DNA from: a virus
DNA length: 64,000 nucleotides
Direction: 5' to 3' (one strand)
IMG/VR virus record: IMGVR_UViG_3300012948_000003
Location: 40,445 to 104,444 of that record
The notes under the pieces are model-generated. The model made no database searches. It was not told the origin of the DNA and saw only the letters and a list, made by a program, of their open reading frames with translations. Every line of letters begins with the position of its first letter. Positions within the stretch are counted from its first letter, which is position 1. Shown here piece after piece: positions 1-64,000 of this stretch. The position numbers were made by a program, and so were the translations under genes.

Positions 1-826
1 CGGGCGCACCAGCAGCAGCCATTCGACGAAGCGTTCTGCTTATCGGTTGGGTTACACCACTCAGTGCTTGAACTGCTTGAAGCGCAGTCTGATATTCAGG
101 AGATGTTAAGAGCTTTCGAACATCAGGAGGGAGCTTTTGGAGGGAGGTAGGAATCTTAAAAGGTTTCTTCGGGGCAGTTATCGACGGCCATTGTATTCCG
201 GTGTTAGGATCAGTATCATATCGTACAGAGTAACCCCACTCCTGCTTGAGTTGATCGGCAACATTCGCTGCACCTTCGAGATCGCCTCGGGCTTTTAAGC
301 TCTCGAAGTTCTGCGCTACGAGTTCGTCGGGACGTGGTTTCCATGCTGGAGCAGGAGCTGCTGGCGGAGGTGCAACAGGCGGAGCCGCTGGCGGAGCAGC
401 GCCTTCATCCGGTAAGGCATCAGGGCTGATAGACCCCATTGCCGCGACATGTACATGATTAGAATGTTTACCTATAGCACCTACCGATTGACCGCCTCGC
501 CATCCACCAACAGGATCGTGATACAGTTCTGCCAGATTCGGACCGTAAGTATCCCGGAGATGCTCGGTGAATGCTCTCATCGACTCGGGCGCACCTGTAA
601 AGTCCCAGCCCTCACCAGCGACGTGCATCGAACCCGGTCTACCACCTACGGCGCGATTATGCGCAGGCGTACGCTTTGCCGACGAGAGAGTCAGACCATA
701 ACCCTGAGCTTCTCGCGTCAGCGTCTCTTGAGGATTAGCCCCGAGGTCTGCCCACTGCGGCAAGTCCTCTGGATTAATCGGCGCTAATGCCTGCGGGTTT
801 TGTTGGAATTGTGATGGGTCTTCCAT
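1..826 (-). CDS. Large virion/ejection protein (5' part; runs off window edge) with N-terminal M15-type (LAS) peptidoglycan peptidase domain
   Basis: Not in the ORF track. Hand translation from ATG at 826 stays open to base 1: MEDPSQFQQ...SSAKRTPAHNRAVGGRPGSMHVAGEGWDF...HSNHVHVA (H-x6-D...H-x-H Zn motif), then a Pro/Ala linker. Confidence 0.65.
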   Translation of the reverse strand, partial: MEDPSQFQQNPQALAPINPEDLPQWADLGANPQETLTREAQGYGLTLSSAKRTPAHNRAVGGRPGSMHVAGEGWDFTGAPESMRAFTEHLRDTYGPNLAELYHDPVGGWRGGQSVGAIGKHSNHVHVAAMGSISPDALPDEGAAPPAAPPVAPPPAAPAPAWKPRPDELVAQNFESLKARGDLEGAANVADQLKQEWGYSVRYDTDPNTGIQWPSITAPKKPFKIPTSLQKLPPDVRKLLTSPEYQTALQAVQALSGVTQPISRTLRRMAAAGAP

Positions 827-843
827 TTTCTTTTAAAAGAAAA

Positions 844-2514
844 TTATTGTTGAACTGGCACAGGCACGAGCTGTCCATTTGCTCCGGGCCTGAAGACCAC
901 TACAAGCGTCTTCCCCGTGTTAGGATCACGGTAGAGGTGAGGCTGTCCATCACCCGCATTCTGGCGCGTTGCTGGCGTTGGTTGAGCTGCGCCTTGAGGT
1001 GCGCCTTGCGCTCCGCCTTTCGGTGGAGTTGGTGCGGCTTTTTGTAATTCGTTTAATTTAGCGGCTCGATCCGCTTTCTGTCTCGCAATCTCGGCTTGAA
1101 TCCTCCCTTCTAACTCTTGCTCCTGCTGCTCCTTTGTCGGACCGCCAGTCTTCGATTTATCGCGGAATCCTAGCAGCGGAGGCTTCAAGTCTTTTCGATC
1201 TCGGACCTGTTTCTCAATCTTCGCATCGGAGTTCGCTTCATTAAAAGCCGCCACTCTATTCTGATGCGCTATCTGCGCGTCATGGTATCGTTGCTGCTCC
1301 GCAAGACTCGCCCCGGCACGTTGAGCCTTTCCTGCCTCAGCTGCCGCAGCGCGTTGTGTTTTTCCTGCTTCAACCGTTTTCTGAGCCGAGACAAGCGGTT
1401 TACCTTCATCGTCGGTTGCTAGTTCGCCCGATGTCACATCTCTAAAGTTGAAGTTTTCATCAACCTTAATAGCGCCGTTTATGAACTTCCGGCGAAGCCT
1501 ACCCGGAATACCTAATTGAGCTGCGGCATACTCCAGCTGTTCCGGAGTAGTTAGCATCCCGGCATTGTAGTCCGCTCTGATCGAATGCTTTCGATCTCTT
1601 TCATTCATCTGATCCCAGCGAGCGATCCTTGCTTTAGTCTGTTCTTCCGTTATATCGACCTTTCTCTCTGCGAGTCGCTGTTGCTGTTGCTTCAACAATT
1701 CGTAGTATTGCTGCTGTTCGGTCTTCGGAGTCATCAGACCTGTTATCGGATCGACTCCGGTCAGTTGTGCTATGTGCGCAGCGTTAGCAAGACGAGCATT
1801 TCTTATCTGCTGCTCCGCTGCTGCTGGTCCTGCGTGGTACTGAGCTTGCTGATTATACCAAGCTCTCGTGGTCATATTCGGATCGACAGCTCCGAGAATA
1901 GCGCCACCAATATTACCGAGCGCAAGACCCTTCAACGCTCCCATCAAGTGACCCTTAAAACCATGTACTGGTTCTGGCGTATGCGAGATCGCATCTAGAT
2001 AGCGCTGCGTTAACGGACCCACTCCGGTAGCCTGTCGGACAGCTGCAAGCTGAGCAAGAGTCTCTGGCGGTAACGGTGAACCCCACGGCGTAGTCTGCCT
2101 GCCCATTAGACCATACTGAAGACGTGCTCGCGCTAAATCGTTCTCGTCATGAATTCCATAAGCACCGTAATCAAGCGGTGCTGGAGGAGTTCCGATATCA
2201 GGCATGGGAACAGTAGTAGGCATACCAGTAGGAGCGCCACCGATATTCATAGCAGCAGGGAATGCTGGCAGAGCTGGAGGACCTGCTTCGCCCGATGCTG
2301 CTTTAGCTCGCATTCCTACTTCTTCAGGCGATAGGGCTCCGCTAGCCAGCGCAGCTTTAACCCCCATCCCCACTTCTGGCGCTGCTGGCGCTGGAGCTAT
2401 TGCTCGTTGATCGGGCTCTGGTTCTGGCGTATAGGTTGCCGCAAGGTCAGCGCCCGGCTCGTAGGCTTGCGCTAGCGCAGCCAGTGTGTATGGATTTAAG
2501 GTAGGAGGTGTCAT
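844..2514 (-). CDS. Putative internal virion/DNA ejection protein
   Basis: 556 aa, Ala/Gln/Pro-rich, GxxxG segment (GALKGLALGNIGGAILGA), coiled-coil; located after the tail genes. Confidence 0.5.
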   Translation of the reverse strand: MTPPTLNPYTLAALAQAYEPGADLAATYTPEPEPDQRAIAPAPAAPEVGMGVKAALASGALSPEEVGMRAKAASGEAGPPALPAFPAAMNIGGAPTGMPTTVPMPDIGTPPAPLDYGAYGIHDENDLARARLQYGLMGRQTTPWGSPLPPETLAQLAAVRQATGVGPLTQRYLDAISHTPEPVHGFKGHLMGALKGLALGNIGGAILGAVDPNMTTRAWYNQQAQYHAGPAAAEQQIRNARLANAAHIAQLTGVDPITGLMTPKTEQQQYYELLKQQQQRLAERKVDITEEQTKARIARWDQMNERDRKHSIRADYNAGMLTTPEQLEYAAAQLGIPGRLRRKFINGAIKVDENFNFRDVTSGELATDDEGKPLVSAQKTVEAGKTQRAAAAEAGKAQRAGASLAEQQRYHDAQIAHQNRVAAFNEANSDAKIEKQVRDRKDLKPPLLGFRDKSKTGGPTKEQQEQELEGRIQAEIARQKADRAAKLNELQKAAPTPPKGGAQGAPQGAAQPTPATRQNAGDGQPHLYRDPNTGKTLVVVFRPGANGQLVPVPVQQ

Positions 2515-2515
2515 C

Positions 2516-4849
2516 TTACACTCCTTGCGGTCGTGTATAGTAATCCGGAATGGTGAATCCGAATTCCTTCGCCCGTTCCTGTAAGAGCGTTAGGTCCTGC
2601 TTCATGTTTTCGGTATCGTAAGCTAAGCGGTAGACGTCATCCATGTCTTTGTCTTGAAAACCGGACTGCACAGGATGATCGTGATAGACCACTGCGTCCT
2701 CAGCCCAAATGTATCTGCTGATCATCTTGCAGCGTTCTGTCAGTTCGTTGTCACATCCGAGATGCTTGTAGCCAGTATGAAAGAACTCACCACCTAGCAT
2801 CGGCAGGAGCTTCTTTGATGCAAGCCAGTGCGTTGCAAATTCTCCGTGCCAGTACTTGTCGTTCAATCCAACTAGTCCATCCATATCAGGGAAGTTCTTA
2901 ATCATCGCCTTCAGTGCATTCAGTAAGAAGTTCGGTCGCGGAACGCAGTCATTACCGAGAAACATCACAAGGCTTCCCGTGGAACGATCAACGCCGCGCT
3001 TGAGCATCTTCGGTGCGCCTTGACGATCTTCGAAGGAATCATTCTCCACTAAGACTTCGTAATTTGGGTAGCCTGCGTGAGTATCGATCAGTTTCGCGAG
3101 ACGCTTGAGTTTCTCTGGACGTCCGAGCGTAGGGATTACGATTGATATCTTCGGACCGCATACACAGACGAGATACTGGAATTCGTTCATCACCCGTCTG
3201 ATTCTATCTGATTGCTGACAGAAGAATACCGGGTCCTCCCAGTATTGCTTTATTAGATTCTTTGCTTCTTGTTCTGTGTAAACAACGTGATGAAACTCGG
3301 ACGGCATATTCAACGGGATTGATGCAATAAACAGCTTCGAGTTCCTTGATGCCCAAATAAGAAAAGGTCTCGGATCATGTAGGTGTTCGATTGTTTCAAA
3401 ACTGACGACCGCATCAACCTGACAACTGTCCGGGAGACCCTGTTCGAGATCGGCAATCCAGTAGCCGGGACCATACTTTTCCTCGGCAACCTTAATCGCT
3501 ACAGGCTCTATATCGCATCCTTGATATTCGCTCGCAGCCAGAATCGTCTTTCCGTAGCCATCACCAGAAGCCGCATCAAGCACCTTTAACCCCGAGGTGA
3601 ACGACGCGGCAAAGTTATATCGTGCAAGATGCTCAGTCTCGACATCTTCAAGAGGTGTCTTGCCCGGAATATAGCGCTCACCAGTCCATTCCAGCTCGGT
3701 CGGATAGAACCACTTCTTTTCAGAGAGATACTTCGGATTGTTCGGCTGATAAGCAAGCGCTTGATCGTAATGGAGCTTTGCGCCTTCCTTATCTCCGAGA
3801 CGCCAGAGCGCCCAGTACAACATCTCGTGCGGGATGTGTTGGTAGTGCGCGAGATTGTTCGCATAGAACCCGTGCCACTTTACTGTTAATGCGGCTGAGG
3901 CGTATGCCGCTGTCTTTTGAAAGTCGTCTTTTCTCCACCAGTACTCCGCCAGCCTGATAAGAGGCTCACGCCGGGTCCCGTCAGTATCGAAAGCACGGTG
4001 ATACCAAACAAGCGCTTCCTTCTCTCGTTCCAACATTATCAGCGCGTCACCGATGTAGATCATGCTCTGCGCTTGTTCCGGGACCCAGCGATTCATTGCA
4101 ATGTGTCGTGAGAATTCCTTGATCGCTGAGAGTGGTCGCTTGCTCCAAAGTAGCTCGCGAGCAAAGTAATGACTATTACGGTCCTTCTCTGGATTCAAAT
4201 GACAATCAAGCGCGAGCCCGGCGAGATATCGTCCCCTACGCTCAGAGGGTTCCTGAAAGTGCTCTAAGAGAACCTCGTTCGTCGGCAAGAATGCAGTCTT
4301 TCCTTCGCCAGCTAGAACTTCATGCACGATCCCGGCCCAGTGAAACTTTCGGCGATCATAGCACTTTGAGTGAGTAAATCTTATCGCTGGATTACCATAC
4401 TGATCATGCGAGAATATGAAGTCGTACTCCAGACGCTCAGCGCCTTCCTTGAAGGCTTTTACTATTGGTAATAGATGAAAGTTAGTGAATGCTTCATCGC
4501 AGTCTGGCATCCAGACGATATCATTCGATGCCAATCCTGCCGCATAGTTACGCGCAGCTGAATAATCGAAGAGCTGAGTTCCTTCGTGTACTATTTCTTC
4601 TTCTGGCTCAACTATGCACGTCTGATTAATAGATGCAGCGAGATCGGCATCTATCGTTGTAATAAACTTCTCGCCAACTTCGTCAACAACGCAACCCAGC
4701 CCGGTCGCTACTGCAACAGTATCGTCGGTGGACCCGGTATCCACCAGAACTACCTCTCCGCCTAAGACGCGGAATTCCTCCAGCGATGCTAGTAATCGCG
4801 GGAGCGTCTGTGATTCATTCCGGGCAATAAGAACTATCGAGAAATTCAT
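2516..4849 (-). CDS. Multidomain glycosyltransferase: GT2 + TPR + SAM methyltransferase + second GT2
   Basis: FSIVLIARNE...VDTGSTDDT...DCDE (GT2); TPR-like helices; VLDAASGDGYG...VVSFETIEHL (class I MTase); ISIVIPTLGR...FLGNDC (GT2). Confidence 0.85.
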   Translation of the reverse strand: MNFSIVLIARNESQTLPRLLASLEEFRVLGGEVVLVDTGSTDDTVAVATGLGCVVDEVGEKFITTIDADLAASINQTCIVEPEEEIVHEGTQLFDYSAARNYAAGLASNDIVWMPDCDEAFTNFHLLPIVKAFKEGAERLEYDFIFSHDQYGNPAIRFTHSKCYDRRKFHWAGIVHEVLAGEGKTAFLPTNEVLLEHFQEPSERRGRYLAGLALDCHLNPEKDRNSHYFARELLWSKRPLSAIKEFSRHIAMNRWVPEQAQSMIYIGDALIMLEREKEALVWYHRAFDTDGTRREPLIRLAEYWWRKDDFQKTAAYASAALTVKWHGFYANNLAHYQHIPHEMLYWALWRLGDKEGAKLHYDQALAYQPNNPKYLSEKKWFYPTELEWTGERYIPGKTPLEDVETEHLARYNFAASFTSGLKVLDAASGDGYGKTILAASEYQGCDIEPVAIKVAEEKYGPGYWIADLEQGLPDSCQVDAVVSFETIEHLHDPRPFLIWASRNSKLFIASIPLNMPSEFHHVVYTEQEAKNLIKQYWEDPVFFCQQSDRIRRVMNEFQYLVCVCGPKISIVIPTLGRPEKLKRLAKLIDTHAGYPNYEVLVENDSFEDRQGAPKMLKRGVDRSTGSLVMFLGNDCVPRPNFLLNALKAMIKNFPDMDGLVGLNDKYWHGEFATHWLASKKLLPMLGGEFFHTGYKHLGCDNELTERCKMISRYIWAEDAVVYHDHPVQSGFQDKDMDDVYRLAYDTENMKQDLTLLQERAKEFGFTIPDYYTRPQGV

Positions 4850-4850
4850 A

Positions 4851-6788
4851 TTACGCTTGCAACTTAACGATAAGTGCTCTTCTAGTCGAAGAAGTAAACG
4901 TACCTAAAGTGGAAGGCAAGGCACCGCCGCTGATATTGTTTGAGGTTGTAAATTTTACGGGGACCGACCCTTGAGCAACATTCATGTACGACGTATTCTC
5001 GGTAAAGAAATTCACCGCTACCACAGCGGTGTCGTCGCAGGCAACGGCTTGAATGTACCATCCGGGCTCAAGGGTCACGTCCGCGCCGAGCGTAGTGGTC
5101 TTCACTGCGACAGCTCCGGTACCTACGTCGATTTGTCCACTATTAATAAGCAGGCTTGTTCCGTCATGGTTGTATATGCCAATGTACGCCTTCTTTCCGG
5201 CAGACGCCTGCTGCAACCAGAAACATAATTGATGCACAACCAGCTTTAAAGGTAACCAAAATCTGACAGCTGTTATATTATTCGCCGATTCAAACTGCGT
5301 CTGAGTTACTGCCGCAGTATCACCTATTTCTAGTGCTGGTATAAACCACGACTCTGACGAGTTAGATGCATTCGTGCCAGTCGCCCCAGTATAACCCGTG
5401 TAACCCGTGTATCCGGTCGCACCTCCAGCACCTCCGGAGCCAGCAGGCCCAGTATATCCGGTATATCCGGTATATCCCGTATATCCTGTGTATCCGGTTG
5501 GTCCGGTATAGCCCGTGTAACCCGTATAGCCTGTAAAGCCACTATTCGGTCCAGTGTACCCGGTATAGCCTGTTGCTCCGGTGTTTGTTGCTACCCCGGA
5601 AGGACCAGTGTAGCCAGTGTAGCCCGTTGGTCCAGTGTAACCCGTATAGCCTGTGTACCCCGTGTACCCAGTCGCCCCGGTGTTTGTTGCCGAACCCGCA
5701 GTGCCTGTGTATCCAGTATAACCAGTGTAGCCTGTGTAGCCAGTTGCACCTGTATTCGTCGCGGAACCAGCAGTGCCAGTATACCCTGTATATCCGCTGT
5801 ACCCGGTTGGACCCGTGTACCCGGTTGGACCCGTGTAGCCAGTGTACCCGGTCGGTCCGGTGTAGCCAGTTGCTCCAGTGTATACTGCTGTGCCCGGAAC
5901 TCCGGTGTAACCAGTATAACCTGTCGGTCCGGTTCGACCAGTGAAGCCAGTATAACCAGTATAGCCTGTATATCCGCTAGGCCCGGTGTAACCAGTGTAT
6001 CCCGTGTACCCAGTCGGTCCAGTGACAGTAGACGCAGCTCCACCTGCGCCTGTGTAACCCGTATAGCCCGTGTATCCGGTATAACCCGTCCTGCCAGTGT
6101 AGCCCGTGTACCCTGTGTAACCAGTGTAACCGGACGGACCCGTGTAACCAGTCGTTCCAGTATAACCAGTCGGACCAGTTACCGTCGAAGCAGCTCCACC
6201 CGGCCCAGTGGGACCTGTCGGTCCAGTTACGGTAGATGCAGAACCTGTCGGTCCAGTGTAACCAGTAGGACCCGCAGGTCCTGTAGCGCCGAGACTTACA
6301 GCTGCTATTTTAGCATCAATTTGCGTTTTTGTATAGGTAGCAAGGTCTAAGTTAACAGCTACAGCGACTGTATAAATACTTAAGTCCGCCCATGTCGCGC
6401 AGGTCCCCGCTGGAGCGCAGGAAGTAGTGCTGATGATTACTGGCGGGACCTCGATGTCCTGCATCCCGGCAACTACACCGATAAGAGCACCGCTATCTCT
6501 GTACCAGTAGAAAGTGTATGTTGCTAACTGAGTGATGGCGGTAGCATCCGTAGTTGACTTAAGCGTGAACGCAGGAACCGTTACAGTACTGACGCCATCG
6601 AATGTACAAGGGATATCGAGATAGTATTGTCCGTTCTCAGGAGACCCACCCGGAACATAAACTGGCGAAGCATCGCTCGTCAGGAAAGACGTAGAAGCAA
6701 ACACGCGAAGGCGTGGTGGCGCAGCAGCCGTCACACCAACTGCGTGAAAGTCCAAAACAGTTTGAGCCTGTACGTGGATGTCAGCCAT
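4851..6788 (-). CDS. Collagen-like (GYT/GPT repeat) fibre protein
   Basis: About 300 aa of Gly-X-Thr triplets; N-terminal ~160 aa paralogous to 25534..28602. Confidence 0.8.
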
Positions 6789-6805
6789 TTTCTTTTAAAA
6801 GAAAA

Positions 6806-7150
6806 TCAAGAGCTTCGATATGCGACTACCTTCTGAAGGAATGCACGGGCTCGCATGATCTCAGCATCGAAATCATTCCCGTTAACGACTGGCGCATAGA
6901 TATGGTGACACATGAATCCACCGAGAGAGTAACTCTGCAAAGTACATGTGCTGGTGTCGCTAGGAATATCGCAAACGAAGATCACATTCCGGGAGAAACC
7001 GGGAATACCGAGTTCGACCGCATCGAGTTCAAGAGGCTCTAGTGCATCTACATCTGTTTCGTCGCCACTGAGAGATAAAATATTCACGTTCGCCGACGTT
7101 CCCGTCACGAACATATACGCACTTGCTGTAACGTGATCATAGCCTGCCAT
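6806..7150 (-). CDS. Hypothetical tail-region protein
   Basis: 114 aa ORF, coupled to the upstream gene; its stop abuts a palindrome. Confidence 0.5.
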   Translation of the reverse strand: MAGYDHVTASAYMFVTGTSANVNILSLSGDETDVDALEPLELDAVELGIPGFSRNVIFVCDIPSDTSTCTLQSYSLGGFMCHHIYAPVVNGNDFDAEIMRARAFLQKVVAYRSS

Positions 7151-8181
7151 TAGTATGCCGCTGCTAACTGTGGGTTAGTAATGTCGTCAATCGTTACGAA
7201 GTACACATTGTCACCCGCAGCAATTGCCAGAGTTGTGTTAATCAGTTCGAGATCGGTCGGTGGATTATCCAACACAAGTTGAGCAACTAAGGACGGCGAA
7301 GTAGGAGTCCCGACATTGTAAATCTTTAATTTCGAGTTTGCCTGATCGGCAATAAATAAATACGAACCCACTACGCGACAGGCAGCATACTGACTCTCAA
7401 CGACCGGAGGCGGAGGCGTGACCATAAACGCTGTGACGGACTTATCCGAGTCCATCGTCAGCGATTGGGGATTAGTCGAACCTCCTAAGTCTCCTTCCCA
7501 ATGATCAAAGTCATACGGACCTCCGGGAACTGCCGTTACTTCAACTACCGTGTCGGGAACATACGATCCACCCGGAGGAGAAAGTGTCACTGAACCGGAG
7601 CCTAACGGATCAACTCCGGTAGCTAAGTTATAAGCCGTCGTTGAAGTAAAGTACGCTGTAACGGCTTTAGGTGCGTCCACCAGCAGCGTCTGAGGATTAG
7701 TTGTGCCAGTTAAATCTCCGTCCCAGTGATCAAACGTATATCCCGGCGCAGGCGTAGCTGTTATTACGACATTAGTACCATCATCCGAAAAAGGCGGCGA
7801 TACGCTGGAGATAGCTCCATAAAAGTGATTAGCACCACAGGTTCCTAGAGGAGAAAAGGCAATCGACCCTCCACCTACGGGAGCTACCGTTTTTGTAACC
7901 TCTACGCATTCTCTAAAATAAGCATAAATAGTGATTACTCTTTCAGTGTCAGGATTGGGAGGACTCGTAAAAAAGGATACAGGATTACTATTGTCCTCGT
8001 AATAACCAGTCCCGCTAAAAATCGGATCATTAATTAAACAAGTTGTAAACACCCACCCGCTTGCGGCGATATAGGACTCGGAGACCCCATCTGTGTCTAG
8101 TACCGTTTGATCGCCGGGACTAGCTGACCCTGATCCGACTATGTGGACGGTTACATAAAAATTTCTACCGAGATCAGACAT
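7150..8181 (-). CDS. Virion protein with two divergent InlB-B-repeat-like domains and an LVIVD-like C-terminus
   Basis: Two copies of V..TA.P..GY.FDHW.GDL.G.TNPQ.L..D..K.VTA.F; C-terminal LKIYNVGTPTSP. Confidence 0.7.
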   Translation of the reverse strand: MSDLGRNFYVTVHIVGSGSASPGDQTVLDTDGVSESYIAASGWVFTTCLINDPIFSGTGYYEDNSNPVSFFTSPPNPDTERVITIYAYFRECVEVTKTVAPVGGGSIAFSPLGTCGANHFYGAISSVSPPFSDDGTNVVITATPAPGYTFDHWDGDLTGTTNPQTLLVDAPKAVTAYFTSTTAYNLATGVDPLGSGSVTLSPPGGSYVPDTVVEVTAVPGGPYDFDHWEGDLGGSTNPQSLTMDSDKSVTAFMVTPPPPVVESQYAACRVVGSYLFIADQANSKLKIYNVGTPTSPSLVAQLVLDNPPTDLELINTTLAIAAGDNVYFVTIDDITNPQLAAAY

Positions 8182-8190
8182 CGCGCTTCC

Positions 8191-8814
8191 TTACGGATAT
8201 ACCTGTACCATCGCTGAAGGATCACTTACATTAACAATCGCTATCTTGCCGCTGCTACTACCGCCGACTACGTAAACATAGACTCCTTGCGCATCGAGCC
8301 CACTTGCCACGAATCCTACGTCGAGCTGTTGAAGCGATTGCGGATTCCACGGATCAAATACAGAGAGTGAGATTAGGTTCTGTCCGACATCACCGTCATT
8401 GCAACCGAAGATATAAGGACCATGCAATATAAATCGACGTATAGCTTGCGGAAGGATCAGTTCACTAAGCAGACTGAAATTTCCGTCACCCTTCACCCTG
8501 TATATCTTCAGCGCTGCCTGTCCACTGTCTAGCCCCGCAACATACACGAACTCGTTCATAGCGCGAGTCGTGTAGCATTCCGTCATTTCCGTATCAATAG
8601 TAGCGATTGCCGATAAAGCATCGGATACAGGTACGCAGGTATCGCCGCTGTCGCCCGGCGGTTCTCCTCCTGTTCCGGGCTTGATCTTCGTTACGTTCGT
8701 TATGTCCTGTTGGGTGAGCTTCAGATCACTCAGTGCAGACTCGATCATGTTCTGCACTGTCGGATAGTCAATACTGCCGCCTCTGTCGCCAGTCTTAGAA
8801 CCCTGTCGTCCCAT
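8191..8814 (-). CDS. LVIVD-repeat-like beta-propeller tail protein
   Basis: YVYVVGG...IAIVNVSDPSAM; likely start ATG 8814 (MGRQGS). Confidence 0.6.
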   Translation of the reverse strand: MGRQGSKTGDRGGSIDYPTVQNMIESALSDLKLTQQDITNVTKIKPGTGGEPPGDSGDTCVPVSDALSAIATIDTEMTECYTTRAMNEFVYVAGLDSGQAALKIYRVKGDGNFSLLSELILPQAIRRFILHGPYIFGCNDGDVGQNLISLSVFDPWNPQSLQQLDVGFVASGLDAQGVYVYVVGGSSSGKIAIVNVSDPSAMVQVYP

Positions 8815-8815
8815 T

Positions 8816-10528
8816 TTATACTCGTACTGGATGCACGATTTCTTCGCATTCGACGCCGTACAGCTCGGTACCTCCTGAATCGGAGCCACTCAGACCTACT
8901 GCATAGCTCTTGACGTCAGGGATATTGAGATGATGAAACGTCCCGTGACTGGTACCTGCTACAAGATTGGAGCCGTAACCACTCGGTGTCGTAATATCAA
9001 GATCGGTAAAGATATCGAGTCGGCAACTCGCGCTCACCATTGCACGAGCACCAATGACGGTCTTTATGAACGCGGCAAAGTTATCACTCTGGAGCTGACT
9101 GACGATTGACCACGTTGTTCCGCTCCCAGTCTCCAGCTGGTAGAGATCGCCACCAGCATTAGAGAACAGCGCTCGACCGCCAACCGTGTCTGTAACAGCA
9201 GTTACAATCGACGCGGGGAAAGTGAACGGCGTATGCCACTGCCGCAGGTACCGACAATAACCAATACCAATTGTGCCCTTGACATAGAAAACAGAATCGC
9301 TAGCAGGATCATAAACAACAATGCAATTCGAAGCATTGTATCCGTTTGTATCGAAGAACTTCATTACTGGTTCGGCGAATGCTGTCGCTTCGTCACCCGG
9401 ATCGCCACCACCAGCAAGACTATCTCGTACGGGACCTCTCGTGCCGACCCATGCGAAGATTTCAGGACCGACAACGCAGAGTTGATTGGCCGATACCAAT
9501 CCAGTCGTCGGCCAGATCGGACGAATGTTTAAAGGTGAGATGTCGCTTTGGCTAGCGGTCACAAGGTTCAGCGATGAAGCAGTCGCGATCAGTACAGCTC
9601 CTTCAATACCGCTTCCCTTCACCGCTGTTACTGTGCCGCCACCCGGAACAAACACAACAAACCGGGCCGGGAACGACTCGGGCTTATTCGGATACGAAGG
9701 TGATAGTCCTGCCCCGCCATAGCAACCAACAGCAACAATGACTGCATTGATAGCGCAGCAGAATGTACACGGAGGCGGGAGATCATTATCCAACGGCGCA
9801 AGATCGCCGAGCATTCCGTCTGTCCATCCAGCGTGAGGATAACCGTCTACTTGAAGATTGAATGGAACAACGAGATCGACAAGGTCTACATCCATCAAAT
9901 GATATAGTGGACCAATCTCACCGAAGCCTTGCTTTGTAGCGTAGATTCCAACTCGGTCCGTGCCTGTCGGGAACGACGGTAGCGCCGTGATCTGAATAGT
10001 ATGATAACGAGTGAAGACCGCATTGGACGGCGGACCAACTGAACTCTCGCCACCAGTAATCGATCTGATAGCAGTGAGCCCAATCGAGTATAGACCTTTG
10101 GTGAATGCCTCTTTCGGTGAGGCGAGATTAACTTCTATTGTAGGTGCGCCCGGTGCAGCCATCCCGGCTTGCACTGCCGACGCGCCAGTCCAGATCGTAA
10201 TCGTCCCGCCCATCACTGAGCCGACCGATGATCCATCAACGAACGCTTCGCCAGCTCCCGCGTAGAAGTAGATGCCGTCACCGAACGCCTGTACAATACT
10301 TCCGCCACCCGTGAGACCACCCCATGTATCAGCAACGTTCAGTAAAGGATTAACACCTCCGCTATTTGCAACAGAGCTGCCAAAGCCTCTAGCACTGACC
10401 AGAAGACCCGAGCCGCGATTCCAGACATTTTGACCTCCCAGCAGACACTCCGGGACTCCCATGACTTTCGCCGTGGTCGGCCAGTATCCTCGCGGCCATG
10501 CGAATCTCGACTGTGAACGTTCAGGCAA
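8816..10528 (-). CDS. Putative tail nozzle / tail tubular protein B-like
   Basis: 570 aa, beta-rich, downstream of adaptor-sized genes; call rests mainly on position and size. Confidence 0.45.
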   Translation of the reverse strand: MPERSQSRFAWPRGYWPTTAKVMGVPECLLGGQNVWNRGSGLLVSARGFGSSVANSGGVNPLLNVADTWGGLTGGGSIVQAFGDGIYFYAGAGEAFVDGSSVGSVMGGTITIWTGASAVQAGMAAPGAPTIEVNLASPKEAFTKGLYSIGLTAIRSITGGESSVGPPSNAVFTRYHTIQITALPSFPTGTDRVGIYATKQGFGEIGPLYHLMDVDLVDLVVPFNLQVDGYPHAGWTDGMLGDLAPLDNDLPPPCTFCCAINAVIVAVGCYGGAGLSPSYPNKPESFPARFVVFVPGGGTVTAVKGSGIEGAVLIATASSLNLVTASQSDISPLNIRPIWPTTGLVSANQLCVVGPEIFAWVGTRGPVRDSLAGGGDPGDEATAFAEPVMKFFDTNGYNASNCIVVYDPASDSVFYVKGTIGIGYCRYLRQWHTPFTFPASIVTAVTDTVGGRALFSNAGGDLYQLETGSGTTWSIVSQLQSDNFAAFIKTVIGARAMVSASCRLDIFTDLDITTPSGYGSNLVAGTSHGTFHHLNIPDVKSYAVGLSGSDSGGTELYGVECEEIVHPVRV

Positions 10529-10955
10529 CGTTTATATCCTCGTCGGCTGTCGCGTTAGTGTGTCCGCACATAAAACAGACGTACTGCCAAACTACTTTGC
10601 CATAGCGCGGACTCCAGTAACGAAACTGCTTGAGATAGTTTTTACCGCGTTCGAACTTTGGTTTTGCGTTCTCGTTTCGGGTGTAATCAGCCCTGTCGAT
10701 CATGTATTCACAGTTGCATCGCGCTGCGTCGTCTGCCCTCTCTGCGATCATCAACTTCTTGATCCACTCTTGTTCAGGATCACCTGCAACCTTTAGCGCG
10801 TCTTCAAAGCGACCTAGTCTACAGAGCGACTGGACAAGCGTTACTCGCGCATGTGCTTCCTGTCGTTGCGCAAGCAAGAGCATTGTCTCGTCGCGTGTAA
10901 GACCCTTCATTTGAGCCGGGGAATGCGGTTCTTCTACTGGAGTGTAGGTATGCAT
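10521..10955 (-). CDS. Hypothetical protein with Cys motifs (CxC, CxxCGH)
   Basis: ORF in the minus-strand operon; likely start MHTYTP. Confidence 0.5.
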   Translation of the reverse strand: MHTYTPVEEPHSPAQMKGLTRDETMLLLAQRQEAHARVTLVQSLCRLGRFEDALKVAGDPEQEWIKKLMIAERADDAARCNCEYMIDRADYTRNENAKPKFERGKNYLKQFRYWSPRYGKVVWQYVCFMCGHTNATADEDINVA

Positions 10956-10956
10956 A

Positions 10957-11568
10957 TTAACCTGTCGGCTGAGCAAGAGCTTCGGTTGTCTGAGAAGGCG
11001 TTTCCGCTTGTCTTATTACTTCCGCTAGGCTGGATGTTTCTAGCATCATAGCAACGCCTATATCGATCAAGTTGTCATAGAGCTGACCAGCTACAGTCAG
11101 GTTAGCATCAGTGATCTCAGGCGACTGATTAGCGTAGAGCTGCACTGCTGTTTCAGAGGGAATAGCGCCACCGCTATCCCTGACAATTAGCTTTCTGTTA
11201 AACACCGTATAGAAGTAGAAGTCCGAAGTCGGTGGCGGATTCTCTAAGTCGTGCATATTCGGTAGGAACTGAAGCGAGTAAGTTACACTGGTCATTGTTA
11301 TTCGCCAACGCTGCCGGGCTGATTCGGACAACAGAATAACCGGACTTTGCGAAACGAGATCGACCTCTCCGCCGACGAGCGTCAGAGACCATTGGTGAAA
11401 CAGAGTCGGATAGATTCCGTCATCAGCGGCTACGCGATCACCGAGACGCTGCAATGCCGCATTTAACGTACTCTGGATCGCGACTCGCCAGATTCCGGCA
11501 GCAGGCTGCGGTGCGCCCTTCGTTAGCCTGAACCAGACATTGTCAACATACTGTGCGCTTGTAGCCAT
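10957..11568 (-). CDS. Putative head-tail adaptor protein
   Basis: 203 aa; helix-beta-helix layout typical of podoviral adaptors; position. Confidence 0.45.
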   Translation of the reverse strand: MATSAQYVDNVWFRLTKGAPQPAAGIWRVAIQSTLNAALQRLGDRVAADDGIYPTLFHQWSLTLVGGEVDLVSQSPVILLSESARQRWRITMTSVTYSLQFLPNMHDLENPPPTSDFYFYTVFNRKLIVRDSGGAIPSETAVQLYANQSPEITDANLTVAGQLYDNLIDIGVAMMLETSSLAEVIRQAETPSQTTEALAQPTG

Positions 11569-11569
11569 C

Positions 11570-12256
11570 TTATGCCGCCTTTGCTGCTACTGCTTCACTT
11601 GCTGCTTCAAGCGCTCCGATATCGCCAGCTGCGATTGCCTGAAGCATCGCTTGAAACTGCTGTCCCCATGTTCCCTGTGGACCTGCGTTCTCACCTTCGA
11701 CTGGAACTAGCATTGCCATAGCGCCGACCGTCACTGCCCAGCGAGATTCATCGGGAGCCTGACATGCGCTTGTCTGAGTATAGTTCGGAGCTTCTACATC
11801 GACACTGACTGTGCCACCACCGCTCTGTGCGGCAATCGCTGCTCCGTTATGGAATATCCTGCGCCCTTCGATTCGATAGTGCGGATCAAAGTCCAGCGAG
11901 AGCACGTTATCAATCTCGTGCTGAATCTCTGACAACTCCCATGCAACACCTGCTCGTGTTCCCGGTGAGGTACCACCAGTAACCACAAACCTGACGTCTC
12001 CAATCGGACCAGCTGTGCCAGTGATCAATCCGCCATGCGCGACACCAGTCTGGATCGCATAGTACGATGAAGCGCGAGCATTGTTACGGTTCTTCATATA
12101 CGCTGCTACAACAGCATCGTCGGCGCTCAGGACAGCATCGACGATCTGCTGTGTTGCCCAGCGTGGATCGATCACCGTAGCCGAGTAAGCTCCGGGTGTA
12201 CCAGCGTTCAACAGTAGAACGCAGTCAGTACTGACTACCGACAGAGAGACACTCAT
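11570..12256 (-). CDS. Putative virion structural/adaptor protein
   Basis: Likely start MSVSLS at 12256 (ATGA overlap with the upstream gene). Confidence 0.45.
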   Translation of the reverse strand: MSVSLSVVSTDCVLLLNAGTPGAYSATVIDPRWATQQIVDAVLSADDAVVAAYMKNRNNARASSYYAIQTGVAHGGLITGTAGPIGDVRFVVTGGTSPGTRAGVAWELSEIQHEIDNVLSLDFDPHYRIEGRRIFHNGAAIAAQSGGGTVSVDVEAPNYTQTSACQAPDESRWAVTVGAMAMLVPVEGENAGPQGTWGQQFQAMLQAIAAGDIGALEAASEAVAAKAA

Positions 12257-12579
12257 TGTTTCACCTTCGCAACAGAGGACGGCACAACGAAAGCTGTCCC
12301 GCATTCCTTACAGGTCTCAATGAAACATCCAGTCTCTTTCAGGTACTGGACGTGCGCTTCATAATCACTTTGAAAGTCCTGTATCTCGCGTATTGCTGCG
12401 ACTCTGCGACGATAGCGCTCGTCGAACATCGGCGGCTCCCACTCGGAAGCTGCCTTTCCACACTTCGGGCAGGTACCCGGAGCAGCTGGCTTCATAGCGC
12501 CTTCCGGATACACTGTTGTATTTGCAACGTTCAGGAATCCGTCGCCGTGCGGTTCGAGATTTGGATTTTCTTTTGACAT
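12253..12579 (-). CDS. Zn-ribbon protein
   Basis: CPKCG...CKECG. Confidence 0.55.
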   Translation of the reverse strand: MSKENPNLEPHGDGFLNVANTTVYPEGAMKPAAPGTCPKCGKAASEWEPPMFDERYRRRVAAIREIQDFQSDYEAHVQYLKETGCFIETCKECGTAFVVPSSVAKVKQ

Positions 12580-12602
12580 GGTTTTCTTTTAAAAGAAAAT
12601 GC

Positions 12603-12631
12603 TTGACATCAGGGATGTCTCGGGTTACTAT
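12603..12631 (+). promoter_or_regulatory. Sigma70-type promoter TTGACA-N17-TACTAT
   Basis: Consensus -35, 17-nt spacer, 4/6 -10; palindrome immediately upstream (12582-12599). Confidence 0.75.
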
Positions 12632-12725
12632 GCTGCCTACGGTAACGGGCTCCTGATTTTCACAATACAAACGAGCGAAGCTATACCTTGTTCTGTGGAG
12701 CCCGTTGCCTTATAAGGAGACCTCA

Positions 12726-13058
12726 ATGTCCACAATCGGCAAAATCGTTCAAATTGCAACTACTGTTGGGCGCGGCGTACACGGTGAGCCTGCGCTCATT
12801 ATGCATGCGCTCGACGAAAACGGCATCCTTTGGCGGAAGACAGAGTGTGTCAATGCCGTTGATGCGTGGTTCCCTGTCAACCTTTCCACCCCGCCTCTTC
12901 CGGGCGGACCTCTCGGGACCGTCAACAACTACGAGTACGGCATCTATCAGGACGGCGAAGTCTTCATCCAGACCACGCCTGATCAGATGCGAGCCAACGA
13001 CGGCAAGGTCTATTTGACTTACGGTGAACTCCTGTCCTTACTCAGCCTGATCAGCTAA
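12726..13058 (+). CDS. Hypothetical protein (counter-oriented moron-like gene)
   Basis: Preceded by AAGGAGACCTCAATG, the same start motif as the early genes. Confidence 0.7.
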   Translation: MSTIGKIVQIATTVGRGVHGEPALIMHALDENGILWRKTECVNAVDAWFPVNLSTPPLPGGPLGTVNNYEYGIYQDGEVFIQTTPDQMRANDGKVYLTYGELLSLLSLIS

Positions 13059-13387
13059 TGCCGGATTCTCTGTCCAATCTCCGCGAGCTGCAACGTCAGC
13101 GTAATAAGGCACGTCTGCTCTGGCGAGCGGTCAAACGTCTTCAGGGACCCTGCAAAAAAGGTGTTCCCAACCATATTGTCGCACGTAGGAAGATCGGCGG
13201 CATATGGTTTTCAGCAGAGGATCGTGCTGGTTCGCATTGCACCATGTATCTCGACACATCGGGCTGGTGTTCAGTCTGCCTGCGAGCATGGGATCAGTGG
13301 AAGCGGTACTTCGATTCCGTAGAACGTATCCATCGACTTCTGAACGACGACGAACACGGGACCACGATTACTTATAGTCAGTTCTGA
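13058..13387 (+). CDS. Hypothetical basic Cys-containing protein
   Basis: TAATG coupling to the previous gene. Confidence 0.55.
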   Translation: MPDSLSNLRELQRQRNKARLLWRAVKRLQGPCKKGVPNHIVARRKIGGIWFSAEDRAGSHCTMYLDTSGWCSVCLRAWDQWKRYFDSVERIHRLLNDDEHGTTITYSQF

Positions 13388-14129
13388 TATTGCTCGCCCG
13401 GCTCTGTCCGAATACCCGCCTTCGCATTGGCTGCTCTCTCCTGAATCCTTCCCAGCGCTGCGCTTCGAATACCGGGAGCCACTGATCGCACTTCTTCTTC
13501 GCTGTCAACGCAAGGAGCTTTTGTCGTTCGTCTAATCCCTTCGCGGGATCGGCAATCGACGCGAATAAGTTCTGTGCGATATCTGCTATAAGGAAGAAGT
13601 TCTGTTCTTCGATAGGAAATGCCGTTGTATCATCGAAGACAGGCGGAACGATTGATGCACCTCGCGTGTAGTACACTCGATACGTACAGGCTTGCAGATG
13701 TGCCGGGAGCCACGCCATCTTCCAGACTCCTGATTCATTGAAAGGCGCAAATCCCATTGCCACGTGAGGACTCCACCATGAGCCGCCGATTTGAAGCGTG
13801 TCTGGTCCGTGCCAATACATACTTAGCTGCTCCAACTTGATAATGTCTACTGTGCGTCGTATGTGGTACGGATTGTTATCGTCGATGCTATGAATCAGGA
13901 ACGCCTGCTCGAAACCATCGGCAGTAATGTTCATCTCTGTCGTTGGTCCAGCCGGGATATTCATGTCCCAACGACCGATGACCCATGCTTCATTCGTGAG
14001 GTTCAGTAAGGCGCGGTAGTACGATACCACTTGCCAGATTTCCATTAGGATATCTGCGTCGTGGATCACTGCTTCATTCGGCTTACCGAGAGCACGTCTG
14101 ACCTCTGAGATCATCGTCGCAATTTGCAT
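13368..14129 (-). CDS. Putative head-tail connector (tail tubular protein A-like)
   Basis: N-terminus MQIATMISEVRRALG resembles adaptor proteins; RBS AAGGAA. Confidence 0.5.
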   Translation of the reverse strand: MQIATMISEVRRALGKPNEAVIHDADILMEIWQVVSYYRALLNLTNEAWVIGRWDMNIPAGPTTEMNITADGFEQAFLIHSIDDNNPYHIRRTVDIIKLEQLSMYWHGPDTLQIGGSWWSPHVAMGFAPFNESGVWKMAWLPAHLQACTYRVYYTRGASIVPPVFDDTTAFPIEEQNFFLIADIAQNLFASIADPAKGLDERQKLLALTAKKKCDQWLPVFEAQRWEGFRREQPMRRRVFGQSRASNIRTDYK

Positions 14130-14142
14130 AGCGTTCCTTTGT

Positions 14143-14173
14143 AAAAACGGGATAGGCGCGAAGCACCTATCCC
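14143..14173 (-). terminator. Intrinsic terminator
   Basis: Minus strand GGGATAGGTGC-TTCG-CGCCTATCCC followed by GTTTTT. Confidence 0.7.
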
Positions 14174-14322
14174 AGTGATAGTGGTACTTGTCCCTACCTC
14201 ATATGACCGTTCATACAAAGCTGGACCCCGTTTGCTGATGAGTCGTATTGCAGGAACTCATCAAGTTGTGTGTACGCATAAAGAACACCGGACTTGCGTC
14301 CGTCTACCTAGTTACAGGCAGC

Positions 14323-15495
14323 TCATTGATGTTTGGCTTGTATCTTCTCCACCAACGCATCGAGATCGATTTCGGGTTCTCCGTTGTTGCTTTCGACTAT
14401 CGTGGCCGCTGAGGGATCGACAGGACTCGCTGCATCGAGCATTGAGGCTGCTGCTGCTGCTGCGACACGCGGACCAACGATTGAATCCGGTACTGGAGCG
14501 CTCGGTCTGAATTCATACGAGCAGAATCGACACCTGCGCGGAGGTCCACCAGCTATCGTGTTCAAGTATTCACCACACTCGGGGCACTGGACTTTTTCTC
14601 CAGCAGGAGCAGCAGCGACATTTGCTCCTGCAACGCCACCGACAATCTCCCGGACAAGAGTTCGAATCTCTTCGACGCCGATAGGATTCTTTCCAACTCC
14701 CTCCAGTGTACGCGACAATGCGGTACGTTCCGGCTTACGACCGAGCAGCCACATAAGCGTCTGGTCATAAGTGTCGTAGACTTGTTTCTGCCCGGCGCGG
14801 ATCGCTTCCTCTTTCTGAGCAAGAATCGAGTTCGCTTGCGCTTCAAAGATATCGATTGCCGGAATTAGCTTTGACACGATTGCATCGAGCCAAAGTTCCC
14901 TCAGATGTGGCTTTGCGCTCAGAATCGGCATCGCTCGCTCTGCGCTGATATTCGTTGACAGCGTTTCCGCTGCTTCCATCAGCCATTGACGACGCAGAAC
15001 CAGCATTCCACGTTGCTCCAGAATGCTCCTGAACTCGGTCGGAAAGGTCCGCTCAAGAACTTTTGACGGTTCGATCAGCCTGTTCAGCTGCTCGTGCTCG
15101 ACTTCGTTTGTATCAAAGCTCTCGATTCGAGTGAGCCCATGCATGATCATAATCCGATCTGCCAGCAATGTGTCCAGAGTCGTCTGAGCCGGAATCTCGA
15201 TTGACTCGTGCTGATCGGTTGTGATCCCGAAGAAATTCTTGATCTCTCGGGTCTTTCGAGCAGCGCCCTCTGGTAACAGACCTCGCCGGGTCCAGTGCTG
15301 CGTGTTACCAATCGCAAAGACCTCGCCAGCCCGGATCGAGTCAAACGAAAGCGTCATACGTCGCAGGTCATCAATCGACAAACCGGGCAAGTACACATAG
15401 TACGGACCCGGTCCGCTCGTGTTCACGTCTCGCTCGATAATTGTCCGCATCGGCATATCGGGCGGACCTTGTTGTATTACTTCATGAGTCGCCAT
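14323..15495 (-). CDS. Hypothetical protein with C-terminal Zn ribbon
   Basis: 390 aa; CPECG...CRFC; RBS AAGGAG. Confidence 0.7.
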   Translation of the reverse strand: MATHEVIQQGPPDMPMRTIIERDVNTSGPGPYYVYLPGLSIDDLRRMTLSFDSIRAGEVFAIGNTQHWTRRGLLPEGAARKTREIKNFFGITTDQHESIEIPAQTTLDTLLADRIMIMHGLTRIESFDTNEVEHEQLNRLIEPSKVLERTFPTEFRSILEQRGMLVLRRQWLMEAAETLSTNISAERAMPILSAKPHLRELWLDAIVSKLIPAIDIFEAQANSILAQKEEAIRAGQKQVYDTYDQTLMWLLGRKPERTALSRTLEGVGKNPIGVEEIRTLVREIVGGVAGANVAAAPAGEKVQCPECGEYLNTIAGGPPRRCRFCSYEFRPSAPVPDSIVGPRVAAAAAASMLDAASPVDPSAATIVESNNGEPEIDLDALVEKIQAKHQ

Positions 15496-15503
15496 AAGTC
15501 TCC

Positions 15504-15532
15504 TTGCTTTTAAAGTAAATGGTGGTTACTAT
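15504..15532 (+). promoter_or_regulatory. Sigma70-type promoter TTGCTT-N17-TACTAT
   Basis: -10 ends 8 nt before ATG 15541. Confidence 0.5.
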
Positions 15533-15540
15533 TCTTGTAG

Positions 15541-15750
15541 ATGCGCTACACGAAAGCACAACAAGAACAGATTAGACGTGCGACAGAGCGCCTTTTAAAT
15601 CCCGAAGGTCCACTTCCTGAGAAACATACCTGTAGTCACCCCGAACGCGACTGGAACGAACTAACGTACAAGCAGAAGTCTAAGCGAGATGCCTGTGCGC
15701 GTTGCCGCTGGTTCAGACGAGTTGCCCGGCAGCACCGGGTCTATGAATAA
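15541..15750 (+). CDS. Small basic, probably leaderless, Zn-finger-like protein
   Basis: CxH...CxxC; own promoter; no Shine-Dalgarno. Confidence 0.45.
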   Translation: MRYTKAQQEQIRRATERLLNPEGPLPEKHTCSHPERDWNELTYKQKSKRDACARCRWFRRVARQHRVYE

Positions 15751-16597
15751 TGAAGGTGTCTACTCCCTTGCGACTGGTAAACTTTGCCTTATGCGATTTG
15801 TAGGCATCACGGATTCGCAATCTCATTTCCTCGCGTTCTTTCTCGGATCGCTTCTCGTGAGCATCTGCTAGCCGCTTCAAGTTCTGATACATCGTCAATT
15901 CATCGGGAGCCTCGGTCCAATCATGTCGGTAAGGCTCGTCAAGATTCTTTCTCCATAAGCTCTCGACATAAAGCATATCCAGATCGGAAGGTGGACGAAA
16001 GAGACCAAAGCATTTCCGGCGCTCCTCCTTTGCCTTGTCACAACACCTTCGACCGCGTTCGTGTACCCAAATCGGATGAAACCCGAGATAGTAGATTCCT
16101 TCCCGAGGGAAAGCGCCCATGTCAGCGGCGGGATTCCTTACTTCATCAAGTACACGTCTGCGAGCTTCCTCCCACGAACCGATAAGAGTCGGAGCGAACC
16201 ATTGCGAAATCCAGAAACGCGGGATGCCGATCTCTTCTTTGTAAAGCATCAGCGGATACGGAAGACCTGCCACTTCGCCGAGCTTTACTTCGGTCCGAGC
16301 CCGATCCATTGTATTCGATCCTACTTTCAGATCGAACTTACGCGTACGTATCCAACGTCCTGTATCACGATCCGTGTAGTCGATTGCCCACCCGACTTGT
16401 CTATCGCGAGAATAGGCAAGATATTTCAGCGCGGAAGTATAAGGCGTCCACGTTGCAGTTGATCCCCATTCTAGTCGCAGCTTAGGCAGACCGTTTGGTG
16501 TTAATCCGGCTATGCGGACTAACTCACGCTGCCATCGATCTGTGATTGGTGGTGGCGAGAAGTTCTGCTGTGGAGGCCAAATGTCGAGTGGATTCAT
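15713..16597 (-). CDS. Hypothetical protein
   Basis: 294 aa, ATGA-coupled to the glycosyltransferase cluster. Confidence 0.65.
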   Translation of the reverse strand: MNPLDIWPPQQNFSPPPITDRWQRELVRIAGLTPNGLPKLRLEWGSTATWTPYTSALKYLAYSRDRQVGWAIDYTDRDTGRWIRTRKFDLKVGSNTMDRARTEVKLGEVAGLPYPLMLYKEEIGIPRFWISQWFAPTLIGSWEEARRRVLDEVRNPAADMGAFPREGIYYLGFHPIWVHERGRRCCDKAKEERRKCFGLFRPPSDLDMLYVESLWRKNLDEPYRHDWTEAPDELTMYQNLKRLADAHEKRSEKEREEMRLRIRDAYKSHKAKFTSRKGVDTFIIHRPGAAGQLV

Positions 16598-17607
16598 ACA
16601 GCTACCTTTTCTTTTAAAAGAAAACGAGCAAGCAGCTCTGAGTCGTTAGCAGGATCGTATGTTGCTTCAAAGATATCGCGTATCGTCAAACACATTCGTT
16701 CATAGTGGTCTTCTGGCATTTCAGTGATCATCTTCGCTGCTTCCTCTACGGAATGCTTGTCGAGATCGATACAGGAGATGCCGTCGCTCCAGAAGATCGA
16801 AGCACGTTGTCCTTGATAATAGCTGGCGTGACCTATCAGGGGTCTACCTATCGCTGCCCAGCAATGCAAAACATGTCCGAATCCGTCACCTGTCGGCTTG
16901 TCGTGATAGGCCCAGTCAGCAAGCGTCATCTCTTCTGCTATTGCTGCCACTGGGGTCAGGAATCCGTCCGGGCAATCGTGACCATAAGACCGGAACATAA
17001 ATTTAGGCATCAGCGCTCGAAGCCTACAGAACGGTTCCCAGCATTCCGGAATCAATGGAAGCAGATTCAGGAACGATGTCACACGCTGCGTGTATCGCGG
17101 TGAGCGATAACGGAAAATCGAATCGGAGTCAAACTCCTGACTAATATGCAATCCACGTCCGCCGAGAGGTATCATTGTCGAATCAAGCGCGAGTGGATCG
17201 AGCTGCCAGTTCACTGCCTGACGTGCATTACCGATATGATAGAGATACTTTGCGCCGATCTCATTTGCGAAGATACGGAACCCGAGCTGATTCTCCTGTA
17301 CGGTTGCGATAACACAGTCCCACCTCATACTCCGCGCCCGACTAAGAGTAATGCCGTAGATCGGACGTTCAGGGTGGCACGAATCAAAGGTCAGGAAGAT
17401 TCCGGGCTCAATCTCACGGAAAGCAGCGGTATTCAAAAACTGCTTCGCTAATCTATCGTCACCGTATGCCTGACCAAACTTCCAGTAGTCCGCATCCCAC
17501 CAATCGCGACCGACAGGCACATAGAGTCGATAATTCAGTCTGTCTTCGAAGAGCCGCTGTAATGAGTACAGCAAGTCTGCGTGATGTCTATCCGCTAGAA
17601 CATTCAT
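16594..17607 (-). CDS. Glycosyltransferase (GT-B/GT4-like)
   Basis: HDKPTGDGFGHVLHCWAAIGRPLI donor-binding-like motif; likely start MNVLAD. Confidence 0.65.
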   Translation of the reverse strand: MNVLADRHHADLLYSLQRLFEDRLNYRLYVPVGRDWWDADYWKFGQAYGDDRLAKQFLNTAAFREIEPGIFLTFDSCHPERPIYGITLSRARSMRWDCVIATVQENQLGFRIFANEIGAKYLYHIGNARQAVNWQLDPLALDSTMIPLGGRGLHISQEFDSDSIFRYRSPRYTQRVTSFLNLLPLIPECWEPFCRLRALMPKFMFRSYGHDCPDGFLTPVAAIAEEMTLADWAYHDKPTGDGFGHVLHCWAAIGRPLIGHASYYQGQRASIFWSDGISCIDLDKHSVEEAAKMITEMPEDHYERMCLTIRDIFEATYDPANDSELLARFLLKEKVAV

Positions 17608-18611
17608 CCTAAGAATTCCTTCCACTGCTTTGCTATGGTTTCCTTACCGAACAGCTCGATTGCACGAGCACGTTGCGCTGCGGACACCTTTGCGGAGTAC
17701 TCCGATGAAGAAAGTAACTCCACCAGCATATCGTGCGCATTGGTCGGACTATTCGCCCAGTGTCGTGCTATTTCATGTCCTTCGAATAACTGCGGACTGT
17801 AAGGAAAGACCTGCATACGTAACGGACCAATAGAGACAACCGGGATACCAGTCATCATCGCTTCTACCAAACCGAGTGTATAGGCTGCTGGCTGCGTTCC
17901 AGTGTACAAATAGGCTCGATAGAGCCGAAGCGCAGCCTTCATCTCTTGCAAGGAAATCTCACCCGGTCCTTCAATGAACTCCGATCCCGGTCCGATTGCT
18001 TTATGAGGAAGACCACGTGTTGCTTCGTCCCAAAAGCTCCAGTTCGTAAAGGGCTCGCGCTGACGGAGCTGCTGCGTAATATTAATAACGCATTCATACT
18101 CGCCGCCGCCCCAACCTGTCCATTCATCCGGGTCCTTATAGAAACGAATCAATGCGTCACGACCAGCATAGGAAGGGATGTTTTCTTCCTTCGGCGAATA
18201 GCGCACAATCTGTAAGCCTTGCTCGCGGAACGGCTTCATCATTTTCTCGTTGTTCTCTACCGACTGCCCGACTGTTCGCCAGATCACTCGCTTGTGTTTT
18301 ATGCGATCCCACTGCGGGACCAACCACGTATGTTCCCGATGGTGAATGATGATTGTCTCGCACCAGTCGAGTACCGCATCCGGGACGTGCTGCTTCGCTG
18401 CTTCGAGATTGTCAGGAGTTCTTAGTGTATCAACTACCTCCTTCAAGTCGGGATGATAAGGCGCATCAGGTATCGCCGGGCGCTTTGGATCATGCGGCAT
18501 ATGCGGATTAATATAGCCTCCCAGTGAGAACACATCGTAGCCCAGCTCGGATAGAAGTTTTACCTGATCGTATTCTTCTATCGAGTGAGCCAGCATCAAG
18601 AGAACTCTCAT
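17604..18611 (-). CDS. Glycosyltransferase (GT4-like)
   Basis: YTLGLVEAMMTGIPVVS motif. Confidence 0.8.
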   Translation of the reverse strand: MRVLLMLAHSIEEYDQVKLLSELGYDVFSLGGYINPHMPHDPKRPAIPDAPYHPDLKEVVDTLRTPDNLEAAKQHVPDAVLDWCETIIIHHREHTWLVPQWDRIKHKRVIWRTVGQSVENNEKMMKPFREQGLQIVRYSPKEENIPSYAGRDALIRFYKDPDEWTGWGGGEYECVINITQQLRQREPFTNWSFWDEATRGLPHKAIGPGSEFIEGPGEISLQEMKAALRLYRAYLYTGTQPAAYTLGLVEAMMTGIPVVSIGPLRMQVFPYSPQLFEGHEIARHWANSPTNAHDMLVELLSSSEYSAKVSAAQRARAIELFGKETIAKQWKEFLG

Positions 18612-18612
18612 A

Positions 18613-19599
18613 TTATTCCTTCCAGTTGACGAGCGCTTGAAATGCGCTATCCCAGTAGTTGTAATGATCCATACCGAACGACAGGTCCTGAATAAATCGG
18701 CTGAGCGCTTGACCGTAATCGCGATGAAGTTGTTCTATGCCGCCGCGATGCGTTCGCCACGCTCGTCGCCAGAACGCGCAGCGCTTAGGGTAATCCGTGG
18801 TGTCTGTCAGGGCATCTCGCAGTCGTTGCTGGTAAACTGCTTCGGGTTGACCACTAAGAAATTGATTACCGTAGCCGGATGAAAGCGAGCCAACGTGAAA
18901 CCACGGTATATTTCCCCAGTGGGTGATACACCAACCGTCAGCACGATACTGTGGTCTGTGTTCAATGCGTACGCCCATGTCTCGGAGTTGAAAACTGGCG
19001 GACACGAAGGTATCCCCACTGACAGGTTCCACGGGTACATAACCGAGACCTCCTATTTTCTCACCCGGTTTCCAGTTACGAGCATCGAAGAAGTGATCCG
19101 TCTTCAGCAGGATGTCGCGGCTCGCAAACAGGAAGCAAGGCCAGAGCGCATGACCAGTGTCGCCTGATCCATCCGTCGTTGGCGGATCACCCCATTTACT
19201 GTTCGCCGCATCAAGTATCTGAGCACTGGCGCAAGTACGTGGACTCCCGACGACGTCGGCTCTACCGGATTCGATTATCTCGAACGCATCACGAATCGCT
19301 TCTGGTTGCCGCACGTACGCATCGTCTTCACAGAACATTACGTGATCCGCTTTGGTGTTTTCTACCAGCTCAGTGATAATCCTGCCGTGAGCTACGCGGA
19401 TCGGATCGTGTCGTATCATTGTGGCATGTGGCGTTTCGGCAACCAGCTTGTACATGTAATCAATCACTTCAGGATCGGATTGACCACACATAATGACTTC
19501 GAGCTGATCGACTTCATTAGCCCAAACCTCTGCGTAGTTGCGTAGCCAGTAAGCGTTCAGGAACGGGTCCTGACCTAACGGAAGCAGCGCTGCTCTCAT
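18613..19599 (-). CDS. Glycosyltransferase (GT-A/GT2-like)
   Basis: HVMFCEDDAYV (DxD-type) and LWPCFLF motifs. Confidence 0.7.
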   Translation of the reverse strand: MRAALLPLGQDPFLNAYWLRNYAEVWANEVDQLEVIMCGQSDPEVIDYMYKLVAETPHATMIRHDPIRVAHGRIITELVENTKADHVMFCEDDAYVRQPEAIRDAFEIIESGRADVVGSPRTCASAQILDAANSKWGDPPTTDGSGDTGHALWPCFLFASRDILLKTDHFFDARNWKPGEKIGGLGYVPVEPVSGDTFVSASFQLRDMGVRIEHRPQYRADGWCITHWGNIPWFHVGSLSSGYGNQFLSGQPEAVYQQRLRDALTDTTDYPKRCAFWRRAWRTHRGGIEQLHRDYGQALSRFIQDLSFGMDHYNYWDSAFQALVNWKE

Positions 19600-20330
19600 C
19601 GTTTTATCGCCGTGAATCCACCGGGTCCTGCTTCCGGTCCATCGAATGTAATATCATGCGAAGGCTCAAGCAGTGCTCTGAACTGATCTTGAGTTCTGCC
19701 TCCAATCGGATGCCATTCGCCGACAATGATCGACAGGTCTTTTACTGCCGGATCAAGCAACGTAGACCACTCGCCACCTTCGGAGTCGATCTTCACGAGA
19801 CAGAGCGGACCATATTCTTCAACAATCGAGGCAATCGAACGACACGGAATAATGCCCTCTTCGTAAGTAAGACCTTCTCCTGCCGCATCGTACATCAGTG
19901 TCGAATTACCGACGAACGCATGATGCTCAGCATTAGTGTTTCCGCGAAACCGCCAGCGGACTTTTACCGAGTCAATGCCCGGCGCTGCTGATGCTTCGTG
20001 AAGCACCGAGACTCGATCTGTTAATCCATTGGCGTAGATATTCAGCCGGATCATCTCTGCGTTCTCGGGAACTGGCTCCTGACAGATCACTTTCAGCTTT
20101 GGATTGTCGAGCGCTAATGCAATCGCTACCGATCCGACATACGCTCCGATATCAAGCGCAGTCCCTTCCAGCGTCAGCTTACCAACGTGATATTCGTCTA
20201 CTGACATTGAAGAATAAATCGTGTTCCAGTCGTTTGTATCCTTGCGGTAGTGTATCCACGCGGGATTCCACCGGGGCGTCCGGAACTCAGCAGCGGCTTG
20301 AGCATAGTAGAGACGCGGAGTTGCCGTCAT
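19596..20330 (-). CDS. FkbM-family methyltransferase
   Basis: ALDIGAYVG...EPVPEN...LVKIDSEGGE...GEWH. Confidence 0.85.
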   Translation of the reverse strand: MTATPRLYYAQAAAEFRTPRWNPAWIHYRKDTNDWNTIYSSMSVDEYHVGKLTLEGTALDIGAYVGSVAIALALDNPKLKVICQEPVPENAEMIRLNIYANGLTDRVSVLHEASAAPGIDSVKVRWRFRGNTNAEHHAFVGNSTLMYDAAGEGLTYEEGIIPCRSIASIVEEYGPLCLVKIDSEGGEWSTLLDPAVKDLSIIVGEWHPIGGRTQDQFRALLEPSHDITFDGPEAGPGGFTAIKR

Positions 20331-21490
20331 ACTATCCTCCCCATTGCCATCTCTCCTGCTTGATCGATACTATTCAGGAAGGGCTTCCAGTAGTGATCGC
20401 GTACATACGGTTCAGAGAGTTCCGCCTTCACGCGTTCGTACGTCCTTTGTCCCTCTTGCAGGCACTTCCGGTTCAAGTACAGCTCGCGTAATGCTTCGTA
20501 GATTCCCTTGATACTCGGGATTGCTTGCCAGCAGCCAAGCAGATTCCAGAACGGTTGGCTTGAAGGAACCTTAATACCATTGAAAAGGTATTCAGGGCTC
20601 GCGCCAAAGTCGTGAACGATGATCGGTACGCCGCAAGCCTGCGCCTCCATCTGCATCAGACCAAACCCCTCAGCGAAGCTCGCACCGAGCAATACATCGG
20701 CACAGCGATACATCTGCGCCATCCGTCCATCTGAGAGTCCCATCGCGATATCGTACTCAGGAGTATTCGCTGTGCAGTCTTCTAAGCCGAGACTGAGCAC
20801 GAGATCGTTCATATCCAGCCCACCTTGCCCGGTCGTAGGTTGCAGCGCTGTATGCAAGAGAAGCTGTGAGTCAGGAAACTCTTTGTGAAATTCGGCGAAT
20901 GCTGCCATCTGTTCCGGGAATGCTTTTCTCGACGGATAGTAGTAGTTCGCCGCAGCAATGAGCACCGTGAACTTGTCCTTGACGCCCATCTCTTCTCGCG
21001 CTGCTGTTTTATCGCCGGGACAATAGATGTCCGTATTGATCGCATGAGGAATATACGTGCTTCGTATACCCGCTCTCGACATCTCGCGTTCTCCGAAACG
21101 AGACATCGCTAACACGTACCGCGCTTCGCTGAGAATCATCTGCAATCTGCGCGGTACTGGAATGGAATCGACCGGGCTATAGGTGATCCACGGAACTCCA
21201 GCAAAGCTCTGAGGAAACTCTGGAGACAATGTCCATACATCATGGAATGACAGGACCACATCGATCTTGTATGTTCGGACGTGATCTCCAACGATGTCGT
21301 GGCCCCACGGGTCTCTGAAGATCGGGAGATGTAGAATTCCGTTGATTGTTGTCGGGCCACCTTGTATTCCAAAGTGAGGCATGCATAGGACTGTGTGACC
21401 TAATTCCTGAAATGCCTTAATCAAGTATCGCGACTGACTACCGTAGCCCGTGTTGACGTGAGCACCATTGCTCGATAAAAGTATTCGCAT
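20327..21490 (-). CDS. Glycosyltransferase family 4
   Basis: TGYG N-terminus; SFAEGFGLMQMEAQACGVPII. Confidence 0.9.
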   Translation of the reverse strand: MRILLSSNGAHVNTGYGSQSRYLIKAFQELGHTVLCMPHFGIQGGPTTINGILHLPIFRDPWGHDIVGDHVRTYKIDVVLSFHDVWTLSPEFPQSFAGVPWITYSPVDSIPVPRRLQMILSEARYVLAMSRFGEREMSRAGIRSTYIPHAINTDIYCPGDKTAAREEMGVKDKFTVLIAAANYYYPSRKAFPEQMAAFAEFHKEFPDSQLLLHTALQPTTGQGGLDMNDLVLSLGLEDCTANTPEYDIAMGLSDGRMAQMYRCADVLLGASFAEGFGLMQMEAQACGVPIIVHDFGASPEYLFNGIKVPSSQPFWNLLGCWQAIPSIKGIYEALRELYLNRKCLQEGQRTYERVKAELSEPYVRDHYWKPFLNSIDQAGEMAMGRIV

Positions 21491-21503
21491 AAACCTCTAT
21501 TTA

Positions 21504-21526
21504 GGAGAGGGGCCGAAGCCCCTCCC
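21504..21526 (-). terminator. UUCG hairpin after the capsid-region genes (no U-tract; partial terminator or stabiliser)
   Basis: Minus strand GGGAGGGGC-TTCG-GCCCCTCTCC. Confidence 0.5.
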
Positions 21527-21528
21527 GG

Positions 21529-21810
21529 TTAGCTGTATCTGCTTTCCAACCTGATCTGATACGTTGTCGCAGTTGTCGTGCCGGGCAGCTTCATAATCAG
21601 CTTGCTGCCAACAACCCAACAACTCGAAGGAGGGCTCCCACCGAACGACTGCACGATAAAGTCAGTGATAGTCGTCAAGTGTCGTGCTTGAATCGTACCA
21701 GTGCCTATATCAGCAGCGAGAGCGGTGGCAGTCCAACGTTCGATTTTCCGCGAGCCTGCATAATCCGGCTGAAGCGCAGAGTCAGGAGAAATCGAAGAAG
21801 CAAAAGCCAT
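21529..21810 (-). CDS. Putative capsid decoration protein
   Basis: 93 aa, beta-rich, directly after the MCP; RBS GGAGG. Confidence 0.5.
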   Translation of the reverse strand: MAFASSISPDSALQPDYAGSRKIERWTATALAADIGTGTIQARHLTTITDFIVQSFGGSPPSSCWVVGSKLIMKLPGTTTATTYQIRLESRYS

Positions 21811-21845
21811 AATGTTTTCCTCCAGCCCAAAGGGCAGTTGACTCC

Positions 21846-21871
21846 TTGAGGCTGGCCGAAGCCAGCCTCAA
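21846..21871 (-). terminator. UUCG hairpin after the MCP stop
   Basis: TTGAGGCTGGC-TTCG-GCCAGCCTCAA. Confidence 0.55.
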
Positions 21872-21879
21872 TTACCGAA

Positions 21880-23139
21880 CTACGCAAACGCGATTGCCGG
21901 GCTCGGAAGATTGGTGATGTCAGTGTTGGTAATAACCCAGTGACATCCGAATCTCGTTGCCCCGAGGTCGTACTTACAGCCAATGAACCCGGTCCATTGA
22001 TCGTAGTACGTGCCGCCAGAGGTATACATTCTGGTCGTCAAACCGTCCTCAGCGTATGCGCCGAATTTCTTCAGCTCATACACATTGATTTCGGCTGGAT
22101 TGATCCCGTAGGTTCGATCCGGATCGATTGAAACGTAATCCTCCCATGCGAGGTCGCCAAACTGAACGTCCTTGAAATCCATGCGAAGGACCCCGCCTCC
22201 GCCTTCGTAACGAAGCAGGTTGTAGCCATTGCTCATGAAGCCTGCCTTGTTGGTCGGCGAAGAAAGGATCGTTGTGTTGCCTGCCTGCTCGGTCCTGTAA
22301 CGGAGCGAGTAGTGAATCTCAACGAGCAGCGCAACCTGAAGACGCTGAGTTGTGGCGTTCAGCACGACAGCTTTGAGATAAGGTCTGTTCGAACGAAGCT
22401 GACCCTGAATCTCGCCGCTATCATTGTTTACGATATCAGTCAACCCGTGCGGAGCTTTTAGTGCGGAGTTCTCGTAAACGATGTAATCACCGCTCTGCCA
22501 CGCGGCGTTCACTGTATCGCAAGTTACAACATTGGTGGAGCGGTTGTTGCCGCCCGGATCGGCGACTACCGAAGTACCCGCTCGGGCAACGCCAGTGGTC
22601 GGGTTAACCGCATTCAGACGAGCACCTTCTTTGATCTTGAAAGACCCAAAGGTTGATCCGCCTGTTACGGTTGTGGAGCACGTGAAGTTGCCGTTGGAGC
22701 CCGAGGTCGGCGCTCCAGAGATGTACGCAATCGCACCAGTGCGCGTACCCGCGATCTGGAAATCGAGCGTCTTCTTCGCAGCTTCGGTCTGAAGCAAGAA
22801 GAGATCGCTGATTTTGTCGATCAACGCATCACCGCTGATATTATTGAATACATCACCGCTGATTAAGAAGGATGTCGCATACCGAGCTGGGAACACCCGC
22901 ATGTCGTTGAACTGTGGATTGTCCGCAGTTGGGAATGCGCCACCTTCACCCATGTATCCGTCTGACGCCGGGGGACGGTCGTAGAACGGGATACGGTAAC
23001 CCCGTTGATTCACTTCTATTGGTTTGCCCTTATAGAAGCGATTGTACAGTGTGTGAGCCTGCTCGAACTGTTGCTCGATCTCAGGATTCACTGCTGTACG
23101 GACAACGGCTTCAAACTGACTGAATACCATTTCGGCCAT
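21880..23139 (-). CDS. Major capsid protein
   Basis: About 419 aa from MAEMVF with RBS AAGGAG; follows the scaffold gene and is followed by a hairpin; HK97-type pattern (GLTDIVNND...G..R). Confidence 0.8.
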   Translation of the reverse strand: MAEMVFSQFEAVVRTAVNPEIEQQFEQAHTLYNRFYKGKPIEVNQRGYRIPFYDRPPASDGYMGEGGAFPTADNPQFNDMRVFPARYATSFLISGDVFNNISGDALIDKISDLFLLQTEAAKKTLDFQIAGTRTGAIAYISGAPTSGSNGNFTCSTTVTGGSTFGSFKIKEGARLNAVNPTTGVARAGTSVVADPGGNNRSTNVVTCDTVNAAWQSGDYIVYENSALKAPHGLTDIVNNDSGEIQGQLRSNRPYLKAVVLNATTQRLQVALLVEIHYSLRYRTEQAGNTTILSSPTNKAGFMSNGYNLLRYEGGGGVLRMDFKDVQFGDLAWEDYVSIDPDRTYGINPAEINVYELKKFGAYAEDGLTTRMYTSGGTYYDQWTGFIGCKYDLGATRFGCHWVITNTDITNLPSPAIAFA

Positions 23140-23158
23140 GATCCGTATCTCCTTATAC

Positions 23159-24688
23159 CTAGAAACGGGGCAGACCCGGCATACCGCGATTCTGCGCTTC
23201 ACGTAGTCGCGCTCGGACCGCATCGCGGGTCGCCTGAATATCTCCCGATGGAGCCGGAGGACGGTTCGTAACCGGAGGTATTGCCGTACCACCTGTTATC
23301 TCGCGCCTGCCGTGTTGTAAGTCCTTTGTCTTCTGGTCCTGCCTTTGCGTTGTCCTTCGAATCGGACCGAGTAATCGATCAGCTGCTTGCGATATCGCTT
23401 GAGCGCGATAGTTGGTGACCACCGTGAGCGCATCGAGACCCGACTTGTCCCAGCGATCTCGATCTCTCGGGTCCTTCGCAGCTGCCGCTTGCTTGAACCA
23501 CTTTTCAGCTCTCGCTGTAGCGTTTTTGTAATCCGGGTTAGCTTCCAAAGCAGCCTTAGCGATAGTCTTTATGTCGCCCAGCAATCCCGGTCGGTCCTTC
23601 GGAATGGCATTTCCATAGCGAGTTTGGATATCGGAATCCAGCGAAGACTCTAGTTGCTCATTGAGGCGAGTTGCAGCTCGACGTTGAGCATCTTCGGACG
23701 ACTGATCCCGTAATCCTTCCTGATCTTGATTGATTCGACTAACTTCGTTTTGCAAGCGCTGAATCTGCATGTCACGCTGCGCTAGTTCGCGCTGCCGCTG
23801 CGTCTGTTCAGCCTGTCGTTGCTGCTGAGCCATCTGCGTCTGATAGATTATTTGCTGATGACCAGCGTCAGTTAGATCGAGTCCATACTGATCCGCTATT
23901 GCTTCAGCGGTCTGGACACCTTGCGGCTGTCCGTAGCCGGGCTGCTGATAGCCCTGCTGAAAACCCGGCTGCTGCTGCCCTTGCGGTGGCATTGGTCCTT
24001 GCGCACCGCTCAAGCGAGCAATGATGACCGACTGAAGGTCTGGAGAGTTCTCCAGAATGGTTAGCACATCGTAGAGGGAATCGCCGTCGAGCTGACCTCT
24101 GGTCATTCGACGCGCCAATGAATCCCACACGACGCCTAAGCTCTCCAGCTTTTCATTATCAGCTGGAAGATTCGGATCAAGCGGAACACCTTCGAGAGAA
24201 CGAACCTGATCGCCGATATCAGACCAGAAGTGAGTATCCATTACGTCAGCGGCAACTGACTCATAGTACTCAGGCTCCTCTTCGGCCATCTTGATGAAGC
24301 TCTCTCGCGGATTGAAATCATCCAACGGGATATCAGTCGTGATGTAAACGCCCCTGTCCTGTGCTGCACGAAACGTTTGCATCTCTTGCTGGATCGCGTC
24401 TCGTGCTCGCACTGCCTCATCCCGTTCGAACTTGACCTTGTCGTACGAACTACGAAACTGTCGAAGGTTCTCGGGTTGAGTTAGGTCTAGCTGTGTTACG
24501 TCCGTTTCCGGAGCTGGCGCTTGCGCGGTTTCTTGTGTTTGGGGTTGCTGCCCCGCTTCCCCAGCGCCTTCCGCTGGTGACTGCTCTGGTTCGACCGATG
24601 AATCAGGTTGAGCGACTTCCCCGCTGCTCGCGGCAGCTACATCTTCAACACCAGTTGATGTTCCGGTGTCACCTAGCATAGAACTCAT
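23159..24688 (-). CDS. Scaffolding protein
   Basis: Acidic disordered N-terminus, Gln-rich coiled coil, basic C-terminal helix; directly upstream of the MCP. Confidence 0.7.
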   Translation of the reverse strand: MSSMLGDTGTSTGVEDVAAASSGEVAQPDSSVEPEQSPAEGAGEAGQQPQTQETAQAPAPETDVTQLDLTQPENLRQFRSSYDKVKFERDEAVRARDAIQQEMQTFRAAQDRGVYITTDIPLDDFNPRESFIKMAEEEPEYYESVAADVMDTHFWSDIGDQVRSLEGVPLDPNLPADNEKLESLGVVWDSLARRMTRGQLDGDSLYDVLTILENSPDLQSVIIARLSGAQGPMPPQGQQQPGFQQGYQQPGYGQPQGVQTAEAIADQYGLDLTDAGHQQIIYQTQMAQQQRQAEQTQRQRELAQRDMQIQRLQNEVSRINQDQEGLRDQSSEDAQRRAATRLNEQLESSLDSDIQTRYGNAIPKDRPGLLGDIKTIAKAALEANPDYKNATARAEKWFKQAAAAKDPRDRDRWDKSGLDALTVVTNYRAQAISQAADRLLGPIRRTTQRQDQKTKDLQHGRREITGGTAIPPVTNRPPAPSGDIQATRDAVRARLREAQNRGMPGLPRF

Positions 24689-24795
24689 ACGTCACCTCTT
24701 CTCCGGTGAGCGAAGCCGGATATGCGCTCAAGTATAGGAGATACGGTCCACGAGCCGTGTATACGTGGATGAAATAGATTTTCTTTTAAAAGAAT

Positions 24796-25113
24796 TTACT
24801 TCAGTGCGATCTGAATAGTTCGTGCTGCTGCTTGCAACGAACTCAGGACGAATCTGAAATGAGTAAATGGCTGCAACTCTGGCGGGAGAAGATATGCTCG
24901 TCCCGGCGATACCGACTGTCCTACTGGACCCGATGCATTAAAAAGCGTTCCATATGTTTGACCGCCATCGGCGCTAACGGAATAAGATACTGAACTGACT
25001 GTTACATTAAAGGGGACAAAGAACCCACCTGTCAGATGACCGCCATAAGGAACACCATCAGAGATTGCGCTATTTATCGGTACTGTACATGGTCTCCAGT
25101 TTTCGAATGCCAT
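24796..25113 (-). CDS. Small beta-rich virion protein
   Basis: 105 aa; RBS AAGGAG. Confidence 0.55.
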   Translation of the reverse strand: MAFENWRPCTVPINSAISDGVPYGGHLTGGFFVPFNVTVSSVSYSVSADGGQTYGTLFNASGPVGQSVSPGRAYLLPPELQPFTHFRFVLSSLQAAARTIQIALK

Positions 25114-25123
25114 CTTTGTCTCC

Positions 25124-25531
25124 TTATGCAGAGGTCGCTTCCGCTTCCTCTTCGCGAATGACGAATCCGCTAAATGCCTCGGCTTCGATAGGTGTTAGAT
25201 CACTCGGAAGTTCCGTAGCATAGTAAGGCTCGATTTCTACTTCGCTCCGGAACAGTTTTCGTCGTGCTTGATCACGTGCTTTCAGGTCTTCTTTTGTATA
25301 TTCAAGCTCACCTTGTGCGTTACGCCGTACAATCCCGTTGTCGTCAGTAGCGCAGAAGTCAATGTCAAGATCGTCACGCTTCTCGCGGAAGCGGTCCATC
25401 AGTTTGTTAGCCCGGATACTGATTCGCATAATCGCGTAGCCCATCTTCGTATTGCGGTGCTCGCGATCTCTGCTGAGCCAGCTCTGTGCTACATTTAAAA
25501 AGAGTGATACATTCTCGTATGTGGTTTTCAT
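25124..25531 (-). CDS. Putative fibre-associated chaperone
   Basis: Helical protein directly after the Gly-rich fibre; likely start MKTTYE. Confidence 0.45.
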   Translation of the reverse strand: MKTTYENVSLFLNVAQSWLSRDREHRNTKMGYAIMRISIRANKLMDRFREKRDDLDIDFCATDDNGIVRRNAQGELEYTKEDLKARDQARRKLFRSEVEIEPYYATELPSDLTPIEAEAFSGFVIREEEAEATSA

Positions 25532-25533
25532 AA

Positions 25534-28500
25534 CTATGGTGCTGTAGTTGACCAGCTCCACGCTGTTGTTGCGCCGTCCAGCGGAATAGTAAGATAATTG
25601 ACAGTGCCGCTCCTGTTCACTGCGAATACCAGCTTGTCGTTCTTCATATAGAAGCCGAGTCTGTCTTCGACGTTGGAACCGGAAGTCAAGTTTGCCGCTG
25701 TTGGGTCCGTTGAAGTCTCAGTGAGAATCTGATGAGCCCCTCTGTCTATTACAAGCGCAAGAGCCGCACTGCCAGTGTAAAACAGGATGTCCCTTGTCGC
25801 GCCCGAGGGTCGGCTTTGAATAATTAAATTACCTGCTTCGAGAAAAGGATAAGCTGCGCCACCTGAGCTAGTACCGTATATCGTCGGTGCAGTATTAGTC
25901 GCATCTACAGCAGTAGCGTTATTGTTCAGCTTTAGCTTATTGATTATATCTACAGTCCCCGCTGTAGCAGGAATCTGAAGCTGCGTTGCGGCGTCCGAAG
26001 ATCGCAAATCAACAATACCGTTTGTTCCACCAGCACCTGCTACGCCTCCTCTGATAATAACGTTGCCGCCATTGCCACCAGCATTCACACCTCCGCTCGT
26101 TCCTACGGCTCCAGCGCCCCCGGTAATATTGATCGCTCCGCCTGCGCCACCTGTATTTGTTCCGCTAGTAGATGTCGAAGGAGCGCCGCCTGTACCTCCT
26201 GTAAAACTAAGAGCACCGCCTGCGCCTCCCGTGTTATTAACCGATCCACCTAGAGCAGGGACGCCACCTGTCCCTGCCGTCATGGAAGTCGTCCCGCCAA
26301 CGCCTCCTATTCCGGTTGCGGTCGCCGCTGTCGGTATACCTCCAGCACCAAACGTCCAGCTTATTCCGCCTCCATTCGGACCAGTAACGGAACCCGAAGA
26401 AGTAGGATTTTGACCACCTGCACCTGTTATAAAACTTATAGTCCCGCCGCTCTGATTACCAAAAGATGGCCGCGCAGTCAGGGTAATGGAACCTCCTATT
26501 TGCGCGGCAGTATGATTCCCCGATGAGGTTCCACCATTGATCGAGATATTTCCGCCTGTGCCTCCCGCGCCAGTACAACCACTGTTGCCGCCTTGCACCG
26601 TTGCGTTACCACCAGCGCGTACCACGGTACCGTCACCGTTACTAGCGCCTCCTGTTAGAGCAACCGCGCCTCCCGCGCCTCCGCTACCAGTGCTAGACCC
26701 AGCACCTCCGGTAACATTACTTTGCCCTCCAGCGCTAGTAGCCACTGCCGCACCTACGCCGCCTCTTAACAAGGCTGCTCCACCAGTTCCCGGAGCAGTA
26801 CCTGCGCCTGCCGTACCTGCAATAAAGTTAAGTGCACCTCCGTTGCCTGACACACTAGAGCCGCCACCATTCGACGCAACGCCTCCGGGACCAGCAGTAA
26901 GATTTATCGCGCCTCCGTTGCCGCCAGTGTTTGTATTTGAGGTCGCTCCGCTTGCTGCTCCGCCTGTCCCGCCAGTAATATTGCAAGCTCCCCCTGCACC
27001 ACCAGTATTAGTACCAGACCCCGCGACCGCGCCTGCGCCACCTGTCCCCATTTGGACGGTGAAGCCTCCGCCTATGCCTCCAGTTGATGAAGTAGCCGCC
27101 GCTGTTGCTTGTCCACCATCCGCAGTATTAAGTGAAATGCCTCCACCATTGCCACCTGTCCCGGTAGTAGCTATTGTCGTATTGCCGCCAGTCAATCCAG
27201 CAGTGCCAGAACGGAGATAGTTTGCTGCATTTGTTCCGGTAGCAGTTCCGACAGATGCGGTGGATTGACCTTCACCGTCAAGATGTAACATTGAGGTGGG
27301 CGTTGCTCGACCAATCCCTACAAACCCCGAAGGAAGTACAGTGAATCGCAGGGTAAAGCTCGCAGTATTTGAAATATTGAAACTACCCGTAGCATTCGGG
27401 ATAACAATATTAATATTTCCGCTGGCAGCAGGTGCTGCGACTTGCAGGTTATTCGAAGTTGTAATTGACAGGATACTCGTTGCGTTGCCAGCATTATCGT
27501 ACTGACGGTAAGACGCGTTACAGGGAATAAGAATTGATCCGCTCTGCATTTCATAACCGAGCATTCGGCCAGTATTCGTCGTTGGGATGCCAGCGCCGAG
27601 ACCAGAGTCAGCTACGTTGTCCGTAAAGGATGCAGTAGCAAATCCTGATGAGCTTCCGACGAGTTTATAATTTCCGGTATCACCCGCAACGGTTCGATAG
27701 ACCTTACGCGTCGTTACCGTACTCGGACCAGAGGGTATTGTAACTGTTACTTGTCCGTTTACTGTTTTATCGGTAACGTTGATCTGTGACGAAGTAGTTC
27801 CACCGTCTGTCTCGCCGCTCGCGGTAACATAGGTGACTTTCCACGAATGCAGGCCATTATCTATGTTTCCCGCGCCAGCACCAGCTAAAGCCACAGTCGG
27901 CGCATTAATAGGAGCAATCTGCTGATAGATATTCAGTGTCGAGCCTGAGCCGTTTAAAGCAACAGAATTTGGACCCGTCTCGAAATCGATATAACGAGTC
28001 GCACCTGAATCGTAGTGCCTCAAATACGATCCGTTATCAACCAGAGATGATTCAGTTATACTCGGGTCCGTTCCAAACTTCGTAATATAGTTTAGCGTCC
28101 CGCTTGTATCGACAGCGGCGATCTTATTGTCAATTTGTTCCTTTGTGTATGTACTTAGATCGATATTCGGAATGAGAACCATTGAATAGTTCTCTAGATC
28201 AGCCCACGTAGCACATGTTCCTATCGGAGTACACGCGCTCGCAGATGCAATCTCAGGCGGAACGAGAATCCGCTCCATTCCGTCCACTGGCCCAATGTAT
28301 TGTCCATTACTCCGATACCAGTAAAAAGTGTAATAAGAGGTCACCGTGAGAGCGACAGCGTCTGTCGTTGATTTCACTGTGAATGTCGGCACAGTTACTA
28401 CGCTGACACCATCGTATGTGCAGGCGATATCGAGATAATACTGTCCACCATTCGGTCCGCCTTCGGGAACATAGATTGGATTCGTATCATTCGAGAAGAA

Positions 28501-28602
28501 AGCATTCGAGCAAAAGATACGGAGACGCGGCGGCGATCCTGCCGTCACTCCGTGGACGTGGAAATCTTGAACCGTTTGTGGCTGAACGACGATATCTGCC
28601 AT
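25534..28602 (-). CDS. Gly-rich fibre/spike protein
   Basis: 1022 aa; ~450 aa of GG.GG repeats; N-terminal domain shared with 4851..6788; GFVGIGRATPTSMLH fibre motif. Confidence 0.75.
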   Translation of the reverse strand: MADIVVQPQTVQDFHVHGVTAGSPPRLRIFCSNAFFSNDTNPIYVPEGGPNGGQYYLDIACTYDGVSVVTVPTFTVKSTTDAVALTVTSYYTFYWYRSNGQYIGPVDGMERILVPPEIASASACTPIGTCATWADLENYSMVLIPNIDLSTYTKEQIDNKIAAVDTSGTLNYITKFGTDPSITESSLVDNGSYLRHYDSGATRYIDFETGPNSVALNGSGSTLNIYQQIAPINAPTVALAGAGAGNIDNGLHSWKVTYVTASGETDGGTTSSQINVTDKTVNGQVTVTIPSGPSTVTTRKVYRTVAGDTGNYKLVGSSSGFATASFTDNVADSGLGAGIPTTNTGRMLGYEMQSGSILIPCNASYRQYDNAGNATSILSITTSNNLQVAAPAASGNINIVIPNATGSFNISNTASFTLRFTVLPSGFVGIGRATPTSMLHLDGEGQSTASVGTATGTNAANYLRSGTAGLTGGNTTIATTGTGGNGGGISLNTADGGQATAAATSSTGGIGGGFTVQMGTGGAGAVAGSGTNTGGAGGACNITGGTGGAASGATSNTNTGGNGGAINLTAGPGGVASNGGGSSVSGNGGALNFIAGTAGAGTAPGTGGAALLRGGVGAAVATSAGGQSNVTGGAGSSTGSGGAGGAVALTGGASNGDGTVVRAGGNATVQGGNSGCTGAGGTGGNISINGGTSSGNHTAAQIGGSITLTARPSFGNQSGGTISFITGAGGQNPTSSGSVTGPNGGGISWTFGAGGIPTAATATGIGGVGGTTSMTAGTGGVPALGGSVNNTGGAGGALSFTGGTGGAPSTSTSGTNTGGAGGAINITGGAGAVGTSGGVNAGGNGGNVIIRGGVAGAGGTNGIVDLRSSDAATQLQIPATAGTVDIINKLKLNNNATAVDATNTAPTIYGTSSGGAAYPFLEAGNLIIQSRPSGATRDILFYTGSAALALVIDRGAHQILTETSTDPTAANLTSGSNVEDRLGFYMKNDKLVFAVNRSGTVNYLTIPLDGATTAWSWSTTAP

Positions 28603-28618
28603 TTTCTTTTAAAAGAAA

Positions 28619-31567
28619 TTAGATCGCTGGCTGAGGAGGTATATCCGCAACGCCGTACTGGGAGCCGGGTAAGCCGGGGATTTGCCTTGCACCTGAAACA
28701 AGACTTCCCTGCTCACCTGCCTGACTTAGGCCGGGTGTCATCATACCTTTCGCTAATGCCTCACGTACTCGATGTGTATGCGTGAGACCCAGCTCTTGCA
28801 GTTTATGCTGGTGCGTTTGATCTGCCTTCGCGGCTTCGATTGCTGCCTGTACTACTTTATCGCGCACAGCATTGTCTGGTTCCGGTGGCGGAGGAGCTGC
28901 TACTGGAGCGGGAGGTTCCATTGGCTTCGATGCCTGAAGCGCCTGATCAACCTGTCCCTTCGCGCCGATCTCAGCCAATCGTCCTTGACCACGTGCTTGT
29001 TCGACTGCGATCTGAGATTGGGCTCGCGCTTGCTCCTGCGCTTGCATCATCTGCATTTGCATCTGCATTTGCTGCTGTTGTTGTTTCTGCTGCATGTCGG
29101 AATACATCTTGAATTGAGTTTTAACCGCAGAACGCAGGATCGGATTCGCGTTTTTACCTTCGTCGCCTTTTAACCAGACCCGGAAGTAATCCATATAGGG
29201 TTCTGGCGTATCTAGGTCTTCATCTGGAGGAACCATTCGCGCAAGAAGTTGGCCCATCAGCTCAGCAGGATCAGGCGGACCCTGCTCCTCTGGCGGGGAA
29301 CCCTGCTCCGGTTGGGGTGGGCCTTGAGGACCCTGTGGCTGAGGACCTGCCGGGGTGGCTTGCTGTACAGCACTTTGTTGGAGTTCCGGTGGTGCTTGTT
29401 GAGGAGCTGCCAGAGCGGTCGGGGCGGCTTGTATTGGCTGATTAGCCATTTGTGTTAAATACCACTGAGCTAATTTCATCGCTTGTGGTATCAATGCTTC
29501 GAGTTGGTCAATTCGGAGCATCGCATCTCGTGTTTCTTGATTGTAGTCGTCGAGATCGATGCCTTCGATACCGTAGACTTCGAGTATTTTGTCTTTTAAC
29601 GAAGTTGGGGCTTGAGGATTCAGTAATATTTGTCCAAAAACAGTAAATGCGTTCTGTAATGCAGCTTGCTGTTCTTCTCGGGGATGCGGAAGCCAGCTTT
29701 TCGGTTTCGGATAGATCGCAAAATCGCCTTCGAGGTCACTTCCGTTCAACATGAACCATTCTGGCTCGCCTGTTTTCCCTTTTAGAGGTATTGGAACGTC
29801 ATCAACGACATTTTCTCGGAATAATTCGATCCATTGAGTTACTGCCATCGCTTGTCCGAACGCCAAAGGCATCAATTTCGGTCCCTGAAGTCCCTGAGCC
29901 TTTGAGTTCATGATCATCATGCCACGCGCAGTGTCTGTTCCACCCATTTCTTGAGCAGATGGATCGCCAGTAGTCGTCGGAGAGACCACTTGCGCCATTA
30001 TTTGCATCTCGCCGCTCATTCGATTGGCGTAGCCTGTTAGATTTGGATCGGCTGGAGGGAATGCAGGCTGGAAAAACAGCTCTTCGGGCTTCGGAGAACC
30101 CTGCGGAAGGCGTGTAATCGTTGCTGGAGACCCGTCAAAGTCGGTTTCTGAGAGTGGCGACTTGATTATTGTCGGTGCGCCACCGCTGCGAGCCTTCAAA
30201 TAGAGATAAAGCAGCGAATTTATCTCGATCATTTCTCTTTGCGGCTCGACCATTGCAGTAACTGTCGTGCCACCATCGGCTTTATGAGGCTGATAGACAT
30301 AAGGAATGTACACCCACTTCTTTCTGAAGTCTTCTTCGCCGTGATCGAGCCAATCATTGCCGATTTTTAAGAGGTATAGACCCTTCGGAAAGACCTCACC
30401 GAGCCTTGTATGCGGTGGAATGACTGTTTCGTCTTCGCCAATGAATCGAACTTCGCTCTCGAACTCGACGTGTTCATATTTGCAAGGCTGGAGCCACCAT
30501 TGCTTCACCACTACATCTGATGCTTCTCGGTCAACTGCACCGACCGGAGCTGCTGAAGTGCTGCTTCCACCTACCGGGCGTCGTGCCAGCTCTTCTGCTC
30601 GCAGTCCGTAATCATCACTACCAATCCCCTGTCCGCCTTTTCGCTCCGAATCCCACCACGGAATCATTTGAGCAATGAGATCGCGATCCACCAGACGCGT
30701 TCTGCAAAGGTAATTGCCTTTCATGTAGTGCCCGGCGCGTCTATCGCCTTTCATCTGGAGCGGAGTAACGCATTCAAGGACCGGGAATCCAACAGGTACC
30801 TTCTTATAGCCAGTGATCTTGTGAACTGTTACCTGCGGAGCTTCGATTATCTGTAGCTGATCACTTCTGCCACATTTCGGACACTTCGGACCGACCATGC
30901 TCGGGATTAATCGTTCGGCTGGACCCATGTTGTCGCAGTTCGGACTCCCGCAGATGAATGCATCGCCACCGTGCTGCTCAGTTGACTCCTCAAAGATTGG
31001 TCGTGACGCGAAGAGTTTGCCTGCATCGAGACTCCAGTACGAATACCACCAGACTCCGCAGTAGAGCTGGCGGAGTTTCTCTGATTCAAGCCGGAATTCC
31101 TCTGTCAACAACTCCGCTTCGCCATAGTCGCCTGTCTTCTGAGCCGCACGAGCCGCAGCAACGTTATGATCATCTTCACTGCTTGGATCGATCACTATGT
31201 CCGGACTAGCTTCCAGTGCAGCACTAACCGAGAGATCGACGAAGTAGGCAAACCAGTTGTGCGGATAGAACGGGTCTTCATCCGTATGCGGTAGGTCCCT
31301 GACGAGACCCGTTTGATCCGAGAAGTGCCAGAAGAATGCACCTTCATAGTAACGCTGATTACGTACTCCTTCACGGTATTTCATCCAATCGTGGTTACGT
31401 TCTTCGTTCTCCAGCTTCCCTGTCATCTCAGTGAAATACTGGCTCCAGTCACCCTTGATAACACGGCTACGGCGCTTCGTTTGCTCGTAGGCTTCAGGCG
31501 TAGCGCCACTGCCGGGTATCATACCGGGTTGATGTAAGTCAGAGAGCGGATGAACAGATGAACCCAT
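28619..31567 (-). CDS. Portal protein (with Zn-ribbon insertion and long Gln/Pro C-terminus)
   Basis: 982 aa; P22-like portal layout (NWFAYFVD...PDIVIDP..DD...ARAA; PQREMIEINS; DTARGM). Confidence 0.8.
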   Translation of the reverse strand: MGSSVHPLSDLHQPGMIPGSGATPEAYEQTKRRSRVIKGDWSQYFTEMTGKLENEERNHDWMKYREGVRNQRYYEGAFFWHFSDQTGLVRDLPHTDEDPFYPHNWFAYFVDLSVSAALEASPDIVIDPSSEDDHNVAAARAAQKTGDYGEAELLTEEFRLESEKLRQLYCGVWWYSYWSLDAGKLFASRPIFEESTEQHGGDAFICGSPNCDNMGPAERLIPSMVGPKCPKCGRSDQLQIIEAPQVTVHKITGYKKVPVGFPVLECVTPLQMKGDRRAGHYMKGNYLCRTRLVDRDLIAQMIPWWDSERKGGQGIGSDDYGLRAEELARRPVGGSSTSAAPVGAVDREASDVVVKQWWLQPCKYEHVEFESEVRFIGEDETVIPPHTRLGEVFPKGLYLLKIGNDWLDHGEEDFRKKWVYIPYVYQPHKADGGTTVTAMVEPQREMIEINSLLYLYLKARSGGAPTIIKSPLSETDFDGSPATITRLPQGSPKPEELFFQPAFPPADPNLTGYANRMSGEMQIMAQVVSPTTTGDPSAQEMGGTDTARGMMIMNSKAQGLQGPKLMPLAFGQAMAVTQWIELFRENVVDDVPIPLKGKTGEPEWFMLNGSDLEGDFAIYPKPKSWLPHPREEQQAALQNAFTVFGQILLNPQAPTSLKDKILEVYGIEGIDLDDYNQETRDAMLRIDQLEALIPQAMKLAQWYLTQMANQPIQAAPTALAAPQQAPPELQQSAVQQATPAGPQPQGPQGPPQPEQGSPPEEQGPPDPAELMGQLLARMVPPDEDLDTPEPYMDYFRVWLKGDEGKNANPILRSAVKTQFKMYSDMQQKQQQQQMQMQMQMMQAQEQARAQSQIAVEQARGQGRLAEIGAKGQVDQALQASKPMEPPAPVAAPPPPEPDNAVRDKVVQAAIEAAKADQTHQHKLQELGLTHTHRVREALAKGMMTPGLSQAGEQGSLVSGARQIPGLPGSQYGVADIPPQPAI

Positions 31568-31569
31568 GA

Positions 31570-32007
31570 TTATCCTATTACGACTCCGTCGAACGGCGAG
31601 TCAGGAGGCATCTCTGCTAATCGAACTTCGAGCCGTTTCAAGATTTCTTTATCACGAGCACGATTGCTCTTTGTCAGGTCCTCAACCTTTGCTTCCATTT
31701 CTTGCGGATCGTAGAACATCAGTTCGACTAGCTTGTCGGCTTCGATCTCGACTGCCAGCGATTCCGCTCTACCGATCACTCGCGTTGGCTGCTCTAGTGG
31801 CGGAGGCGGAGCCTCTGCTACTGTCGGTTTGTTACCTCGTGATAACAGAAAACTATCCTGAAGAGCGATATTCTGCTGGCGATACCATTCGATATCGCTC
31901 TTCAGGCGCTCGATCACTGCATCACGGTCGGCAATACGCGCTTCGAGGTCACGCGTATTGCCGAACAACAAGCCCAGTATTCGAGGCAGTGATTGGTTGG
32001 CAAACAT
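31570..32007 (-). CDS. Coiled-coil hypothetical protein
   Basis: 145 aa, coupled to neighbouring genes. Confidence 0.6.
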   Translation of the reverse strand: MFANQSLPRILGLLFGNTRDLEARIADRDAVIERLKSDIEWYRQQNIALQDSFLLSRGNKPTVAEAPPPPLEQPTRVIGRAESLAVEIEADKLVELMFYDPQEMEAKVEDLTKSNRARDKEILKRLEVRLAEMPPDSPFDGVVIG

Positions 32008-32330
32008 TAAGCCACCATGCTGTACTGATCAGTTGCGACCAGCGATGCGTCATTACCTGTAAAGAGTGTCCGCAGACCCGCCACGGTGTCTGCGGCAGCG
32101 ACGTTCGCATTGGTCAACGTCCCGATTGCCTGTGCGTAATCGATCTGCTTTTGATATTGCTCGTAGAATCGCAGATCGGTCTCGTAGGGAGGCGCGGTTA
32201 CCGCACGGAGCCCGGCCACTGTCGTCAGTGGGTTGATGATCGCATTCGTCAACACGCCCATGTCTACCATCTTGTTGACGTAGGTGAGCGCATGACGATT
32301 AAAACCATAAGTGGTTTCTGGAATTGCCAT
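32007..32330 (-). CDS. Hypothetical protein with internal duplication (G.LTNA...TVAGLR x2)
   Basis: RBS AAGGAG; GVLTNA..LTTVAGLR and GTLTNA..ADTVAGLR. Confidence 0.65.
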   Translation of the reverse strand: MAIPETTYGFNRHALTYVNKMVDMGVLTNAIINPLTTVAGLRAVTAPPYETDLRFYEQYQKQIDYAQAIGTLTNANVAAADTVAGLRTLFTGNDASLVATDQYSMVA

Positions 32331-32391
32331 GACTATTCTCCTTTAAGATCGGGGAACCGGGGACGAATGTCCGGGGATTTGCTGGAGGGGG

Positions 32392-32832
32392 TTAGAAGCC
32401 GCCGAGGCGACCGCCTTGTTTCATTCGCTCACGGGCGCGTTTACCTTGCGATGCGACCTCTCCTTCATTGAAAGGCTGATGGCGCAATTGAGCTGGACGA
32501 TTCTCTTTGTAATTACGAATAGCTTCCATATCGGAGGCAGAGCGACCCGTTACCGGGGAGGTTGGCGGAGCCGTTTCTTCTGGCGGAGCTTCTTCGCCCG
32601 GCTGAGGTCCACCTGCCAGCTCCGCTGTTTCATCGTGCGGACCTTCCGCTGCCTCTGCCGGGGCTAGCGCTTGAGTAATTTCATCCGCTTCCTCTTGTGG
32701 TACTTGACCAGCGCCTTGACAGGCTGGACACGTTACCATTTGAGGCTCATTGCCGCCGCCCGGCGCAACCATCTTACCATCTTCGTTGCCGAGCGCTGGA
32801 CCGAGTGAATCCGAACTCGCCATTGGTGGCAT
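32392..32832 (-). CDS. Acidic protein with CxxCxGxG motif
   Basis: CPACQGAG; RBS GGAGG overlapping a palindrome. Confidence 0.6.
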   Translation of the reverse strand: MPPMASSDSLGPALGNEDGKMVAPGGGNEPQMVTCPACQGAGQVPQEEADEITQALAPAEAAEGPHDETAELAGGPQPGEEAPPEETAPPTSPVTGRSASDMEAIRNYKENRPAQLRHQPFNEGEVASQGKRARERMKQGGRLGGF

Positions 32833-32865
32833 CGCTGCCTCCTTTCTTTTAAAAGAATTTTGTAT

Positions 32866-33285
32866 TTAGTAGTTTGTCATTCGTGGAATGCGCCAGCCGG
32901 GAGCGTTTGTACCACCGGGACCGAGACCACCTACGTTTGTTCGGCGATACGGCATACCACCGATGTTCTGCGTTCCTTCCATCGGCTCAAGCTCCTCACG
33001 CTGCGCCTGCCATGCTCTGCCCTGATACGGAGGCACTGGTCTTATCGGCTGCATTCGTTGACTCGCCTGCGTACGGGCTTGCGCTGCTTCAAGTTCCTGT
33101 CTTGCGGCAGGTGACATGATCGGCGCTCGCGCAGGCGGAGGTTCCGGTGTTGGCGCAGGCGCGGGACGTGCAGGCCGTTCATTCATCTTCTGCATGTACT
33201 TGTAGGACTGTCCCCACTGAGTCGGAGGATTCTCGGGCTCCTGCTGCGCCTGCGCTAGACGTTGCATTGCATATCTTCCGGCCAT
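32866..33285 (-). CDS. Small Pro/Gln/Arg-rich protein
   Basis: MAGRYAMQR...; RBS AAGGAG. Confidence 0.55.
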   Translation of the reverse strand: MAGRYAMQRLAQAQQEPENPPTQWGQSYKYMQKMNERPARPAPAPTPEPPPARAPIMSPAARQELEAAQARTQASQRMQPIRPVPPYQGRAWQAQREELEPMEGTQNIGGMPYRRTNVGGLGPGGTNAPGWRIPRMTNY

Positions 33286-33296
33286 TGGTTTGCTCC

Positions 33297-33527
33297 TTAC
33301 TTGCAGCCTCTGCCGCCGATGTTCGGTTCACAATTACTGCCCCAACTCGTTCCACCCATCTTAGGCTTCGAAGTTGGGAAGTCCTTCGGTACTGGCATTG
33401 CTCCGCCAGTATCGCCGTCTCCGAGATTGCCACCCTCCATATCCGGCATAGTCGCACGTCTGTCTTCTACACGCGGAGGCTCAGGCATTACTCTATTGCT
33501 GTAATCTCCACAACCACCCATTTTCAT
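33297..33527 (-). CDS. Small disordered protein
   Basis: RBS AAGGAG; 76 aa. Confidence 0.5.
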   Translation of the reverse strand: MKMGGCGDYSNRVMPEPPRVEDRRATMPDMEGGNLGDGDTGGAMPVPKDFPTSKPKMGGTSWGSNCEPNIGGRGCK

Positions 33528-33689
33528 GATGATCTCCTTATGCTTTTACTTTTCCACACCGAACACAGAATTCAAGAGACACCGGAGCCTCATTGATATT
33601 CTTGCCAGACACCTTCTTCCAGTCGTGTCCGCCTTGCAGCTCGCACGGGATGTGCGGATTATGAGGTTCGTATTTGATCGGCTCGGCTG

Positions 33690-33884
33690 TCATTTCGTTA
33701 TGTTGTAACGACGTCTCACTTCAGGGATTTCCCGATAGTAATTTGCGTTACCGCTCGTCATTTTATCCGGAGGCGCGTTCCATACATCAGGACTCGCGTT
33801 CTTCGGAATCCCGAGTCTCCCTTGATCCCGACTCGGAACCTTCTGCATTTGTGCTTTCCTCTTTCGCTGCTCGACGTATTTCAT
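33690..33884 (-). CDS. Small basic protein
   Basis: MKYVEQRKRK; RBS GGAG. Confidence 0.5.
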   Translation of the reverse strand: MKYVEQRKRKAQMQKVPSRDQGRLGIPKNASPDVWNAPPDKMTSGNANYYREIPEVRRRYNITK

Positions 33885-33992
33885 TTCTTCTCCCTAATAC
33901 GCCGATGATAACGAGTGTAATCATCACCACCAGCAAAATTAAGATCGCAAGTCCGATCACAACTAAATCCGAGAGGTCAAAGGGCTCGACCA

Positions 33993-34193
33993 TCATCCTT
34001 TATGGAAACCTCGCAGTGTCAGTGCCAGTCGCGCTCGCTGACCAGTCTTGCCGCTATCATGCTTATGCGCTGCGGCGAATTCCATCGGAGACTGACCTGC
34101 TTTCTTCGCCGATGCAGTCAGCGCTCCCGGATGTTTGATAGCGCCAGCGATCCACTTCTTTTTGCTCTTGCGTTGTTCAGCGTACTTTGCCAT
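33993..34193 (-). CDS. Small basic phage protein (KWI..AIK.PGAL family)
   Basis: MAKYAEQRKSKKKWIAGAIKHPGAL...RARLALTL; RBS AAGGAG. Confidence 0.65.
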   Translation of the reverse strand: MAKYAEQRKSKKKWIAGAIKHPGALTASAKKAGQSPMEFAAAHKHDSGKTGQRARLALTLRGFHKG

Positions 34194-34194
34194 T

Positions 34195-34389
34195 TCAGTC
34201 TCCTTTCTCGTTTGCGAAGCAACGTTCGCAGAGCTTTTCGAAGCCTGCTTCGTTTGCCTCCTCAACACTATTGAATGTATAACGGTTGCCCGGACGGATT
34301 AGAACTGCGCGGCAATCTTCGCCGGGCTTATCCTTCTTATGAATCTTTTTAGTGCGCTTGTTAACGTAGACTCGGCCATTCCATTTCAT
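34195..34389 (-). CDS. Ada metal-binding-domain-like protein
   Basis: YVNKRTKKIH...C...NR..F.S.EEA..AGF..C..C. Confidence 0.6.
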   Translation of the reverse strand: MKWNGRVYVNKRTKKIHKKDKPGEDCRAVLIRPGNRYTFNSVEEANEAGFEKLCERCFANEKGD

Positions 34390-34401
34390 CTCTTACTTCT
34401 T

Positions 34402-34776
34402 TCAGTGTGGTATCTGCCAAAGTAAGTCTGCCATTACTTCGCTGGCGGGTCCTTGTATCTCGCTGCGAATCTTAAGATTGCATCTGCCGCACGTAGCTTC
34501 CGTGATCCCGTCGCCGATCTCCGGTTTACCCCAAAGATGCGTCGTCGGAGTACAAGGTCCTTCCACTGGTGTTATCGTGACGGCAGCTGCTGGTTCAGCG
34601 ACGATTATGTTCGGTACTTGATCCAGCTTAGCGAGAGTCTCGGGGTCTAGCTTTTTATACTCGATTGCCTTAGCCGGGATCGGGACTCGCCCGGACATCA
34701 ACGTGCCGACAATGCGAGCCATCTCCATTGCTTCTTCGATAGCTTCTTCAGAGTAGTCTCCGCCACCTATTTTCAT
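34402..34776 (-). CDS. Hypothetical protein
   Basis: ATGA-coupled; HxW...CxxC. Confidence 0.5.
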   Translation of the reverse strand: MKIGGGDYSEEAIEEAMEMARIVGTLMSGRVPIPAKAIEYKKLDPETLAKLDQVPNIIVAEPAAAVTITPVEGPCTPTTHLWGKPEIGDGITEATCGRCNLKIRSEIQGPASEVMADLLWQIPH

Positions 34777-34958
34777 TTCTTGCCCTTCTTCTGGCGTTGC
34801 GCTGCGTATCGCGGCAACGGCTTCTCTTTCACGGCAGCAAAGTCGTGGAGCTGTCCGTGGCTCATCTTGAGTACGCCTCTGTTCTTCGAGTACACCTGCT
34901 CGGGGTGATGCTCAGCGATAGCCATTAGTCTGCGTTGCGCTTTTGATGTTGCTGGCAT
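34773..34958 (-). CDS. Small basic protein (DUF3008-like)
   Basis: MPATSKAQRRLMAIA...LHDFA...LP pattern. Confidence 0.6.
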   Translation of the reverse strand: MPATSKAQRRLMAIAEHHPEQVYSKNRGVLKMSHGQLHDFAAVKEKPLPRYAAQRQKKGKK

Positions 34959-35347
34959 AGTGGCTCCTCAAGGATCATAGAATGGATCGTCGTCATCCTC
35001 GTGGCATTGTTCGCACAGACATCCTTCGACGTGCGCCGTATTTACTAAGCGAGCCGTTGCTTCGAGCCCGACCAATGCGGTCCTGAGCGCATCCGCAAAG
35101 AGTTCTTCAGGACCATAAACTATTTCACCGATCAGCACTGCCGTCGTCTTGATCTCTGCTACCGGGAACGAAACGGTTTGACCATCTCGTGCGGACCCAG
35201 TGATCCAGAAATCAAGACGGTGAATCGGATCATAGGAATTCGACCAATTCAACCTTACGTGAGAAACACACCGCTCGCGTTCCTCGAAAACCTTCCGGAG
35301 AATATTTCCGACGTTATCAACACCTAAACTGTAATCATTAAAACCGC

Positions 35348-35536
35348 TCACAATCCTCCTGCCATTTGAATCAACACCGCTAATGCCCAACAGAACAATC
35401 CCGCAGCAACGAACTTATTCCACGGTGGAGTGGGAGGATTCCAGAACGTAGCAATACCGAACAAGATCACTGCTGCAATCATCAGTATCAACGGGATAAT
35501 CGCAGTCAAGCCACCTGTCGCGAGTAGTAAAGCCAT
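35348..35536 (-). CDS. Two-TM membrane protein
   Basis: Two hydrophobic helices; RBS AGGAGG. Confidence 0.6.
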   Translation of the reverse strand: MALLLATGGLTAIIPLILMIAAVILFGIATFWNPPTPPWNKFVAAGLFCWALAVLIQMAGGL

Positions 35537-36087
35537 GCTACCTCCTTGCGCTCATCAATCGAGCTGTCGCTTCGAGTATTTGCAGTGCGTCCGCCATAAC
35601 GGATTCAACATCTTTCTGCGTTGAATCTTCATCGATCACCAGTGGCGCATTGATCAGCATCTCCTTAATGTCTACGTGTTCCACATCGATAATAGCTACT
35701 AACCAGAGTCCTTTAATCAGGAGACGATGACCTCGTAACCGACGTACTACTGAATGCTCATCGACCACAGAAAGATTGTGTAGCCGCCCACTTCCCTTGT
35801 AGTTCAGCGTTTCTAAATATCGCTCCAGTATTCGTTTTAGTAAGGCGTTGCTAATCGTCCCATCACTCTCTGCCCGAAAGGCATTGGCGCATTCGCTCCA
35901 TACTGCGGAGGCGTTAACGTATTAAACGGCGTCACAGGCACATACTCAGAACCCGTGCCCGGCATATAGGGCTGGGCATTCTTCTGCATCTGCTCTTCGT
36001 ATGGAGTTGCTGTTGGCCCGAGCTTGAGAGGTGGCAAGCCGAGATTGCCACCTCCCCCAGCAAGAGCTGCTCGAATATCAGCTCTCA

Positions 36088-36330
36088 CTATGCTCCTTCT
36101 GCTGGCGCGTCTGCTGGCGCTGCTGGTGCCTCTGGAGGAGTCGGAATTACTACTTCATGCAGCCGCACGTGCCGCTGCGCTCCTTCTCCTGCGATTGTCT
36201 TAAGTCCTTCAACGGTCGCTCCGGTCCCAGTCCGAGTCTCGACAGTTACTTCTTGATCGCCGCGTGTAACTGTGCGTGGTTCGGGTGTAACAGGGATTAC
36301 TTCGTTCTTATCGACTATCTCGTCTGCCAT
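36088..36330 (-). CDS. Hypothetical acidic protein
   Basis: RBS AAGGAG next to a palindrome; TGTGA...GLKTIAG segment resembles the N-terminus of 36360..38210. Confidence 0.55.
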   Translation of the reverse strand: MADEIVDKNEVIPVTPEPRTVTRGDQEVTVETRTGTGATVEGLKTIAGEGAQRHVRLHEVVIPTPPEAPAAPADAPAEGA

Positions 36331-36359
36331 TGTTTTACTCCTTTTCTTTTAAAAGAAAA

Positions 36360-38210
36360 TTACGCAATTGCGAACTCCATAAAGGAACCCGCCAACACGA
36401 CTGCTCCCGTATCGTTCACTGCTGTATTCTGGCTGAACTGGAATGCAAGCTGTCCACTCGCACCTGCGGTATATACTATGTCGAAACGAATGTAGCCACC
36501 TGCCGTTCCTGTGCCAGTCAGCGCCACGTTCGTTGGCATCGTAACGTCTATTGCCAGCTCGGCAGGTGTACCCGTTGCGGCAATGTGAGTTCGTTCACTT
36601 CTCCATCGTGTTTGCGCTGGAGCAGAGAATCCATACTTGAAATCTCCGTTCGCTGTCGTATCGAAGAAGACCGTGCCGCGTATGCGATACTTCGCACCAT
36701 TGACAACGTTAAACACAAGCGTGTTGCTGTTTTGTAAAACGTTGCTGTTGATGACCGCTTGATCGGATGCTTGACTGAGCGTTGTCCAATTCGAAGGTCC
36801 CGTTGGTCCCGTGATGCCTGTCGGTCCAGTCGGACCCGTTGCTCCTGCTGCGCCAGCGGGACCCGTTGCTCCACCCGGTCCTGTTGCGCCTTGAGGACCA
36901 GCTGATCCAGCCGGGCCAGTAGGACCTTGTGAACCCGCTGTGCCCTGTGGGCCAGTCGGACCCTCTGGCCCGGCTGCACCTGTTGGTCCGGTATCGCCTG
37001 TACCAGTCGGACCCGTTGGACCAATAGCTCCTTGCGGACCAGCAACACCTGTCGGACCAATCGGGCCAACGTCGCCCTGCTGACCCGGCTGGCCTTGTGG
37101 TCCTTGTTGACCCTGTGCGCCTTGAGGACCTTGCGGACCGACAGCACCTTGTGGACCGGGATCGCCCTGCTGGCCGGGTTGACCCTGTGGTCCCTGTTGG
37201 CCCGGTTGACCCTGTGGACCCTCCGCTCCTTGTGGACCTTGCTGACCCTGTGGACCAGTATCGCCTTGAGGACCTGCCGAACCCGTAGGTCCTGTGTCGC
37301 CTATTGGGCCTGCCGGGCCTGCTGCACCTGTTGCGCCGTCCGCGCCGTCCTTACCCGGAGCGCCTTCAACTCCCTTTGGACCTGTTGGTCCAGTATCACC
37401 TGCAATACCTTGTGGACCAGTATCGCCAGCAATCCCCTGCGGACCAGTTGATCCTGCGGGACCCGTGTCACCCATCGGACCTGTCGGACCAGTATCGCCA
37501 CCTCCCGGACCCATTGGACCCGTTGGTCCTGTTGGGCCAGTATCGCCTCCACCGGGACCCATCGGTCCAGTTGGACCTTCCGGTCCCGCTGGTCCAGTAT
37601 CACCAGTCGGTCCTGCCGATCCCGCTACGCCTTGAGGTCCTGTTGCTCCATCTGCTCCAGCAGGACCCGCAGCGCCAGTCTCGCCGATTGCACCTGCGGG
37701 ACCAGCTGCTCCCTGCGGACCTGCTGGACCAGTATCGCCAGCAGGTCCAGCCGCGCCAGTGTCTCCAGTAGCGCCAGCTGATCCCGCTGGGCCAGCATCA
37801 CCCTGTGGACCCGCTGGTCCTTGTAATCCTTGCGCACCAGCAGGACCTGTATCGCCTGCTGGACCAGTGGGACCCGTTACTCCGTCGCCTCCGCCTCCCG
37901 AAGGTCCCGTTGGTCCCGCTGGTCCAGTCGGACCCGTTGGTCCCATGCCGCCGCCACCCTCAGCCGTGATTATTGCCTGCCCCGGATCAGGACCGAGGTT
38001 CACATTGAACCCTTCATCAAAGCTAATGATGCTGACAGCACCGATCTCAACTCCGTAATGTTTAATACCGAGAGGCTGAGCAACGCCTGCGGGAGGAGCC
38101 GCCTGACCCGCAACGGTCTTCATCCCGATTATCGGTGCTCCTGTGCCAGTTTTTATTTCTTCTGCATTGGCAAGTTCAATGAGTCGCTGATCGATATCGA
38201 ATTCAGGCAT
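36360..38210 (-). CDS. Collagen-like (Gly-X-Y) fibre protein
   Basis: About 380 aa of GPT/GPA/GPQ triplets and a globular C-terminal domain. Confidence 0.85.
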
Positions 38211-38212
38211 GT

Positions 38213-39835
38213 CTACCCCCGTAGCTTCTGCATAAAGTGTTGTTGGTTGCTGCGCTGCAATCGCTTCATGTTAGTTGCGAGCCAGTACTGTTGACTGTTC
38301 GCCGCCATAGGGTGTGGATTCTTGTCGATATTATCGAACTGCAATGATTCGTCGAGCATTCTCATTGCTTGTATTTTTAGTGGCAGAGCCTCCTTGCTCA
38401 TGTAACGCCGGGCTCTGTACCAACCTTCCGCCAAACTCATAACGCAATCATCGTGCTCGCCTTCGGGAGCAGCGTACCGGAACCGCCCTGACGGGAGTCG
38501 TTCCATTCCGAAGACCTCAAGCTCCTGTAGGAGCTGCGGCTCGCGTGGAATGGTTATGTCTGTGCGTTCGAAGGCGAGCACTAACGCCTGAATCGCCTCT
38601 TCCTTCGATGCATTCGTTGCAGTGAATTCACTGATGGGTAGATTAGCTCTGTGGGTCACGCCAACGGAGCTGAGCAACCTCGCTACTGCTGCGGCTGCTT
38701 CCTCTGCTTCTTCTTTGGTATATAGGCCAATACGAACTCCGTCTTCGATAGTCGGCATCTTGATGCTTTTCGGAGCCGGGCCAATCTTGTTATAGGACGT
38801 CTGCAATAACATCTCGATGAGAGCTTCATTCGCATTCGTCTCCACTACTACTTCTGTCGGTTGAAAGGCTTCAGCGAGCGCAACTAGCCGGGGAACTTGC
38901 AACAAATAGTTTACTTGATTAAAGCGATCTATCTTGACGATTGTTTTTGTAGTGCAGTCGATCACTGTCATTACGCTGAAGTCCTCTTTCTTTGCGAGGT
39001 CCCAGCTAATAACGTAGACATGATATGGATCGAGTTTATCGCGCCAGACTGCTTCCTTCTCGCGAGTACAGGCAGCGATGTTACGGAACACCGCGCCACC
39101 GTCTTCGAGAAACTCGGCAAGATATTCTTGTCTGAAAACTGAATCGGGATACCGGGCTTGCGCTCCGAGTATCTCGTCGTACGGGATATACGGGTTAGCG
39201 CTGGTCGGCATCTGCCAGCTCATCCATTCCTTCTGCGCTGCGTCCTGCCCCTTCAACCAGAGCCGATAGAAAGCGCCTTTACCGGAAGGCGTTGACGCGA
39301 ACCATGCATCCCCACGGAGATCAATGAGGGTTGGCGCAATAGCATAATCAAAGACCTGTTCGAGATTCTGTATGAGGGCTGCTTCGTCGATTGCAACGCG
39401 TTTGTACTTTCGGGAGCGTCCTGCTTTGTAACGCTTCCTACCTGTGCCGCCGCCTTCGTTGTCAAGCGACCACGCTTCGATTATTCCTCCAGTGTATAGC
39501 TCGATGCGGTGCTCTGAGTCATTGCTCGTTTTAATCAGCGGCTCGACTATTTCTTTGATGTCGCGCCAACCCTCAAGGAGGAATTTGTATGTTGGAGCGA
39601 AGTAGCCTGCCGGGTATCCTGCTTCAGCTACTTCCGCTAGTGCATCACCGAGAAAGATGCTCTTGCCGAATCGCCGACCGCAGTCAAGCACATTGAAGCG
39701 CTTTGCTTCGGCTTTGATCTGTTTTTGTGCTGGATGTAAGTTAAGTCGTCTGGAGTAGACAGGCGTCTTGCCTATCGCCGCGAAGGCTGCTAAGTGAGAC
39801 TGTAAAATAGAATACGCACCTTGTAGACTAGCCAC
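38213..39835 (-). CDS. terL: Terminase large subunit
   Basis: Walker A GRRFGKS, Walker B VAIDEAA, STP coupling motif, RQEYLAEF, nuclease WDLAKKED and HDDCVMSLA. Confidence 0.95.
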
Positions 39836-40057
39836 GTCCTTTTAATACTTCTTCGCACCACTGCGCTAGTTCGTTATTGATTGCTTCCATAAAGTCTTCG
39901 TCGCTCGCTGTGATCTCTTCGCCTTCGGATACACCAGCGAGCATCATCTGCATTAACGAAGCTGCCCCAGCATAGAACGCTCGACGTGTCTCGGTATACT
40001 GGATCGTGCTCACTGACGGAGGCAATACCTTTTGCGCGTAGGATTGCCAACATTCTT

Positions 40058-59237: not shown

Positions 59238-59584
59238 AGGTCCACGCTCGAAAGCGTAGCGGCGAACAAGGCAATGCGAGCCCTTCAAGCCGACCACATC
59301 TTGCCTCAGCCGGGCGATACATCCTGACAGAAACGCTAGGTCGGCGATAAGCCGAAGACAGCTAGGTGGATTCAAACGGTCGCGGGACGATTGGGCGCTG
59401 CGTGGTGCGCTAGCAGGTTGCCGATAGGGCATCCTGCCTCAGAAGCCTACCTACGATAACGAGATCAACGAATCCCCAGCTCGGATACTCCAAAGAACCG
59501 AAGAGACAAGCGCAGTGGCGCTGCGCAACATAAATCAAAGTCTGACATCTCAGAGTTCAAACCGTGAGTCCGACCGAAGCAAAT

Positions 59585-59623
59585 GCCCGAACTGGTTCTG
59601 CGGGTTCGATTCCCGCATCGGGC
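59585..59623 (+). ncRNA. tRNA-like minihelix (acceptor-like stem plus T-arm)
   Basis: GCCCGA...GCGGG-TTCGATT-CCCGC-A-TCGGGC. Confidence 0.55.
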
Positions 59624-59661
59624 TTAGACGAAAATTTTCTTTTAAAAGAAAGGAGACTTCA

Positions 59662-59856
59662 ATGAATAACACGTTGACCCCAGCCTACGGACGAGATTAC
59701 AAAAGCAAGGCGGCAGTCGAAGCTGACTTTCGCGCCAACAAGGACTTCATCGTAGCTATTAGTGGTAAGCCGATTAACATCGAGCAGCTATCGAAGGGCG
59801 AGCGAGTATCGATCCGCTACGATAGACTGCGCAAAGTTGTGATCCTTACTGTCTAG
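59662..59856 (+). CDS. Early hypothetical protein (PAYGRDY family)
   Basis: LTPAYGRDYKSKAAV..DF...KDF; RBS AAGGAG. Confidence 0.7.
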   Translation: MNNTLTPAYGRDYKSKAAVEADFRANKDFIVAISGKPINIEQLSKGERVSIRYDRLRKVVILTV

Positions 59857-59864
59857 GAGGACGT

Positions 59865-60065
59865 ATGACATTCACAGTAGCGGACGCAGTTGCCGTGTTG
59901 AAGCACCAACAGAATGTGCTCAAAGGCAAAAAGTATCTCGTCGCAAAGACGAAGCACGAGATTACAGTTAACGTCGCTCTTGATCGACAGATCAAAGCAT
60001 TCGACTTCGCGATAGAGTGTGTTGAAGCAACAGGCTTCCTCTATATCGAGAAGTTCAACCAGTAA
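59865..60065 (+). CDS. Early hypothetical protein
   Basis: RBS AGGAGG. Confidence 0.6.
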   Translation: MTFTVADAVAVLKHQQNVLKGKKYLVAKTKHEITVNVALDRQIKAFDFAIECVEATGFLYIEKFNQ

Positions 60066-60089
60066 CGTTTAATACAAAGGAGACCTCAA

Positions 60090-60629
60090 ATGTACGCAGT
60101 ATACACAAAGCTGAAAGACGGTTCGTGGGGAATATGGTCCGACTTCGATATGCAGCCGGGCGATACAGTCACAGTAACGAAGCGCAATCAAGAGACGAAG
60201 CAAGAGATCGTCGGCGAGATCGTTCTCGTAGAGCGTGGTATGCAGCAACGCGTTTCCGTAGTCGCAAAGATCGCTCCTCGCGCTAAAGCAGTAGTCGCAG
60301 TTGAAGACGAAGGCGTCTACGTGATTGGTGACGGAATGGAAAACGTCATCAAGGTTAAGAAGTCGAAAGCTGGTAACCTGTATGCTCTCCGTCTCAAAGA
60401 GACTGGCGGAACGCGGATCACTGAGGTTGGCGAAGTGGTCAACTTCGAGTGGGAGTATGCACCGGGTCTTATCAAGGACATCAAGCCGGAACAAAAGATG
60501 TCCTTCGAGCAAGCGAAGGCGTTCGGCGTTCGCTTCGGGAAGTGCGTGAGATGTAATCGACATCTCAAAGCTGCTGAGTCGGTCGAGAAGGCGATTGGCC
60601 CGGTATGCGCGAAGTGGTTCGGAGTATAA
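60090..60629 (+). CDS. DUF6011-like Zn-finger protein
   Basis: GKCVRCNRHL...ES...IGPVCAK. Confidence 0.75.
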   Translation: MYAVYTKLKDGSWGIWSDFDMQPGDTVTVTKRNQETKQEIVGEIVLVERGMQQRVSVVAKIAPRAKAVVAVEDEGVYVIGDGMENVIKVKKSKAGNLYALRLKETGGTRITEVGEVVNFEWEYAPGLIKDIKPEQKMSFEQAKAFGVRFGKCVRCNRHLKAAESVEKAIGPVCAKWFGV

Positions 60630-60632
60630 CGA

Positions 60633-60672
60633 CTCACGTTGGACCTCGGGCGGGTTCGATTCCCGCCGTGAG
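60633..60672 (+). ncRNA. tRNA-like minihelix 2
   Basis: CTCACG...GCGGG-TTCGATT-CCCGC-CGTGAG. Confidence 0.55.
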
Positions 60673-60705
60673 CATACGGAATTTAAATTACAAAGGAGAC
60701 CTCGA

Positions 60706-61041
60706 ATGAAGTTCAGTGAATTCAATGACAATGAACTCGGTGATTGGGCTGGGAACTGTACTCGATGTGGCGGACAGTTTCCGACGCGGACCTCTGGTCT
60801 TAAACCGGGCGTTCCAGTCTGTACTAGCGCGAGAGATTGTGACGCTAATCTCGCGGTCGCTCCGTTTCCTATCGTCGCCGATTACATCTTTATGATGCAA
60901 CATGCCGAACGCTATGAAGCAAACGGAGTACGTAACGCCGCTGCGCTCTGGCGCAATGCTGCGCAACACGTTGCCGAGTCAATCAACGAAGAGGGTTGGC
61001 TCAACTACGAACAGGTCACTGGCAAAAGGAGACCTCAATGA
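60706..61041 (+). CDS. Early hypothetical protein (Cys motifs)
   Basis: Start motif AAGGAGACCTCGAATG. Confidence 0.6.
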   Translation: MKFSEFNDNELGDWAGNCTRCGGQFPTRTSGLKPGVPVCTSARDCDANLAVAPFPIVADYIFMMQHAERYEANGVRNAAALWRNAAQHVAESINEEGWLNYEQVTGKRRPQ

Positions 61042-61253
61042 ATGTATACAGCGTGAAGGCGTACGGACAGTTATACCTGCTCGCTACGCAAGGATTCAGA
61101 ACTTCAATGGAAGTTGCCCGAACACTTGAAGAGCGGGGCATCGTTGCGGACGTAACGAAGTCTGATGTTCCGTTCGGTACTGTCGGGATGCACTTCTATG
61201 GTTTCGGCGGATTGGTTCAACAGATCAATTCAGGGAGGGACATCGCATTATGA
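61038..61253 (+). CDS. Early hypothetical protein
   Basis: Start motif AAGGAGACCTCAATG. Confidence 0.6.
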   Translation: MNVYSVKAYGQLYLLATQGFRTSMEVARTLEERGIVADVTKSDVPFGTVGMHFYGFGGLVQQINSGRDIAL

Positions 61254-61501
61254 TGATAGATTGTACCGAGTGTCATCGACGCATTGATATTCACGACGCT
61301 GAGAATTGCCCGGTGTGTAAGGCTCACGATCTCTGCGCTGTGTGTATTGGAGATCACGAAGAGAAGCACGGCGTAGAGATCAACGGTGAGACCGCAGTAG
61401 TGATTCGCGGTTGCGGTGATGCGCACGACGGGTATTGCCCGGATGATAGAGACGACGAACCCGACTGGGATCGTAAGCTCGATGAACGGGAGGACAAGTA
61501 G
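61250..61501 (+). CDS. Cys-rich acidic small protein
   Basis: Three CxxC-type motifs. Confidence 0.55.
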   Translation: MMIDCTECHRRIDIHDAENCPVCKAHDLCAVCIGDHEEKHGVEINGETAVVIRGCGDAHDGYCPDDRDDEPDWDRKLDEREDK

Positions 61502-61652
61502 TACGCTTCTAGTTGGCTGAGCGTATCAGCCGACTTCCAGCTCGGACTGAGATAAGCGCAGTCCAACAAGTTTCAAGTGTCCGGGTTCGTATGGATACAA
61601 TATCCTTTAGGGGAGAAGAAGGCGGATAGCCCTCGCCCGGACAACATCTTTT

Positions 61653-61849
61653 GGGGGTGTTGCCTAACGTCAGCAGATGGCAAGGCAGGCGACTTGACGG
61701 TCGCTGTCTGAAAGCGCAGAGCTGTTACGGCTCGTCTTCATCAAGCGAGCACGAACTAAGTTGGATGCGAGTAAGACGCGCAAGTGATGAAGGCTGATGA
61801 CTGGAGTTAACTACGCGATGCGGGTTCGAATCCTGCCACCCCCACGCCA
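61653..61849 (+). ncRNA. Atypical tRNA-like RNA (Ser/Sec-like frame, 114-nt variable region)
   Basis: GGGGGTG/CACCCCC acceptor, GCCT/AGGC D-stem, GGCGA/TCGCT anticodon stem, GCGGG-TTCGAAT-CCTGC T-arm, 3' GCCA. Confidence 0.6.
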
Positions 61850-61866
61850 ATTCAAAAGGAGACCTT

Positions 61867-62085
61867 ATGGCTGAGAAAGAAATCTTCGTGCTTTATATGT
61901 GGGAGCACGACGCATACATTAAGAAGAGCCGCAACGAGTATGGATATGTCGTTGTGCCTCGGAACAGAGCTACTGAATGGAAGACGCGCAAAGCAGCGCA
62001 GCGCTTCAAGGATCAACATTGGGCTCGACTCGGACACTATGCAGATGTCCACAGCGAAGCTCCAGTCACTAACGTTCGTAACTAA
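61867..62085 (+). CDS. Early hypothetical protein
   Basis: Start motif AAGGAGACCTTATG. Confidence 0.6.
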   Translation: MAEKEIFVLYMWEHDAYIKKSRNEYGYVVVPRNRATEWKTRKAAQRFKDQHWARLGHYADVHSEAPVTNVRN

Positions 62086-62095
62086 GGAGACCTCA

Positions 62096-63259
62096 ATGAG
62101 ACCACGTGATTTGCAGAAACTTCTTGCCGTCGCATTCGCGAAGCGCTTATCAGTATTGATTACTGGCGCTCCCGGTGTTGGCAAGACAGACATTGTCCTG
62201 CTGGCTGCTCTTGCCGCAGGATGCAACGTTATTATCAGTCACCCGGTTGTAGCCGATCCTACAGACGCGAAAGGCTTACCGTGGCCCGAAGCTGGAGTTG
62301 AATTCCAGCACGTCATCATTCGCGTTCGAGAGCTGATCGCAGCAGGCTATGATGACGACCAGATCAAACGCGATGTCGAGATCGCGAAAGCACAGATTCG
62401 TAAAGCGACCTTCCTACCCTTCGGCGAATTAGCAGAAGCTATCGAAGCCGACACACCTACAATCTGGTTCATTGATGATTTAGGTCAGGCGCTTCCCGCA
62501 GTACAGGCTTCCTTCATGCAGCTTATCCTTGCTCGACGAGTGAACGGACACAAGCTGCCCGACTGCGTTACATTCTGCGCAGCAACGAACCTTCGTCAAC
62601 ACCGAGCTGGTGTCTCTGGTGTTCTCGAACCTGTGAAGTCTCGGTTTCATACGATTGTATCGCTTGAGCCGAATCACGAAGACTCAATCAACTGGTACAC
62701 TGACAACGGGTATCCGCCAGAGCTGATCGCGTTCCTGCACTGGAAGAAGGACCTTTTGTGGGACTTCCAGCCGACTGCGGATATCATCAACTCGCCGTCG
62801 CCTCGGACGTGGGCGAATGCATCGAAGTGGATCGGTCTCGGTCTTCCGGCTGATATCGAGATGGCTGCGATACAGGGAGCAGTTGGTGAAGGTCCGGGAG
62901 CGGAGTTCGCAGGCTTCTTGAGAGTCTGGAGAGAGCTTCCGTCTCTCGATGGAATCCTTACTGATCCGGATTCGCAAGTCTGGCCCGGTGTTCGGAATCC
63001 TTCTGCGCGATACGCAACTGTTGGCGGTCTCGGTCTTCGAGCGAACCCACAGAACTTTGCTCGCATCGTGAAGTACATCGAGAACAAGATACTGCCCAGC
63101 GACGAAGGTGAAGTATTCGCTGTGCTGCTTGCTCGCGATGCAGTGCGCCGGAATGGTAACATCGCGCATACGCCAGCATTTCATAAGCTAATGGTTGGTC
63201 CTATTGGACACCTGATCATTGGTTCGGACGTTAACCCCACAACAGGAGGTCAAGTATAA
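62096..63259 (+). CDS. AAA+ ATPase (MoxR/AAA_5-like)
   Basis: GAPGVGKT, IWFIDDLGQA, AATN, SRF, SPRTW; true start MRPRDL. Confidence 0.9.
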   Translation: MRPRDLQKLLAVAFAKRLSVLITGAPGVGKTDIVLLAALAAGCNVIISHPVVADPTDAKGLPWPEAGVEFQHVIIRVRELIAAGYDDDQIKRDVEIAKAQIRKATFLPFGELAEAIEADTPTIWFIDDLGQALPAVQASFMQLILARRVNGHKLPDCVTFCAATNLRQHRAGVSGVLEPVKSRFHTIVSLEPNHEDSINWYTDNGYPPELIAFLHWKKDLLWDFQPTADIINSPSPRTWANASKWIGLGLPADIEMAAIQGAVGEGPGAEFAGFLRVWRELPSLDGILTDPDSQVWPGVRNPSARYATVGGLGLRANPQNFARIVKYIENKILPSDEGEVFAVLLARDAVRRNGNIAHTPAFHKLMVGPIGHLIIGSDVNPTTGGQV

Positions 63260-64000
63260 TGTTACATACATCTGACGGAAGGGGCTCGCTCACTGAGCGA
63301 GCCATGCTCGTGGCGCTCGAAATCAATCTGTGGGGTAACCGCAGACTGGACAAGAAAGTTTCTCGCGAAGTCGCCGCCCAGTACGGCATGGGCGAAGAGA
63401 TCGGACGGTATAACAAGTGGCTCCTGATCGAAGACAAGAAAGGCACAGTTGCAAAGGAGTACAAGGCTATCGTTACCGAAGCGAACGCCTCACGACAGGC
63501 TCACTATGAACAGACGTTACCGTGGTCTACCGACGGTGACCGCATCCTGACCGCAGCGAACTTCATGCATTGGGGAGCGACAATGCGCGAACAGCAGTTG
63601 AAGTTTGAAGGCGCGTTCGAACGCTTCTACGAAATCTATCCTGAACTCGTAGCAAGGTCCGAGCGATTGATGAGCAACATGGGCGGAGCGACACTCTTCA
63701 ATCCAAAGAACTATCCTCGACAAGAGGACCTACGACGCAAGTTCGGATTCACCACAAAGGTTCGTCCGCTTCCTGCTGCGAAGGACTTCCGGGTAGACTT
63801 GAGCGATGCGCTCGTAGACAACATTCGTCAGCAGATCGAGTACGACCTACAAGAGACCGTTGTTAGCGCAACAGAGTCTCTTATGGAAAGGCTCTACAAC
63901 GTTGCAAAGCGAGTTGCTCACCTCGGTGATCCCGACAGCGTCATACGTAAAGCTCTGGCCGAAGATGTTCGTTCGGTCTGTGCGGTCGCAGAGCGTTTGA
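63259..64000 (+). CDS. DUF3150-like protein (partial)
   Basis: TAATG coupling; AMLVALEINLWGNRRLDKKVS...YNKWLL...HYEQTLPW...RIL; open to the window end. Confidence 0.7.
   Translation, partial: MLHTSDGRGSLTERAMLVALEINLWGNRRLDKKVSREVAAQYGMGEEIGRYNKWLLIEDKKGTVAKEYKAIVTEANASRQAHYEQTLPWSTDGDRILTAANFMHWGATMREQQLKFEGAFERFYEIYPELVARSERLMSNMGGATLFNPKNYPRQEDLRRKFGFTTKVRPLPAAKDFRVDLSDALVDNIRQQIEYDLQETVVSATESLMERLYNVAKRVAHLGDPDSVIRKALAEDVRSVCAVAERL

Follow-up and report, generated by a model that had tools for sequence, protein, structure and literature searches.

What does a tRNA-shaped sequence do between two protein-coding genes of a phage that carries no canonical tRNA? This question is raised by an oversized tRNA-like element, hereafter elem3, in the genome of an uncultured phage. 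The window analysed here is the final 64 kb of its 104,444-bp IMG/VR virus record, which is rated complete by CheckV. A sequence-only reading had described the element as a tRNA mimic with a giant structured variable region and had offered a decoy, a tRNA-scaffolded sRNA or an unusual Ser/Sec-like tRNA as possible roles. The analysis presented here points, with moderate confidence, to another role: elem3 would derive from a tRNA, would not decode, and would mark sites at which RNase P and RNase Z process the transcript.

Genomic context of elem3

Nearly all window genes up to approximately position 59,000 are carried by the minus strand. From approximately 59,100 to the window end, a block of small genes, equipped with strong Shine-Dalgarno sites, runs rightward, and a gene encoding a MoxR-like AAA ATPase comes after the small genes. 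Within this block, elem3 occupies the 365-nt gap separating an 83-aa gene from a 72-aa gene. The features of the locus are listed below (window positions).

61250-61501, plus strand: upstream gene, 83 aa, Cys-rich, without family assignment
61578-61642, plus strand: Y-shaped hairpin (predicted fold) with a GC-rich, 7-bp closing stem GUCCGGG/CCCGGAC, 10 nt 5' of elem3
61653-61844, plus strand: elem3, oversized tRNA-like element, 192 nt up to the discriminator A (from the sequence; the fold keeps acceptor and T arm)
61653-61659, plus strand: acceptor 5' strand GGGGGTG, with U at -1; 7/7 Watson-Crick pairs with CACCCCC at 61837-61843
61662-61686, plus strand: D-like arm, 4-bp stem GCCT/AGGC and 17-nt loop retaining A14, G18G19 and A21
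61688-61705, plus strand: anticodon-like arm, 5-bp stem GGCGA/TCGCT and 8-nt loop CTTGACGG, closable to a UGAC tetraloop
61706-61819, plus strand: 114-nt insert at the variable-region position, without detectable excess structure and without homologue
61820-61836, plus strand: T arm GCGGG-TTCGAAT-CCTGC, fitting GGTTCRANYCC (local match of 11.5 bits to the covariance model R1 described below)
61837-61849, plus strand: acceptor 3' strand CACCCCC, discriminator A (61844), then CGCCA
61867-62085, plus strand: downstream gene, 72 aa, without family assignment; Shine-Dalgarno AAGGAGA, start 22 nt past the elem3 discriminator
62096-63259, plus strand: MoxR-like AAA ATPase (PHROG 1297 at 3e-57, AAA_5), used as the anchor for finding relatives

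The open reading frames read normally in code 11. A near-identical start context, AAGGAGAC-YT-YR-ATG, was seen at several genes of the operon, at 59650-59664, 60693-60708, 61026-61040, 61856-61869 and 62084-62098; this shared context appears as a recurring 'KETSM' in upstream read-through frames. The hairpin at 61578-61642 has a fold z-score of -1.25, which is not significant. It is followed by AACAUCUUUU, and its spacing is not that of a canonical terminator.

elem3 has an intact acceptor stem and T arm

All four tRNA arms recognised by the sequence-only reading are present: a fully paired acceptor stem, a T arm, a D-like arm with a 17-nt loop and an anticodon-like arm with an 8-nt loop. Its other observations on the ends and spacing of the element were also confirmed, namely the 114 nt between the anticodon-like and T arms, the 3' end reading and the missing G3-U70 determinant (pair 3:70 is G-C). 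As in a canonical tRNA, the acceptor stem continues without a break into a T stem of 5 bp, which is capped by a loop of the TΨC type. Positions 8-9 are TT, so that U8 is present, and A26 lies between the D-like and anticodon-like arms.

Other parts of elem3 depart from the canonical tRNA. The D loop has 17 nt (7-11 in canonical tRNAs) and the 114-nt insert compares with a variable-region limit of approximately 21 nt. In the anticodon-like loop CTTGACGG, which has 8 nt instead of 7, a C takes the place of purine 37. The CCA is displaced by 2 nt, with CGCCA following the discriminator. The first bases of this loop, CTTGA, resemble the CTTGAAA loop of tRNA-Ser(UGA) genes in relatives of the phage; the discriminator is A73, whereas the Ser tRNAs of these relatives have G73.

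elem3 is not recognised as a member of a known RNA class

ARAGORN, run at default settings with and without introns, called no tRNA and no tmRNA in the window or in the entire genome, which therefore has zero canonical tRNAs by this criterion. Lowering the threshold yielded only 38 scattered permuted-tmRNA calls, none of them at elem3. No Rfam family matched elem3 at its gathering score. In evalue mode, the best match was to the tmRNA model (RF00023), which aligned end to end over 61653-61847 and scored 10.7 bits, the threshold being 47; the E value was 0.036 for a search space of 601 nt. No tRNA match (RF00005) exceeded this score; only weak tmRNA or T-arm matches were returned. The weak tmRNA match comes from the tRNA-like ends of elem3 only. 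Despite an intact top half, with 7/7 acceptor pairs and a canonical T loop, elem3 is thus rejected as a tRNA by both ARAGORN and Rfam.

In a deletion scan, each internal segment of 60-134 nt was removed and ARAGORN was run on every one of the 5,700 resulting constructs. Only marginal calls were obtained (scores of 100-110, the best being 110), with mispaired anticodon stems. Since no deletion restored a well-formed tRNA, a simple intron is excluded. Intron families in Rfam, including group I, gave no match at elem3 and ARAGORN -i300 gave no call; an intron-bearing tRNA, whether of the group I or the bulge-helix-bulge kind, was rejected on these combined results. A tmRNA was rejected because elem3 fails on G3-U70, on the tag frame, on pseudoknots and on size: the judgement that it is too short for a typical tmRNA was borne out, 192 nt being about half the size. 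The Y-RNA-like family YrlA (RF02553) had no Rfam match at elem3, whose acceptor ends are open and not permuted.

The ARAGORN and Rfam checks that the sequence-only reading had suggested returned no match above threshold to a tRNA, a tRNA-intron or a tmRNA, and its description of a mimic, as opposed to a normal tRNA or tmRNA, holds. Because CTTGA resembles the loop start of the relatives' tRNA-Ser(UGA), 'Ser-like' can reasonably describe where elem3 came from, but not what it does. That elem3 decodes as a Ser/Sec-like tRNA is unlikely given an 8-nt loop closable to a tetraloop, a 17-nt D loop, a 114-nt insert and A73.

The insert is large but shows no excess structure

Unconstrained folding of elem3 retained the acceptor, T, D-like and anticodon-like arms. 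In the minimum-energy fold, the anticodon-like stem is lengthened by C-G and U-G pairs, leaving a UGAC tetraloop; the 8-nt loop described earlier is correct as CTTGACGG but can close further in this way. The two insert stems proposed by the sequence-only reading are possible, giving a fold of -69.7 kcal/mol, but compete with a minimum-energy fold of -71.9. Against shuffled sequences, the z-score was -0.17 for the insert alone and -1.4 for the entire element. The 'giant' of the earlier description thus stands, but the 'structured' is unsupported, the insert being no more stable than shuffled sequence.

No homologue of the insert was found in any fetched locus or searched collection. No significant complementarity to the insert was found within the genome, the best antisense match being 17 nt (E = 0.37). 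Two further candidates were tried and rejected. Hammerhead and C/D-box readings of CUGAUGA/GAAA/CUGA in the insert left stem III unpaired and had no Rfam match. A MAFFT alignment of the internal elem3 stretch ACTAAGTTGGA to the 5' half of elem2 (see below) was deemed coincidental because the corresponding 3' strand is absent.

Two minihelices with the top-half architecture and position of elem3

A genome-wide T-arm scan revealed that elem3 is accompanied by two smaller elements in the same operon.

59585-59624, plus strand: elem1, tRNA top-half minihelix composed of GCCCGAA, CTGGTTCT, T arm, ATCGGGC and T; ends 37 nt before the ATG at 59662
60632-60674, plus strand: elem2, tRNA top-half minihelix composed of ACTCACG, TTGGACCTCGG, T arm, CGTGAGC and A; begins 3 nt past the stop codon at 60627-60629 and ends 31 nt before the ATG at 60706

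Both minihelices (40-43 nt) are built from a 6-bp acceptor-like stem, against 7 bp in a tRNA, an 8-11-nt linker containing UGG, a T arm and an acceptor 3' strand. Their T arms are both GCGGG-TTCGATT-CCCGC. The T-arm motif is GGTTCGATTCC in elem1 and elem2 and GGTTCGAATCC in elem3, and both fit GGTTCRANYCC, the motif that defines the t-elements of plant mitochondria. The acceptor stem sequences differ among the three elements, and each is internally paired. All three lie on the same strand, in intergenic positions, within 2.3 kb, and fill the only three sizeable gaps of the operon. A start codon follows at 37 nt (elem1), 31 nt (elem2) and 22 nt (elem3), with a Shine-Dalgarno sequence before each start. 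No promoter-like site was found on the plus strand beside any of the three.

Four T-arm motifs with a matching acceptor were counted in the real genome, compared with a mean of 0.1 in 40 shuffled genomes, and three of the four are the co-oriented intergenic trio elem1 to elem3. elem3 is more than a chance occurrence. The sequence-only reading, which had viewed elem3 in isolation, described its features correctly but overlooked the two minihelix siblings and the fixed site before start codons. The siblings and this fixed position favour a processing signal over a decoy or an unusual Ser/Sec tRNA.

Two further observations concern the surroundings of elem1. A non-coding leader of approximately 340 nt (59240-59584), without a match in Rfam, lies between a promoter-like region (approximately 59190-59235) and elem1; cleavage at elem1 would free this leader as a separate RNA. 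An AT-rich palindrome found genome-wide, TTCTTTTAAAAGAA, has a copy at 59637-59650, between elem1 and the Shine-Dalgarno site of the first gene of the operon.

Relatives of the phage carry canonical tRNAs or further minihelices

The closest relative of the ATPase is 60% identical and lies on a 2.4-kb contig, and most relatives are approximately 50% identical; with a best ATPase of only 60% identity, the phage has no close relative in the searched collections. The 60%-identical relative was not recovered in a metagenome scan, and anchoring on neighbouring proteins (72 aa and 179 aa) yielded no relatives in IMG/VR. No elem3 homologue was found by blastn against phages, by nhmmer and blastn-short against all fetched loci, or by exact and gapped patterns in viral, metagenome and genome contigs. 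The stems of elem3 itself have no covariation support.

In relatives of 120-138 kb, ARAGORN called 17-39 tRNAs in each fetched stretch (12-20 kb); they are interspersed with small genes and lie on the gene strand. These tRNAs end in an encoded NCCA. When only tRNAs without another tRNA following were counted, 12 of 59 ended 12-23 nt before a Shine-Dalgarno sequence and start codon. The three look-alikes described here occupy positions where the relatives have real tRNAs.

A distant relative, the 7.8-kb metagenome locus L128 (ATPase 40% identical), carries minihelices in five consecutive gene gaps.

L128, 3665-3707: minihelix
L128, 4083-4124: minihelix
L128, 5151-5194: minihelix
L128, 6059-6129: minihelix
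L128, 7270-7326: minihelix

Each of the five begins 2-8 nt past a stop codon and ends 26-30 nt ahead of a start codon. Next to each comes a leader of approximately 25 nt, TTAACCCCTAAATCTCACATACC, that is conserved among the copies, and then a start codon without Shine-Dalgarno sequence; starts of this kind suggest a Bacteroidota-type host for L128. Two copies have hairpin inserts in the linker (approximately 14 and 30 nt), at a point equivalent to the stretch between acceptor 5' strand and T arm that is expanded in elem3. In form, these copies are intermediate between the small and the large elements.

The L128 copies differ from each other by compensatory changes in both stems. Covariation was assessed on six minihelices, four from L128 together with elem1 and elem2: 90% of cells were paired, nine of the 12 pairs had changed on both sides, none of 500 shuffles equalled this result, and slid registers collapsed. 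The covariance model R1, built from the same six minihelices, recovered the fifth, untrained L128 copy at 46 bits; elem1 scored 49 bits, but as a training sequence. With elem3, whose linker is 160 nt, the insert is too long for R1, and the T arm was the only part that the model aligned. The assignment of elem3 to the class is therefore based on the top half that it shares and on where it lies, and no model score enters into it. Collectively, these comparisons indicate that the architecture made of an acceptor-like stem, a T arm and a short linker is maintained by compensatory change in elem1, elem2 and the five L128 copies. The trait is sporadic: among relatives of the ATPase, no minihelix was found in the remaining 28 IMG/VR loci, in 100 more loci from metagenomes or genomes, or in five additional records searched over their whole length. 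The L128-type pattern was not found in IMG/VR.

Other tRNA mimics in the phage and its relatives

Outside the window, on the minus strand at genome positions 10440-10750 (L150:641-951), two tandem circularly permuted tRNA-like modules lie 3' of a 243-aa gene. Their order is T arm, acceptor 3' strand, 9-10-nt loop, acceptor 5' strand and D arm. One of the two matched the full YrlA model, at genome positions 10464-10574, with 32.6 bits (E = 1e-4), which is below the gathering score of 69. With these tandem YrlA-like permuted mimics in the genome, tRNA mimicry belongs to the repertoire of the phage.

Relatives G002 and G005 (L061:10750-11280 and L064:13200-13745) contain tandem oversized tRNA-like RNAs (124-140 nt) in which the conserved boxes CGACTACAGC, GCTGACTGA and ATACATG recur. 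A module at L061:10905-10986 had a partial YrlA match (27.9 bits). A compensatory change distinguishes the acceptor of the 124-nt copy from that of the 126-nt copy. These RNAs are likely to be multi-module Y-RNA-like genes. Relatives G002-G005 (L061, L063, L064, L066 and L067) also have near-complete tRNA sets with encoded CCA, and in the same loci ARAGORN passes over several 72-75-nt elements whose acceptor and T arms are well formed, among them a trio at L063:17566-17805.

Discussion

RNase P, RNase Z and the CCA-adding enzyme all read their substrates through the acceptor stacked on the T arm and through the elbow, and bacterial RNase P prefers U-1/G+1. This dinucleotide is present in elem1 and elem3. 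CCA directly follows the discriminator in none of the eight elements (elem1 to elem3 and the five of L128), which would suit RNase Z. No phage-encoded CCA enzyme, RtcB or TROVE/Ro60 protein was found in the genome, so any processing would be carried out by host enzymes.

Based on these features, elem3 would be one of three elements punctuating a rightward early operon. Host RNase P would cut its 5' edge at 61652/61653, between U-1 and G+1, and host RNase Z would cut past the discriminator at 61844/61845, where CCA does not directly follow. The two cuts would part the upstream and downstream cistrons, leaving the next mRNA a 22-nt leader with its Shine-Dalgarno sequence, and would release a tRNA-like by-product of approximately 192 nt that might receive CCA. 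For the upstream mRNA, whose 3' end would be newly made by the cut, the hairpin at 61578-61642 might offer protection. Co-transcription, both cleavages and any effect on expression are what we infer from the observed fold elements, their recurrence and positions, the covariation of the minihelices and the tRNA-rich relatives.

Selection would have kept only the top half of elem3, that is the acceptor stacked on the T arm together with the elbow-forming GG of the D loop, while the bottom half would have decayed and expanded into the 17-nt D loop, the 8-nt loop and the 114-nt insert. In the simplest account of its origin, elem3 would go back to a type-II tRNA gene in which selection held the top half while the decoding half degenerated and grew. 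A processing signal needs no bottom half of 150 nt, and this reading leaves the insert unaccounted for.

Could elem3 instead be a decaying tRNA pseudogene, a leftover of the relatives' tRNA cluster disrupted by insertions and without present function? The relatives have many tRNAs in the equivalent small-gene region, the bottom half of elem3 looks degenerate with an insert devoid of excess structure, the displaced CCA (CGCCA) looks vestigial, and no homologue shows conservation. However, neutral decay should strike the acceptor and T arm too, and both are flawless (12/12 pairs, canonical T loop). elem1 and elem2 keep exactly the same half, elem3 is as far from its start codon as its siblings in a compact genome, and L128 shows the architecture held by compensatory change. 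We regard a pseudogene as unlikely. Alternatively, elem3 could be a stable tRNA-scaffolded RNA acting itself, either as a decoy or sponge for host factors that read the elbow or acceptor or as an sRNA with an active insert. The targets envisaged for the decoy are anticodon nucleases, TrmA/TruB, the CCA enzyme and synthetases; in the sRNA version, the tRNA frame would give stability. A cloverleaf fuller than a cutting signal needs (U8, A14, GG, A21, A26, C32, U33) speaks for such an RNA, as do the Y-RNA-like tRNA mimics of the same phage (YrlA model 32.6 bits, E = 1e-4). Against this, the insert is without detectable structure, significant complementarity (17 nt, E = 0.37) or homologue, the loop lacks a normal anticodon presentation, no partner protein was identified, and the phage lacks Ro60/TROVE, RtcB and a CCA enzyme. 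Nothing was found in support of the decoy or scaffolded sRNA of the sequence-only reading, and the sibling minihelices and the position favour a processing signal; we hold the scaffolded RNA, and the decoy targets envisaged for it, to be improbable. A related version, in which elem3 once excised would persist as a stable tRNA-framed RNA of approximately 192 nt with its expanded bottom half either acting as a regulatory RNA or decoying host anticodon nucleases and further enzymes of defence or modification that read tRNAs, is a quite doubtful extension of the processing model.

A working but unusual tRNA would have to be Ser(UGA)-like, a quadruplet or frameshift decoder using the 8-nt loop, or a tRNA with a spliced insert. 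The loop does begin with CTTGA like the relatives' tRNA-Ser(UGA), type-II tRNAs have long variable arms, and the 5' half of elem3 keeps many invariant tRNA bases. The possibility is nonetheless very unlikely: ARAGORN was negative with or without introns, the best of the 5,700 deletions scored 110 with mispaired anticodon stems, Rfam had no group I intron or tRNA match, the D loop has 17 nt, A73 stands in place of G73, the loop closes to a tetraloop, and the open reading frames read normally in code 11. A miniature phage tmRNA was suggested by the end-to-end alignment of the Rfam model (61653-61847, 10.7 bits, E = 0.036) and by the sibling linkers (UGGUUC, UUGGAC), which we take to resemble the D-loop analogue of tmRNA. 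This reading is effectively refuted. The score is far under the gathering score of 47, ARAGORN made no call at elem3, pair 3:70 is G-C and not G-U, no pseudoknot is predicted, 192 nt is too short, and the candidate tags (ASTN* and ARTKLDASKTRK*) lack a hydrophobic, Ala-rich end. In many phage attachment sites the T arm of a tRNA is duplicated together with the 3' strand of the acceptor, and elem3 could in principle be an attP-type copy of a host tRNA 3' end or another DNA-level signal. The attP reading fails because a search of 185,579 species, with one genome for each, did not contain the exact 25-mer formed by T arm and acceptor 3' strand, and because no tyrosine integrase was found in the phage; neither a host tRNA with this 3' end nor a lysogen junction was found. 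The matching 5' acceptor strand, the D-like and anticodon-like arms, and the presence of three copies in one orientation, whose acceptors differ from each other but match internally, also oppose it, making a DNA-level origin exceedingly improbable.

The preferred reading, a processing signal, has precedents in other systems. Plant mitochondrial t-elements are tRNA-like, non-decoding structures with the GGTTCRANYCC motif, found inside transcripts at mRNA borders; their ends have been mapped, cutting by RNase P and RNase Z was proposed, and the released element gains non-templated C/A (Forner et al. 2007, PMC1920247). elem3 resembles them in having this motif within a tRNA-like fold that is not a functional tRNA. 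There is no sequence homology between the two: t-elements are organellar and have experimentally mapped ends, whereas elem3 is a phage element with predicted ends, a 114-nt insert and a remnant cloverleaf. Punctuation by canonical tRNAs, as in the mitochondrial model or with the interspersed tRNAs of the relatives (12-23 nt before starts), uses the same top half and position; unlike a canonical punctuating tRNA, elem3 is without a usable anticodon loop and fails tRNA models.

In mascRNA/MALAT1, RNase P and RNase Z excise a tRNA-like fold from a longer transcript and thereby set the end of the upstream RNA. The released small tRNA-like RNA, a cloverleaf of approximately 61 nt from a eukaryotic nuclear lncRNA, receives CCA. 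It is unrelated to elem3 in sequence, and the likeness lies in the tRNA-like fold, together with the transcript context and the cleavages proposed for elem3. The stable RNAs species 1 and 2 of phage T4 (rnaC/rnaD) are 120-140 nt long, have tRNA-like termini and are processed with tRNAs; their function is unknown. They are likened to elem3 by description, not by sequence, and sit in a tRNA gene cluster whereas elem3 lies between protein genes. Like elem3, tmRNA (RF00023) forms a tRNA-like domain from the two ends of the molecule with a large insert between them; G3-U70, a tag frame and pseudoknots are all missing from elem3, which reaches only about half the length of a tmRNA. YrlA (RF02553) is likewise a tRNA mimic carried by phages, but it is circularly permuted (T arm, loop-closed acceptor, D arm) and ends in a long stem, whereas the acceptor ends of elem3 are open.

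A full-text literature search found no paper describing tRNA top-half mimics as phage intergenic elements or such a mechanism. tRNA-like processing signals are already known; elem3 adds an oversized, cloverleaf-retaining form in a phage without tRNAs. Standard tRNA and Rfam annotation overlooks these elements. elem3 suggests a route by which such signals may originate, with the top half of a whole tRNA kept and the decoding half degenerate. Together with the two L128 inserts, its 114-nt insert suggests that the frame tolerates large inserts, which is relevant to natural and engineered tRNA-scaffolded RNAs. If the effector reading were true, a phage bereft of tRNAs would have repurposed one as an effector RNA. 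If phage mimics direct host RNase P and RNase Z to polycistronic messages, they would play the part that RNase III sites play in T7-type phages, and this would explain the persistence of tRNA-shaped sequences in phages that no longer need extra tRNAs.
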